From positions 184 through 44,877 of the forward strand of contig MGAO01000032.1 of assembly GCA_001788215.1 (NCBI GenBank): 44,694 nucleotides of DNA, read 5' to 3'. Origin of the DNA: Candidatus Roizmanbacteria bacterium RIFCSPLOWO2_01_FULL_40_14. GTDB taxonomy: Bacteria > Patescibacteriota > Microgenomatia > GCA-001788215 > 2-01-FULL-40-14. Position 1 is the stretch's first letter, and every line of letters starts with the position of its first letter. Of the stretch, positions 1 through 44,694 are shown piece after piece. The position numbers and the translations under genes are program-made. The notes under the pieces were generated by a model. It searched no databases. It saw nothing but the letters and a program-made list of their open reading frames with translations, and was not told the DNA's origin.

Positions 1-155
1 CGATCGGAAAAGGTGCCGTCGTTGCAGCCGGAGCAGTTGTGAGTAAAGACGTTGCACCATTTACCGTCGTGGGGGGCGTTCCCGCGGTAAAAATAAGAGA
101 CAGAAAGTTAAAAAATCCTCTGTATACATTAGGTCGTGTCCGCATGTTTCAGTGA
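1..155 (+). CDS. 3' end of a hexapeptide-repeat (left-handed beta-helix) sugar O-acetyltransferase, truncated by the window edge
   Basis: Reading from nt 3 gives IGKGAVVAAGAVVSKDVAPFTVVGGVPAVKIRDRKL..., a typical LbH acetyltransferase C-terminus. The TGA at 153-155 overlaps the GTG start of the next gene (GTGA). Confidence 0.6.
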   Translation, partial: IGKGAVVAAGAVVSKDVAPFTVVGGVPAVKIRDRKLKNPLYTLGRVRMFQ

Positions 156-1033
156 CGGATCTTACTATCATTATTGTCAATTACTACACCAACAAGCTTC
201 TTGAGAAGTGTATTTCTTCAATTGTTCATTCGAATCCACAGATGAATTATGAAATCATCGTGGTCGATAATGGATCGAAATCAGATATCAGTTATCAGAT
301 ATCAGTTTTCAGAAAATACAACAAAAAAATATCTATATCATTAATTCAAAACAAAGAGAACGTGGGGTTTGGAAAAGCAGATAATCAGGCGGCTAAACAG
401 GCAAAAGGGGAATATATTTTATTTCTGAATGTTGATACAGAAGTGCTGGACGATTCTATAACGAAACTATTTGAATTTGTTCGGGATACTCCGAACGTTT
501 CAGTTGCCGGCGCTAAGTTGTTAAATGTAGATAAAACAGATCAGCCATCGTGCGGGCCATTTTACTCGGTGCCGGTCACCTTCGGCATGCTGTTTTTAAA
601 GGGTGATCATATTGGTCTGACACGCTGGTCACCTAATTACGTGAAACAAGTAGACTGGATATCAGGTGCGTGCATGCTCATGAAGAAGAAAACTTTTGAA
701 TCCCTGGGAGGATTTGATGAAGGGATATTTATGTATATGGAGGAGATTGAGTTTCTGCATCGGGCTAAAAATAAACAATATCAAACATATTTTTATCCGG
801 ACGCCCGTATGGTACACATCGGTGCGGCGGCAAGTGGATCGAAGAAAACACCGGTACTGAATATTTATCGCGGTCTTTTGTATTATTATCAAAAACATCG
901 ATCGCCGGGGGAGTTGCTGTTGTTAAAGCTCATGTTAAAGACAAAAGCCGCCATTTCATATATACTGGGTGTTCTAGCCAATAATTCATATTTGCGCGAA
1001 ACGTATGCAAAAGCTTATACAGTGGTGGGATAA
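152..1033 (+). CDS. Family 2 glycosyltransferase (GT-A fold)
   Basis: IIIVNYYT...VVDNGS...ENVGFGKADN...YILFLNVDTEV motifs. GTG start overlaps the upstream stop. Confidence 0.9.
   Translation: MTDLTIIIVNYYTNKLLEKCISSIVHSNPQMNYEIIVVDNGSKSDISYQISVFRKYNKKISISLIQNKENVGFGKADNQAAKQAKGEYILFLNVDTEVLDDSITKLFEFVRDTPNVSVAGAKLLNVDKTDQPSCGPFYSVPVTFGMLFLKGDHIGLTRWSPNYVKQVDWISGACMLMKKKTFESLGGFDEGIFMYMEEIEFLHRAKNKQYQTYFYPDARMVHIGAAASGSKKTPVLNIYRGLLYYYQKHRSPGELLLLKLMLKTKAAISYILGVLANNSYLRETYAKAYTVVG
281..312. repeat. 14-bp tandem duplication TCAGATATCAGTT(A/T) x2.3 inside the GT2 gene
   Basis: TCAGATATCAGTTA TCAGATATCAGTTT TCAG, encoding SDISYQISVF. Confidence 0.8.
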
Positions 1034-4000
1034 GTATGTGCTGAAATTCGGAGTTCTGTTTCTGCTGATCTTCATACCGCTTTTTCCAAAAATCCCTCTA
1101 TTACCGCAATTGTTTGATATACGACAAACCTGGCAGTATATCCGCTTGGACGATATCGTGGTCGCCTTGCTTGCGGGCATATTTGTTATCGAGACGATAA
1201 AGCGGAGAACTACCATAAAAAGCCCTCTTTCAATCCCAATTGTCGTGTACTGGATTATCGGAGCATTATCAGTTGTTCATGCATTACTGTTTATGGTTGG
1301 TACTGTTCCTCACCTATTTTCCCATCTTGTCATATTTCACTACCTGCGACGCATAGAATATCTGATTCTCTTTTTTATTTCGTTCAGCAGTATCAAAAGC
1401 AAGAAAGATGTACAGCACTATATCTTTGCATTTCTCATTGCATTTATTGCAATTATGCTCTACGGATATGGACAAAAATTACTGCCCGCCACTGTTCCTG
1501 CATTTCCAACGATGAATGAAGAGTTTGCGAAAGGAGATCCGATATACCTCGATACCGATTCACGCATCATATCATCATTTGCAGGTCACTATGATCTCGC
1601 AGCGTATCTGGTATTTACCTTGGCAATAATCGGTAGTTTTTTTCTTGGTCTGCCAAATGCGGTAAAAAAGATCAGCCTAGCAGTACTGGGTATATCGGGA
1701 TTGGTACTCATGATGTTTACTAAATCCCGCGTTTCATTCAGCGCTTTTATTGTTTCAATTATTGTATTGTTGCTCCTGCATAAAAAAAAGTGGTTGATTG
1801 CGCCGCTTGTAGTATTGGGGTTTGCATCTCTTTTTTTTGGCGGAGGACTGTCGGATCGGTTCGGAAAAACGGTCCGCGTCGAACCCGTCGTTTACCAACT
1901 TCCACAGGAAAAACCTCTGGCAACGCTTGAAGATTTCATCAGGGTTACACCTACACCTTACGAAGAATTGCCATTGGGTAGTGGATATTTGGATGCGCCC
2001 TTTCTTGAGAGATTTGGGGAGCCATATACGGTAGAGCTGATCAATTACTCAGAAGCAACTTCCTCCGCAGTCCCTTTGCCGCGTACCTATCTCGTTAAGC
2101 AAACAATGGTTTACGACATATCGTTAACAACGAGGATTCAGGGGCAATGGCCGCGCGCCGTCGAAGCACTCAAACGGAATATCCTGCTCGGAAGCGGGTA
2201 CTCTGCTCTGGGGGCGGCAACTGACGGAGATTATTTCAGGATGCTGGGAGAAACGGGTATGTTAGGGACCATCAGTTTTTTAAGCATCTTTGTCCTTTTC
2301 TTCCTGATAGTCGCCAGCTATCTTAAGCATGAAAAAGATCCGTTTTTACGATCATTTGTTATTGGAGTGTCCGCAGGACTGAGCGGGCTTTTTGTTAATG
2401 CAATTTTTATAGATATTTTTGAGGCTTCCAAAATAGCATACGTGATGTGGATGACGATAGGAGTTGTTACTGCTCTGATTGTTTTAAAAACTAACGATGC
2501 ATCAATTCCCTGGAAGGACTTAAGGACTTTTTTCAAGAGCACACCTGTTGCGATAGGGATTATGTTGTTGGTCAGCATACTTCTTTTTTACCGTGTTCTT
2601 TTTCACCATTTTTCAGGTGATGATTTTACCTGGCTTAGGTGGGCGATGACAACAACACCGAGTGATATTGTCAGATATTTTGTTGATTCAGATAAATTTT
2701 TTTATCGTCCGCTCACCAAAACTGTTTTCTACTCGTTATATCAGATTTTTGGAAAAGAACAACCTGCGTTATATCATCTGACCAGTCTCGTATTTCATAT
2801 GATCAGTACTTTTCTGGTATATCTGATCGTAAAAATTATTTCCAACAAGAGGTTTATCGCATTTGTAGCTTCTCTGCTATTTTTAATTCACCCCATTCAC
2901 GCTGAAAACATTTTCTGGGTTTCAGGACTATCGAGTGTTATGAGTGGCAGTTTATATTTAGCATCTGTTTATGACATGCTCGTTTTTGATCGTACTAAAA
3001 AATGGCATCGATGGATTTGGTATGGATTGAGCTTGCTTTCATTTGCTTTAGCGCTTTCCTCATATGAAATGTCTATGTCGCTTCCCGGAATTCTTCTGAT
3101 GTACTATATTTTCAAACGTAAATATCGTATGTATGGAGCTGTTATGCCGCGTATTCGATCATTTATATATCGTGCTGTTCTTCCCGTACTACCGCACATG
3201 CTTGTGTTACTCATATATCTCTACGTACGAAACGCTATCGCAGAATCATACTGGATGCAGGGAGATTATAATGTGAATATCGTAAAACTGCCCTTTAATA
3301 TTGTTGGTAATAGTATCGGCTATGTCGGTGAACTATTGGTTGGATTTTCAGCAATTTCCTGGTATGACTATTTAAGAATGACTCTTCGAGAGAATCTTAT
3401 TCTCGCGATGTTTGTTGGAATTAGTCTTATTTCTCTTCTCTTTTTGACCGTAAAGACGATGTTCAAGAATAAAAATCTGCTTTCTTCAGATATACTTATG
3501 TATACCGGCTGGTTTTTTATTTCTCTCGTTCCGGCACTCGGACTGGGTAATATCGCAGAGCGATATTTATATGTCCCTTCGGTTGGCGGTGTTGGCATTA
3601 TTGCAGTGATACTCTATAAAATAGGGCAACGCAGTCTTGTATCAAAAATAGTTGCGTCGATTCTCCTTGGAGGATTAATAAGCATATACACAATCCAGTT
3701 GAGCCATGCAAAGGAAACATGGAGACAAGCAGGAACAATTGCGCATAATGTTATAGAATCAGTATCAGAAGCGCATGTCACGTTTCCCGATGACAGTACG
3801 CTGTATTTTATTAATATTCCCCTTCGTGTCGAACGAGCATGGGTTTTTCCGGTAGGGCTTGATGATGCCATCTGGCTTACCTATCAAAATGATGCGATTA
3901 CTGTTGAGACAGGGCTTGACCTTGAAACTGCTCTTAAGCTGAAAGAGAAAACACCGAACTCATATGTATTTGTCTATAATAATGATACGTTACAAGAAAT

Positions 4001-4037
4001 TGAAGGAACAGGTATTCAAGAACCGCTTAATGAATAG
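1005..4037 (+). CDS. 1010-aa polytopic membrane fusion of an N-terminal O-antigen ligase/polymerase-like (Wzy_C) domain and a C-terminal TMTC/PMT-like GT-C glycosyltransferase domain
   Basis: The N-half has the Wzy_C-type loop RIQGQWPRAVEALKRNILLGSGYSALG...DGDYFRMLGETGMLG. The C-half begins FSGDDFTWLRW...FFYRPLTKTVFYSLYQIFGKEQPALYHLTSLVFH, like the first loop of TMTC/GT39-type GT-C enzymes. There are many TM helices. The start is uncertain (ATG 1005 or GTG 1038). Confidence 0.75.
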   Translation: MQKLIQWWDKYVLKFGVLFLLIFIPLFPKIPLLPQLFDIRQTWQYIRLDDIVVALLAGIFVIETIKRRTTIKSPLSIPIVVYWIIGALSVVHALLFMVGTVPHLFSHLVIFHYLRRIEYLILFFISFSSIKSKKDVQHYIFAFLIAFIAIMLYGYGQKLLPATVPAFPTMNEEFAKGDPIYLDTDSRIISSFAGHYDLAAYLVFTLAIIGSFFLGLPNAVKKISLAVLGISGLVLMMFTKSRVSFSAFIVSIIVLLLLHKKKWLIAPLVVLGFASLFFGGGLSDRFGKTVRVEPVVYQLPQEKPLATLEDFIRVTPTPYEELPLGSGYLDAPFLERFGEPYTVELINYSEATSSAVPLPRTYLVKQTMVYDISLTTRIQGQWPRAVEALKRNILLGSGYSALGAATDGDYFRMLGETGMLGTISFLSIFVLFFLIVASYLKHEKDPFLRSFVIGVSAGLSGLFVNAIFIDIFEASKIAYVMWMTIGVVTALIVLKTNDASIPWKDLRTFFKSTPVAIGIMLLVSILLFYRVLFHHFSGDDFTWLRWAMTTTPSDIVRYFVDSDKFFYRPLTKTVFYSLYQIFGKEQPALYHLTSLVFHMISTFLVYLIVKIISNKRFIAFVASLLFLIHPIHAENIFWVSGLSSVMSGSLYLASVYDMLVFDRTKKWHRWIWYGLSLLSFALALSSYEMSMSLPGILLMYYIFKRKYRMYGAVMPRIRSFIYRAVLPVLPHMLVLLIYLYVRNAIAESYWMQGDYNVNIVKLPFNIVGNSIGYVGELLVGFSAISWYDYLRMTLRENLILAMFVGISLISLLFLTVKTMFKNKNLLSSDILMYTGWFFISLVPALGLGNIAERYLYVPSVGGVGIIAVILYKIGQRSLVSKIVASILLGGLISIYTIQLSHAKETWRQAGTIAHNVIESVSEAHVTFPDDSTLYFINIPLRVERAWVFPVGLDDAIWLTYQNDAITVETGLDLETALKLKEKTPNSYVFVYNNDTLQEIEGTGIQEPLNE

Positions 4038-5589
4038 TAAATTTCTCTTGGTGTTGATTATTATTGTTGCATTTGCAGTTCGATTGTATCGAATAGACAG
4101 TCCTGTGGCAGACTGGCATTCCTGGCGTCAAGCAGACACCTCGGCGGTTACTAGAAATTTCTCCAAATTTGGTTTTAACCCGCTCTTTCCCCGGTATGAC
4201 GATCTTTCAAATATACAAACAGGCGTAGATAATCCTGAGGGGTATCGGTTTGTAGAGTTCCCTGTTTATCAATCTTTCGTGTTTATGCTAAGTAAACTAG
4301 CGGCACCGCTGCCGATTTCTCTGGAAGTATGGCATCGGATAGTATCTATTTTGGCTTCATTGGGGTCTCTCTATTTAATCTACGAGCTGGGCAAGCGATA
4401 TGCCAACGAACGAGTCGGACTGATTTCAGCAGGTTTTTATGCAATCTTGCCGTACTCAATATATTACTCACGCGTTATTCTGCCGGAAGTATTTTTGGGG
4501 TTCTTCATGTTGTTAACGCTCTATTTGTTTAGTAAAGCTATTGTTCCTGTTAACCCTTCCGAGATTCAACATTCATTTGCATCGCTCATATCATTTCTAT
4601 TCCCTAAAAAAAGCTTGTCTGTTCGGTCAGTTGCCGTGTATCCTGAGTTTCTACTCGCATCAGCTATAAGTGCCGCACTAGCACTTCTTATCAAACCAGT
4701 TTCCATTTTCTTTTTACTTCCTATCATTTATTTTTGGTTTCAGTATCTGTTGTTTTCAAGAAAGTATGTGTTATACGGAATAACGTATCTGTTGATTATG
4801 GTTGTTCCTCTGGTGGCATGGAGGCTTTGGATTCAGCAGTTTCCTGAAGGGATACCTGCATGGACGTGGTTATTAAATGGAGACCAAGTACCGTATAACA
4901 ATCTCAAACTATCGGAATGGATATATCATCCTCTTGGCATTCGGTTTAAAGGCGCATTTTTTAGATGGTTGTTTGCTGAACGACTTACAAAACTCATACT
5001 CGGATATAGCGGTGTAGCCTTTTTGGTACTGGGAATATTGGCAAAAAAAGGTATAAAACAAAAACTTTTTTTTCATATGCTCGGTTTAGGAGCGTTACTC
5101 TACATAACCGTGTTTGCGGGAGGAAATGTTCGGCATGATTACTATCAAGTTATTACACTTCCTATCGTTGTTTTGTATGCGGGTATGGGAGTTGATTTTC
5201 TGTTAACCAATAGAAATAGACTATTTGATTCTATAAGTACCTATGCCATGATTGTGGTATTAGTTGGATTTACGCTCGCATTTTCATGGTTTGAAATACG
5301 GGGATATTATTGGATTAATAATCCGGCTATCGTTGAAGCAGGAATACAAGCAGATCAACTGTTGCCAGAACAGGCAAAAGTAATTGCTCCTTACGGAGGC
5401 GATACGGCATTTTTGTATCAAATAAACCGTCAAGGTTGGCCAATCGGGTTTGAAATAGAGGATAAAATTGCCAAAGGAGCCACTCATTATGTCAGCGTTT
5501 CTCCCCAAGATCCTGAAGCGCTCGATCTAAAAGAACGCTATACGGTACTTGCTGAAACTGATTCTTATATCATTATTAATCTGCAATGA
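4030..5589 (+). CDS. GT-C glycosyltransferase, family 39 / ArnT-PMT-like
   Basis: MNSKFLLVLIIIVAFAVRLYRIDSPVADWHSWRQADT... is a typical ArnT/PMT_2 N-terminus, followed by multiple TM helices. ATG 4030 (ATGAATAG overlap with the upstream stop) is preferred over the track start 3964. Confidence 0.8.
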   Translation: MNSKFLLVLIIIVAFAVRLYRIDSPVADWHSWRQADTSAVTRNFSKFGFNPLFPRYDDLSNIQTGVDNPEGYRFVEFPVYQSFVFMLSKLAAPLPISLEVWHRIVSILASLGSLYLIYELGKRYANERVGLISAGFYAILPYSIYYSRVILPEVFLGFFMLLTLYLFSKAIVPVNPSEIQHSFASLISFLFPKKSLSVRSVAVYPEFLLASAISAALALLIKPVSIFFLLPIIYFWFQYLLFSRKYVLYGITYLLIMVVPLVAWRLWIQQFPEGIPAWTWLLNGDQVPYNNLKLSEWIYHPLGIRFKGAFFRWLFAERLTKLILGYSGVAFLVLGILAKKGIKQKLFFHMLGLGALLYITVFAGGNVRHDYYQVITLPIVVLYAGMGVDFLLTNRNRLFDSISTYAMIVVLVGFTLAFSWFEIRGYYWINNPAIVEAGIQADQLLPEQAKVIAPYGGDTAFLYQINRQGWPIGFEIEDKIAKGATHYVSVSPQDPEALDLKERYTVLAETDSYIIINLQ

Positions 5590-6779
5590 AAACCATTTTA
5601 TTCCTTTCATATGATTTGCCCTATCCGTTGGATGCGGGTGGCAAGATCCGTTCATACCATTTAATACGTCAGCTCTCCAAGCAATACAAGGTTCGCTTGC
5701 TCTATTTCTATCGTATTGCTCAGAAAGAGGCATATGAGAGAAAACTTAGTTCTTTTTGTGATGAACTGATTGGTTTTAAACGCAGGCCCGTTAATTCTCT
5801 GGTGACCTTGCGCTATTTAAATAAATACCCATTTCCCGCGGCTTTATATTTAGATCAGAGTGTTGTAGAAAGAGTACAAAAAGAGGTCAATAATGGTATT
5901 GGTGCCCTTCATTTCGAGTCATTTTATACAAGTATGTACATTTCTGAACATATTTCTGTTCCACAAATATTGGGTACAGAAAATATTGAATGGCGTGTCT
6001 ATAAAGACTATGCAAATGTTGAAAAGAATCCCTTGGTCCGTTCTTTCTTTAATTTCGAGGCGAGGAGAATTCAGTCCTTTGAGATTAAAACCTGGCGAAA
6101 AGCAGATCGGTGTCTTGCTGTTTCACCTGAAAATGCCAAAGAAATCCAACAATATGTTGATGTTCCGGTTGATCTTATAAAAAATGGCGTTGATACGAAT
6201 TATTTTGAACCTTCTCAAAAAAAGAATAAATCCAATACTCTCTTGTTTGTTGGAAATTTTAACTATATTCAAAATATAGATGCGGCGAATTATTTACTGA
6301 CGGATATCGCACCGCGTATTCCACCAGAATTTTCTCTTCGTCTGGTGGGAAGAAATCCGACGGCAGAAATTATGGCGCATTTGTCGCAGGCTCAGAAGTT
6401 AAGTAAATGCGACATTACCGTTGATTCGCACGTTGAAGATATTCAAGACGCGTATCAAAATGCATTCGTTTTGGTTGCGCCCTTGCGGACCGGCTCGGGG
6501 ACTAAATTTAAAATACTCGAGGCATTGGCTTCTGGTGTTCCCGTGGTAGCGACGAGACTTGCCGCTGAAGGTATTGACGTTGAACATGAGAAGCATGTCT
6601 TGGTAGCAGATAATCCTGAAAGTATTATTTCCTGTATACAACAGCTTGCGAAGGATAGAAAACTTTATGAAAAACTTGAAAAAAATGGAAGAAAATTAAT
6701 AGAGTTGAAATATAGTTGGGATGCGATAGGAAACGATTTACGAAACGTCTATGAAAAAACTTTCAATCATCATCGTTAA
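5586..6779 (+). CDS. Family 4 (GT-B) glycosyltransferase
   Basis: LLFVGNFNYIQNIDAANYL...PLRTGSGTKFKILEALASGVPVVAT (E-x7-E region). ATGA overlap with the upstream gene. Confidence 0.9.
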   Translation: MKTILFLSYDLPYPLDAGGKIRSYHLIRQLSKQYKVRLLYFYRIAQKEAYERKLSSFCDELIGFKRRPVNSLVTLRYLNKYPFPAALYLDQSVVERVQKEVNNGIGALHFESFYTSMYISEHISVPQILGTENIEWRVYKDYANVEKNPLVRSFFNFEARRIQSFEIKTWRKADRCLAVSPENAKEIQQYVDVPVDLIKNGVDTNYFEPSQKKNKSNTLLFVGNFNYIQNIDAANYLLTDIAPRIPPEFSLRLVGRNPTAEIMAHLSQAQKLSKCDITVDSHVEDIQDAYQNAFVLVAPLRTGSGTKFKILEALASGVPVVATRLAAEGIDVEHEKHVLVADNPESIISCIQQLAKDRKLYEKLEKNGRKLIELKYSWDAIGNDLRNVYEKTFNHHR

Positions 6780-7620
6780 CTACAATACGGAACAATTTCT
6801 CGAAAAGTGTCTTGATTCTTTGGGGAAGATTCCAAATGACTGGGAAGTTATTGTGGTAGATAACGGGTCAAGAAATAGATTTAAGATTAAAGATTTAGGA
6901 TATAAGATTAAAACTATTTACAGTAAAACGAATATGGGCTTTGCAAAAGCGAACAATAGGGGCATTCGTGAATCTTCTGGAAAATTTATTCTTCTTCTCA
7001 ATCCCGATACAATTGTTTCTCAAGATGCGATTAATAGAGTTGTGGATTATTTGGAATCGCATACCGATGTCGGGGTTGCCACGTGTAGAGCTGAATTATT
7101 ATCCGGTGCAATCGACGATGCGAGTCATCGCGGTTTTCCGACCCCATGGAATGCGCTGTGTCATTTTACCGGACTCGGAACATTGTTTCCAAAAAGTGTT
7201 TTGCTGAACGGATATCATCTGGGATATCAACGTATGGATCGCATTCATGAGATTGATGCCTGCGCGGGAGCCTTTATGATGGTTCGAAGAGAGGCGGGAG
7301 ATAAAGTGGGATGGCTCGATGAAGATTATTTTTGGTACGGAGAGGATCTGGACTTTTGTTACCGTATAAAGCAACATGGATTTAAAATAATGTATATCCC
7401 CAATGTTTCAATTACTCACTATAAAGGAGTTGCATCCGGTATAAAAAAACACTCTCAATATATCTCGACTGCCGATTCGCAAATTACTAAACGAGCTCAG
7501 CAGGCTCGGTTTGACGTGATGCGGATATTTTATGAAAAACATTATAAAAACAAATATCCGAGGTTTGTTACTTTTCTCGTCAATATGGGTATTTCTATGC
7601 TTAAGAAGTGGTATGTGTAG
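6751..7620 (+). CDS. Family 2 glycosyltransferase
   Basis: LSIIIVNYNT...VIVVDNGS...NMGFAKANNRG...FILLLNPDT motifs. Confidence 0.9.
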   Translation: MKKLSIIIVNYNTEQFLEKCLDSLGKIPNDWEVIVVDNGSRNRFKIKDLGYKIKTIYSKTNMGFAKANNRGIRESSGKFILLLNPDTIVSQDAINRVVDYLESHTDVGVATCRAELLSGAIDDASHRGFPTPWNALCHFTGLGTLFPKSVLLNGYHLGYQRMDRIHEIDACAGAFMMVRREAGDKVGWLDEDYFWYGEDLDFCYRIKQHGFKIMYIPNVSITHYKGVASGIKKHSQYISTADSQITKRAQQARFDVMRIFYEKHYKNKYPRFVTFLVNMGISMLKKWYV

Positions 7621-7637
7621 AGTAAAATAGCAGAACC

Positions 7638-7958
7638 ATGAAAATAAAAAAATCGCAAGCAGTCATTGAAGATTGGAGTAAGGTTCACAGTCTCAATTAC
7701 AAATTGACGCATATCCAGCCTTATCAGTCTGTGGTCTTTGCTGAGCTTAACGGGGTTCATGGAAGAGTGAAGACAAAAGATCTTGAGAGAATTTATTATA
7801 TTTTAGAGGGTAGCGGTGAATTTGAGATAGCGGGAAAAGTAATTCGGGTTGACACAGGAGATGTGCTGACTGTACCTCCCGACACTTATTATGATTATAA
7901 ACCAGTAGGTTCTAAACCTTTGAAAATTCTGCTCTTTATGGAACTCTGGGACAACTGA
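7638..7958 (+). CDS. Cupin-domain protein (possible sugar epimerase/isomerase-type small cupin)
   Basis: ERIYYILEGSGEFEIAGKVIRVDTGDVLTVPPDTYYDY is a cupin_2-like beta-barrel signature. Confidence 0.7.
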   Translation: MKIKKSQAVIEDWSKVHSLNYKLTHIQPYQSVVFAELNGVHGRVKTKDLERIYYILEGSGEFEIAGKVIRVDTGDVLTVPPDTYYDYKPVGSKPLKILLFMELWDN

Positions 7959-7964
7959 CTATTT

Positions 7965-9041
7965 ATGAGAATCGGTATTGATACACGATTACAAAATGAA
8001 ACAGGAGTTGGTCGGTATATCCGGAATCTTATAACGTATCTTCCCCAACTGGATACGAAAAACGAATATGTTTTTATTAATCCGGATATAAAATGGCATA
8101 CCCTTGAAGAGCAAATTAAAATGCCAGCCGTATTAAATGCCTATAATCTTGATCTGGTGCACATCCCCTACTTTAATGTACCCGTTTTTTATACAAAACC
8201 ATTTGTCGTAACGATACATGACTTGATCGTCAATGAATATCGTACCGGACAGGCAAGTACACAAAATGTTCTTGTATACGGATTGAAACGGATCGGTTAT
8301 CAATACAGTATTAATCATGCCGTTCAAAAATCCTGCGCAATTATCGTTCCTTCTCACGCAACAAAAGATAAACTGATTGAATTGTACCCGCGTGTTCATC
8401 GAAATAAAATATGCGTGACCTATGAAGGAGTTGATCTAAAATCAGCAAACGGCAAACCCTCCGAATCGGAGGGCAAACAGCTAACAGCTAACAGCAGAAT
8501 TACAAACAATAAATTTTTCCTCTATGTCGGCAATGCGTATCCGCACAAAAACGTTGAGACATTGCTGAAAGCCTTTGCACAGCTCAATAATCCTGAGATA
8601 CAATTGGTGATCGTCGGGAAGAAGAACTATTTTACGGATCGATTAACACATAGTATTAAAGAACTGGATATTGCTGACAGAATAATTTTTCCCGGAGAGA
8701 TTCCCGATGCAGAATTGGCATGGCTCTATAAACATGCACAGGCATTAGTTCTTCCCTCTCTCATGGAAGGATTTGGACTGCCGGCTTTGGAGGCTATGCA
8801 GTTTCGCGCAAGTGTCATTGCCAGCGACATTCCCGTGTTTCATGAGATATGCCAGCAGTCGGCATTCTATTTTAATCCCTTCAATGTTGACCAGTTGACG
8901 GCGTTATTGAAGGATATTACCAGTTCTGCCAAAAAATCCGACATGCAAAAGAAAAAAGATTTTGGTGAAAAAAGAGCACGGGAATTCAGCTGGAAAAAAA
9001 TGGTAAATGAGACCATAAAAATATATAATACGTGCCTATGA
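7965..9041 (+). CDS. Family 4 (GT-B) glycosyltransferase
   Basis: MRIGIDTRLQNETGVGRYIRNL...FFLYVGNAYPHKNVETLL...PSLMEGFGLPALEAMQF. The inter-domain linker carries a repeat-derived insert (see 8457-8496). Confidence 0.9.
   Translation: MRIGIDTRLQNETGVGRYIRNLITYLPQLDTKNEYVFINPDIKWHTLEEQIKMPAVLNAYNLDLVHIPYFNVPVFYTKPFVVTIHDLIVNEYRTGQASTQNVLVYGLKRIGYQYSINHAVQKSCAIIVPSHATKDKLIELYPRVHRNKICVTYEGVDLKSANGKPSESEGKQLTANSRITNNKFFLYVGNAYPHKNVETLLKAFAQLNNPEIQLVIVGKKNYFTDRLTHSIKELDIADRIIFPGEIPDAELAWLYKHAQALVLPSLMEGFGLPALEAMQFRASVIASDIPVFHEICQQSAFYFNPFNVDQLTALLKDITSSAKKSDMQKKKDFGEKRAREFSWKKMVNETIKIYNTCL
8457..8496. repeat. GC-rich palindrome CCCTCCGA-A-TCGGAGGG followed by the heptamer tandem ACAGCTA x2.9, in frame inside a GT4 gene
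   Basis: Palindrome at 8457-8473 and ACAGCTAACAGCTAACAGCA at 8477-8496. Together they encode KPSESEGKQLTANS in the inter-domain linker. Confidence 0.8.
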
Positions 9042-9478
9042 AAGAACTTATATATGAACAAATAAAATTTGCCAGTACGGTAGAGGATGTTAGGCAGAGT
9101 GTAGTACGGCTACTCGGGAAATTACGATTGAAAGATGATGTTGAGAGAATTGGCTACGTTTCTGGAATAATCACCTCAGGGGGATCAATTGAGGAAAATA
9201 TTCAACGTCTTATTGCTCATACTGATAGGCTTAGAACTATTCATAATTTTCCAATATTTACACCTCCCGATGTATTTCCAGACGACGTGTTTGAAAGAAC
9301 GAATGCAATTAACCATCCTTCAGAGAAATGGATCGAATTTTGGCGAACAATTCTTGAAAGTGGTCATGTTACTGACATTTTTATGACTCCCCGTTGGCAA
9401 CTGTCAAGAGGAGCTACGGATGAACACGAAACAGCCCAACGGATCGGAATCACTATTCATTATGTCGAAGAAGAGTAA
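9038..9478 (+). CDS. Hypothetical protein, possibly DUF4406 / nucleoside 2-deoxyribosyltransferase-like fold
   Basis: GYVSGIITSGG...W...GHVTDIFMTPRWQLSRGATDEHETAQRIGITIHYV resembles the DUF4406 pattern. ATG 9038 gives an ATGA overlap with the upstream stop. Confidence 0.45.
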   Translation: MKELIYEQIKFASTVEDVRQSVVRLLGKLRLKDDVERIGYVSGIITSGGSIEENIQRLIAHTDRLRTIHNFPIFTPPDVFPDDVFERTNAINHPSEKWIEFWRTILESGHVTDIFMTPRWQLSRGATDEHETAQRIGITIHYVEEE

Positions 9479-10571
9479 TTTTCGAATAGCGCTTATTTAC
9501 GACCGGATAAATAAGTGGGGTGGGGCGGAGCGGGTTCTTTTGACGCTGCACGAACTATTTCCCGACGCACCGTTATACACCGCTGTCCATGATAAAGAAT
9601 CGGCTTCCTGGGCAAACGTATTTAATATACACACCTCATTTTTGCAGAAATTTCCCTTTGCGACAAAACATCATGAGTGGTACCCGTGGCTGACGCCTCT
9701 CGCATTTGAATCGTTTAATTTTGATTCTTTTGACGTCGTATTATCCGTTACCAGTGCAGACGCAAAAGGTATTATAACCAAACCACATACGAAACATATT
9801 TGCTATTGTTTCACGCCGACGCGCTATCTGTGGTCTCATTACGAAACCTATTTTCCGGATCGGCTGAGTCGCACATTCACGAGGCCAATCATTTCATATC
9901 TTCGAAAATGGGATCGTATAGCTGCATCAAGACCGGATCACTATATTGCTATTTCTGAAACGGTAAAAAGTCGTATTAAAAAATATTATCATCGGGATGC
10001 AGAAATTATTTATCCACCTGTTGAAATTCCAAAAAAGACTGTCTTTTCAGATCTGAAAAGACAGTCTTTACCAAAAAATTATTATTTAGTCGTTTCCCGA
10101 TTAGTTCCATATAAACGGGTAGATATTGCAATTAAAGCCTGCAATGAGCTTGGTCTACCATTACTTATTGTTGGTACGGGATCAGATGAAACAAGACTGC
10201 GATCTCTGTCCGGACCGCATATCCAATTCATACATAACTTGACGGATGATGAACTCGCCTGGTATTATCAGCACAGTCAAGCACTTATCTTGCCGCAAGA
10301 AGAGGATTTTGGACTCGTTTCGGTAGAAGCACAATCATACGGAACGCCGGTTATTACATACCAAAAAGGCGGAGGAACAGAGTCTGTTGTCAGGGGGAAA
10401 ACCGGCGAATTTTTTTATCCACAGACAAAAGACGCGCTGAAAAAAACATTAAAAACATTTAAGAAAGTAAACTACAGACCAGAAGATTGTAAAAGAAATG
10501 CTCGAGAGTTTAACGATGAGAAGTTTAAAACGAATATGCAATTAGCCATATCAAAACTAATACACTCATGA
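9462..10571 (+). CDS. Family 4 (GT-B) glycosyltransferase
   Basis: FRIALIYDRINKWGGAERVLLTLHELFPDAPLYT...YYLVVSRLVPYKRVD...PQEEDFGLVSVEAQSYGTPVI. The start is set at MSKKSNF (9462). Confidence 0.85.
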   Translation: MSKKSNFRIALIYDRINKWGGAERVLLTLHELFPDAPLYTAVHDKESASWANVFNIHTSFLQKFPFATKHHEWYPWLTPLAFESFNFDSFDVVLSVTSADAKGIITKPHTKHICYCFTPTRYLWSHYETYFPDRLSRTFTRPIISYLRKWDRIAASRPDHYIAISETVKSRIKKYYHRDAEIIYPPVEIPKKTVFSDLKRQSLPKNYYLVVSRLVPYKRVDIAIKACNELGLPLLIVGTGSDETRLRSLSGPHIQFIHNLTDDELAWYYQHSQALILPQEEDFGLVSVEAQSYGTPVITYQKGGGTESVVRGKTGEFFYPQTKDALKKTLKTFKKVNYRPEDCKRNAREFNDEKFKTNMQLAISKLIHS

Positions 10572-11653
10572 ATATAGTCGTTTTTGCGGGGGGAGTCGGT
10601 ACGAGACTGTGGCCGCTTTCACGTAAAAAAACTCCCAAACAGTTTGAACAGATTGTGGGCGATAAATCGACGCTTCAACTTGCTGTTGAGCGTTTGTTGC
10701 CTTCATTTGACACAAAACATATGTTTATTTCCACAAATAGGGAATACGTCCCGACCGTTTTATCACAATTGAAAATGATTCTCAAGGATAACATCATCGG
10801 CGAACCTGAAATGCGGGATGTGGGACCTGCGGTTGGACTTGCGACAGCAATCTTGGCAAAAATCGATCCAGAATCACCCATGGCCATTGTATGGAGTGAT
10901 CATCTGGTAAAGCAGGAAGATCTCTTTCGGAAAATATTAACTATCTCCCAAAAACTCATAGAACAACATCCAAACAAAATAGTATTTATATCTCAGAAAC
11001 CGAGATTCGCAAGTCAAAATCTTGGGTGGATACAGTATGGATCAACCGTAAAAACGGTTGAGGGGATTAACTTTCATACATTTGAAGATTTTAAATATCG
11101 TCCGGACCCAGAAACAGCAGAGAGATATTTTGCAAGTGGTCATCACGCATGGAACGTTGGTTACTTTGTAACAACGCCCAAATATCTTTTTTCAAAATAC
11201 AAACAGTTTGTTCCGGACATGTATGAAAAACTGAAGGAAATCCAATCATCGTGGGGAACAAACAAATGGGATGAAACCGTTAACACTCTGTATCCATCTT
11301 TGATAAAAATACATTTTGACAATGCAATTCTTGAGCGATTGCCGAAAGATGAAGCATTTGTTGTTTCAGAAGACTTAGAATGGAGCGATGTAGGAGCATG
11401 GGAAGCTTTGAAAGAAGCACTGCAAAAAACGTCAACTGATAACGTTACCAGGGGAAATGTCATTCTTGAGGAATGTAATGATAGTCTTGTTTATAACTAT
11501 AATGATAAGCAGCTGCTCATAGCTATAGACACATCAGAGCTTCTCGTCGTTAATACAAGCGATGTAGTTCTGGTTTGTCGCAAAGACTCAGTGCCAAAGA
11601 TCAAAAAACTCGTTGAAGGGTTTTCCGGCACTCAGCATGAGCATCTGACATAA
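10568..11653 (+). CDS. Mannose-1-phosphate guanylyltransferase-like NDP-sugar pyrophosphorylase
   Basis: MNIVVFAGGVGTRLWPLSRKKTPKQF... is a nucleotidyltransferase signature. There is no C-terminal PMI cupin. Confidence 0.85.
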   Translation: MNIVVFAGGVGTRLWPLSRKKTPKQFEQIVGDKSTLQLAVERLLPSFDTKHMFISTNREYVPTVLSQLKMILKDNIIGEPEMRDVGPAVGLATAILAKIDPESPMAIVWSDHLVKQEDLFRKILTISQKLIEQHPNKIVFISQKPRFASQNLGWIQYGSTVKTVEGINFHTFEDFKYRPDPETAERYFASGHHAWNVGYFVTTPKYLFSKYKQFVPDMYEKLKEIQSSWGTNKWDETVNTLYPSLIKIHFDNAILERLPKDEAFVVSEDLEWSDVGAWEALKEALQKTSTDNVTRGNVILEECNDSLVYNYNDKQLLIAIDTSELLVVNTSDVVLVCRKDSVPKIKKLVEGFSGTQHEHLT

Positions 11654-11673
11654 TTTCCTCAACGATCTTCACC

Positions 11674-12333
11674 GTGGAACACACATTATCACCGACATAC
11701 TATGAACAAATTAAACGGATGATTGATCTTGTCGGTTCCTCATTACTTATTATGCTGTTTCTACCTATATGTCTTATGACAATAGTCTTAATTACATTAA
11801 CGAGTAAAGGACCTATTTTTGCAGATACACCTCACCGGGTCGGTAAAAACGGGACATTATTTAAAATGTATAAATTCAGATCAATGATTGTTAACGCACA
11901 TCATCTACTCAGGAATGATCCTAAATATCGTAAACTCTATCAGCAATACAAAAATGATAGCTATAAATTGAAAGAAGATCCGCGAGTTACGCCGATCGGC
12001 AAATTTATCCGGAAACATTCCATTGACGAAATACCGCAATTAATCAATGTCATACGCGGAGAAATGAGTCTGGTTGGGCCGCGTGCATATTATGCTGACG
12101 AATTGGCCGATCAGCAAAAGAAATATCCGGAGACAAAGCAACTGGTGGCCGAAGTGCTGTCGATTAGGCCGGGTATTACCGGTGCGTGGCAGGTTTCCGG
12201 ACGAAGCGAGGTAAAATTTGATAAGCGCATCGCCATCGATGCAGCTTATGCGCGAAAGAGATCAATTTGGTATGATATCATAGTTCTTTTAAAGACTCCT
12301 TTCGCCATGATCAGTGGAAAAGGTGCAGTTTAA
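11674..12333 (+). CDS. Polyprenyl-phosphate sugar phosphotransferase (small PglC/WbaP-C type, bacterial sugar transferase family)
   Basis: One N-terminal re-entrant helix, then KMYKFRSM...DEIPQLINVIRGEMSLVGPRA...RPGITGAWQVSGRS. Confidence 0.9.
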   Translation: MEHTLSPTYYEQIKRMIDLVGSSLLIMLFLPICLMTIVLITLTSKGPIFADTPHRVGKNGTLFKMYKFRSMIVNAHHLLRNDPKYRKLYQQYKNDSYKLKEDPRVTPIGKFIRKHSIDEIPQLINVIRGEMSLVGPRAYYADELADQQKKYPETKQLVAEVLSIRPGITGAWQVSGRSEVKFDKRIAIDAAYARKRSIWYDIIVLLKTPFAMISGKGAV

Positions 12334-12359
12334 AAAATAATACGATATACTAAACACTT

Positions 12360-14420
12360 ATGGCAGAAGACTTTACACTTAAGAAACTGGGAGCAGAGAA
12401 CAAAGAACCAATCGTAAAGCGGAAATCACCGGGTGATATGATGAAAAGTTATATCAGTGCTGATATCCCTAAATTACACAAGAGCAGCATCAATAAGATA
12501 ACAGTCAGTCTGCCGAAACAAGATACTATGGTGACCAAAAGTAATAGAGGTAAAAAAAAACCGTGGGTTAAGCGAGTTATGCGAGTAGCATTGATCGTAT
12601 TGTTATTATTCGTCGTTCTTGCTGTTGCCATTGCATTACCGGCTCGCAAGATCGTGAAAGAGGCGCAGGATGTTACCCGGGTGGGTACAGAAGCTTTAGA
12701 AGCATTGAAAATGCAGGATCTTGAGCAGACGAAAGTAAAGCTTACCGAAACAAAGAAAGAATTGACAGAGCTTCAAAATTCCTACAAATCTCTTTCCTGG
12801 ACAAAAATTATTCCACTCGTTGGCGGCTATTATCGTGATGGTGAGCATGGGATGAATGCGGCACAGGAGTTTATAACAGCCGGTGATATTGCCGTTACTG
12901 AAATCACCCCCTATGCAGATCTTCTGGGATTTTCTGAAGGTGAATCTTCCTTTGTTGATCAGCCAGCAGACAAGCGCATCGAAACAGCAATTGCAACATT
13001 TGATAAAGTAACACCGAAAATAGGCGAAATTTCACAGCATCTCGACGCAGGAAGCAAAGAGCTTGATCAAATAAACCCAAAAAGATATCCAAAAAAGTTC
13101 CAGGGTAAAGAAATCCGATCGAAGATTGAGGCGGTCCAATCACTTTCTCATGATACTATTGACCTCTTTGTAAACGCTCAGCCACTTCTTGAAATACTCC
13201 CTGAACTTATGGGTATGGAAGAAGAGAAACGTTATTTGCTTCTGTTCCAAAATGATAAAGAATTGCGGCCAACCGGAGGGTTTATCACGGCGTATGCAGT
13301 CCTCATATTTGACAAAGGAAAAATGCGCGTTGAAAATTCTTCAAATATTTATGATCTCGACGATCGACAGAAAACTAATATAAAAGCTCCCGAAGAGATT
13401 CTTACGTATCATAAAGGTGTCTATTACGCATATCTGCGTGACAGTAATCTATCCCCTGACTTTTATGAAAGCATGCAAATGTTTGAGGAACTCTTACAGA
13501 ATGTTTCTAATCCACCTAAATACGATGGTATTATTGCGCTGGATACCGAAGTTCTCGTGGCAACCATGGATGTTCTTGAGGGGGATATATTTGTACCGGA
13601 ATATGGCGAGAACTTTACCACAAAACCCGATGATCGATGTGATGGATGTCCGATGGTAATTTATGAGCTTTCAGACTATGCCGGCCGTCGCGTCGGTCAC
13701 GTACGTGACAATAGAAAGGATGTTCTTGGAAAACTTATGTTTGCCTTGATGCAAAAAGCATTGGGTGTTTCACCCAGTCAATACTGGGGTTCTCTCATGC
13801 AGACTTTTTTTGATCAGATAAATGAAAAACACATCTTGTTTTATATGAAAGATGGACCCACTCAACAGGCGCTTGAAGCAGTTGATTTTGCAGGACGCAT
13901 TAAAGAATACGATGCAGATTATCTTCACATCAACGACTCAAATATGGCCGGGGCAAAATCAAACCTGTTTGTTCAGCATACAGTAACGCAAGATATAGCA
14001 GTAGAGAATGATCGTACGGTTACGAAAACTATTACTATTGATTATAAAAATCCTTCAGAGCCGTCAGATTGTAATATCATGAATGAAGGATTGTGTCTCA
14101 ATGGACTTCTTCGCAATTGGCTCAGAATTTATGTGCCGAAAGGATCAGAACTGGTCAGTTTTGAAGGATCGGAAACTGAAGTAGTGACCAAAGAAGATCT
14201 GGGAAAGACCGTATTTGAAGGATTTATGACGGTTGCGCCGAAAGGTTCTTCTCAAGTGGTCGTCAAATATAAATTGCCGTTTAAAGCAGATAACGAATAT
14301 CGTATGCTTATTCAGAAACAACCCGGCACTAAAGGACACGAATATATCATCAAAATTAATGGAAGAGAAAAAGAAACATTCAACTTGACGACTGACAAGG
14401 AAGTGCGATACGATCTATAA
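12360..14420 (+). CDS. DUF4012-domain membrane-anchored protein
   Basis: Single N-terminal TM helix, a coiled-coil segment, then RYLLLFQNDKELRPTGGFITAYAVLIFDKGKM, typical of DUF4012. Confidence 0.8.
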   Translation: MAEDFTLKKLGAENKEPIVKRKSPGDMMKSYISADIPKLHKSSINKITVSLPKQDTMVTKSNRGKKKPWVKRVMRVALIVLLLFVVLAVAIALPARKIVKEAQDVTRVGTEALEALKMQDLEQTKVKLTETKKELTELQNSYKSLSWTKIIPLVGGYYRDGEHGMNAAQEFITAGDIAVTEITPYADLLGFSEGESSFVDQPADKRIETAIATFDKVTPKIGEISQHLDAGSKELDQINPKRYPKKFQGKEIRSKIEAVQSLSHDTIDLFVNAQPLLEILPELMGMEEEKRYLLLFQNDKELRPTGGFITAYAVLIFDKGKMRVENSSNIYDLDDRQKTNIKAPEEILTYHKGVYYAYLRDSNLSPDFYESMQMFEELLQNVSNPPKYDGIIALDTEVLVATMDVLEGDIFVPEYGENFTTKPDDRCDGCPMVIYELSDYAGRRVGHVRDNRKDVLGKLMFALMQKALGVSPSQYWGSLMQTFFDQINEKHILFYMKDGPTQQALEAVDFAGRIKEYDADYLHINDSNMAGAKSNLFVQHTVTQDIAVENDRTVTKTITIDYKNPSEPSDCNIMNEGLCLNGLLRNWLRIYVPKGSELVSFEGSETEVVTKEDLGKTVFEGFMTVAPKGSSQVVVKYKLPFKADNEYRMLIQKQPGTKGHEYIIKINGREKETFNLTTDKEVRYDL

Positions 14421-14425
14421 TCGGT

Positions 14426-14947
14426 ATGAAAAAATACACCGTACACGGTATTATCGTTAAACGTCGAGAGCACAAAGAAACTGATAAAATCGTAACGATT
14501 GTTACGAAACAACAGGGTAAGCTGTCCGTTCTCGCAAAGGGTATACGCAAAGTGACGAGCAGACGTGGTCCGAGCCTCGAACTATTTAATGAAGTTATTC
14601 TGACACTCCACCGTGCTCATTTTCTCGATATAGTAACTGAAGTAACCGTGGTGAATGCATACAGCAGAATTAGAAATGATTTACAGCGCGTATCGGCGGC
14701 TTATGAGCTATGTGAAATTGCTGATATTCTGACTCGTGAGCATCAAGAACAGCAGGAAGTATTTGATTTGCTCTGTGCTCATCTGCATCGGCTCAACGTG
14801 GGAGACCTTGATTGCCTATATGAATTTAAGCGTGATATATTAATGACATTGGGTTTTTTATCGGACGAAGAAGCATTGATTGAATTTGATGAATATATCG
14901 AGCAAATAGCCGAACGCCGGCTGTATGCTCCCAAAATTTATGAATAA
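14426..14947 (+). CDS. recO: DNA repair protein RecO (short form, 173 aa)
   Basis: The N-terminal OB-fold region HGIIVKRREHKETDKIVTIVTKQQGKLSVLAKGIRK matches RecO. No CxxC zinc-finger pairs are present. Confidence 0.7.
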   Translation: MKKYTVHGIIVKRREHKETDKIVTIVTKQQGKLSVLAKGIRKVTSRRGPSLELFNEVILTLHRAHFLDIVTEVTVVNAYSRIRNDLQRVSAAYELCEIADILTREHQEQQEVFDLLCAHLHRLNVGDLDCLYEFKRDILMTLGFLSDEEALIEFDEYIEQIAERRLYAPKIYE

Positions 14948-15404
14948 AAATTTATTGATTGGCGGAGGCATTGTTGTCCTCATTCTCAGTGGTTTTTTTG
15001 TTTTTCGCATGATAAGTAGTGGTGAAATAGCTGAGGAAGAGATTACGCCGACTCCCACGCCTACACCGGCTTATCAAGAAGTGGATGACAGTGTAGAAGC
15101 AGAGATTACTATGCAACCGAATGGGAAAAATGTTGATATTACCATTACCGGCCTGGACGGTAGATTTGAATCAATGGAGTATGAGCTTTCCTATGATACC
15201 GATAAAGGACCAAAAGGTGTTATTGGGAAAATGCCATTAAAAGCAGGACAGGATAGCGTCGAGAGAGAAGAGCGACTGGGCACTTGTTCAACGGGAGGAA
15301 AATGTACCGATCATACCGGTGTTGAAAACTTTAAGCTTGTCGTAAAATTCTACACCGCAGACGACGAAGTATTTATTCTGGAAAAAGATTTTGAAGAAGT
15401 ATAA
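14925..15404 (+). CDS. Hypothetical N-terminally anchored extracytoplasmic protein with a TPTPTPTP linker
   Basis: TM helix LLIGGGIVVLILSGFFVF followed by a Thr/Pro linker and a ~100-aa domain. An alternative start is ATG 14940. Confidence 0.5.
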   Translation: MLPKFMNKNLLIGGGIVVLILSGFFVFRMISSGEIAEEEITPTPTPTPAYQEVDDSVEAEITMQPNGKNVDITITGLDGRFESMEYELSYDTDKGPKGVIGKMPLKAGQDSVEREERLGTCSTGGKCTDHTGVENFKLVVKFYTADDEVFILEKDFEEV

Positions 15405-15524
15405 CCTCTCTATACTACTCCTCAACGGGATTTTGACATCTTCTTTCCCCAAATGATTTCTAACTGCATTATTTAGCCAAGAGTAATTATGGTGCTGGTG
15501 ATAATTGATCCACTATATCCAGTG

Positions 15525-15553
15525 TTGACAGGGGATCCGAAGTGGTTTATTAT
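15525..15553 (+). promoter_or_regulatory. Candidate sigma-70-type promoter of the dcw operon (TTGACA-17 nt-TATTAT)
   Basis: TTGACA at 15525-15530 and TATTAT at 15548-15553 with a 17-nt spacer, 25 nt upstream of the mraZ ATG. Confidence 0.55.
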
Positions 15554-15566
15554 GGTTGAAAGTGGT
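15539..15566 (+). promoter_or_regulatory. Candidate MraZ operator, three direct repeats at 10-bp phasing
   Basis: AGTGGT (15541), TATGGT (15551) and AGTGGT (15561). The last repeat reads AAAGTGG. A further AGTG lies at 15521. The repeats overlap the -10 element and the predicted transcription start. Confidence 0.5.
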
Positions 15567-15577
15567 GGAAGAAAGAT

Positions 15578-15979
15578 ATGTTTCTCGGAAAATACGAAGC
15601 AGCACTGGGAGAAAAGAAACGAATTACTCTTCCGTCAAAAATTGTTAAGTACCTTACCAAACAGAGCGTTGTCATCGGAAAAGGGTTTGAAACGTGCATT
15701 TATGGATACGAACTTGGTGCGTGGGAGTCATCGACTCGGCAATACATTGATGCGCCGCTTCTTGATAAAAAAGCACGGAGCGTGCGAAGATTTATATTTT
15801 CAAATTCGGTTGTTGTACCCTTTGATAAGCAAAGCAGAATCGTTATTCCACCCTTTCTGATCGATTACGCAGGGCTGTCAAAAGAAATAATAGTGGTGGG
15901 AAGTGGTGATCATTTTGAAATATGGGATAGCCTGAAATGGCAGAAAGAATGGGAACGACTGGAGTCTATCGATGAATGA
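15578..15979 (+). CDS. mraZ: Transcriptional regulator MraZ
   Basis: MFLGKYEAALGEKKRITLPSKI... and a second SpoVT/AbrB-like half DKQSRIVIPPFL. First gene of the dcw cluster. Confidence 0.9.
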   Translation: MFLGKYEAALGEKKRITLPSKIVKYLTKQSVVIGKGFETCIYGYELGAWESSTRQYIDAPLLDKKARSVRRFIFSNSVVVPFDKQSRIVIPPFLIDYAGLSKEIIVVGSGDHFEIWDSLKWQKEWERLESIDE

Positions 15980-16811
15980 CCATACACCAGTACTTTTACA
16001 AGAAGTTATCGAAGCGCTTAACGTTCAACCAGGGAAGAAATATATTGATGCAACGGTGGGAATGGGAGGACATGCACGAGAGATTGTCAAGAAAGGTGGA
16101 ATTGTTTTGGGGATAGATCGTGATCAAGAATCGCTGGATCAATTACGAGTTAACGAATCCCAATTTCACCTTGCTCACGGCAGTTTTCGAGACATCAAGG
16201 AAATTGCATACTCTCAGAACTTCGTTCCGGTTGATGGAATTCTTTTTGATCTTGGCTTTTCAAGCTGGCAGTTAGACAAAGCTGGTCGCGGATTTAGCTT
16301 TATGAAAGATGAGCCACTTGACCTGCGATTTGATCGGAATACTATACAAATAACCGCTTCTGAAATTTTGAATACGTATTCCCGAGAAGAATTAACGGCA
16401 CTCTTTGCACGATACGGAGAACTTGAAGAAGCAGGAAAAATTTCAGAACTCGTGGTGAGGAATCGACCGATCAAAAAGACCAGCCAGCTCAATGCAGTGA
16501 TTGCAAAAGATCTTACCGAGCATATGGTATATCGATTGCTCGCACGTATATATCAGGCGCTTCGTATAGCCGTGAATGAAGAATTACGTCATATTGAAAT
16601 TGGACTGCTGGAATCAATTGATTTACTGTGTCCCGGTGGACGATTGTGTGTCATCAGTTTTCACTCGCTGGAAGACCGAATTGTAAAATTAGCTTTTAAC
16701 GATTCTCGGCTGAGAGGGATAACAAAGAAACCGATTACTGCATCGAAAGAAGAAATACATCAAAATTCACGAGCGAGAAGCACAAAATTGCGCATTGCAG
16801 AAAAAATATGA
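15972..16811 (+). CDS. rsmH: 16S rRNA (cytosine1402-N4)-methyltransferase RsmH (MraW)
   Basis: HTPVLLQEVIEALNVQPGKKYIDATVGMGGHAREI...DLGFSSWQLD...SFHSLEDRIVK. Confidence 0.95.
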   Translation: MNDHTPVLLQEVIEALNVQPGKKYIDATVGMGGHAREIVKKGGIVLGIDRDQESLDQLRVNESQFHLAHGSFRDIKEIAYSQNFVPVDGILFDLGFSSWQLDKAGRGFSFMKDEPLDLRFDRNTIQITASEILNTYSREELTALFARYGELEEAGKISELVVRNRPIKKTSQLNAVIAKDLTEHMVYRLLARIYQALRIAVNEELRHIEIGLLESIDLLCPGGRLCVISFHSLEDRIVKLAFNDSRLRGITKKPITASKEEIHQNSRARSTKLRIAEKI

Positions 16812-17083
16812 AAAAAAATATATTGGTCGTACTATCGACCATCATTGTCATCACGCTATTTAGTGGACAACTTATTGTTTCAAATAGGTTAGCTACCATG
16901 GGGGCGGCATTGACTGAAATGGAAGTTCAAACTGACGAACTGCTCAAAGAGAATGAAGAACTCTCTCATCAAATTGCTTCCGATTCCTCTTTGATGGTAG
17001 TATCCAATCGAGCCGCTGAACGAGGATTTTCATCCGCAACGGTACGGTATCTTGAACGACCTGCCTTCGCCTATCAACCATAA
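16808..17083 (+). CDS. ftsL: FtsL-like cell-division protein
   Basis: 91 aa with one TM helix plus a coiled coil, in the canonical position between rsmH and ftsI. ATGA overlap. Confidence 0.6.
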   Translation: MKKNILVVLSTIIVITLFSGQLIVSNRLATMGAALTEMEVQTDELLKENEELSHQIASDSSLMVVSNRAAERGFSSATVRYLERPAFAYQP

Positions 17084-17085
17084 TC

Positions 17086-18756
17086 ATGGTACGTCTTCGT
17101 ATTGTTACGGTTTTAATCGCGGGAGCATTTACTCTCATATGGCTTCGCTTATTTTATTGGCAAGTATTGTCACATGAACTCTTAAGCAACCTAGCTGACA
17201 ATCAACATTTTTTCCGGCTTGAGATTCCTCCGGCGCGCGGAGAGATACGATCACGTGATGGGACTCCTCTGGTTGCCAACCAGACGGCATATCTCGTGTT
17301 TGCCGAAAAAAAATATGTTGACGATATTGAAGAGTATTCTGAAAAATTAGCACCCATTCTTGAAGAGGAAGAAGCTTCCATTTCAGGCTTACTCAATGAA
17401 CACGACGTGTGGGTACCCATAAAGCATCAAGTTGATGAGCAGACGGTTGATAAGATAAAAGAGTTGGAATTGGCAGGTTTAGGTTTTGAACGTGAAGACA
17501 AACGTTTTTATCCTGAAACATCCATGGCGGCGCATTTGCTCGGATTTGTCGGAAAGGATGCGTTAGGGAAGCCGAAAGGATATTTTGGTCTTGAGGGATT
17601 TTATGATAAAGAATTGGCCGGACAACCGGGTTTTTTACTTCAAGAGCGAGACGCCTATGGAAATCCTATTGTTATTGGAAAAATTGATCGAATTGAGCCA
17701 AAACACGGAAGATCGTTAGTGTTGTATCTGGATAAAACGGTCCAGTTTATCGCCGAGACAAAACTAAAGAAAGCGCTTGAAAAATATGGTGCAAAGGCGG
17801 GAAATGTGGTTATTTTGGATCCAAAGACGGGAGGCATTTTAGCATCTGCATCATACCCAAACTACGATCCACTCCTATTTTCCGAATTTCCGGATGAATA
17901 TTATCGTAATCCTATTGTTGCGGATACGTATGAGCCAGGATCGACATTTAAGCCGTTAGTGATGGCAAAGGCCTTTGAACTTAAGAAGCTCAAGCCGACT
18001 GATACCTATGATGAATCGGGGCCGGTTACGGTTTCCGGCTATCAGATCAAAACGTGGAATAGTGAATATCACGGTAAGATTTCCATGTCGGAAATCCTAC
18101 AGTATTCTTCAAACGTCGGCATGGTATATATTTCTAGCATGTTGGGAAAAGATGGTATGCTGAGCCTTCTTTCAGATTTAGGGTTGGGTTCAAAGACGGG
18201 CATTGATTTGCAGGAAGAGGCCGAGACGTTCATGCGTGACGAAAACGAATGGCGCGATATAGATTTAGCAACGACATCATTTGGCCAAGGGATTGCGATA
18301 ACGCCCATACAAATGATTCGTGCTATAGCGGCTATTGCAAATAATGGCGTTCTTATGGAACCTCGTTTAGTAAAAGAAATTGTGTCTGAGGACGGAAAAA
18401 AAATTGAAATACCTCCTAAGGAAACAAGAAGACTCTATTCTGCTCCGACGGCGAAAGTAATTGCGGAGCTCATGGTAGATGCGGTAGAGTATGGCGAGGC
18501 ACAATGGACTGTTACTAAAGGATTTAGAATCGCGGGAAAGACGGGTACAGCACAAATACCGGTCGAAGGCCATTATGATTCTGACAAAACAATTGCATCA
18601 TTTGTCGGCTTTGGTCCGGTTGAAAATCCCCGATTTGTCATGCTTGTTACGTTACGTGAACCCACTTCTTCTCCCTGGGGATCAGAAACGGCCGCTCCGT
18701 TATTTTTTGACATCGCAAACGAACTGTTTCCCTATTTTGGTATGTATCCTCAATAA
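17086..18756 (+). CDS. ftsI: Class B penicillin-binding protein (FtsI/PBP2-type transpeptidase)
   Basis: N-terminal TM helix and a PBP dimerisation region. SxxK (GSTFKP), SxN (YSSNVG) and KTG (AGKTGTA) motifs are present. Confidence 0.9.
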   Translation: MVRLRIVTVLIAGAFTLIWLRLFYWQVLSHELLSNLADNQHFFRLEIPPARGEIRSRDGTPLVANQTAYLVFAEKKYVDDIEEYSEKLAPILEEEEASISGLLNEHDVWVPIKHQVDEQTVDKIKELELAGLGFEREDKRFYPETSMAAHLLGFVGKDALGKPKGYFGLEGFYDKELAGQPGFLLQERDAYGNPIVIGKIDRIEPKHGRSLVLYLDKTVQFIAETKLKKALEKYGAKAGNVVILDPKTGGILASASYPNYDPLLFSEFPDEYYRNPIVADTYEPGSTFKPLVMAKAFELKKLKPTDTYDESGPVTVSGYQIKTWNSEYHGKISMSEILQYSSNVGMVYISSMLGKDGMLSLLSDLGLGSKTGIDLQEEAETFMRDENEWRDIDLATTSFGQGIAITPIQMIRAIAAIANNGVLMEPRLVKEIVSEDGKKIEIPPKETRRLYSAPTAKVIAELMVDAVEYGEAQWTVTKGFRIAGKTGTAQIPVEGHYDSDKTIASFVGFGPVENPRFVMLVTLREPTSSPWGSETAAPLFFDIANELFPYFGMYPQ

Positions 18757-18767
18757 AGACAGTCTTT

Positions 18768-18776
18768 TGTTATAAT
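18768..18776 (+). promoter_or_regulatory. Extended -10 element TGTTATAAT, 6 nt upstream of the murE ATG (leaderless start candidate)
   Basis: TGnTATAAT consensus match at 18768-18776. The ATG is at 18783. No Shine-Dalgarno sequence could fit in the gap. Confidence 0.45.
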
Positions 18777-18782
18777 TGGTTC

Positions 18783-20030
18783 ATGATGACGAACATGATC
18801 CGTTCGATCAAAAACATCTTCCATCTGTTCAATGCCTTTGCCGCCTGTCTTTATTATGGGTTTCCGGCAAGAAAACTGCATATGATCGGCATTACGGGTA
18901 CGGACGGAAAAACGACGACCACGCATCTCATCTATGAAATTCTTTCAGAGGCAGAGAAGAACGTTTCCATGATATCGTCGGTCTATGCACGAGTCGGCGG
19001 AAAAGAATACGATACGGGATTTCATGTAACCACGCCCGATCCATGGTTTCTCCAACAAATGCTTAAAAAAGCAGTTGATCACGGCGATACTCATTTTGTT
19101 CTTGAAGTTACCTCGCATGGACTCGATCAAAATCGGGTATGGGGAATTCCTTTTGGAATCGGCGTTATTACCAATATTACACCCGAACATCTTGATTACC
19201 ATTTCACCTATGAAGAGTATGCGCGGAGTAAAATTAAGTTGCTTGAGAGATCCAAAGTTGCGATTGTGAATCGGGAAGATCGATCCTATAAATTGATTTA
19301 TGATTTACGATTTAAGATTCAAGAATTAATCACATACGGATTAAAGACTGGAGATGTTATGTTACAGACATTCAAATTCAAAACAACTCTTCCAGGGGAT
19401 TATAACAAGTATAATATCCTTGCAGCATATACGGCTACCAAGCAATTCGGTATTTCTGATGATGTCATTCGTAAAACAGTTGCAGGTTTTAAAGGAATTA
19501 AAGGGAGATACGAAGTAATAAAAACGAAATACGGATTTGGTATTATTATTGACTTTGCTCATACGTCAAATGGGCTTGAACAAGTTCTTTCAACGGTCCG
19601 GAAAAAAACTGAAGGACGTTTGATTCATGTGTTTGGATGTGCCGGTTTACGCGATTATAAAAAACGGCCTGTTATGGGAGAAATATCCGGCCGCATCGCT
19701 GACATTTCTGTTATAACAGAAGAAGATTACAGAATTGAGGATTTTTATTCTATTGTCGAGCAAATCAAGTCCGGCATGAAACGGAAACAAAATGTGCATG
19801 TGTATAAGTCTAGGCAGGAAGCCATAAATTTTGCGACATCTGGTGCAAAATGGGGAGACATCGTCATTTTAACAGGTAAAGGTCATGAAAGAAGCTTGTG
19901 CCGCGGGACCAAAGAATATCCCTGGAGTGAGCATGAAGCTGTGAAAAAAGCACTAAAGAGATTACATAAAATTAAGTCATTCCCGCGCCATGCCTACCGG
20001 CAGGCAGGAAAGCGGGAATCTATTACATGA
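18783..20030 (+). CDS. murE: MurE-type Mur ligase (UDP-MurNAc-L-Ala-D-Glu:diamino acid ligase), N-terminally short
   Basis: The P-loop GITGTDGKTTTT lies at about residue 37. DFAHTSNGL...GCAGLRDYKKRPVMG...TEEDYRIED aligns with the MurE C-domain. The last ~17 aa (SFPRHAYRQAGKRESIT) are encoded by a palindromic repeat. Confidence 0.85.
   Translation: MMTNMIRSIKNIFHLFNAFAACLYYGFPARKLHMIGITGTDGKTTTTHLIYEILSEAEKNVSMISSVYARVGGKEYDTGFHVTTPDPWFLQQMLKKAVDHGDTHFVLEVTSHGLDQNRVWGIPFGIGVITNITPEHLDYHFTYEEYARSKIKLLERSKVAIVNREDRSYKLIYDLRFKIQELITYGLKTGDVMLQTFKFKTTLPGDYNKYNILAAYTATKQFGISDDVIRKTVAGFKGIKGRYEVIKTKYGFGIIIDFAHTSNGLEQVLSTVRKKTEGRLIHVFGCAGLRDYKKRPVMGEISGRIADISVITEEDYRIEDFYSIVEQIKSGMKRKQNVHVYKSRQEAINFATSGAKWGDIVILTGKGHERSLCRGTKEYPWSEHEAVKKALKRLHKIKSFPRHAYRQAGKRESIT
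19976..20020. repeat. GTCATTCCCGC...GCGGGAATC palindromic repeat (VIPA/AGI-type)
   Basis: GTCATTCCCGC / GCGGGAATC arms enclose a TGCCT..AGGCA inner stem. It lies within the 3' end of murE. Confidence 0.8.
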
Positions 20031-20033
20031 GAG

Positions 20034-20057
20034 ATCCCCGATCAGGTCGGGGATGAC
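20034..20057. repeat. GC-rich hairpin repeat ATCCCCGA-TCAGG-TCGGGGAT followed by GAC
   Basis: Perfect 8-bp stem. The pgeF ATG (20053) lies in the 3' arm. Confidence 0.8.
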
Positions 20058-20697
20058 AACTATGATTCAATCAGCATTACTCTCTTCTTTTCCATCAATC
20101 AGACACGCATTTACGGTCAAAGACCATATGCTTAATGGCATACGAGATGAATTAATTATTCCAACGCAGACACACGATGATACGGTGGTTTCTGTATTCG
20201 ATACAAATTTAACAGTTGTTTCAGATGGATTACTGACCGCGATATCTGACGTTCCGATTGGTGTCGTGACTGCAGATTGTGTTCCCTTATTACTTTTTGA
20301 TCCTGACAAGCATATTGTCGGTGCGGTGCATGCGGGGTGGAAAGGTACCCTGAAACATATTGCTTATAAAGCAGTTACCTCAATGGTTGATTTGGGATCT
20401 TCTTTTCAGTCAATTAGAGCCGCCATTGGACCGGCGATTAAGTCATGCTGTTACGATATCCCGCCAGATCGTACACAATTATTTATAGAAAAATTTGGTA
20501 CAAAAAGTGTTATTAAATCTCGTGGAATAAACTATATTGACTTGCAGAAAATAAATTATCAACAGCTCTTATCCTGCGGATTGAGCGACTATCATATTGA
20601 CCTAATACCCGAATGTACTAAATGCAATGACGCGTATTACTCGTATCGAAGAGGAGATCGGGACAAAAGAATGGTCAGTTATATTTATCTCGTATGA
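20053..20697 (+). CDS. pgeF: Peptidoglycan editing factor PgeF / YfiH (Cu-oxidase_4, DUF152) family
   Basis: ...TQTHDDTVV...VVTADCVPLLLFD...GAVHAGWKGT...CCYD... is the family signature. The start is set at MTTMIQ (20053), and ATG 20062 is also possible. Confidence 0.85.
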   Translation: MTTMIQSALLSSFPSIRHAFTVKDHMLNGIRDELIIPTQTHDDTVVSVFDTNLTVVSDGLLTAISDVPIGVVTADCVPLLLFDPDKHIVGAVHAGWKGTLKHIAYKAVTSMVDLGSSFQSIRAAIGPAIKSCCYDIPPDRTQLFIEKFGTKSVIKSRGINYIDLQKINYQQLLSCGLSDYHIDLIPECTKCNDAYYSYRRGDRDKRMVSYIYLV

Positions 20698-22139
20698 ATA
20701 AGCAATTTCCTTTTAAATCAGTGTACTTTGTCGGAATCAAAGGGGTCGGTATGACTCCTCTGGCTCTTATTGCAAAGGAGAGAGGATGTATCGTGTATGG
20801 CTCAGATGTTCAAGAAAAATTTGTCACCGATGAGCAATTAATACAGCATCATATTACACCGCTTATTGGATTTAAATCTTCAAATATACAAAAGTCATTA
20901 ACCGCATATAAACCGCAAGAAGTGTTAGTTGTGGTTACTGGTGCGCACAATGGTATGAAAAATCCGGAAGCGGTTCATGCAAAAAAGTTGAACTATAGGG
21001 TTTTGACACATGGTGAAGCACTCGGCTTATTCATGCAGGATAAAAAGCAAATATCTGTCGCCGGATCGCATGGTAAGACGACCACGTCGGCCATGATCGC
21101 ACACATTCTGGTAAAATCAAAAAAAGATCCATCATATGCAGTAGGAGCAGGGTCTATACTCTCTTTAAAGACGTCTGGACAGTGGGGGAACGGAGATTAT
21201 TTTGTCGCTGAAGCCGATGAGTATGTTTCCGATCCTGTTTCAAATAAAACGCCCCGCTTTCTCTATCAAAAACCGCATATTGCTGTTATTACCAATATCG
21301 ATTTTGATCATCCTGATGTATTTAAGTCAATCGATGATGTTCGGAAGGTTTTTATCTCATTTGCAAATCAAACGGACCATTCCGGTTGCGTTATTGTCAA
21401 TGGTGATGATACACAGGTTGTCCAAGCAATCCCCGAGATTACCACTAAAAAAATTACCTATGGTATATCAGAACACGTTTCTATTCGTATCGGGTCCATC
21501 AGCATTTCTGACCAGAAAAGCACTTTTGAACTCCGTATCAAAGACAAAAAACTATGCACTGTTTTACTGACCGTTCCCGGATTTCACAATATTCAAAATG
21601 CTACGGCCGCGGCGATTGCGGCTCACGAGGCAGGTATCTCATGGCGGCAGATTGCCCACACGCTCTCAACCTTTTCCGGGACAAAACGACGTTTCGAATT
21701 TATAGCAGAACAAAAAGGAATTAAACTATTTGATGACTATGCGCATCATCCCCGAGAAATTGAAGCTACCCTAAGCGCTGCAAAAACGTGGTATCCACAA
21801 TCACGAATAGTTGTTCTGTTTCAACCGCACACGTATTCCCGGACAAAAGCCTTGTTTGATGATTTTGTTACCTGTTTTTCATCAGCTTCTCTCGTGGGTA
21901 TTTGTGACATATTTGCATCGGCACGTGAGAAAGCTGACAAAAAAGTATCTTCTAAAAAACTCGTTGATGAGATAAAGAAGCAAAGCCCGCATACGTACTA
22001 TGTCAAAGATGCGAAGGATTTTTATGAAAAAATAGGCAGGAAACTCACTCAAAATGATATACTATTCACCATGGGAGCGGGGGACATCTATACGTGGCAC
22101 GGCGAGATTATAAAGCATCTGTCATTGCGAAGGAAATGA
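20694..22139 (+). CDS. murC: UDP-N-acetylmuramate--L-alanine ligase
   Basis: VYFVGIKGVGMTPLALIA...GSHGKTTTSAMIAHIL...DDYAHHPREI. The last 6 codons and the stop lie in repeat 22121-22192. Confidence 0.95.
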   Translation: MNKQFPFKSVYFVGIKGVGMTPLALIAKERGCIVYGSDVQEKFVTDEQLIQHHITPLIGFKSSNIQKSLTAYKPQEVLVVVTGAHNGMKNPEAVHAKKLNYRVLTHGEALGLFMQDKKQISVAGSHGKTTTSAMIAHILVKSKKDPSYAVGAGSILSLKTSGQWGNGDYFVAEADEYVSDPVSNKTPRFLYQKPHIAVITNIDFDHPDVFKSIDDVRKVFISFANQTDHSGCVIVNGDDTQVVQAIPEITTKKITYGISEHVSIRIGSISISDQKSTFELRIKDKKLCTVLLTVPGFHNIQNATAAAIAAHEAGISWRQIAHTLSTFSGTKRRFEFIAEQKGIKLFDDYAHHPREIEATLSAAKTWYPQSRIVVLFQPHTYSRTKALFDDFVTCFSSASLVGICDIFASAREKADKKVSSKKLVDEIKKQSPHTYYVKDAKDFYEKIGRKLTQNDILFTMGAGDIYTWHGEIIKHLSLRRK

Positions 22140-22192
22140 AGCAATCCCATTTATGGTTAAGATTGCTTCGTCATTATATTCCTCGCAATGAC
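22121..22192. repeat. 72-bp double-stem palindromic repeat, copy A (murC/murB junction)
   Basis: GTCATTGCGAAGGAAATGAAGCAATC-loop-GATTGCTTCGTCATTATATTCCTCGCAATGAC. Outer stem is GTCATTGCGA/TCGCAATGAC and inner stem is GAAGCAATC/GATTGCTTC. Confidence 0.85.
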
Positions 22193-22199
22193 AATAATA

Positions 22200-23150
22200 A
22201 TGAACATTCTTGAACAAATTCCTCTTTTGCAGTTTACTAATTGGCGGATCGGTGGTCCCGCCGATTATTTTGTTGAGGTAGATTCTCTTCATGACTTACA
22301 GGAGGCGCTTCGATTTGCATCTGACAAAAAAATTCCCTATGTTGTCCTCGGCGGCGGTACAAATGTTCTCGTAGGCGATAAAGGATTTCGCGGACTGGTC
22401 ATTAAAAATAAAATGAACACTATTAGTATTATTGCTTATAAAGGCAGGCTATCCAATTCATCTGAAGAGGATCGTAAAAACGTGTACGTTAAAGCAGACA
22501 CCGGCGTCCTGGTAAATCGCCTCGTTCGCTATACGCTTGATCAGGGCCTTTCAGGACTTGAAAATTTTCTAGGCCAACCGGGGACCGTGGGCGGTGCTAT
22601 ATACATAAACGCTCACAATATGAGCCAAAACGATTTTTTTGGCAGTCATGTAGTTGAGGCTGATATTATTTCAGATAATAAAGTTACTACCGTTCCCCAA
22701 TCATATTTTGAATTTGGATATGATGTAAGCACTCTGCAAAAAACAAAACAATTAGTCGTGTCCGTTGTGGTAGGCTTTGAGCAGCGTCTCGATGAAAAAG
22801 AGCAAATTTGGAAGAAAGCAGAAGCGGCCATGCAGCACCGTCATGCTACGCAGCCAAAAGGGTTTCCGACTGCCGGATGCACCTTTCGCAATATTTCAGC
22901 TGAAGATGCAAAGCGGGCAAAAATCCCCAACAATATTCAATCCGCCGGATTTCTCATCGACGCCTGTGGATTAAAAGGAAAACAAATCGGAAACGCAAAA
23001 TTTTCAGATGAGCATGCAAACTTTATTTTGAATATGGGTGGCGCTACGGCACAAGACGTTAAGCAGCTTATTGATTTGGCAAAAACAAACGTAAAGGAAA
23101 AGTTTGGGATCAATTTACACGAAGAAGTTGTACTAATAGGAGAATTTTGA
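22200..23150 (+). CDS. murB: UDP-N-acetylenolpyruvoylglucosamine reductase
   Basis: FTNWRIGGPADYFVEV...VLGGGTNVLVGDKGFRG...GCTFRN. The start is set at MNILEQ (22200), because the track start 22188 lies inside the repeat arm. Confidence 0.9.
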   Translation: MNILEQIPLLQFTNWRIGGPADYFVEVDSLHDLQEALRFASDKKIPYVVLGGGTNVLVGDKGFRGLVIKNKMNTISIIAYKGRLSNSSEEDRKNVYVKADTGVLVNRLVRYTLDQGLSGLENFLGQPGTVGGAIYINAHNMSQNDFFGSHVVEADIISDNKVTTVPQSYFEFGYDVSTLQKTKQLVVSVVVGFEQRLDEKEQIWKKAEAAMQHRHATQPKGFPTAGCTFRNISAEDAKRAKIPNNIQSAGFLIDACGLKGKQIGNAKFSDEHANFILNMGGATAQDVKQLIDLAKTNVKEKFGINLHEEVVLIGEF

Positions 23151-23156
23151 TTAACT

Positions 23157-23228
23157 GTCATTGCGAACGAAGTGAAGCAATCTTATACTGAAGGGGATTG
23201 CTTCGTCATTATCATTCCTCGCAATGAC
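23157..23228. repeat. 72-bp double-stem palindromic repeat, copy B (murB/murA junction)
   Basis: GTCATTGCGAACGAAGTGAAGCAATC-loop-GATTGCTTCGTCATTATCATTCCTCGCAATGAC. Same length and arms as copy A. Confidence 0.85.
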
Positions 23229-23236
23229 GTCAACAT

Positions 23237-24505
23237 ATGTCTAAATTTATTATTAACGGCGGAAAGAAATTATCAGGTACTATTGCGGTGGCCGGTAACA
23301 AAAATGCGGTATTGCCCATCATGGCGGCAACATTATTAGTAAAAGGCGAAACCCGATTGACCAATGTCCCTCGTATTCACGACGTATCCGCAATGGCGGA
23401 TATTCTCAAAGATTTAGGCGCACAAATAGACGGTGTTGGTTCAAATTCATTGACCATACGGACGGACGGAGTTAATTCCTACCACGTAAATCCCGAATTA
23501 GCAAAAAAATTACGTGCTTCCGTACTTCTACTCGGTCCTCTCTATGCCCGATTTGGGGCAGTTGATTTACCTCATCCGGGTGGCGACATAATTGGCCAAA
23601 GAACAATCGACACACACTTACGAGCTCTGGAAATGCTTGGTGCGACCATTGTACAAGCCCCATCCCAATATCATGTTGAACGGTCAGAGAGAAAAATAGA
23701 TCATGAAATCAATCTGTTTCTCGATGAGCCTTCGGTGACCGGAACGGAGAATATTATTATGGCAATAGCGTTAAGTAGTTTAAACGTGCACATTGAAAAT
23801 GCAGCTTGTGAACCGCATATTGTCGACCTCGCACATTTTCTCAATGCGTGCGGCGCTTCAATAGATGAAATGGGTACCAATAAAATTTCTGTTTCAGGAA
23901 AAGCACAGTTAGCCGGCACGACGTATAAAATTCAGCCAGATTATATTGAGGCAGGTACCTTTGCCGTGCTTTCGGCAGTAATGGACGGAGCTGTTGAGAT
24001 TGAAGGAGTTCACGAATCAGATATTCAACAACCTTTACACATTCTTAAACAATTCGGAGTCTCGTATCGTTTTGCTGGAAATTCCTTAACTGTTTCTGTT
24101 GAAAAACTGACGGCATCGAAGAAACGTATTCAGTCTGCGCCGCATCCGGGATTTCCGACTGACTTAATGAGCCCGTTTATTGTTCTGGGAACACAAGCTC
24201 AGGGAGAAACGTTATTTCACGACCCCTTGTACGAGTCACGCATGTTTTTTGTGGATAAACTGATTCGAATGGGAGCACAGATTACCATTTGTGATCCGCA
24301 TCGCGTCATTATTTATGGGCCTACAAAACTACAAGGCTCTTACCAGGCTTCGCCCGATATTCGTGCTGGTATTGCTCTTGTTATAGCAGCACTGATTGCA
24401 AAAGATAAAAGTATTATCGACCACGCTGAGATTATTGAGCGGGGATACGAGCAACTGGCAGAACGGTTGTCCGTGTTAGGGGCGGATATTCGAAAAGATG
24501 GATAA
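23237..24505 (+). CDS. murA: UDP-N-acetylglucosamine 1-carboxyvinyltransferase
   Basis: MSKFIINGGKKLSGTIAVAGNKNAVLPIMAATLL. The active-site loop reads PHPGGDIIGQRTID, with Asp at the position of the usual Cys. Confidence 0.95.
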   Translation: MSKFIINGGKKLSGTIAVAGNKNAVLPIMAATLLVKGETRLTNVPRIHDVSAMADILKDLGAQIDGVGSNSLTIRTDGVNSYHVNPELAKKLRASVLLLGPLYARFGAVDLPHPGGDIIGQRTIDTHLRALEMLGATIVQAPSQYHVERSERKIDHEINLFLDEPSVTGTENIIMAIALSSLNVHIENAACEPHIVDLAHFLNACGASIDEMGTNKISVSGKAQLAGTTYKIQPDYIEAGTFAVLSAVMDGAVEIEGVHESDIQQPLHILKQFGVSYRFAGNSLTVSVEKLTASKKRIQSAPHPGFPTDLMSPFIVLGTQAQGETLFHDPLYESRMFFVDKLIRMGAQITICDPHRVIIYGPTKLQGSYQASPDIRAGIALVIAALIAKDKSIIDHAEIIERGYEQLAERLSVLGADIRKDG

Positions 24506-25229
24506 GGTAAGTGCAATCATTTTAGCGGCAGGAAAAGGGACGCGTATGCGTTCAACTGAAGATAGTAATAAAGCGATGCTACATCTGGATGGAAAACCCA
24601 TGGTTTCTTACACCGTTGAAAACATGCGCCGCTCAGGAATATCAAACATTGTTATGGTCGTTGGGTACGCAAAAGAAAGTATCATGGATTATTTTAAAAA
24701 CACCGTGCAGTACGTCGTACAAGAAGAGCAACTCGGTACGGCTCATGCTCTTTCCTGTGGACTAAAACTTGTTCCGTCTGATCATCAAACGATTATTTCA
24801 GTCTATGGTGATGATTCTTACACGTATCCTGCCGTACTGTATCAAAAAATGATTGACATACACCATAGTACGAGTGCCGATGTGACGCTGTTAACTGTTT
24901 ATCTGGATGACCCGTCTGGTTTAGGAAGAATTGTTCGAGACAGCACAGAACATGTTATCGATATTGTTGAGGAAAAGGATGCCTCTGTCGAGCAAAAGAG
25001 AATTCATGAAGTGAATACCGGCTGTTATGTATTTAATCGTTCATTTCTTGATACGTGTTTACCTCAGATAAAAAATGAAAACGCGGCTCATGAGTATTAT
25101 GTAACTGATATAATCAGACTGGCAGTAAAAAATGGGAATACAATTGCTGATGTACGCGAAACAAATTTGAGATGGCGCGGGGTAAACAGTCCGGAAGAAT
25201 TGGAAGAAGCACGAAAAATAATCACTTAA
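24498..25229 (+). CDS. glmU: Sugar-1-phosphate nucleotidyltransferase (GlmU N-terminal, uridyltransferase-like domain as a separate protein)
   Basis: AIILAAGKGTRMRS...QLGTAHAL...YGDD...NTGCYVF. Confidence 0.8.
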   Translation: MDKVSAIILAAGKGTRMRSTEDSNKAMLHLDGKPMVSYTVENMRRSGISNIVMVVGYAKESIMDYFKNTVQYVVQEEQLGTAHALSCGLKLVPSDHQTIISVYGDDSYTYPAVLYQKMIDIHHSTSADVTLLTVYLDDPSGLGRIVRDSTEHVIDIVEEKDASVEQKRIHEVNTGCYVFNRSFLDTCLPQIKNENAAHEYYVTDIIRLAVKNGNTIADVRETNLRWRGVNSPEELEEARKIIT

Positions 25230-25231
25230 AT

Positions 25232-25801
25232 ATGAATTTCAAACCGCTATCATATTTTGACCTGTCAACATTTCCATTCGCCGATATTTTTGACGGCGTT
25301 GAAAACGTGTGGGACGTTATTCCAAAGATTAAAGAATATACAGACGGAAAAATTATTCAGGGGAAAAACTGTTATATCCATCCTCATACGAATATTCGTG
25401 AGAACGTTATTCTGGGCGACAATGTCAACATTGGCTTTTCTGTTGAACTTAAGAACTGTATTATTATGAACAATACCCATATTGCCCATATTAATTATGT
25501 TGGAGATGCCATTGTCGGAAAGGACTGTAATATTAGCGGCGGGGCAATGTTTGCAAACTTTAGACTTGATAATAAACCGGTACTCGTAAAAGCGGGAGAA
25601 GAGAAGATTGATACTGGTATGTTAAAATTTAGCGCAATTGTGGGGGATGGAACATGGGTCGGAGTAAATAGCGTACTTAATCCCGGAACGATTATTGGTA
25701 AACATTCTGCGGTATATCCTCTGGTTTCGGTCACTGGCACGCATCCGGAAAAGTCAATTATTCGACAGAGAATCAGAATTCAAATAGCAAAGAAAAAATG
25801 A
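25232..25801 (+). CDS. Left-handed beta-helix acyl/acetyltransferase (GlmU C-terminal-like domain as a separate protein)
   Basis: Hexapeptide repeats run from IHPHTNIRENVILGDNVNIGFSVELKNCII through VGVNSVLNPGTIIGKHS. ATG 25232 lies 2 nt after the upstream stop. Confidence 0.7.
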   Translation: MNFKPLSYFDLSTFPFADIFDGVENVWDVIPKIKEYTDGKIIQGKNCYIHPHTNIRENVILGDNVNIGFSVELKNCIIMNNTHIAHINYVGDAIVGKDCNISGGAMFANFRLDNKPVLVKAGEEKIDTGMLKFSAIVGDGTWVGVNSVLNPGTIIGKHSAVYPLVSVTGTHPEKSIIRQRIRIQIAKKK

Positions 25802-25817
25802 GTATAGCCATAGCAAT

Positions 25818-26546
25818 CTACAACAGCCTCCACACCGTATCAAAGATCATTTTTTGTGTGCGGGCGATTGACTCTTCATGAATAACCACGCCGTACGGAT
25901 AGTCTTCGTTCGTTACTGAAATGAGTGCATATTTAGGCGGATAAATGATGATATAACTCGTTGAATTAACAGTTGTGCCAGCACTCAGCCATTTCCGCTC
26001 GGCCATTTCGGTGTCTTCGCCGCCTTTTCCAATCGCAATGACTTGAACGGTTATTCCCCGCTTAATGCGCTGTTTCGTAAAGTCGGGAAAATTCCGGTAA
26101 AGATATTTTCTAACCGACTTTGACGAGTACACACAGTAATTTTTTTTGACTGAATGCAAAACGTCATGGAGTATTTCTTCAACACCTTCATCGCCTTCAT
26201 AGTAGCGTACGTCAGCAATTTCATTGTTTGATTTTGTTCTCAGAAGCCGCGGGACAATATCTGATTTTAGTCTTTCGATAGCGGATGTGAGTAACTGCTG
26301 TTTTTTCTCGGCGCTTCTGATGAGCTGGTAAGGATTTCGTGCGGCAAAATACTTTCGTTTCCCTTGTGGTGCGTAAGTGACCAGCCCTTTTTTGACCAAC
26401 ACTTTTAATGTTTCATAAGTAGTTCCCCGATTAATTTCCACATCAGTGGCAATGGTGCGAATGGAAGCGGGTCCGAGTTTTAGTAGTGACTGATAGATTG
26501 CTGATTCGTTTTCTGTAATCCCGATGGATGTAAGCAATTCCTGCAT
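25818..26546 (-). CDS. TrmB-family transcriptional regulator
   Basis: N-terminal wHTH ESAIYQSLLKLGPASIRTIATDVEINRGTTYETLKVLVKKGLV. The start is set at MQELLTSIG (26546), and upstream in-frame ATGs at 26576 and 26630 are possible. Confidence 0.8.
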   Translation of the reverse strand: MQELLTSIGITENESAIYQSLLKLGPASIRTIATDVEINRGTTYETLKVLVKKGLVTYAPQGKRKYFAARNPYQLIRSAEKKQQLLTSAIERLKSDIVPRLLRTKSNNEIADVRYYEGDEGVEEILHDVLHSVKKNYCVYSSKSVRKYLYRNFPDFTKQRIKRGITVQVIAIGKGGEDTEMAERKWLSAGTTVNSTSYIIIYPPKYALISVTNEDYPYGVVIHEESIARTQKMIFDTVWRLL

Positions 26547-26648
26547 AATGTTGTCAATGATTTGTTGACAAATCATATTGACAGTTGAGTTTAGTTGTAT
26601 TATGGTAGTCAAATCCTGCTGAATTGTCAAGCGGGAAATGACGAAACT

Positions 26649-28433
26649 ATGTGTGGCATATTCGGATATATCGGAAAGAAAGAAAATGCGGCAGAGATTA
26701 TTCTTGAAGGATTGAAAAGGCTGGAATATCGCGGGTATGATAGCTGGGGAGTAGCCGTTGTACCAACGGAAGATCCAAATAAAAACAATAAAATCGTTGT
26801 AAAAAAACGAATAGGTAAAATCGGTGATGCAAACGTTGACGAATTACCCACAGCAACAATAGGGTTCGGCCATACGAGGTGGGCTACCCACGGAGGCGTC
26901 ACTCAGAAAAATGCGCATCCTCACCTAGATTGTACAAAAACCATTGCCCTTATTCATAACGGCATTATTGAAAACTACGACTCCTTAAAAAAAGATCTGG
27001 TCAGCACATCTCATCGTTTTATATCAGAAACAGACAGTGAAGTCGCCGTTCATTTAATCGAAGAATACCTCAAAAAAGAAGCGTTTGAGAAATCGGTACA
27101 AAAAGCATTTCTTGAATTTCACGGATTAAATGCGCTTATTGCCCTGCATGCGAGAGAGAAAAAACTGATTGCCGTCAGAAATGGTTCACCTCTTGTGGTT
27201 GGATTCGGAAACGGTGAGAACTATATCGCCAGCGATGCGGCGGCGCTTCTTCCCCATACGAAAGACGTTTATTTTCTTGAAGACAACGATATGGTTGTTG
27301 TTTCAGATACCGATGTTGAACTCTATAACGTGGTTACGGGAAAGAAGAAACGAATTACAAAACAAAAACTGGCGTGGGACGTTTCTTCTTCAGAGTTGGG
27401 TGCCTATCCCCACTTTATGCTCAAAGAAATACATGAGCAGCCGGGATTAATTGTCGACATTTCGATCAGTGGAATTTCTTCAGCTAAAAAGCTTGCAGGC
27501 ATTATCAAAAAAGCATACGGCACGTATTTTGTCGGATGCGGTACAGCGGCGTATGCCTGCATTGCGGCATCGTACTTGTTTTCAAAAATTGCGAAACATC
27601 ACATCAATTGGGCAGTCGGGAGTGAGTTTTCCTATCATCTTGATTTTTTGACCAATAAAAGTCTCGTGGTTGCGCTTTCACAATCAGGTGAAACCATGGA
27701 CATTTTAGAAAGTATAAAGGCCGCAAAACAAAGGGGTGCTCGTATTGCCTCTCTGGTTAATGTTCTCGGATCTACGTTATACCGTGAATCAGATTATCCA
27801 TTTCTTATTGGTGCCGGTCCGGAAAAGGGTGTTGCCTCAACAAAAGCGTTTATCGCGAAACTAAGTCATCTCATTCTCACCGCATACGCACTCAAGGGTG
27901 CTGTATCAAAAGGCTCATTGCTTCTCAAAAAAACGAGTAAGGCGGGCAAACAAATTGTCACCAATGAATATGTTTTAAAATTAAAAAAACTTGTCCAAAG
28001 GATAAAAAATGCTTCTGATATATATGTTATCGGTCGGGGTATTTCATATCCAGCAAGTCTTGAAGCGGCTCTGAAAATAAAAGAAATTTCATATATTCAT
28101 GCTGAAGGACTCGCAGCCGGTGAATTAAAACATGGACCGCTTGCACTTGTTGAAAAGGGAACACCGTGTATTGTATATGCTCCTCTGGATGAAACGTTTG
28201 GTGCAAATTTAGCCGGTGCTATGGAAATGAGAGCGCGCGGCGGGTATATCATTGGCATCTCACCGAAACCGCATGAAGTATTTGATTATTATTTGCCGAT
28301 TGAAGATGTCGGGGAGGCAAGTATCATTCCGGGTGTTATGGTTGCACAGCTTTTGGCGTATTATCTAACCATTGAAAAAGGATATGATCCGGATAAACCG
28401 CGCAATTTGGCAAAAAGTGTGACGGTAAAGTAA
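26649..28433 (+). CDS. glmS: Glutamine--fructose-6-phosphate aminotransferase (isomerising)
   Basis: The protein must start MCGIFGYIGK (Cys2 nucleophile). Two SIS domains follow, and the C-terminus is LAKSVTVK. Confidence 0.95.
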   Translation: MCGIFGYIGKKENAAEIILEGLKRLEYRGYDSWGVAVVPTEDPNKNNKIVVKKRIGKIGDANVDELPTATIGFGHTRWATHGGVTQKNAHPHLDCTKTIALIHNGIIENYDSLKKDLVSTSHRFISETDSEVAVHLIEEYLKKEAFEKSVQKAFLEFHGLNALIALHAREKKLIAVRNGSPLVVGFGNGENYIASDAAALLPHTKDVYFLEDNDMVVVSDTDVELYNVVTGKKKRITKQKLAWDVSSSELGAYPHFMLKEIHEQPGLIVDISISGISSAKKLAGIIKKAYGTYFVGCGTAAYACIAASYLFSKIAKHHINWAVGSEFSYHLDFLTNKSLVVALSQSGETMDILESIKAAKQRGARIASLVNVLGSTLYRESDYPFLIGAGPEKGVASTKAFIAKLSHLILTAYALKGAVSKGSLLLKKTSKAGKQIVTNEYVLKLKKLVQRIKNASDIYVIGRGISYPASLEAALKIKEISYIHAEGLAAGELKHGPLALVEKGTPCIVYAPLDETFGANLAGAMEMRARGGYIIGISPKPHEVFDYYLPIEDVGEASIIPGVMVAQLLAYYLTIEKGYDPDKPRNLAKSVTVK

Positions 28434-28484
28434 ACAAGAGAAACATCCTATAAAATTATTCAGTATTCGATTCATGATGGTATC

Positions 28485-28513
28485 TTGACTTATCAGTATC
28501 TGATAAGTATAGT
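28485..28513 (+). promoter_or_regulatory. Candidate promoter TTGACT-17 nt-TATAGT with an embedded 21-bp perfect-arm palindrome
   Basis: TTGACT at 28485-28490 and TATAGT at 28508-28513. ACTTATCAG-TAT-CTGATAAGT (28488-28508) fills the spacer. Confidence 0.5.
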
Positions 28514-28523
28514 AAATGTATAA

Positions 28524-28551
28524 TAGTTCAATGGTTCAAACCATTAGACTA
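28524..28551. repeat. 28-bp imperfect palindrome (11-6-11), copy 1. Candidate operator or recombinase site.
   Basis: TAGTTCAATGG-TTCAAA-CCATTAGACTA. The arms are 9/11 complementary. It ends 3 nt before the yerC-like ATG. Confidence 0.8.
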
Positions 28552-28553
28552 AT

Positions 28554-29063
28554 ATGCCTCAAGTATCTAAATATCCTGTTTCACAGCCAGTATATGAGCG
28601 AATGTTTGATTTATTAATGGAATTATTTACTGTTTCATTGCATAAAAAAGAAGCCGAGGCTCTTCTGACTGAATTGTTTACTCCGACAGAGAAAGTAATG
28701 GTTGCAAAACGACTTGCAACAGCAGTCCTTTTAGCAAAAAAATATTCATACCAAGACATACAATTAGTTCTTCATGTTAGTCGTTCTACAATTGCCCATG
28801 TTAATAGTTCACTTAAATATGGAGGTAACGGTTATATAGCATTTACCAATAAAATTCTTAAAGAAGAAAAAGTTGAGAAACTATCAAGCCAGATTGACGA
28901 CGTTGTGTTAAATGGTTGTCTATTGGAAAAGGAAGCGGATTTTAGAAGGTTATACATCGAGAAGTTAAAAAACGAAGAACGTCGACTTCTCTATAGTCCA
29001 GTGGTTCGAACCATTAGACTATTAGGAAGTTGGCTATTGCCTATAAGGTTTAGTAGAATATAG
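28554..29063 (+). CDS. TrpR-like YerC/YecD-family DNA-binding protein with a C-terminal extension
   Basis: FTPTEKVMVAKRLATAVLLAKKYSYQDIQLVLHVSRSTIAHVNSSLKYGGNGY matches the YerC/YecD (Trp-repressor-like) fold family. At 169 aa it is longer than the ~100 aa typical of the family. Confidence 0.7.
   Translation: MPQVSKYPVSQPVYERMFDLLMELFTVSLHKKEAEALLTELFTPTEKVMVAKRLATAVLLAKKYSYQDIQLVLHVSRSTIAHVNSSLKYGGNGYIAFTNKILKEEKVEKLSSQIDDVVLNGCLLEKEADFRRLYIEKLKNEERRLLYSPVVRTIRLLGSWLLPIRFSRI
28994..29021. repeat. 28-bp imperfect palindrome (11-6-11), copy 2, in direct orientation with copy 1
   Basis: TAGTCCAGTGG-TTCGAA-CCATTAGACTA is 25/28 identical to copy 1. It lies in the 3' end of the yerC-like ORF, 52 nt upstream of the yvcK-like ATG. 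Confidence 0.8.
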
Positions 29064-29072
29064 ACTGGATTT

Positions 29073-30074
29073 ATGTCAAACAAAACACAGAATAAAAAAC
29101 GAATTGTCGTGATCGGTGGCGGGACGGGAACGTTTGTGGCACTGACCGGGTTAAAGAAATATCCTGTTGATCTAACAGCTATTGTTACTATGATGGACTC
29201 TGGCGGTAGTAATCGGACTATCCGGGACGAATTCGGCTTGCTGCCTACGTCAGATATTCGCCAGTGCATCGTCGCGCTTGCGTCTGAAAAATCAAATATA
29301 CTCCTACGCCAGCTTTTTATTTACCGATATGAACACGGCAACGGGATCAAGGGTATGACGTTCGGTAACTTATTTATGGCAGCACTGAGCGACATTTATG
29401 GTTCTCAAGAAGACGCAATCCAAAAGACGTGCGACCTTTTTCAAATTAACGGAAAAATACTGCCTGTTACGCTTAAAAATACGAATTTGCAAGCTACTTA
29501 TGATAACGGTACAAAGATTGTTGGTGAACATCTTATTGATGAACCTTCTCCTGATGAGGCAGTGCATATGATCACTGATTTAACGGTTAAGCCGCACGTA
29601 TCGGCAAATCCAAAAGCTGTGCAGTCTATTTTAGATGCTGATATGGTGATATATGGCCCTGGTGATTTGTACACAAGCATACTCAGTAACCTGATCATTA
29701 ATGATATTACGAAAGCGGTTCAGAAGACAAAGGCCAAACGGGTATTTGTGATGAATCTCATGACGAAATACGGTCAAACAACCAATTATACGGCGCAGGA
29801 CCACCTTGATGCATTGCGCCACTATATCGGTGATGCGGTTGACATGGTTCTTGTAAACAATAGCAGTCCTGATAAAAAAACACTTGAAATATACCGTTCA
29901 GAGCAGGAAAATATTGTGAATAGTGGTCTCAAAAATCCCTATCGTACAAAAATTGTTCTCGGCGACTTAATTGATCAGGTGCATCATGCCAAATCAAAAA
30001 GCGATACGTTGAAAAGAAGTCTTATCCGTCACCATCCCGACAAGCTCGCCAAAAAACTGATATCACTGCTATAA
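29073..30074 (+). CDS. YvcK/CofD-family protein (UPF0052, gluconeogenesis factor / 2-phospho-L-lactate transferase-like)
   Basis: IVVIGGGTGTFVALTGLKKYPVDLTAIVTMMDSGGSNRTIRDEFGLLPTSDIRQC. Confidence 0.85.
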   Translation: MSNKTQNKKRIVVIGGGTGTFVALTGLKKYPVDLTAIVTMMDSGGSNRTIRDEFGLLPTSDIRQCIVALASEKSNILLRQLFIYRYEHGNGIKGMTFGNLFMAALSDIYGSQEDAIQKTCDLFQINGKILPVTLKNTNLQATYDNGTKIVGEHLIDEPSPDEAVHMITDLTVKPHVSANPKAVQSILDADMVIYGPGDLYTSILSNLIINDITKAVQKTKAKRVFVMNLMTKYGQTTNYTAQDHLDALRHYIGDAVDMVLVNNSSPDKKTLEIYRSEQENIVNSGLKNPYRTKIVLGDLIDQVHHAKSKSDTLKRSLIRHHPDKLAKKLISLL

Positions 30075-30081
30075 TACATGC

Positions 30082-30804
30082 ATGGATATTCTTATTCTTC
30101 ACGGGTGGGAACCATCTGCAGAATCGGCACAAGAGTCTTATAAATCCTTCATTGCATTACTGAAGAATAAAAAACATCGTGTGTTTGCACCCGATATGCC
30201 CGGTTTTGGAACAGCCAAAGTACCCAACCATCCGTTTACCGTTTCGGATTATGCCGAATGGGTTACTAGATATATTCGCGAGAACGACATAGAAAAACCT
30301 CTTGTTATCGGACATTCATTTGGTGGTAGAGTCGCAATTAAACTTGCAGCAAAATACCCATTACTCATACACAAACTTGTTTTAACCGGTGCCCCGGGAT
30401 TTCCTCCCGTGTCAAAACAAAAAATATCGATATTAAAACTTATTGCAAAAACTGGTGGATTTATATGTTCACTGCCTCTTGTTAGTCTTTTCAAACCATT
30501 GGTTAGAAAGTTATTCTATAAAAGTATCGGTGCATGGGATTATTATCATGCTCAGGGAGTGATGCGAGAGACATTTAAGAACATCATTTCTGAAGACTTG
30601 GGTGAGCCAATGACCAAAATAAAAACAGAAACGCTTCTCGTCTGGGGGGCATATGACTTACTCGTTCCGCTTTGGATTGCACGAAAGATGGAGCGTACGA
30701 TCAAAGGTTCACGTCTGCATATTATTCTGGGTGGAGGGCATTGTGTTATTTATGAAGATCCTGACAAATTTCTTGAATCAGTTGATACAATACTAAGACA
30801 GTAA
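30082..30804 (+). CDS. Alpha/beta-fold hydrolase
   Basis: ILILHGW...GHSFGG nucleophile elbow...GGGHCV near the C-terminus. Confidence 0.8.
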   Translation: MDILILHGWEPSAESAQESYKSFIALLKNKKHRVFAPDMPGFGTAKVPNHPFTVSDYAEWVTRYIRENDIEKPLVIGHSFGGRVAIKLAAKYPLLIHKLVLTGAPGFPPVSKQKISILKLIAKTGGFICSLPLVSLFKPLVRKLFYKSIGAWDYYHAQGVMRETFKNIISEDLGEPMTKIKTETLLVWGAYDLLVPLWIARKMERTIKGSRLHIILGGGHCVIYEDPDKFLESVDTILRQ

Positions 30805-30810
30805 CAATAC

Positions 30811-30884
30811 GTCATTGCGAGCGAAGCGAAGCAATCTCTTTACTAAATAATATCGCTTTGGTCACTCTATTCCCTCGCGATGAC
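30811..30884. repeat. 74-bp double-stem palindromic repeat, copy C (hydrolase/murF junction), right arm degenerate
   Basis: GTCATTGCGAGCGAAGCGAAGCAATC-loop-ATCGCTTTGGTCACTCTATTCCCTCGCGATGAC. Confidence 0.8.
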
Positions 30885-30892
30885 AGAACAAT

Positions 30893-32359
30893 ATGGGACC
30901 ATACGTTTTTTTCATATATACCATTCGGACGATCCGAAACACACTCTACCACATCGGGTGGTGGGAGACAAAGGAATATCGTTTTGACCGGATGAAAGTA
31001 CATCTGTTTGAGACCGTTCAGGGGAGACGGTGGATGTTTGGACCGTTGTCTCTATTCAAATGGTTTCTTATCCTTCTCTATTCATTCCATTTTCCTGAGA
31101 TGCTCAATAGTGTCGTATTTGCTTTGTACACATTTGAAGCCGTAAAAAATTTGTTCGAATTCATATACGATAAGCGTCCCAGTGGTCTTCGCCCAAAAGT
31201 TATTGTTCTCGTTTTGGGATCATTATTATTCGAACTCTTACTTGTCCTTCTTCTCTCATTTGATTATCCGCTCGGTTTGGCGTTTCTTATCGGAGATAAG
31301 CTTCTGTCGTTTGCCATTGTTATGCAAGTTATTGTCCTGAATTCATTCTTTACGTATTACAAACGGGATAAAATGATGGCCGCACGGGAAAAGTTTGCCG
31401 AGTCAAGGATTACCGTTATCGGCGTAACCGGCAGCTATGGGAAGACGACGACAAAGGAATTTATATATAAAATTCTCAAATCCAAATATAAAGTATTTAA
31501 AACAGAAAAATCTCAAAACAGCGATATCGGCATTGCAGAAGTGATTCTCAGAACCGACCTTTTAAACTATGATTATTTTGTGTGCGAGATGGCAGCCTAT
31601 CACCGAGAAGAAATTAAGTCGAGTACCTCTATCATTGCTGGCCATATCAAGACAGCGGTTATCACGGGTATCAATGAACAGCATCAGAGTTTGTTCGGAA
31701 GCCTTGACACGACAAAAAAATCCAAATATGAATTGGTGAAATCACTGTCTGAAAAGGGGTCAGTTATTATTAATTCCGAAAGTGCTGGATCAAAAGAGAT
31801 GGGCGATTGGGCCAAAAAAGATGGACATACCGTAACGTATGTTCGGAAGAAAGATTTCTTAAAATCTTTCCCGAAAGGTACGGCTCCTCATTTTAAAATG
31901 AATGCTACGCTAGCCGCTCATGCCGCAGAGTCAATCGGGATGAAGAAGATAGATATTGAAAAAGCAGTCGCTTCTTTAGAACTCCCTGAAAAGACGATGC
32001 AAGAAGAGAAGAAGGGGAAAGTCACGTTCATTAATGACACGTTCAATGCAAACCCGGATGCCGTCTATGCGGCGCTTGATTATATAAAAAGGAAAAAGGG
32101 TACGAAAGTGCTGGTCCTCCAGCCGCTGATTGAATTAGGAAACTATGCGGATGCCGTTCATGAGAAAATCGGGCAAATGGCAGCTGATATATGCGACCAC
32201 ATCATTTTAACGAATATAAACTGGAATAAGGCTTTCTTACGTGGTGTTGACCAATCAAAGAAAAAGGAAATAAAAGTTCAAATTGCCGGATATCTTCCTA
32301 AAATTGAATCGGGCGTCATATTATTTGAAGGCAAAGAGGCAGAAAAGTATATTAAATAA
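30893..32359 (+). CDS. murF: MurF-type Mur ligase with an N-terminal ~165-aa multi-TM domain
   Basis: GVTGSYGKTTTKEFI P-loop at about residue 180. NDTFNANPDAV and a C-terminal Mur ligase domain are present. The N-terminus has about 4 hydrophobic helices in place of the usual soluble domain 1. Confidence 0.8.
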   Translation: MGPYVFFIYTIRTIRNTLYHIGWWETKEYRFDRMKVHLFETVQGRRWMFGPLSLFKWFLILLYSFHFPEMLNSVVFALYTFEAVKNLFEFIYDKRPSGLRPKVIVLVLGSLLFELLLVLLLSFDYPLGLAFLIGDKLLSFAIVMQVIVLNSFFTYYKRDKMMAAREKFAESRITVIGVTGSYGKTTTKEFIYKILKSKYKVFKTEKSQNSDIGIAEVILRTDLLNYDYFVCEMAAYHREEIKSSTSIIAGHIKTAVITGINEQHQSLFGSLDTTKKSKYELVKSLSEKGSVIINSESAGSKEMGDWAKKDGHTVTYVRKKDFLKSFPKGTAPHFKMNATLAAHAAESIGMKKIDIEKAVASLELPEKTMQEEKKGKVTFINDTFNANPDAVYAALDYIKRKKGTKVLVLQPLIELGNYADAVHEKIGQMAADICDHIILTNINWNKAFLRGVDQSKKKEIKVQIAGYLPKIESGVILFEGKEAEKYIK

Positions 32360-32451
32360 ATGAAACTGTACGTCAAAGCAAAACCTAAGAGTAAAAAGGA
32401 ACACGTTACTCAAATTTACGAGACTCATTTCATAATTGCCTTCCACGCTTG

Positions 32452-32491
32452 CCCTTCCGTAGTCCTCACGTTACGTGGGGACGAAGGAGGG
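32452..32491. repeat. Hairpin repeat GTCCTCACGT-T-ACGTGGGGAC with flanking CCCTTC/GAAGG-GGG arms
   Basis: 10-bp stem with one mismatch (G-T if RNA) at 32462-32482, extended by the outer arms. It lies inside the DUF167 reading frame. Confidence 0.75.
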
Positions 32492-32516
32492 AGCCGTCCG
32501 AAGAAGGAATGTACCT

Positions 32517-32543
32517 GTCATTCCGGCCGGGAGAGCCGGAATC
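32517..32543. repeat. GTCATTCCGGC-CGGGAGA-GCCGGAATC palindromic repeat (same family as 19976-20020)
   Basis: Perfect ATTCCGGC/GCCGGAAT arms. It translates as VIPAGRAGI-like peptide in one frame. Confidence 0.8.
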
Positions 32544-32657
32544 CATATAATTACTTACCTTTTCAAGTATAACGCAAATTCCTCGCCAAATTTCTAGATA
32601 TTCCAAAATCTTCTCTTGCATTAATTTCCGGCGCAAAATCGACAGAGAAGGTGCTTG

Positions 32658-32666
32658 TGATATAAT
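32658..32666 (+). promoter_or_regulatory. Extended -10 element TGATATAAT, 6 nt upstream of ATG 32673 (leaderless start candidate)
   Basis: Perfect TGnTATAAT at 32658-32666, overlapping the stop of the DUF167 remnant. Confidence 0.45.
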
Positions 32667-32672
32667 GCACTT

Positions 32673-32891
32673 ATGACAAGTATAGACAATGCAAATAGAT
32701 TTAATGAAGCTATAAGCAAAGCGGTAAACAATATATATGGCGATGGTGTTCGACCAGAAAACACTGAATTTGCAGGATGGAACCCGATTTATACAGGTGC
32801 GTTGACTGTATTGGCCGAGACAGGGGAGCTTTCGGCCGCAGATGTCGCGCGTGTTGACCCACAAGTTACCGTTTTTAAACGGTCTTCCTAA
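32673..32891 (+). CDS. Hypothetical 72-aa protein
   Basis: The ORF sits with its own extended -10 at leaderless spacing. No recognisable family. The antisense 132-aa ORF (32466-32864) runs through the repeats and is judged spurious. Confidence 0.4.
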   Translation: MTSIDNANRFNEAISKAVNNIYGDGVRPENTEFAGWNPIYTGALTVLAETGELSAADVARVDPQVTVFKRSS

Positions 32892-33005
32892 ACTCCATCA
32901 CTTTTTCATAAAAATTCAGAGCAATAGTGTTTGTTATAGGAATAATATTGTTCACTCAACCAAACTCTAGCTTATCGAGTCTCAAGAGAGTAGAATATAG
33001 ACGCA

Positions 33006-33365
33006 ATGATTAAGCCATCATCTACACTTCAATCCCTTACTCGAAAAATTATTAAGTTCCGAGATGATCGGGATTGGAAACAATTTCATAATCCGAAAGA
33101 TGTTGCACTTTCTCTCATGCTCGAAGCAGGAGAAGTTGCGGAACATTTCCAATGGAAAAGTAATGAAGAGATTGAAAAATATATCAAATCCCACCGCGCG
33201 GAAATCGGCGAAGAACTAGCAGATGTTTTCTACTGGGTATTATTACTCTCCCATGACCTTAATATCGATATCACAAAAGCACTCGATAAAAAGATGGAAA
33301 AGAATAAAAAGAAATATCCGGCTAAGAAGGCAAAAGGAAGGAATGTGAAGTATAATAGACTTTAA
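33006..33365 (+). CDS. MazG-like all-alpha nucleotide pyrophosphohydrolase (YpjD/DCTPP1-like small form)
   Basis: KFRDDRDWKQFHNPKDVALSLMLEAGEVAEHFQW...IGEELADVFYWVLLLSHDLNIDI...KMEKNKKKYP is the signature of the MazG-like family. Confidence 0.85.
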   Translation: MIKPSSTLQSLTRKIIKFRDDRDWKQFHNPKDVALSLMLEAGEVAEHFQWKSNEEIEKYIKSHRAEIGEELADVFYWVLLLSHDLNIDITKALDKKMEKNKKKYPAKKAKGRNVKYNRL

Positions 33366-33368
33366 TAT

Positions 33369-34508
33369 ATGAAAAACGTATTTCTTCTTTATATTCCACC
33401 AACAAATCATGAGGCGGTGGTGCATTATGAAGATACAATAAAGAGCAAAATAGATCCCCAGAGAATCTATCAGTATGTGAACCACGATCTTCGAAATAAA
33501 CTCGAGAGAATTTTCCTCGGAAGGAGAATTGCAGTGTGGGGTTCACGTGATTCCGATGTAAACAGATCACGGTTTGAAAAAATGAAAGATGGAGATGACA
33601 TTCTCATCATTGAAGGAGATACAATTAAACTGTTGGGGAAAATAGCTGCCAAAACAATTAATCAAGATTTATCACGCGAGTTATGGAAGAACATTAAAGG
33701 TGCTACAACCGAAGGATGGGATCTTATTTACTTTATCGCCAACCCGCAAGAAGTCAATCTCCCATTTAGCGAGTTTAATAACTTATTTGGATATGAAGCA
33801 GACTATACACTAAGAGGATTTACTAACATCGCTGAGGACAGACTTGCCTCATTTTATGAGCAGTATGATGATCTATACGACGTCCTCATAAGAATCAAAA
33901 ATGGCGATGAGGTGATTCGAAAAGATGCCGGACGAATATCGGATCGGATGGTTGAATATGAAACGGTAGTACCAGAAGAGAACAAAGAAGAGATTAAAGA
34001 GGAAGTTTCTGAGCATTTAAAGATTCAGTGGAAATTAATACAACTAGGTTTAAAAGCGAGTACGCGTGTATGGATTCCACGGAATGATCAATCAAAGATA
34101 ACTGGACAATACCATTATGACGAATTTGAAAAAGAATTTACTGCTGGGCTAGATACGGATGCACGTTATGTTGAGAATATTGATGTAGTATGGAAGGATG
34201 AATTTCGAATCGACGCTGCCTTTGAAGTAGAAAACTCGACTTCGATATACTCTGGACTACTACGATTTTCTGATTTGAAAATTGTTGCACCGAACAGTAA
34301 TTATCCTTTATTTATTGTTGCACCACTTTCTAGAAAAGCAAAAGTGATAAATCAAGTAAAACGACCGACATTTCGTAAGCTCGATTTTCATAAGAAGGTG
34401 AGATATCTTTCATATGAAGCAGTTGAAGAGACGGAACGGTTCTTTGAAGATTCTACAAGCGGTCTAAATGTTGAATTATTAACCGGAAGATCAGAAGAAA
34501 TCAACTAA
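33369..34508 (+). CDS. Putative nuclease with an N-terminal PUA/EVE-like domain and a C-terminal PD-(D/E)xK-like restriction-endonuclease fold
   Basis: The N-terminal IAVWGSRDSDVNRSRFEKMKDGDDILII resembles the EVE signature WxGVRNxxARNxxxxMKxGD. The C-terminal HLKIQWKLIQLGL...IDVVW(D272)...AAFEVEN(E286,E288)STSIYSGLLRFSDL...LFIVAP resembles a PD-(D/E)xK core. It starts 3 nt after the mazG-like stop. The ORF is solid, but the function is inferred by eye. Confidence 0.55.
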   Translation: MKNVFLLYIPPTNHEAVVHYEDTIKSKIDPQRIYQYVNHDLRNKLERIFLGRRIAVWGSRDSDVNRSRFEKMKDGDDILIIEGDTIKLLGKIAAKTINQDLSRELWKNIKGATTEGWDLIYFIANPQEVNLPFSEFNNLFGYEADYTLRGFTNIAEDRLASFYEQYDDLYDVLIRIKNGDEVIRKDAGRISDRMVEYETVVPEENKEEIKEEVSEHLKIQWKLIQLGLKASTRVWIPRNDQSKITGQYHYDEFEKEFTAGLDTDARYVENIDVVWKDEFRIDAAFEVENSTSIYSGLLRFSDLKIVAPNSNYPLFIVAPLSRKAKVINQVKRPTFRKLDFHKKVRYLSYEAVEETERFFEDSTSGLNVELLTGRSEEIN

Positions 34509-34525
34509 TAGTGTATTTACCCTAG

Positions 34526-34534
34526 TGATATACT
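34526..34534 (+). promoter_or_regulatory. Extended -10-like element TGATATACT, 11 nt upstream of ATG 34546
   Basis: TGnTATACT. The same TGATATACTA string recurs at 36278, and GATATACTA recurs at 12344, in each case just upstream of a gene start. Confidence 0.35.
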
Positions 34535-34545
34535 ATAGGTAGCAA

Positions 34546-35160
34546 ATGGCAATAGTATTTTCTCTTATTTTCCTGCTCACTTTAGTTCTTCTTCCCGTTG
34601 GACTTATTTGGCCCTCGATATTTCAGAAAATAATTCCAGGACCATCGCATAAAAAAGTTGGAGGTATATTGGCAAGTCTTCTTATATTTGCATTCATATT
34701 TGTTGGTGTGACAAGAAATGATGAAGAACGAGTGTCTGTTACCACCGATTCACCTCAGGTTACCAACGAAATGCCGACAGAAGAGCCTAACCAAAAAGTG
34801 GTTGAACAAGAAATGGTACAATCGGAATCTTCTCAGCAAAACGAATTTGCAAGTGAAGGAGTTGAAGAAGACACACCGACCCCTGAACCAACAAATACTC
34901 CAATTCCAACCATGACTCCAACCCCGACTACCCATATTCAAAAAACACCGACGTTTACACCACTTTCCACAAACACACCAACACCATATATTATTCAGTC
35001 TCAAACGATCAACACGGGTGGGTCATATACCTGCAGTTGTAGTAAAACATGTGAGGAGATCTCTTCTTGTCAGGAAGCGTACTATCAATTAAACACGTGC
35101 GGATGTGGTAGGCGTGACGGTGACAACGACGGCGTGCCGTGTGAAAATTTGTGTGAGTAA
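34546..35160 (+). CDS. Membrane-anchored protein with a Pro/Thr-rich linker and a C-terminal Excalibur calcium-binding domain
   Basis: Two N-terminal TM helices, the TPTPEPTNTPIPTMTPTPT... linker, and a C-terminus of CSCSKTCEEISSCQEAYYQLNTCGCGRRDGDNDGVPCENLCE (DxDxDGxxCE). Confidence 0.75.
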   Translation: MAIVFSLIFLLTLVLLPVGLIWPSIFQKIIPGPSHKKVGGILASLLIFAFIFVGVTRNDEERVSVTTDSPQVTNEMPTEEPNQKVVEQEMVQSESSQQNEFASEGVEEDTPTPEPTNTPIPTMTPTPTTHIQKTPTFTPLSTNTPTPYIIQSQTINTGGSYTCSCSKTCEEISSCQEAYYQLNTCGCGRRDGDNDGVPCENLCE

Positions 35161-35173
35161 AATATTAAACAAG

Positions 35174-35809
35174 TTAGATTAGTTTACTGTCTTCTGGTAC
35201 TTTGCCTACATATTTCGCTTGAATAACAAAATTTTTACTAATCTTGGGCTGTATGGTAGGGTCGTCAGTTTCAGGTATTAATAATATGAATTCGTTAATT
35301 TTTTTGTATCTTTTCAAAGTTGTACAGTCATCTTCTGGATCATATGCAACAACAATATCATTGTTATTGGCAACTTGAGAAGGAACAACAACAATTTTAT
35401 CTCCAGGAAAAATGCCTGCAAGCTTCATACTATGTCCACTAACCTCTAATATAAATGCATTTCTTTTACCTCGTAATAGGGATAATGGGAGAAATTTAGA
35501 ACCTGTTATATTGTAGTCGGCAAATGTGTTATATCCAGCTTCAATTTGACCAACGATAGGCACTTTAATATACTCTTCGTCTTCAGCTTCTGGCCTAAAA
35601 AGAATTTTTATAGCTCTATTTTTGTATCTTTCTCTTTTAATAAAACCTTGTTTAGACAACCTGTTCAACTGAAGCTGTATGCTATGAGTTGACTTCGTAT
35701 TCATTAATAATTTGAGCTCCCCTATAGTAGGACAAAAGCCGTTATCCTTCTGATATTTATATATGTAGTTAAGTAACTTTCTAGTATTATCAGATAGTTT
35801 GCTCGTCAT
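35174..35809 (-). CDS. lexA: LexA-type repressor (wHTH + S24 self-cleaving peptidase)
   Basis: N-terminal LexA DNA-binding wHTH. Ala91-Gly92 cleavage site in VGQIEAGYN, Ser127 in VSGHSM and Lys166 in TLKRYKK. Confidence 0.85.
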   Translation of the reverse strand: MTSKLSDNTRKLLNYIYKYQKDNGFCPTIGELKLLMNTKSTHSIQLQLNRLSKQGFIKRERYKNRAIKILFRPEAEDEEYIKVPIVGQIEAGYNTFADYNITGSKFLPLSLLRGKRNAFILEVSGHSMKLAGIFPGDKIVVVPSQVANNNDIVVAYDPEDDCTTLKRYKKINEFILLIPETDDPTIQPKISKNFVIQAKYVGKVPEDSKLI

Positions 35810-35814
35810 GTTTT

Positions 35815-35830
35815 TGGTATAAATGTACCA
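35815..35830. promoter_or_regulatory. Candidate LexA operator TGGTA-N6-TACCA
   Basis: TGGTATAAATGTACCA is a 5-bp perfect inverted repeat containing GTAC. It lies between the lexA -10 and the lexA ATG, directly abutting the -35 of the divergent promoter. Confidence 0.4.
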
Positions 35831-35831
35831 C

Positions 35832-35860
35832 TTGAAATATTACCTCACTTTTGGTAAAGT
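35832..35860 (+). promoter_or_regulatory. Candidate promoter of the DUF3467 gene, TTGAAA-17 nt-TAAAGT
   Basis: TTGAAA at 35832-35837 and TAAAGT at 35855-35860. It overlaps the lexA promoter face to face. Confidence 0.4.
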
Positions 35861-35865
35861 GTCAA
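35837..35865 (-). promoter_or_regulatory. Candidate lexA promoter TTGACA-17 nt-TAATAT (minus strand)
   Basis: The reverse complement of 35860-35865 is TTGACA, and that of 35837-35842 is TAATAT. The spacer is 17 nt. Confidence 0.5.
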
Positions 35866-35915
35866 ATAGAATTTGCCCCATCTTTAATGATGGGCTTTTT
35901 GTAGAGGAGGTGAAT

Positions 35916-36194
35916 ATGATGAATAAAGCAAAGGAACAACCAAATCAGCAGTTTCAAGTAAATGTAAATCTTGACACCACACCTATTCTTTATACCGATA
36001 GCATTAATATGAATACTAACCCGGACGGAATTGTTTTAGATATTATGCAGCGATTGGGGCCAACAAATCAGGTACGAATTGTTTCTAGAATTGGTATGAG
36101 TCGGGAACATGCCAAGAAATTTGTAGAAAAACTAAGCAAGTTACTCGCATTAACAGAAGGACAAGTTCAGACAGGTAAAAAATCATTTAACTAA
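35916..36194 (+). CDS. DUF3467-like small protein
   Basis: A GGAGG Shine-Dalgarno sequence lies 5 nt upstream of ATG 35916. LYTDSINMNTNPDGIVLDIMQRLGPTNQVRIVSRIGMSREHAKKFVEKL fits the DUF3467 pattern (...EFvlDF...v.sRi.m.p.HAKrl...L). Confidence 0.55.
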   Translation: MMNKAKEQPNQQFQVNVNLDTTPILYTDSINMNTNPDGIVLDIMQRLGPTNQVRIVSRIGMSREHAKKFVEKLSKLLALTEGQVQTGKKSFN

Positions 36195-36244
36195 GATTCA
36201 GCAGGGAAGAAATTCTTTACCACCGATGTCTTTTTAGGGGACAA

Positions 36245-36273
36245 TTGAAATTGATCATCCCAACTTCTATTAT
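36245..36273 (+). promoter_or_regulatory. Candidate promoter TTGAAA-17 nt-TATTAT (an alternative is TGATATACT at 36278-36286)
   Basis: Hexamers at 36245-36250 and 36268-36273, upstream of ATG 36299. Confidence 0.4.
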
Positions 36274-36298
36274 CCTCTGATATACTAGTCTAATTCAT

Positions 36299-37516
36299 AT
36301 GCGAAGTATTCAAACGCTTACGCTTGTTTTTTTATTGGGTATTGTCGGATTTTTGTTTCCGTTCTTTTCTGAACGGGTAATGGCGCAAACACCAACAGAA
36401 ATTGTGGTGTTTTTGCGCGAAGGCTGTACCCACTGTGAAGCTGAAGAAGCGTATCTCGATGAATTGGTCGAAACTCGAGAAGATATCACAGTCACGAAAT
36501 ACCGTTTGGAAAATGAGGAAGAGCGGAAAATCTGGGTGGACTTTACTGACCGGCTTCAGATATCAAAAGTAACACCAATTACCGTCATCGGTACTGCGTA
36601 TATCATAGGTTTTGACACCGAAGAGACTACCGGAAAAGAAATTCTGAAACTCGTCGAAAAAGCAAAACAGAATAACATTGTCACCGATGTCAGTTCTCCT
36701 GAAATTCAGTCAGCAGAGAGTATCAGCGCGACATGCCCGGAAGACGGAAGTATCCCATGCGCGATTCCAGAAGAATCATACGTATCTGTTCCTCTGATTG
36801 GAAAAATAGATACACAAAAATACCCGCTTATTATTCTGTCCGCCCTGCTCGGGTTTTTTGACGGGTTTAACCCGTGTGCCATGTGGGTACTGGTTACCTT
36901 TCTTATCATTCTTCTTCAGGTGGGAGACAGAAAAAAAATGCTTCTTTTTGCCGGGACATTTGTCCTGGCAGAGGCGATCATGTACTTTCTTATCCTGACG
37001 GTGTGGTACAAAACATGGGACTTTGTGCAGCTGGATGAAATTGTAACGCCCATTGTCGGATTGGTAGCTATCGGAGGAGGGCTGTTTTTCCTGTGGGAAT
37101 GGCGTAAAAAAGAACTTGAATGTAAAATAACTGATCTTAATCAGCACAAAAAAACGCGTGACCGGATAAAAGAACTGGCTATGAGTAAGTTTACATTCCT
37201 GACGTTTATCGGTATTCTTGCGATTGCGTTTTCGGTAAACATTATCGAATTTGCCTGTTCTATCGGTATTCCTCAGGCATTTACCAAAATCCTTGAACTC
37301 AACCGGTTGCCACTTGGCCCGTCTCTCGGGCTTATCGGCATCTACATACTGTTTTATATGATCGATGACTTTATCGTATTCGGGATTGCTTTGTACGGAG
37401 CGGATAAATTAGCCTTAACTACAAAATACAGTAAACTTTCAAACTTAATCGGTGGAATTGTCATGATCCTGTTAGGACTTCTTCTGATATTTCACCCCTC
37501 GTTTTTGTATTTTTAA
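36299..37516 (+). CDS. Thioredoxin/glutaredoxin-like domain fused to a CcdA/DsbD-type thiol-disulfide transporter membrane domain
   Basis: Signal/anchor sequence, then VVFLREGCTHCEAEEAYL (CxxC). The membrane domain has GFFDGFNPCAMWVL and EFACSIGIPQ conserved Cys helices. Confidence 0.75.
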   Translation: MRSIQTLTLVFLLGIVGFLFPFFSERVMAQTPTEIVVFLREGCTHCEAEEAYLDELVETREDITVTKYRLENEEERKIWVDFTDRLQISKVTPITVIGTAYIIGFDTEETTGKEILKLVEKAKQNNIVTDVSSPEIQSAESISATCPEDGSIPCAIPEESYVSVPLIGKIDTQKYPLIILSALLGFFDGFNPCAMWVLVTFLIILLQVGDRKKMLLFAGTFVLAEAIMYFLILTVWYKTWDFVQLDEIVTPIVGLVAIGGGLFFLWEWRKKELECKITDLNQHKKTRDRIKELAMSKFTFLTFIGILAIAFSVNIIEFACSIGIPQAFTKILELNRLPLGPSLGLIGIYILFYMIDDFIVFGIALYGADKLALTTKYSKLSNLIGGIVMILLGLLLIFHPSFLYF

Positions 37517-37531
37517 CGGCAATGTTGAGAA

Positions 37532-38110
37532 TCACTCCAAATACCTCTTTAAGAAAATTATGTAGTGTTGGTAGTTAGCATAGATCCAATAAGCATTGAG
37601 CAATATGAGTCCCGGAAACACGAGGGATTTTTCGATGATGCCGCCGGTTTTTATACGCATAAATTCAAATGGGGGAAACCCAAATCGTATAGGAATCGGG
37701 AAGAGCCACGGTACGCCCTGTTTCGTAAGTGAGTCGGTTACTAAATGCGAGAAATAACCAATCATGAGGGCCCACCAGATAATGTTCATATTGACCAGAA
37801 CGATGGATCCCAACCAATTCAGAAACCATTCAGAAAGGAAGCCGATGATTACCATTCCTACAATAGAATGAGAAAGCATACGATGTTGTCCGACGAGTGG
37901 CTTAATGAGTTTTCCTAATAATGATCCGCCGCGGACCTTATCCCAAATATCACTTGTCGCATCGTCAATATCCGGGAGCAATCCGCCGATCATGTTTGCG
38001 CCGACTGCCGCGGCAAGGGTGGCAAACGATATGTCAGGAGGAGCCGTCTCTGTAATAAACACTAAATTCAGTGCCGTGAATGCAGCCAGGTCATGTGTCC
38101 TTCCGGTCAT
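37532..38110 (-). CDS. YdjM-family (DUF457) membrane-bound metal-dependent hydrolase
   Basis: MTGRTHDL...GGLLPDIDD...HRMLSHSIVG...HLVTDSLTKQGVPWLFP motifs. Confidence 0.8.
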   Translation of the reverse strand: MTGRTHDLAAFTALNLVFITETAPPDISFATLAAAVGANMIGGLLPDIDDATSDIWDKVRGGSLLGKLIKPLVGQHRMLSHSIVGMVIIGFLSEWFLNWLGSIVLVNMNIIWWALMIGYFSHLVTDSLTKQGVPWLFPIPIRFGFPPFEFMRIKTGGIIEKSLVFPGLILLNAYWIYANYQHYIIFLKRYLE

Positions 38111-38156
38111 GACAAAAGCATATCATAATTTTCTTAGTTTGAAGTACAATATACGT

Positions 38157-39365
38157 ATGATTGCTATCTCTCTTTCACCCAATACAGAATCAGATGATGT
38201 GTGGGTTGCCATAAAAACATTTTGTTCTCCGTGGACATGGAAAGATGGTAAGTCAATTGGTCTTGTCGAAAACTGGTTTCGTGACAAGTTCAAAACTGAC
38301 ACCGTGTACTCGTTCAATTCAGGACGAACCGCTCTCTATGCCATTCTCAAATCATTTACTATCGGCACGGGCGACGAGGTAATTGTACAGGCGTTTACGT
38401 GTGTGGCTGTTCCTGAAGTCGTCATGTGGGCAGGAGCAAAGCCTATTTATTCTGATATCGATAACTCTTACAATATTGATTCGTCAAAACTTGAAAAATT
38501 AATTACCAAAAAGACAAAGGCCGTTATTGTCCAGCATACCTTCGGTGTCCCGGCACGAATCAAGGAAATTGGGAAGATTGCAAAAAAGTATAATCTTGTA
38601 CTAATTGAGGATTGTGCACACTCGTTAGGAGCTACCGTTGACGGAAAACTGGTTGGATCATTTGGCGATGCGGCATTTTTCAGTTTTGGAAGAGACAAAG
38701 TCATTTCGTCAGTCTTCGGAGGAGTAGCCGTAATTAATAAGATCCAGAGATCCAAAGATCTAAAGATCCTAAAAAAACTGAAAAACTTTTACAACTCACT
38801 TAGTACACCTTCTAGTTTCTGGATTTTGCAACAATTGCTGCACCCGATTTTATTTCATTTATTAATTCTCCCGTTTTATAATTTCTTCGAATTGGGTAAA
38901 GTATTTCTCGTACTATTTCAAAGATTAAAACTTTTGTCGTTTCCCATTCAACAATGTGAATATGCCGGAAAAATGCCCGACGGTTTTCTCACACGATATC
39001 CAAACGGACTTGCAATATTAGCATTCAATCAGCTGAGAAAACTTGACCGGTTCAATAGAAAACGGGTTTCAATCGCAAGAAAATATGGAAAAACAATTCC
39101 CGGTGCTATCTATGTACGCTATCCCATGCAGCTACGTTCACGAAACATTATCGTTAAAATCGCAAAAAAGAAGGGGATTTTCTTGGGTAACTGGTATCAC
39201 TGTGTTATCGATCCATTCCGTTGTCCGCTAGCGGCTGTTGGTTATCGGTATGGAAGTTGTACCAACGCGGAACGGCTGGCAGAGGGAATAGTGAATTTAC
39301 CCACACATCCAGGAATGAGAGAGCGAGATGTAGAAAGAGTTATTATGCTTGTTTCGTCACCCTGA
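38157..39365 (+). CDS. DegT/DnrJ/EryC1/StrS-family PLP-dependent sugar aminotransferase-like protein
   Basis: NSGRTALYAILKSF...GDEVIVQAFTCVAVPEVVMWAGAKPIYSDID...LIEDCAHSLGA...FSFGRDKVIS (Lys). The start is set at ATG 38157, because the upstream track extension is antisense to ydjM. Confidence 0.8.
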   Translation: MIAISLSPNTESDDVWVAIKTFCSPWTWKDGKSIGLVENWFRDKFKTDTVYSFNSGRTALYAILKSFTIGTGDEVIVQAFTCVAVPEVVMWAGAKPIYSDIDNSYNIDSSKLEKLITKKTKAVIVQHTFGVPARIKEIGKIAKKYNLVLIEDCAHSLGATVDGKLVGSFGDAAFFSFGRDKVISSVFGGVAVINKIQRSKDLKILKKLKNFYNSLSTPSSFWILQQLLHPILFHLLILPFYNFFELGKVFLVLFQRLKLLSFPIQQCEYAGKMPDGFLTRYPNGLAILAFNQLRKLDRFNRKRVSIARKYGKTIPGAIYVRYPMQLRSRNIIVKIAKKKGIFLGNWYHCVIDPFRCPLAAVGYRYGSCTNAERLAEGIVNLPTHPGMRERDVERVIMLVSSP

Positions 39366-39382
39366 AACAAGTTCAGGGTGAC
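39356..39382. repeat. Perfect 11-bp-stem hairpin GTCACCCTGAA-ACAAG-TTCAGGGTGAC spanning the degT-like stop codon
   Basis: The TGA at 39363-39365 lies in the 5' arm. No downstream T-tract. Confidence 0.8.
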
Positions 39383-39422
39383 GGCGTGAAATCCATCTTG
39401 ATCTAATCGAATAGTCGAAAAT

Positions 39423-40490
39423 ATGAAGTATTTAATTAAAGATATCAGCAATAAAAAAACATGGAATAAGTTTGTTGAAACGGTTGCGTCGGAATCTTAT
39501 TTCCAGTCATGGGAGTGGGGAGAGGTGGAAATGGCTTCAGGGAAAACCGTGTGGCGGTTAGGAATTTATGAAAAAGTACGAGTTACGAATTACCTGCCTC
39601 GCCGGCCGGCCGGCGAGTTACGAGTTGAAAACAAAAACAAAACTATAAATAAGCTTATTGGTGTCAGTCAAATTACAAAAGTAAAAGCAAAACGGGGGAC
39701 GTTTTTATATGTCAGGCATGGTCCGGTATTTAAAGATTGGAATAACAAAATTTTCGCAGTTTGGCTGGAGTATCTCAAAGATATGGCTCGAAGAGAAGGA
39801 GCGGTGTTTATCCGTATCAGCCCTCTTATCAATCCGACATATACGACACTTCTGTCAGAATACTCGTTCCGGCCAGCGCCCATTCATAGCATGGATGCTG
39901 AAATCGTATCTGTCATTGATGTACTGAAGTCGGAAGTTGATTTGATGAAAAATATGCGAAAAAATACAAGAAATCTTATTCGTAAGGGACTGAAAATGGG
40001 TATACAGATCGAAAAATCTTCCGACATCTCAATATTTTTAAAACTCTACGGTGAAACCTATTCCCGTCATGACTTCGTTCCACACCAGGCCGTTGAAGAT
40101 GAATTCAGCATTTTTTCAAAACAGAATAAGGCGGTACTTCTGATTTCTCGATACGAAAAAACGCCGATTGCAGCCGCGATCGTCAGCTACTTCGGAAATC
40201 AGGCGATTTACCGGCACGGCGCATCAATTAAGTCATCTATTCCCGCGGCGTACGTACTCCAGTGGGAGATAATAAAACGAACCAAAAGAAGAGGTTTGTC
40301 GTACTACAATCTCTTTGGTATTGCTGATACTGACAGAATTGATCACCCGTGGTGGGGTCTTACCCTGTTTAAAAAAGGATTTGGCGGAGAAACAAAGAAA
40401 TATCTGCATGCCCACGATTTACCGGTGAGCCCGTGGTATTGGGTTAATTATCTTGTTGAAACAGTGAGAAGAATTAAACGAAGATATTAG
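39423..40490 (+). CDS. FemAB-family peptidoglycan interpeptide-bridge aminoacyltransferase (FemX-like)
   Basis: FQSWEWGEV...LYVRHGPV...RHGAS...YVLQWEIIKRTKRRGLSYYNLFGI...GLTLFKKGFGG. It carries an in-frame repeat insert at 39578-39627. Confidence 0.85.
   Translation: MKYLIKDISNKKTWNKFVETVASESYFQSWEWGEVEMASGKTVWRLGIYEKVRVTNYLPRRPAGELRVENKNKTINKLIGVSQITKVKAKRGTFLYVRHGPVFKDWNNKIFAVWLEYLKDMARREGAVFIRISPLINPTYTTLLSEYSFRPAPIHSMDAEIVSVIDVLKSEVDLMKNMRKNTRNLIRKGLKMGIQIEKSSDISIFLKLYGETYSRHDFVPHQAVEDEFSIFSKQNKAVLLISRYEKTPIAAAIVSYFGNQAIYRHGASIKSSIPAAYVLQWEIIKRTKRRGLSYYNLFGIADTDRIDHPWWGLTLFKKGFGGETKKYLHAHDLPVSPWYWVNYLVETVRRIKRRY
39598..39617. repeat. Perfect 20-bp GC-rich palindrome CTCGCCGGCCGGCCGGCGAG flanked by direct repeats CGAGTTACGA
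   Basis: The direct repeats lie at 39579-39588 and 39614-39623. The element is in frame within the femAB-like gene and encodes VRVTNYLPRRPAGELRVEN. Confidence 0.85.
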
Positions 40491-41191
40491 ATCTTGTTTC
40501 TAATATCGAAAAAGAGGCCCTTTATCCATAATATTGCCGTTAAAGCCAAATAAGTAAGTATTACTATCATGTCCATCGAGGAAGAAACCATTGGTGTGAT
40601 ATTCGTTCCTCCTGATCCACAACGAATATCGATATATAATGTTTGAATAAAGTTAAAGCTACCTGGAGCGTCTCCACAATCAGAAGGGTTTAGAGCCATA
40701 GTAACTAGCTGAGCAAGAAATACACCCATAAATAATAATGTACTTTTGAATTTAAAATTAAAACTTATTTTTTTAAGATAGGTACGGGTGAGAATGATAA
40801 GTGTAGTTACAAACAATGCTGAGAAGAAGCCCAGATAGAGAAATCCAAGATACATAGCTGTCCATCCGTCTACCAATGTTTGCGTCATCAATGATACAGA
40901 ATAGTACAGATACAACAATACTATCAGTAAAAAGCCTTTATAGTTTATATTCTGTTTATTTTTATGTAAATATATAAGCCAGATAACAAAGACTGAAAGG
41001 ATAAAGAGAATATTTATTAAATTAAGCCTTGCTGAGTTATTCTCAAACGTCTCATAGGCAGTCCTGTATGCTGAACTATAGCTCGCCTCGTATGGGATAC
41101 TATCTAATTTCAATAATTCAAGTCGCCACAAGTAAGGAAATACAACGAGGTCGACAATGAGGAAAATCGTATTAATGATTCCAAAGATCAT
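40487..41191 (-). CDS. Hypothetical polytopic membrane protein
   Basis: About 6 hydrophobic helices and no recognisable motif. It is convergent with the femAB-like gene, and the two 3' ends overlap by 4 nt. Confidence 0.5.
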   Translation of the reverse strand: MIFGIINTIFLIVDLVVFPYLWRLELLKLDSIPYEASYSSAYRTAYETFENNSARLNLINILFILSVFVIWLIYLHKNKQNINYKGFLLIVLLYLYYSVSLMTQTLVDGWTAMYLGFLYLGFFSALFVTTLIILTRTYLKKISFNFKFKSTLLFMGVFLAQLVTMALNPSDCGDAPGSFNFIQTLYIDIRCGSGGTNITPMVSSSMDMIVILTYLALTAILWIKGLFFDIRNKI

Positions 41192-41263
41192 AGAATTCTA
41201 CTATTTATAGTAGCATAACTCTATAAAACAGTATAGTGCAAAACTGTATGTTTCTTCCAAAAA

Positions 41264-41272
41264 TGCTATAAT
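41264..41272 (+). promoter_or_regulatory. Extended -10 element TGCTATAAT, 7 nt upstream of the dgkA ATG (leaderless start candidate)
   Basis: TGnTATAAT at 41264-41272 and ATG at 41280. Confidence 0.45.
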
Positions 41273-41279
41273 TTACCAT

Positions 41280-41630
41280 ATGCTCAAAAGTTTCACGCAC
41301 GCAATCGAAGGGATTGCAACCGCATTCCGTCAACATCCGAATTTTCGCATTCATACGGTAACGGCAATAGTTGTCATCATGACGTCGTTTGCTCTTCAGA
41401 TTACTCGGATTGAATTTTTGATCGTCATATTTACGATAAACCTCATGTTTATCGTAGAAATGGTGAATACGTCAGTTGAAGAAATTACCAATTTAGTTAC
41501 TATTAAATGGGCAAAACAGGCTAAAAACGCAAAAGATGTCGCGGCAGGAATGGCCCTTCTTACGGCTATTAGTTCTGTTATAGTAGGTATTGTTATATTC
41601 GGCCCATATCTTATAGAACTAATGTCGTGA
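41280..41630 (+). CDS. dgkA: Prokaryotic diacylglycerol / undecaprenol kinase family protein
   Basis: 116 aa with 3 TM helices. RIHTVTAIVVI...EMVNTSVEEI...AKDVAAGMALL. Confidence 0.85.
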   Translation: MLKSFTHAIEGIATAFRQHPNFRIHTVTAIVVIMTSFALQITRIEFLIVIFTINLMFIVEMVNTSVEEITNLVTIKWAKQAKNAKDVAAGMALLTAISSVIVGIVIFGPYLIELMS

Positions 41631-41636
41631 TCTATC

Positions 41637-42692
41637 ATGTCTCATCTCGCATTTCTACTTGGTTTACTGATTATTTCTTTTTTGGTACATAGTCTTTTTT
41701 TTGTACCCTATATTAATCTGCTCTATCGCATCAAGTTTCAGAGACTGGAGCAAAGAACAAAAGATGCATTCGGTAAGCTGACTCCCATATTTGACCGGTT
41801 TCATAAAAAAAAGGCGGGAGTCCCCGTGGGCGGCGGGCTTCTGATTATTCTCATTACACTTGCTCTCTACGGCGTTTCATTTCTCACTCTCTATTATTTA
41901 AAAGAATGGTATCCAATAACCTCTCTCTATCCGGAGCTCATTGAAGAAATTAAAATTGTTTTATTTACCTTCATCGCCTTTGCCATCATTGGATTTTATG
42001 ATGATTTTAGAAAAACGTTCCTGCCAAAAAATCAGGACTTTTTTGGACTCCGTTTGCGGCATAAACTGATTCTTCAGCTGATCATTTCATCTATTAGTGC
42101 GTACTGGCTCTATACCCTTCTTGATATTTCATTTATTTATGTTCCACTCGTTGAATGGAGACTGCCCATTGGATTTTGGTATGTGCCGTTTGCCGCCTTT
42201 GTCATACTATCCTTTGCAAATGCCTTCAATATTACAGATGGTCTTGATGGGCTTTCAAGCGGCGTTCTCGTCATTGCACTTATCGCATTTTGGGTAATAT
42301 CGGCCGGTCTTCTCGATACACCGCTCTCAGTGTTTATCCCGCTTCTTCTGGGTGGACTTATTGCATTTCTCTATTTCAATGTATATCCCGCTCGGATTAT
42401 TTTAGGCGATGTCGGCGCACTCTCGTTTGGCGCCACGTTTGCGGTGATTGGACTCATGTTGGGAAAACCATTTACCCTCGTTATCATCGGAGGAATATAT
42501 GTTGTCGAAGCGGTAACATCACTCATCCAGCTTTTTTGGAAACGGTTTTACCATAAAAAACTGATGCCCGTGGCGCCGCTTCATTTATATCTTCAATATC
42601 TCGGGTGGGAAGAGCCAAAAATCGTCATGCGACTTTGGCTGGTCAGCATGATGCTTGCGGTATTTGGTTTGTGGCTTTCACTTTTAAGATAA
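41637..42692 (+). CDS. mraY: Phospho-N-acetylmuramoyl-pentapeptide transferase
   Basis: GFYDDF...NAFNITDGLDGL...NVYPARIILGDVGALSFG...APLHLYLQ. Confidence 0.95.
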   Translation: MSHLAFLLGLLIISFLVHSLFFVPYINLLYRIKFQRLEQRTKDAFGKLTPIFDRFHKKKAGVPVGGGLLIILITLALYGVSFLTLYYLKEWYPITSLYPELIEEIKIVLFTFIAFAIIGFYDDFRKTFLPKNQDFFGLRLRHKLILQLIISSISAYWLYTLLDISFIYVPLVEWRLPIGFWYVPFAAFVILSFANAFNITDGLDGLSSGVLVIALIAFWVISAGLLDTPLSVFIPLLLGGLIAFLYFNVYPARIILGDVGALSFGATFAVIGLMLGKPFTLVIIGGIYVVEAVTSLIQLFWKRFYHKKLMPVAPLHLYLQYLGWEEPKIVMRLWLVSMMLAVFGLWLSLLR

Positions 42693-42704
42693 TCTACAAA
42701 ACTT

Positions 42705-44051
42705 ATGAACTTCAAGAACAAACGAATTACCATTATGGGGATTGGAATGCTGGGTGGCGGTGTCGGGACAGCGCAGTTTTTTTCTGAGCGCGGCACGCGG
42801 GTGCTCGTGACTGACCTTAAATCGAAGGATGAATTGAAATCATCTCTGGACCGGCTGGCAGATTATCCTATCGAATATGTGTTGGGTGAGCATCGGGATC
42901 AAGACTTTATCGAAACGGATATGGTCATCAGAAATCCTGCGGTACCCGAAGATTCAAAATATCTTCAAATTGCCCGTGATCATCATGTTCCCGTTGAAAT
43001 GGCTGAAAGTCTCTTTTTAAAATTATCCCCGACAAAACAGATAATTGGTGTTACGGGAACGCGCGGAAAAAGTACGACGACGGCCATGATACATCATATT
43101 TTAAAACTGGCGGGAAAAGATGTCTATCTTGCGGGAAACCAGAAAAACACGTCAACACTATTATTGCTCAACATGGTTACTAAGGATTCAATCGTCGTTC
43201 TGGAACTTTCAAGTTGGCAGACTGAGAGTTTTGGATGGCATACGATGAGCCCGCATATTGCCGTTATCACCAATATTTATCCCGATCATCTGAATCGGTA
43301 TACGTCGATGGAGCAATATATTAACGCAAAATCGAACATATTCCGTTTTCAAAAAAAATCTGACTATCTTGTCCTCAATAAAGACGTTGAACAATTAACA
43401 TTTCTTGCAAAAAAGGCTGCTTCAAAGGTACTTTGGTTTTCCCGTTGGGAGTATCCCCGATACAATATGAAACTCTATGGGAATCACAACCAAGAAAACG
43501 CTGCTGCTGCTCGATCCGTATGCAGTTTATATGCCATAGATGAACAACTTATCAGAAAGGTAATTGAAACATTTAGTCCGTTATCAGGACGACTTGAAAA
43601 GGTTGGTACGATCAGTGGTGTCGATATAATTAATGACACTGCGTCAACAACGCCCGTTGCCGGTATACGTGCTCTTGAATCATTTCCTCGAAAGAAGATA
43701 ATCATGATTCTTGGAGGCAATAACAAGAAGTTACCGCTTGAAGATCTGAGATATGAGATTAACCTCCGTGCTAAAGCAGTTGTTTTGATTCCAGGTACCG
43801 GTACTGAAGAAATTCGTCCTCTTTTAGAAAAGTCGAAACATATACCTTCGATAAGCTCGACGAACACATTATTAGAGGCAATTCATCAAGCACTCGATGT
43901 TTCTCAACCAGGTGATGTCATTCTGTTTTCTCCTTCATTTACATCATTTGGACAGTTTAAAAATGAATTTGAAAGAGGGGAGGTATTTAATGATGCGGCG
44001 AATAAAGCGATTACGGCCCACCGGGAAAAAACGGATACCCGTCGCGACTAA
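42705..44051 (+). CDS. murD: UDP-N-acetylmuramoylalanine--D-glutamate ligase
   Basis: ITIMGIGMLGGGVGTAQF (Rossmann N-domain)...GVTGTRGKSTTT...NIYPDHLNR. Confidence 0.95.
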   Translation: MNFKNKRITIMGIGMLGGGVGTAQFFSERGTRVLVTDLKSKDELKSSLDRLADYPIEYVLGEHRDQDFIETDMVIRNPAVPEDSKYLQIARDHHVPVEMAESLFLKLSPTKQIIGVTGTRGKSTTTAMIHHILKLAGKDVYLAGNQKNTSTLLLLNMVTKDSIVVLELSSWQTESFGWHTMSPHIAVITNIYPDHLNRYTSMEQYINAKSNIFRFQKKSDYLVLNKDVEQLTFLAKKAASKVLWFSRWEYPRYNMKLYGNHNQENAAAARSVCSLYAIDEQLIRKVIETFSPLSGRLEKVGTISGVDIINDTASTTPVAGIRALESFPRKKIIMILGGNNKKLPLEDLRYEINLRAKAVVLIPGTGTEEIRPLLEKSKHIPSISSTNTLLEAIHQALDVSQPGDVILFSPSFTSFGQFKNEFERGEVFNDAANKAITAHREKTDTRRD

Positions 44052-44694
44052 ATCGTTCGGGAGACGTACATCCTGGAATATTATTATTCTCGTCTTTGGA
44101 TTGGCACTCTTTGGATTGACGATGATTTTTAATGTCTCAGCCCTTTCAGCACTTTCAGATTTTGGAGATAAATTTTATTATGTTAAAGAGCAGGCGCAGT
44201 GGTTCGCGGTCGGGACGATTGTCATGATATTTCTCATGCATATGAACTATCGACAGCTGCAATTGATAGCAATTCCGCTGCTCTTAAGTACGTTTGCACT
44301 TCTTGCAGCAGTATTTTTACCCGGTATCGGTATACGTGCATACGGCGCTTCCCGCTGGGTCGATCTTGGCTTTATTACGGTACAGCCGGCTGAACTTGCT
44401 AAGCTGACGCTTATCATATACCTTGCTGCGTGGTTTAGTAATAAGGAGGAAAAACGATTGACCAGCTTTTTGGTTTTGTTAGGTTTAATTATTGGTCCCG
44501 TCATTTTACAACCTGACTTGGGTACCTCTGTTGTGCTGGTTACTATTTCACTGGCCATGTATTTTTTGTCCGGTGCTCCGTTTTGGCATTTTGGTATGTT
44601 AGTTCCCGTGGTAGGGGCTGGTATTGCCGGTCTTGCCATCTCAGCGCCCTACCGCATGCAGCGCGTATTAACATTCTTAAATCCGTCAGCCGAC
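43990..44694 (+). CDS. ftsW: SEDS-family peptidoglycan glycosyltransferase FtsW/RodA, 3'-truncated by the window edge
   Basis: Not in the ORF track because it runs off the end. GGAGG lies 6 nt upstream of ATG 43990. It reads MMRRIKRLRPTGKKRIPVATKSFGRRTSWNIIILVFGLALFGL...VQPAELAKLTLIIYLAAW...LQPDLGTSVV. It overlaps the murD 3' end by 62 nt. Confidence 0.85.
   Translation, partial: MMRRIKRLRPTGKKRIPVATKSFGRRTSWNIIILVFGLALFGLTMIFNVSALSALSDFGDKFYYVKEQAQWFAVGTIVMIFLMHMNYRQLQLIAIPLLLSTFALLAAVFLPGIGIRAYGASRWVDLGFITVQPAELAKLTLIIYLAAWFSNKEEKRLTSFLVLLGLIIGPVILQPDLGTSVVLVTISLAMYFLSGAPFWHFGMLVPVVGAGIAGLAISAPYRMQRVLTFLNPSAD

Follow-up and report, generated by a model that had tools for sequence, protein, structure and literature searches.

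A MazG-like pyrophosphatase gene paired with a predicted modification-dependent nuclease gene in a Candidatus Roizmanbacteria island: a possible variant of a mobile two-gene cassette

Why should a small enzyme of the nucleotide pool be encoded three nucleotides upstream of a predicted restriction nuclease, in a segment that interrupts a cluster of peptidoglycan genes? The pair lies in a 44,694-nucleotide stretch of Candidatus Roizmanbacteria bacterium RIFCSPLOWO2_01_FULL_40_14 (contig MGAO01000032.1; the whole stretch is referred to here as the window). A first-pass annotation had placed two ORFs, a MazG-like pyrophosphatase and a putative reader-nuclease, at 33006-33365 and 33369-34508, 3 nt apart, and had suggested a joint attack on phage with modified cytosines at two levels, the nucleotide pool and the DNA. 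Coordinates and gap are as it gave them: the first gene ends in TAA, and after "tat" the second begins with ATG. The features needed for the argument are these (positions in the window):

32360..37900, no strand: accessory island, approximate bounds, ~5.5 kb between a Mur ligase gene and a 486-aa ORF; absent from the related locus L168
32639..32666, + strand: promoter-like site (TCGACA, 16 nt, TG-TATAAT; 11/12 matches), from a consensus scan alone
33006..33365, + strand: gene 1, predicted DCTPP1-family MazG-like all-alpha nucleoside triphosphate pyrophosphatase, 119 aa
33369..34508, + strand: gene 2, ORF for a predicted nuclease, 379 aa
33369..33899, + strand: gene 2 residues 1-177, YTH-like reader of the PUA superfamily (TgMcrB N-terminal-domain type), from an AlphaFold model (pLDDT ~80-90), Foldseek and profile
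33927..33998, + strand: gene 2 residues 187-210, acidic, poorly conserved, disordered interdomain linker (pLDDT < 50; a variable, gapped alignment block)
33999..34508, + strand: gene 2 residues 211-379 plus stop codon, NmeDI_C-type nuclease domain, from PF27126, PADLOC REase_II and the domain model
34182-34184, 34224-34226 and 34230-34232, + strand: putative active site D272, E286 and E288, from conservation and model

Peptidoglycan genes lie on either side of the island, and its description as an accessory segment interrupting a peptidoglycan cluster is borne out by the ~5.5 kb without counterpart in L168. That comparison is with one distant relative, reached via GlmS and the closest available, in which synteny runs abhydrolase, Mur ligase, ~165 nt, homologue of the 486-aa ORF, FemAB. 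The island holds a DUF167-like remnant, a 72-aa ORF, the MazG-nuclease pair, an Excalibur-domain protein, lexA, a DUF3467 gene, a 405-aa membrane protein and a 192-aa ORF; its G+C content is slightly low (0.35-0.38 vs ~0.40-0.42), and no flanking repeats were found. A prophage origin is unsupported: no structural or integrase genes were seen, PHROG matches being confined to gene 1, the gene 2 reader and a few further proteins of generic or unknown annotation, and a search for tRNA genes found none. Rfam gave no match between 31500 and 36500, and there is no DNA methyltransferase among the genes neighboring the pair in the window.

Within this inserted segment the MazG and nuclease genes probably form one operon. 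From 32300 to 35870 the + strand shows no terminator-like site, hence none between the two genes, and the site at 32639..32666 is a candidate promoter for a transcript of the 72-aa ORF, MazG and the nuclease. The 72-aa ORF has no relative in any locus fetched; a conserved third component was rejected, the small ORFs 5' of MazG being mutually unrelated.

Gene 1 contains the motifs first noted in it (EAGEVAEHFQW, EELADVFYWVLLL and KKYP) and matches Pfam PF12643 at E 8.6e-17 (61.6 bits, cut-off 27) and PHROG 3301, "pyrophosphatase," at 9e-18. Of the two types first named, DCTPP1 and YpjD, it is the former that is supported: the best matches in phmmer searches of PDB sequences are mouse DCTPP1/RS21-C6 (E 6.6e-22) and human DCTPP1 (1.5e-18), with YpjD only remote (6e-3). 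An alignment of 17 sequences, mouse DCTPP1 among them, shows no variation at F18, W24, F27, E40, E43, W50, E70, or D73 and almost none at H28. The four acidic residues align with E63, E66, E95, and D98 of DCTPP1, which we take to be its metal ligands. Residue roles in DCTPP1, including part of the metal-ligand assignment, follow PMC13291643, in which the cytosine pocket is made up of a Trp47/Trp73 sandwich, His51 and His38 as selectivity filters, Phe41, Phe50, and Tyr129. The pocket equivalents W24, W50, H28, F18, F27, and Y104 are conserved in gene 1, so that the mammalian enzyme's paired tryptophans, His51, Tyr129 and acidic metal ligands (Glu/Asp) are all kept; the equivalent of His38 is I15, at a position variable within the family. 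Apart from this Ile for His, gene 1 differs from mammalian DCTPP1 in being bacterial and in standing first in mobile nuclease/helicase cassettes. These residues suggest that its product would hydrolyze dCTP or C5-modified dCTP to the monophosphate; the mammalian enzyme blocks incorporation of 5-methyl-dCTP (PMC13291643). The nearest relatives of the gene 1 MazG are mostly in Patescibacteria, a group to which the nearest relatives of the nuclease point as well.

The N-terminal part of gene 2 carries the motif W57-G-S-R-D...N65-R...M72-K-D-G-D76...ILII, which had been compared to the EVE signature. The reading as a PUA-superfamily reader stands, but the domain is of the TgMcrB YTH-like type and not EVE proper. 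The best Foldseek match of its model is 6p0g_A (E 1.6e-6, probability 1.00, TMt 0.72), followed by VcaM4I, YTH domains (Mmi1, YTHDC1), THYN1, 2eve and PD-T4-3; EVE structures match more weakly (E 0.008-0.02). A profile of the reader family, searched against PDB sequences, finds 6p0f/6p0g at E 2.3e-7 and 6ut5 at 1.6e-6. Pfam EVE (PF01878) gives no match to the window protein at E <= 0.1, and matches only 1 of 62 distant relatives of the reader. W57 and W106 do not vary among 62 diverged members, and W117 hardly does; G58 is invariant too. In the family profile W57 and W106 align with Trp residues of TgMcrB. The family comprises 852 cluster representatives, fused elsewhere to McrB-type AAA_5 (10/62), HNH_2 (10/62), or HNH (9/62), and in others to NucS_C, NOV_C, or TIR.

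TgMcrB, the McrB of the archaeon T. gammatolerans, whose N-terminal domain (6P0F/6P0G) is the nearest structure and has the WG...GD...W...W pattern in common with gene 2, is also the best-characterized homologue: it prefers N6-methyladenine DNA, and binds DNA with little affinity for RNA (PMC7544203). The setting differs: in TgMcrB the domain serves an AAA+ motor powered by GTP, along with McrC, a nuclease on a separate protein, whereas in gene 2 the reader is fused straight to a nuclease.

For the C-terminal domain, the identical protein P0001 and every listed homologue carry a precomputed PF27126 (NmeDI_C) assignment, and PADLOC REase_II (PDLC03534) matches residues 192-355 at E 4.4e-15, over model positions 153-323 of 351. 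The structural model (pLDDT 84.8, pTM 0.82) has the order helix, strand, strand, strand, helix, strand, with D272 just before the second core strand (273-277) and E286/E288 at the end of the third (280-287). The motifs listed earlier (H216..Q220, I271-D272-VVW, F285-E286-V-E288-N, LFIVAP) are all present. Their residues, like those of the N-terminal motif given above, are invariant in 29 full-length homologues, and most of the gene 2 residues named are also invariant in 47 distant relatives that have the C-terminal domain alone in common, and D272...E286-x-E288 is invariant in close and distant relatives alike. The remark that the usual Lys is out of its canonical place was correct: Glu occupies that position, giving D...ExE, as in BamHI. 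Foldseek with the C-terminal domain alone gave nothing significant, the best match being EcoT38I (E 0.11), after which came Mus81, BsaWI and BamHI, interspersed with GTPases; nor was there anything useful in a PDB sequence search with the 379-aa protein, or any match in one with the C-domain profile. The proposed PD-(D/E)xK core is therefore kept at the level of profile matches, model topology and motif, all of which fit a restriction-nuclease-family domain.

How unusual is such a protein? At E <= 0.001 the nuclease family has at least 1,475 proteins; a search of a large protein database with the C-terminal domain alone yielded, for the most part, truncated members of this family and contributed little more. 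Homologues retain ~60% identity across phyla, unusually high for a defense gene. Of 47 NmeDI_C relatives, 17 carry EVE at the N terminus and one each YTH, DCD and Mrr_N. Around homologues of the gene 2 nuclease the neighborhoods are rich in defense genes (HNH_2, HEPN_Swt1, ResIII, BrxL, AAA_15), DNA methylases account for 2 of 116 genes flanking the nuclease at 30 loci, and plasmid homologues are solitary. Because both domains recur in type IV contexts, gene 2 is predicted to be an NTP-independent, modification-dependent (type IV/type IIM-like) endonuclease. The type IV-like reading made at the outset agrees with a reader fused to a nuclease and with the absence of a methyltransferase, the dependence of cleavage on modification being predicted.

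The architecture itself is already catalogued. EVE/YTH-like readers joined to PD(D/E)XK nucleases were predicted to be type IV by Bell, Wolf & Koonin (2020; PMC7641849), who used the TgMcrB YTH-like domain, homologous to the gene 2 reader, to find such fusions. These proteins and the enzymes VcaM4I, TspA15I, and YenY4I (Lutz et al., 2019; PMC6765204) likewise combine a PUA-superfamily reader with a C-terminal nuclease, and do without NTPase or cognate methyltransferase; the nuclease is HNH in VcaM4I and TspA15I, DUF3883/NOV_C in YenY4I and NmeDI_C-type in gene 2. The ~380-aa family of gene 2 has no characterized member, and a pyrophosphatase partner is mentioned in neither PMC7641849 nor PMC6765204. 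The namesake of the nuclease domain, R.NmeDI, is a type II DNA endonuclease that cuts 12/7 nt away on both sides of RCCGGY, and its gene overlaps that of its m5C methyltransferase (PMC2095814). It has PF27126 in common with gene 2; its N-terminal half is unrelated and gene 2 has no methyltransferase nearby, therefore the mode of target recognition is different. Gene 2 accordingly does not fit an NmeDI-like type II restriction-modification system, with no adjacent methyltransferase and homology limited to positions 153-323 of the 351 in the model.

Does the pairing recur? The first-pass annotation had asked for conservation of the adjacency, and it is found, though it is not specific. MazG adjoins the nuclease at 5 of 30 independent nuclease loci, in three arrangements with differing gene orders, in Parcubacteria, Nitrospirota, Steroidobacterales and Verrucomicrobiae; under random gene placement the probability of this is 1e-8 to 4e-7. 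At the other 25 there is no MazG neighbor. Seen from the MazG side, only 3 of 80 loci have a reader-type partner, in each case directly downstream (a reader with NmeDI_C in L137, a reader with NOV_C in L158, and in L119 a 25%-identical relative without domain match), and 77 have another partner. With 25 of 30 nucleases lacking MazG and 77 of 80 MazG genes otherwise partnered, neither gene needs the other.

What MazG does keep is its position. A same-strand gene follows at 71 of the 75 loci with room downstream, within 15 nt at 53 of these; the 3-nt spacing of the window pair is the modal junction of MazG cassettes, and a 4-nt overlap also occurs. Most partners (43/67) are DUF2075/Nhi-like helicases, mostly with MazG <= 15 nt upstream; others include DpnI and type IIG/ISP enzymes, and 18 of the 67 carry a LexA-like S24 self-cleaving domain. 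Upstream the picture is different: 65 genes fall into 54 families, and because they are mutually unrelated the cassette appears to be mobile. The same lack of conservation led to rejection of MazG as a core gene beside an insertion hotspot. MazG partners of 365-370 aa in L091, L122, and L132 were not counted in the window family, a profile-profile comparison being non-significant (probability 0.2). As a separate observation, their motifs (WTWG...GD; D...FEVKS) resemble EVE plus PD-(D/E)xK.

The view that this is not a named system holds up: PADLOC has no MazG model, and in PADLOC 2.0 no single system's models match both genes. Gene 1 gives a weak LmuA match alone (E 0.0011) and its close relative in L086 none; for gene 2 the one match is to the generic REase_II model. 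The DUF2075 partners are recognized by the Nhi and AbiO models of PADLOC at E 1e-10 to 1e-17. Nuclease-helicases of this Nhi/AbiO type (DUF2075, SLFN group 3 helicase), the main MazG partners elsewhere, are absent from the window, where the nuclease fills their usual slot. A literature search found no paper linking MazG to nuclease or helicase partners. Systems acting on the nucleotide pool offer another comparison, drawn from general background: the dCTP deaminase and dGTPase defense systems each consist of one gene and draw down canonical dNTPs. Like them, gene 1 would encode a host enzyme with dNTPs as its substrates, in a defense-like context; it differs in its predicted translational coupling to a DNA-cleaving partner. 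DefensePredictor lists host MazG as a predicted, unvalidated defense domain (PMC13092281).

The reading that we put forward, with chances that we judge to be about even, is that the window encodes in one operon a DCTPP1-type pyrophosphatase and a modification-dependent nuclease, as a variant of a mobile "MazG-first" cassette combining control of the nucleotide pool with DNA cleavage. What the analysis shows is the identity of the domains, the conserved residues, the close spacing of the two genes and the repeated association. If biochemical activities, base specificity and functional coupling are as these suggest, the YTH-like reader would extrude a modified base from the double helix into a pocket lined with tryptophans (W57, W106, W117). 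The flexible acidic linker would tether to it the NmeDI_C nuclease domain (D272, E286, E288), which might cut some distance from the recognized base, as R.NmeDI does 12/7 nt from its site. The pyrophosphatase would meanwhile hydrolyze dCTP or C5-modified dCTP, keeping modified cytosine nucleotides out of replicating DNA: they would thereby be denied to phage making modified DNA, and nucleotides salvaged from degraded foreign DNA would be prevented from marking the host chromosome, while the partner nuclease destroyed incoming DNA. In most cassettes the second gene is instead a DUF2075/Nhi-like nuclease-helicase, at times another modification-dependent or type IIG enzyme. The original proposal that modified cytosines are attacked at both levels is not established, because the best-characterized reader homologue prefers m6A; and with a cytosine-type pocket in MazG, a target base shared by the two proteins is doubtful. 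Also weighing against the reading are the absence of a significant structural match and of the canonical Lys in the C-terminal domain, the loss of the His38 equivalent in gene 1, the ~60% identity of nuclease homologues across phyla, the many loci at which either gene lacks the other, and an island comparison made with a single distant relative.

A broader version of the same idea, advanced tentatively and with somewhat less than even confidence, is that the pair belongs to a hitherto undescribed family of mobile two-gene defense cassettes, in which the DCTPP1-like first gene is invariant and translationally coupled, the effector is interchangeable, and the pyrophosphatase is required for the function or the safety of the effector. 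The effectors would include DUF2075 Nhi-like nuclease-helicases (often with LexA-type S24 or GIY-YIG), modification-dependent nucleases of the TgMcrB-YTH type, DpnI, and type IIG/ISP enzymes. Monitoring of the nucleotide pool would thereby be tied to the degradation of DNA.

Another possibility, unlikely but the first to be weighed, is that MazG is purely a matter of host immunity, a sanitizer that hydrolyzes modified dNTPs salvaged from degraded foreign DNA, keeps off the host chromosome the mark that its nuclease would attack, and has no direct effect on phage. The layout, in which a nuclease that may be toxic to its own cell is preceded by a small, translationally coupled gene, recalls immunity and antitoxin loci, and Patescibacteria, where most of the nearest MazG relatives are found, are generally thought to rely on nucleotide salvage. 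The conserved DCTPP1 pocket residues of gene 1 point the same way, as does the prevention of 5-methyl-dCTP incorporation by mammalian DCTPP1 (PMC13291643). However, most nuclease homologues manage without a MazG neighbor; no action on modified DNA is known for the commonest MazG partners (DUF2075/Nhi-like helicases and type IIG enzymes), so that with them self-marking would carry no risk; and the reader may recognize m6A instead of a cytosine derivative.

A further alternative is that there is no functional link: a housekeeping pyrophosphatase of the house-cleaning kind and a type IV nuclease acting by itself would be independent neighbors in an island. Defense and mobile genes cluster in islands anyway, and the 25 of 30 nuclease loci without MazG and 77 of 80 MazG loci without a window-type nuclease speak for it. 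We nevertheless consider it rather improbable: the 3-nt gap matches the modal cassette junction, the adjacency recurs in varied orders in Parcubacteria, Nitrospirota, Steroidobacterales and Verrucomicrobiae with a chance probability of at most 4e-7, more distant reader-type partners lie directly downstream of MazG in L137, L158, and L119, and the unconserved upstream genes argue against MazG being a core gene at a hotspot.

If the link is functional, MazG might also be a promiscuous, antitoxin-like regulator or switch that senses or removes a nucleotide altered by infection, making the pair an abortive-infection or toxin-antitoxin-like module. One constant small 5' gene, with a 3-nt gap or 4-nt overlap, before many unrelated types of effector would suit this, hyper-promiscuous antitoxin domains showing similar one-to-many pairing, and the S24 domain on 18 of 67 partners suggests triggered activation. 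Its probability seems low: the invariant catalytic and cytosine-pocket residues point to ordinary dCTPase chemistry, no signaling-nucleotide synthase is nearby, and effector toxicity is without evidence. Least probable is that gene 2 encodes an orphan type II enzyme with sequence specificity, as the PGAP name "type II restriction endonuclease" on its plasmid relatives would have it, or an RNA nuclease reading m6A RNA, as eukaryotic YTH domains do, a proposal of RNA targeting having also been made for the YTH-like domains of CoCoNuT systems (PMC10542128), given that the NmeDI-type model matches the C-terminal half alone, a cognate methyltransferase is absent, the TgMcrB domain binds DNA with little RNA affinity (PMC7544203) and NmeDI is a DNA endonuclease (PMC2095814).

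On the preferred reading of a pyrophosphatase and modification-dependent nuclease in one cassette, the nuclease adds a predicted, uncharacterized yet abundant family to the modification-dependent restriction enzymes, and its homology to an m6A-type reader together with the fixed-distance ancestry of its cleavage domain makes it a promising tool for locating modified bases in DNA. Of greater interest is a bacterial DCTPP1 homologue as constant first gene, with swappable DNA-targeting partners, in cassettes concentrated in Patescibacteria, a group whose defense systems are poorly known. If the coupling is functional, bacteria would couple the cleavage of DNA to a nucleotide pool that is cleansed or depleted, the DCTPP1 family would gain a prokaryotic context, and MazG, so far only predicted as a defense component, would be validated as one.

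The two genes lie 3 nt apart in the window sequence (junction TAA-tat-ATG), and both ORFs, with every motif quoted for them in the first-pass annotation, were found at the coordinates listed here with their neighbors.

32360-32668, DUF167/YggU-like reading frame, on the basis of motif only
33006-33365, + strand, gene 1, ORF of 119 aa
33369-34508, + strand, gene 2, ORF of 379 aa
34546-35160, membrane-anchored protein with a Thr/Pro-rich linker and, at its C-terminus, an Excalibur calcium-binding domain (E 7.5e-5), 37 nt past the end of the nuclease gene
35174-35809, - strand, lexA (TIGR00498, E 4e-37)
35823-36194, + strand, DUF3467 gene, divergent from lexA

Peptidoglycan genes flank the pair: upstream are PBP2/FtsI, MurA, GlmS and a Mur ligase, and downstream are a FemAB-like gene and MurD. 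The suggestion that the pair sits in an accessory island is backed by synteny with one distant segment, L168 (GlmS 57% identical), in which a Mur ligase homolog is joined over ~165 nt to a homolog of the window's 486-aa ORF, followed by FemAB; by this single distant comparison, the window would therefore carry ~5.5 kb of extra DNA (32360-37900), pair included. Neither flanking repeats nor tRNA genes were found at its ends.

The DUF167/YggU-like frame (N-terminus MKLYVKAKPKSKKEH..., C-terminus ...RKFLAKFLDIPKSSLALISGAKSTEKVLVI) is interrupted by an insert of ~40 codons that holds a hairpin (ATTCCGGC...GCCGGAAT) and an in-frame TAA (32570-32572); the frame is probably a pseudogene or the holder of a small inserted element, and Rfam found nothing in it. 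The segment 32639-32891 holds a near-consensus extended -10 promoter (11/12 matches) and a 72-aa ORF whose ATG follows the end of the promoter by 7 nt; the transcript may therefore be leaderless. This ORF matched no family, and none of the fetched loci contained a relative. In the DUF3467 gene the Pfam match begins at residue 35, so the true start is probably later than the one called. The GlmS ORF (26595-28433) was called from a TTG at 26595; its family profile begins at residue 19-20, and the true start is probably near 26649.

The MazG-like identity proposed for gene 1 holds, with a score of 61.6 bits against a cut-off of 27 for Pfam PF12643. Among solved structures, mouse and human DCTPP1 come closest (E 6.6e-22 and 1.5e-18), and B. 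subtilis YpjD is far behind at 6e-3. When the DCTPP1 pocket (residues from PMC13291643) is mapped onto gene 1 by HMMER and a 17-sequence alignment, W24/W50 take the place of the W47/W73 tryptophan sandwich, H28 that of H51 (the cytosine N3 filter), F18, F27 and Y104 those of F41, F50 and Y129, and E40, E43, E70 and D73 those of the acidic E63, E66, E95 and D98; the sole pocket residue lost is His38, which is I15 in gene 1. Across the 17 sequences F18, W24, F27, E40, E43, W50, E70 and D73 are invariant, H28 nearly so, and Y104 mostly conserved. With pocket and acidic residues kept, gene 1 is a DCTPP1-family enzyme that is apparently active and has a cytosine-type pocket; its substrate is inferred.

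In a structure model of gene 2 built from 29 homologs, residues 1-177 (pLDDT ~80-90) are separated from a C-terminal domain by a disordered linker (187-210). W57, G58, S59, N65, R66, M72 and D76 are invariant in 29 full-length homologs. Foldseek against the PDB recovered PUA-type folds for the N-terminus, the best, and the single hit below 1e-3, being the N-terminal domain of T. gammatolerans McrB (TgMcrB; 6p0g_A, E 1.6e-6, TMt 0.72), followed by VcaM4I (EVE-HNH), the YTH domains of Mmi1 and YTHDC1, THYN1 with 5mC DNA, 2eve, and the 5hmC-specific PD-T4-3. An exhaustive phmmer search with residues 1-185 gave 852 cluster representatives of many lengths; among 62 longer relatives the reader is fused to McrB-type AAA_5 (10), HNH_2 (10), HNH (9), NucS_C, NOV_C, PDDEXK_2, and TIR or STAND modules, with W57, G58 and W106 invariant and W117 nearly so, and their profile matches the TgMcrB N-terminal domain at E 2.3e-7 and full-length TgMcrB at 1.6e-6. 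Given these structural and profile matches, the N-terminal domain is a YTH-like domain of the TgMcrB type and a predicted reader; of the earlier "EVE-like" label, membership in the PUA superfamily stands, but a strict EVE assignment does not, since Pfam EVE gives no match. The TgMcrB domain prefers m6A DNA over both unmodified and 5mC DNA, and in 6P0G it is an adenine that is flipped (PMC7544203); the fold does not reveal which base the gene 2 family would read. Mobile elements carry the reader too: the N-terminus of an "AAA family ATPase" in an Archaeoglobus profundus provirus (H13, BK065154.1:3712-4116) matches it with 27% identity (E 1e-9), and PHROG 14240, of unknown function, also gives a match (E 1.6e-17).

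The C-terminal half has its own invariant residues in the 29 homologs (H216, Q220, I271, D272, W275, E286, E288), and precomputed PF27126 (NmeDI_C) annotation is present on the identical protein and all listed homologs. PADLOC recognized one member of the pair: gene 2 residues 192-355 match the generic REase_II model PDLC03534 (E 4.4e-15, positions 153-323 of 351), but there is no model for a MazG of the gene 1 type. R.NmeDI, a type II enzyme of 351 aa, cleaves 12/7 nt away from RCCGGY on either side, and the nuclease and methyltransferase genes overlap (PMC2095814). Modeled alone (pLDDT 84.8, pTM 0.82), the domain runs helix, strand, (helix), strand, strand, helix, strand; D272 directly precedes strand 273-277, and E286 and E288 close strand 280-287. 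This fits a restriction-endonuclease core with Glu for the usual Lys, a replacement known from BamHI. Foldseek gave no significant match for the domain, the best hits (EcoT38I, E 0.11; Mus81, FAAP24/XPF, BsaWI and BamHI) being mixed with small GTPases; the proposed PD-(D/E)xK fold, with which topology, motif and profiles agree, is therefore likely rather than demonstrated. Strong indirect support comes from 47 distant relatives (35-46% identity over residues 219-350, only that domain in common): the domain is C-terminal in all 47, behind N-termini that include EVE (17), YTH (1), DCD (1) and Mrr_N (1), and every one retains the motif H...Q...W...ID..W...AAFE-x-E-(N/H)...T...SG..R.

No methyltransferase was found near gene 2 in the window, DNA methylases account for 2 of the 116 genes flanking its homologs at 30 loci, and the plasmid relatives inspected are solitary. 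The reading of gene 2 as a modification-dependent (type IV / IIM-like) endonuclease is thus upheld as a prediction, its signature being a reader and a nuclease with neither NTPase nor methyltransferase. Bell, Wolf and Koonin (PMC7641849) count among the predicted type IV enzymes both EVE-PD(D/E)XK fusions and proteins in which PD(D/E)XK is joined to YTH-like domains identified through the TgMcrB domain. The enzymes assayed by Lutz et al. (PMC6765204) were mostly PUA-HNH, with YenY4I as the one PUA-PD-(D/E)XK case. Gene 2 is therefore an uncharacterized addition to an already predicted architecture. Its family has at least 1,475 proteins (E <= 0.001) and keeps ~60% identity across Parcubacteria, Nitrospirota, Gammaproteobacteria, Verrucomicrobiota, Planctomycetota and others, which points to a family that has spread horizontally while strongly constrained. 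Neighborhoods are rich in defense genes (HNH_2, HEPN_Swt1, ResIII, BrxL, AAA_15). One locus, L003, holds two NmeDI_C-domain genes ~1 kb apart (6001-7146, 381 aa; 8169-9452, 427 aa) with differing N-termini, which may be tandem modification-dependent nucleases of differing specificities.

Is the pairing with MazG conserved? Seen from the nuclease, a MazG-like gene is the immediate neighbor in 5 of 30 distinct full-length loci, with a chance probability of 1e-8 to 4e-7 under simple assumptions; MazG-like ties with HNH_2 as the commonest Pfam family among the flanking genes. MazG overlaps the nuclease gene from upstream in a Parcubacteria MAG (L007; identity 72% for the tblastn segment and 64% for the full alignment) and precedes it in a Steroidobacterales MAG (L021). 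Two Nitrospirota MAGs (L011, L013) have MazG directly downstream, and a Verrucomicrobiae MAG (L032) has it on the opposite strand, beside a nuclease homolog (6001-7115) that is split over several frames, an apparent pseudogene. L004/L007:4930-9017 is a compact defense-like island in the order RadC, MazG, nuclease, AIPR (abortive-infection) protein, flanked by NYN-domain genes. Elsewhere (L012, L018, L023, L027, L028) very large genes on the same strand (707-1189 aa; two of them in L018 and in L028) precede the nuclease gene by <=35 nt or overlap it; BrxL, ResIII and DUF499 hits among the neighbors suggest that the nuclease gene is carried at the end of BREX- or DISARM-like operons in those genomes.

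Seen from MazG (the 80 closest genes, 62-75% identical, mostly Patescibacteria), a relative of the nuclease or reader is downstream in only 3 of 80 loci: reader plus NmeDI_C (L137), a 25%-identical relative without domain hit (L119), and reader plus a NOV_C/PD-T4-1-like domain (L158). A same-strand downstream gene is nevertheless present in 71 of the 75 loci with room for one, 53 of them <=15 nt away, with modes at a 3-nt gap, as in the window, and a 4-nt overlap. Among 67 partners scanned (loci L086-L165; examples are L086:4348-6363 and L098:4343-6385), 43 are SLFN-group-3/DUF2075 helicases (those checked match the PADLOC Nhi and AbiO models), and the non-helicase partners include DpnI, Eco57I/MmeI/type ISP enzymes, RadC and Fic. 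Of all 67, 18 have a LexA-type Peptidase_S24 domain, C-terminal in L086, and five have GIY-YIG. For a defense helicase, carrying a self-cleaving S24 domain suggests activation by RecA or ssDNA. The consensus helicase N-terminus has a RID...IELK motif resembling PD-(D/E)xK nucleases. That lexA sits in the same inserted segment as the pair is curious, given these S24 domains elsewhere. The 65 genes that precede MazG fall into 54 families, with no relation to one another; by this comparison, MazG and its partner behave as a mobile two-gene cassette rather than as a core gene beside an insertion hotspot.

The literature searched had no mention of MazG together with DUF2075, and its only co-mention of MazG and "type IV restriction" was a classification of HNH nucleases. 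DefensePredictor (PMC13092281) lists MazG among predicted, unvalidated defense domains, citing Burroughs et al. 2015.

Comparison establishes the domain identities, the conservation of catalytic and pocket residues, an operon-like spacing, and a mobile association of MazG with DNA-targeting enzymes that recurs across loci; the comparative evidence for this association is solid. In the proposed mechanism, the gene 2 reader would flip a modified base and the tethered nuclease cut nearby, gene 1 would hydrolyze dCTP or C5-modified dCTP, and the two activities would cooperate. Two findings weaken the original proposal that modified cytosine is the target of both genes: the closest reader homolog prefers m6A, and the m6A-dependent enzyme DpnI is among the other partners. 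Variants include a direct anti-phage effect, pure self-protection, a regulator or antitoxin-like role, and no link between the genes. In the favored interpretation, the pyrophosphatase would exclude modified cytosine nucleotides from DNA under replication: it would starve phages that build modified genomes, and also stop salvaged modified nucleotides from marking the host chromosome, while its partner enzyme would destroy invading DNA.
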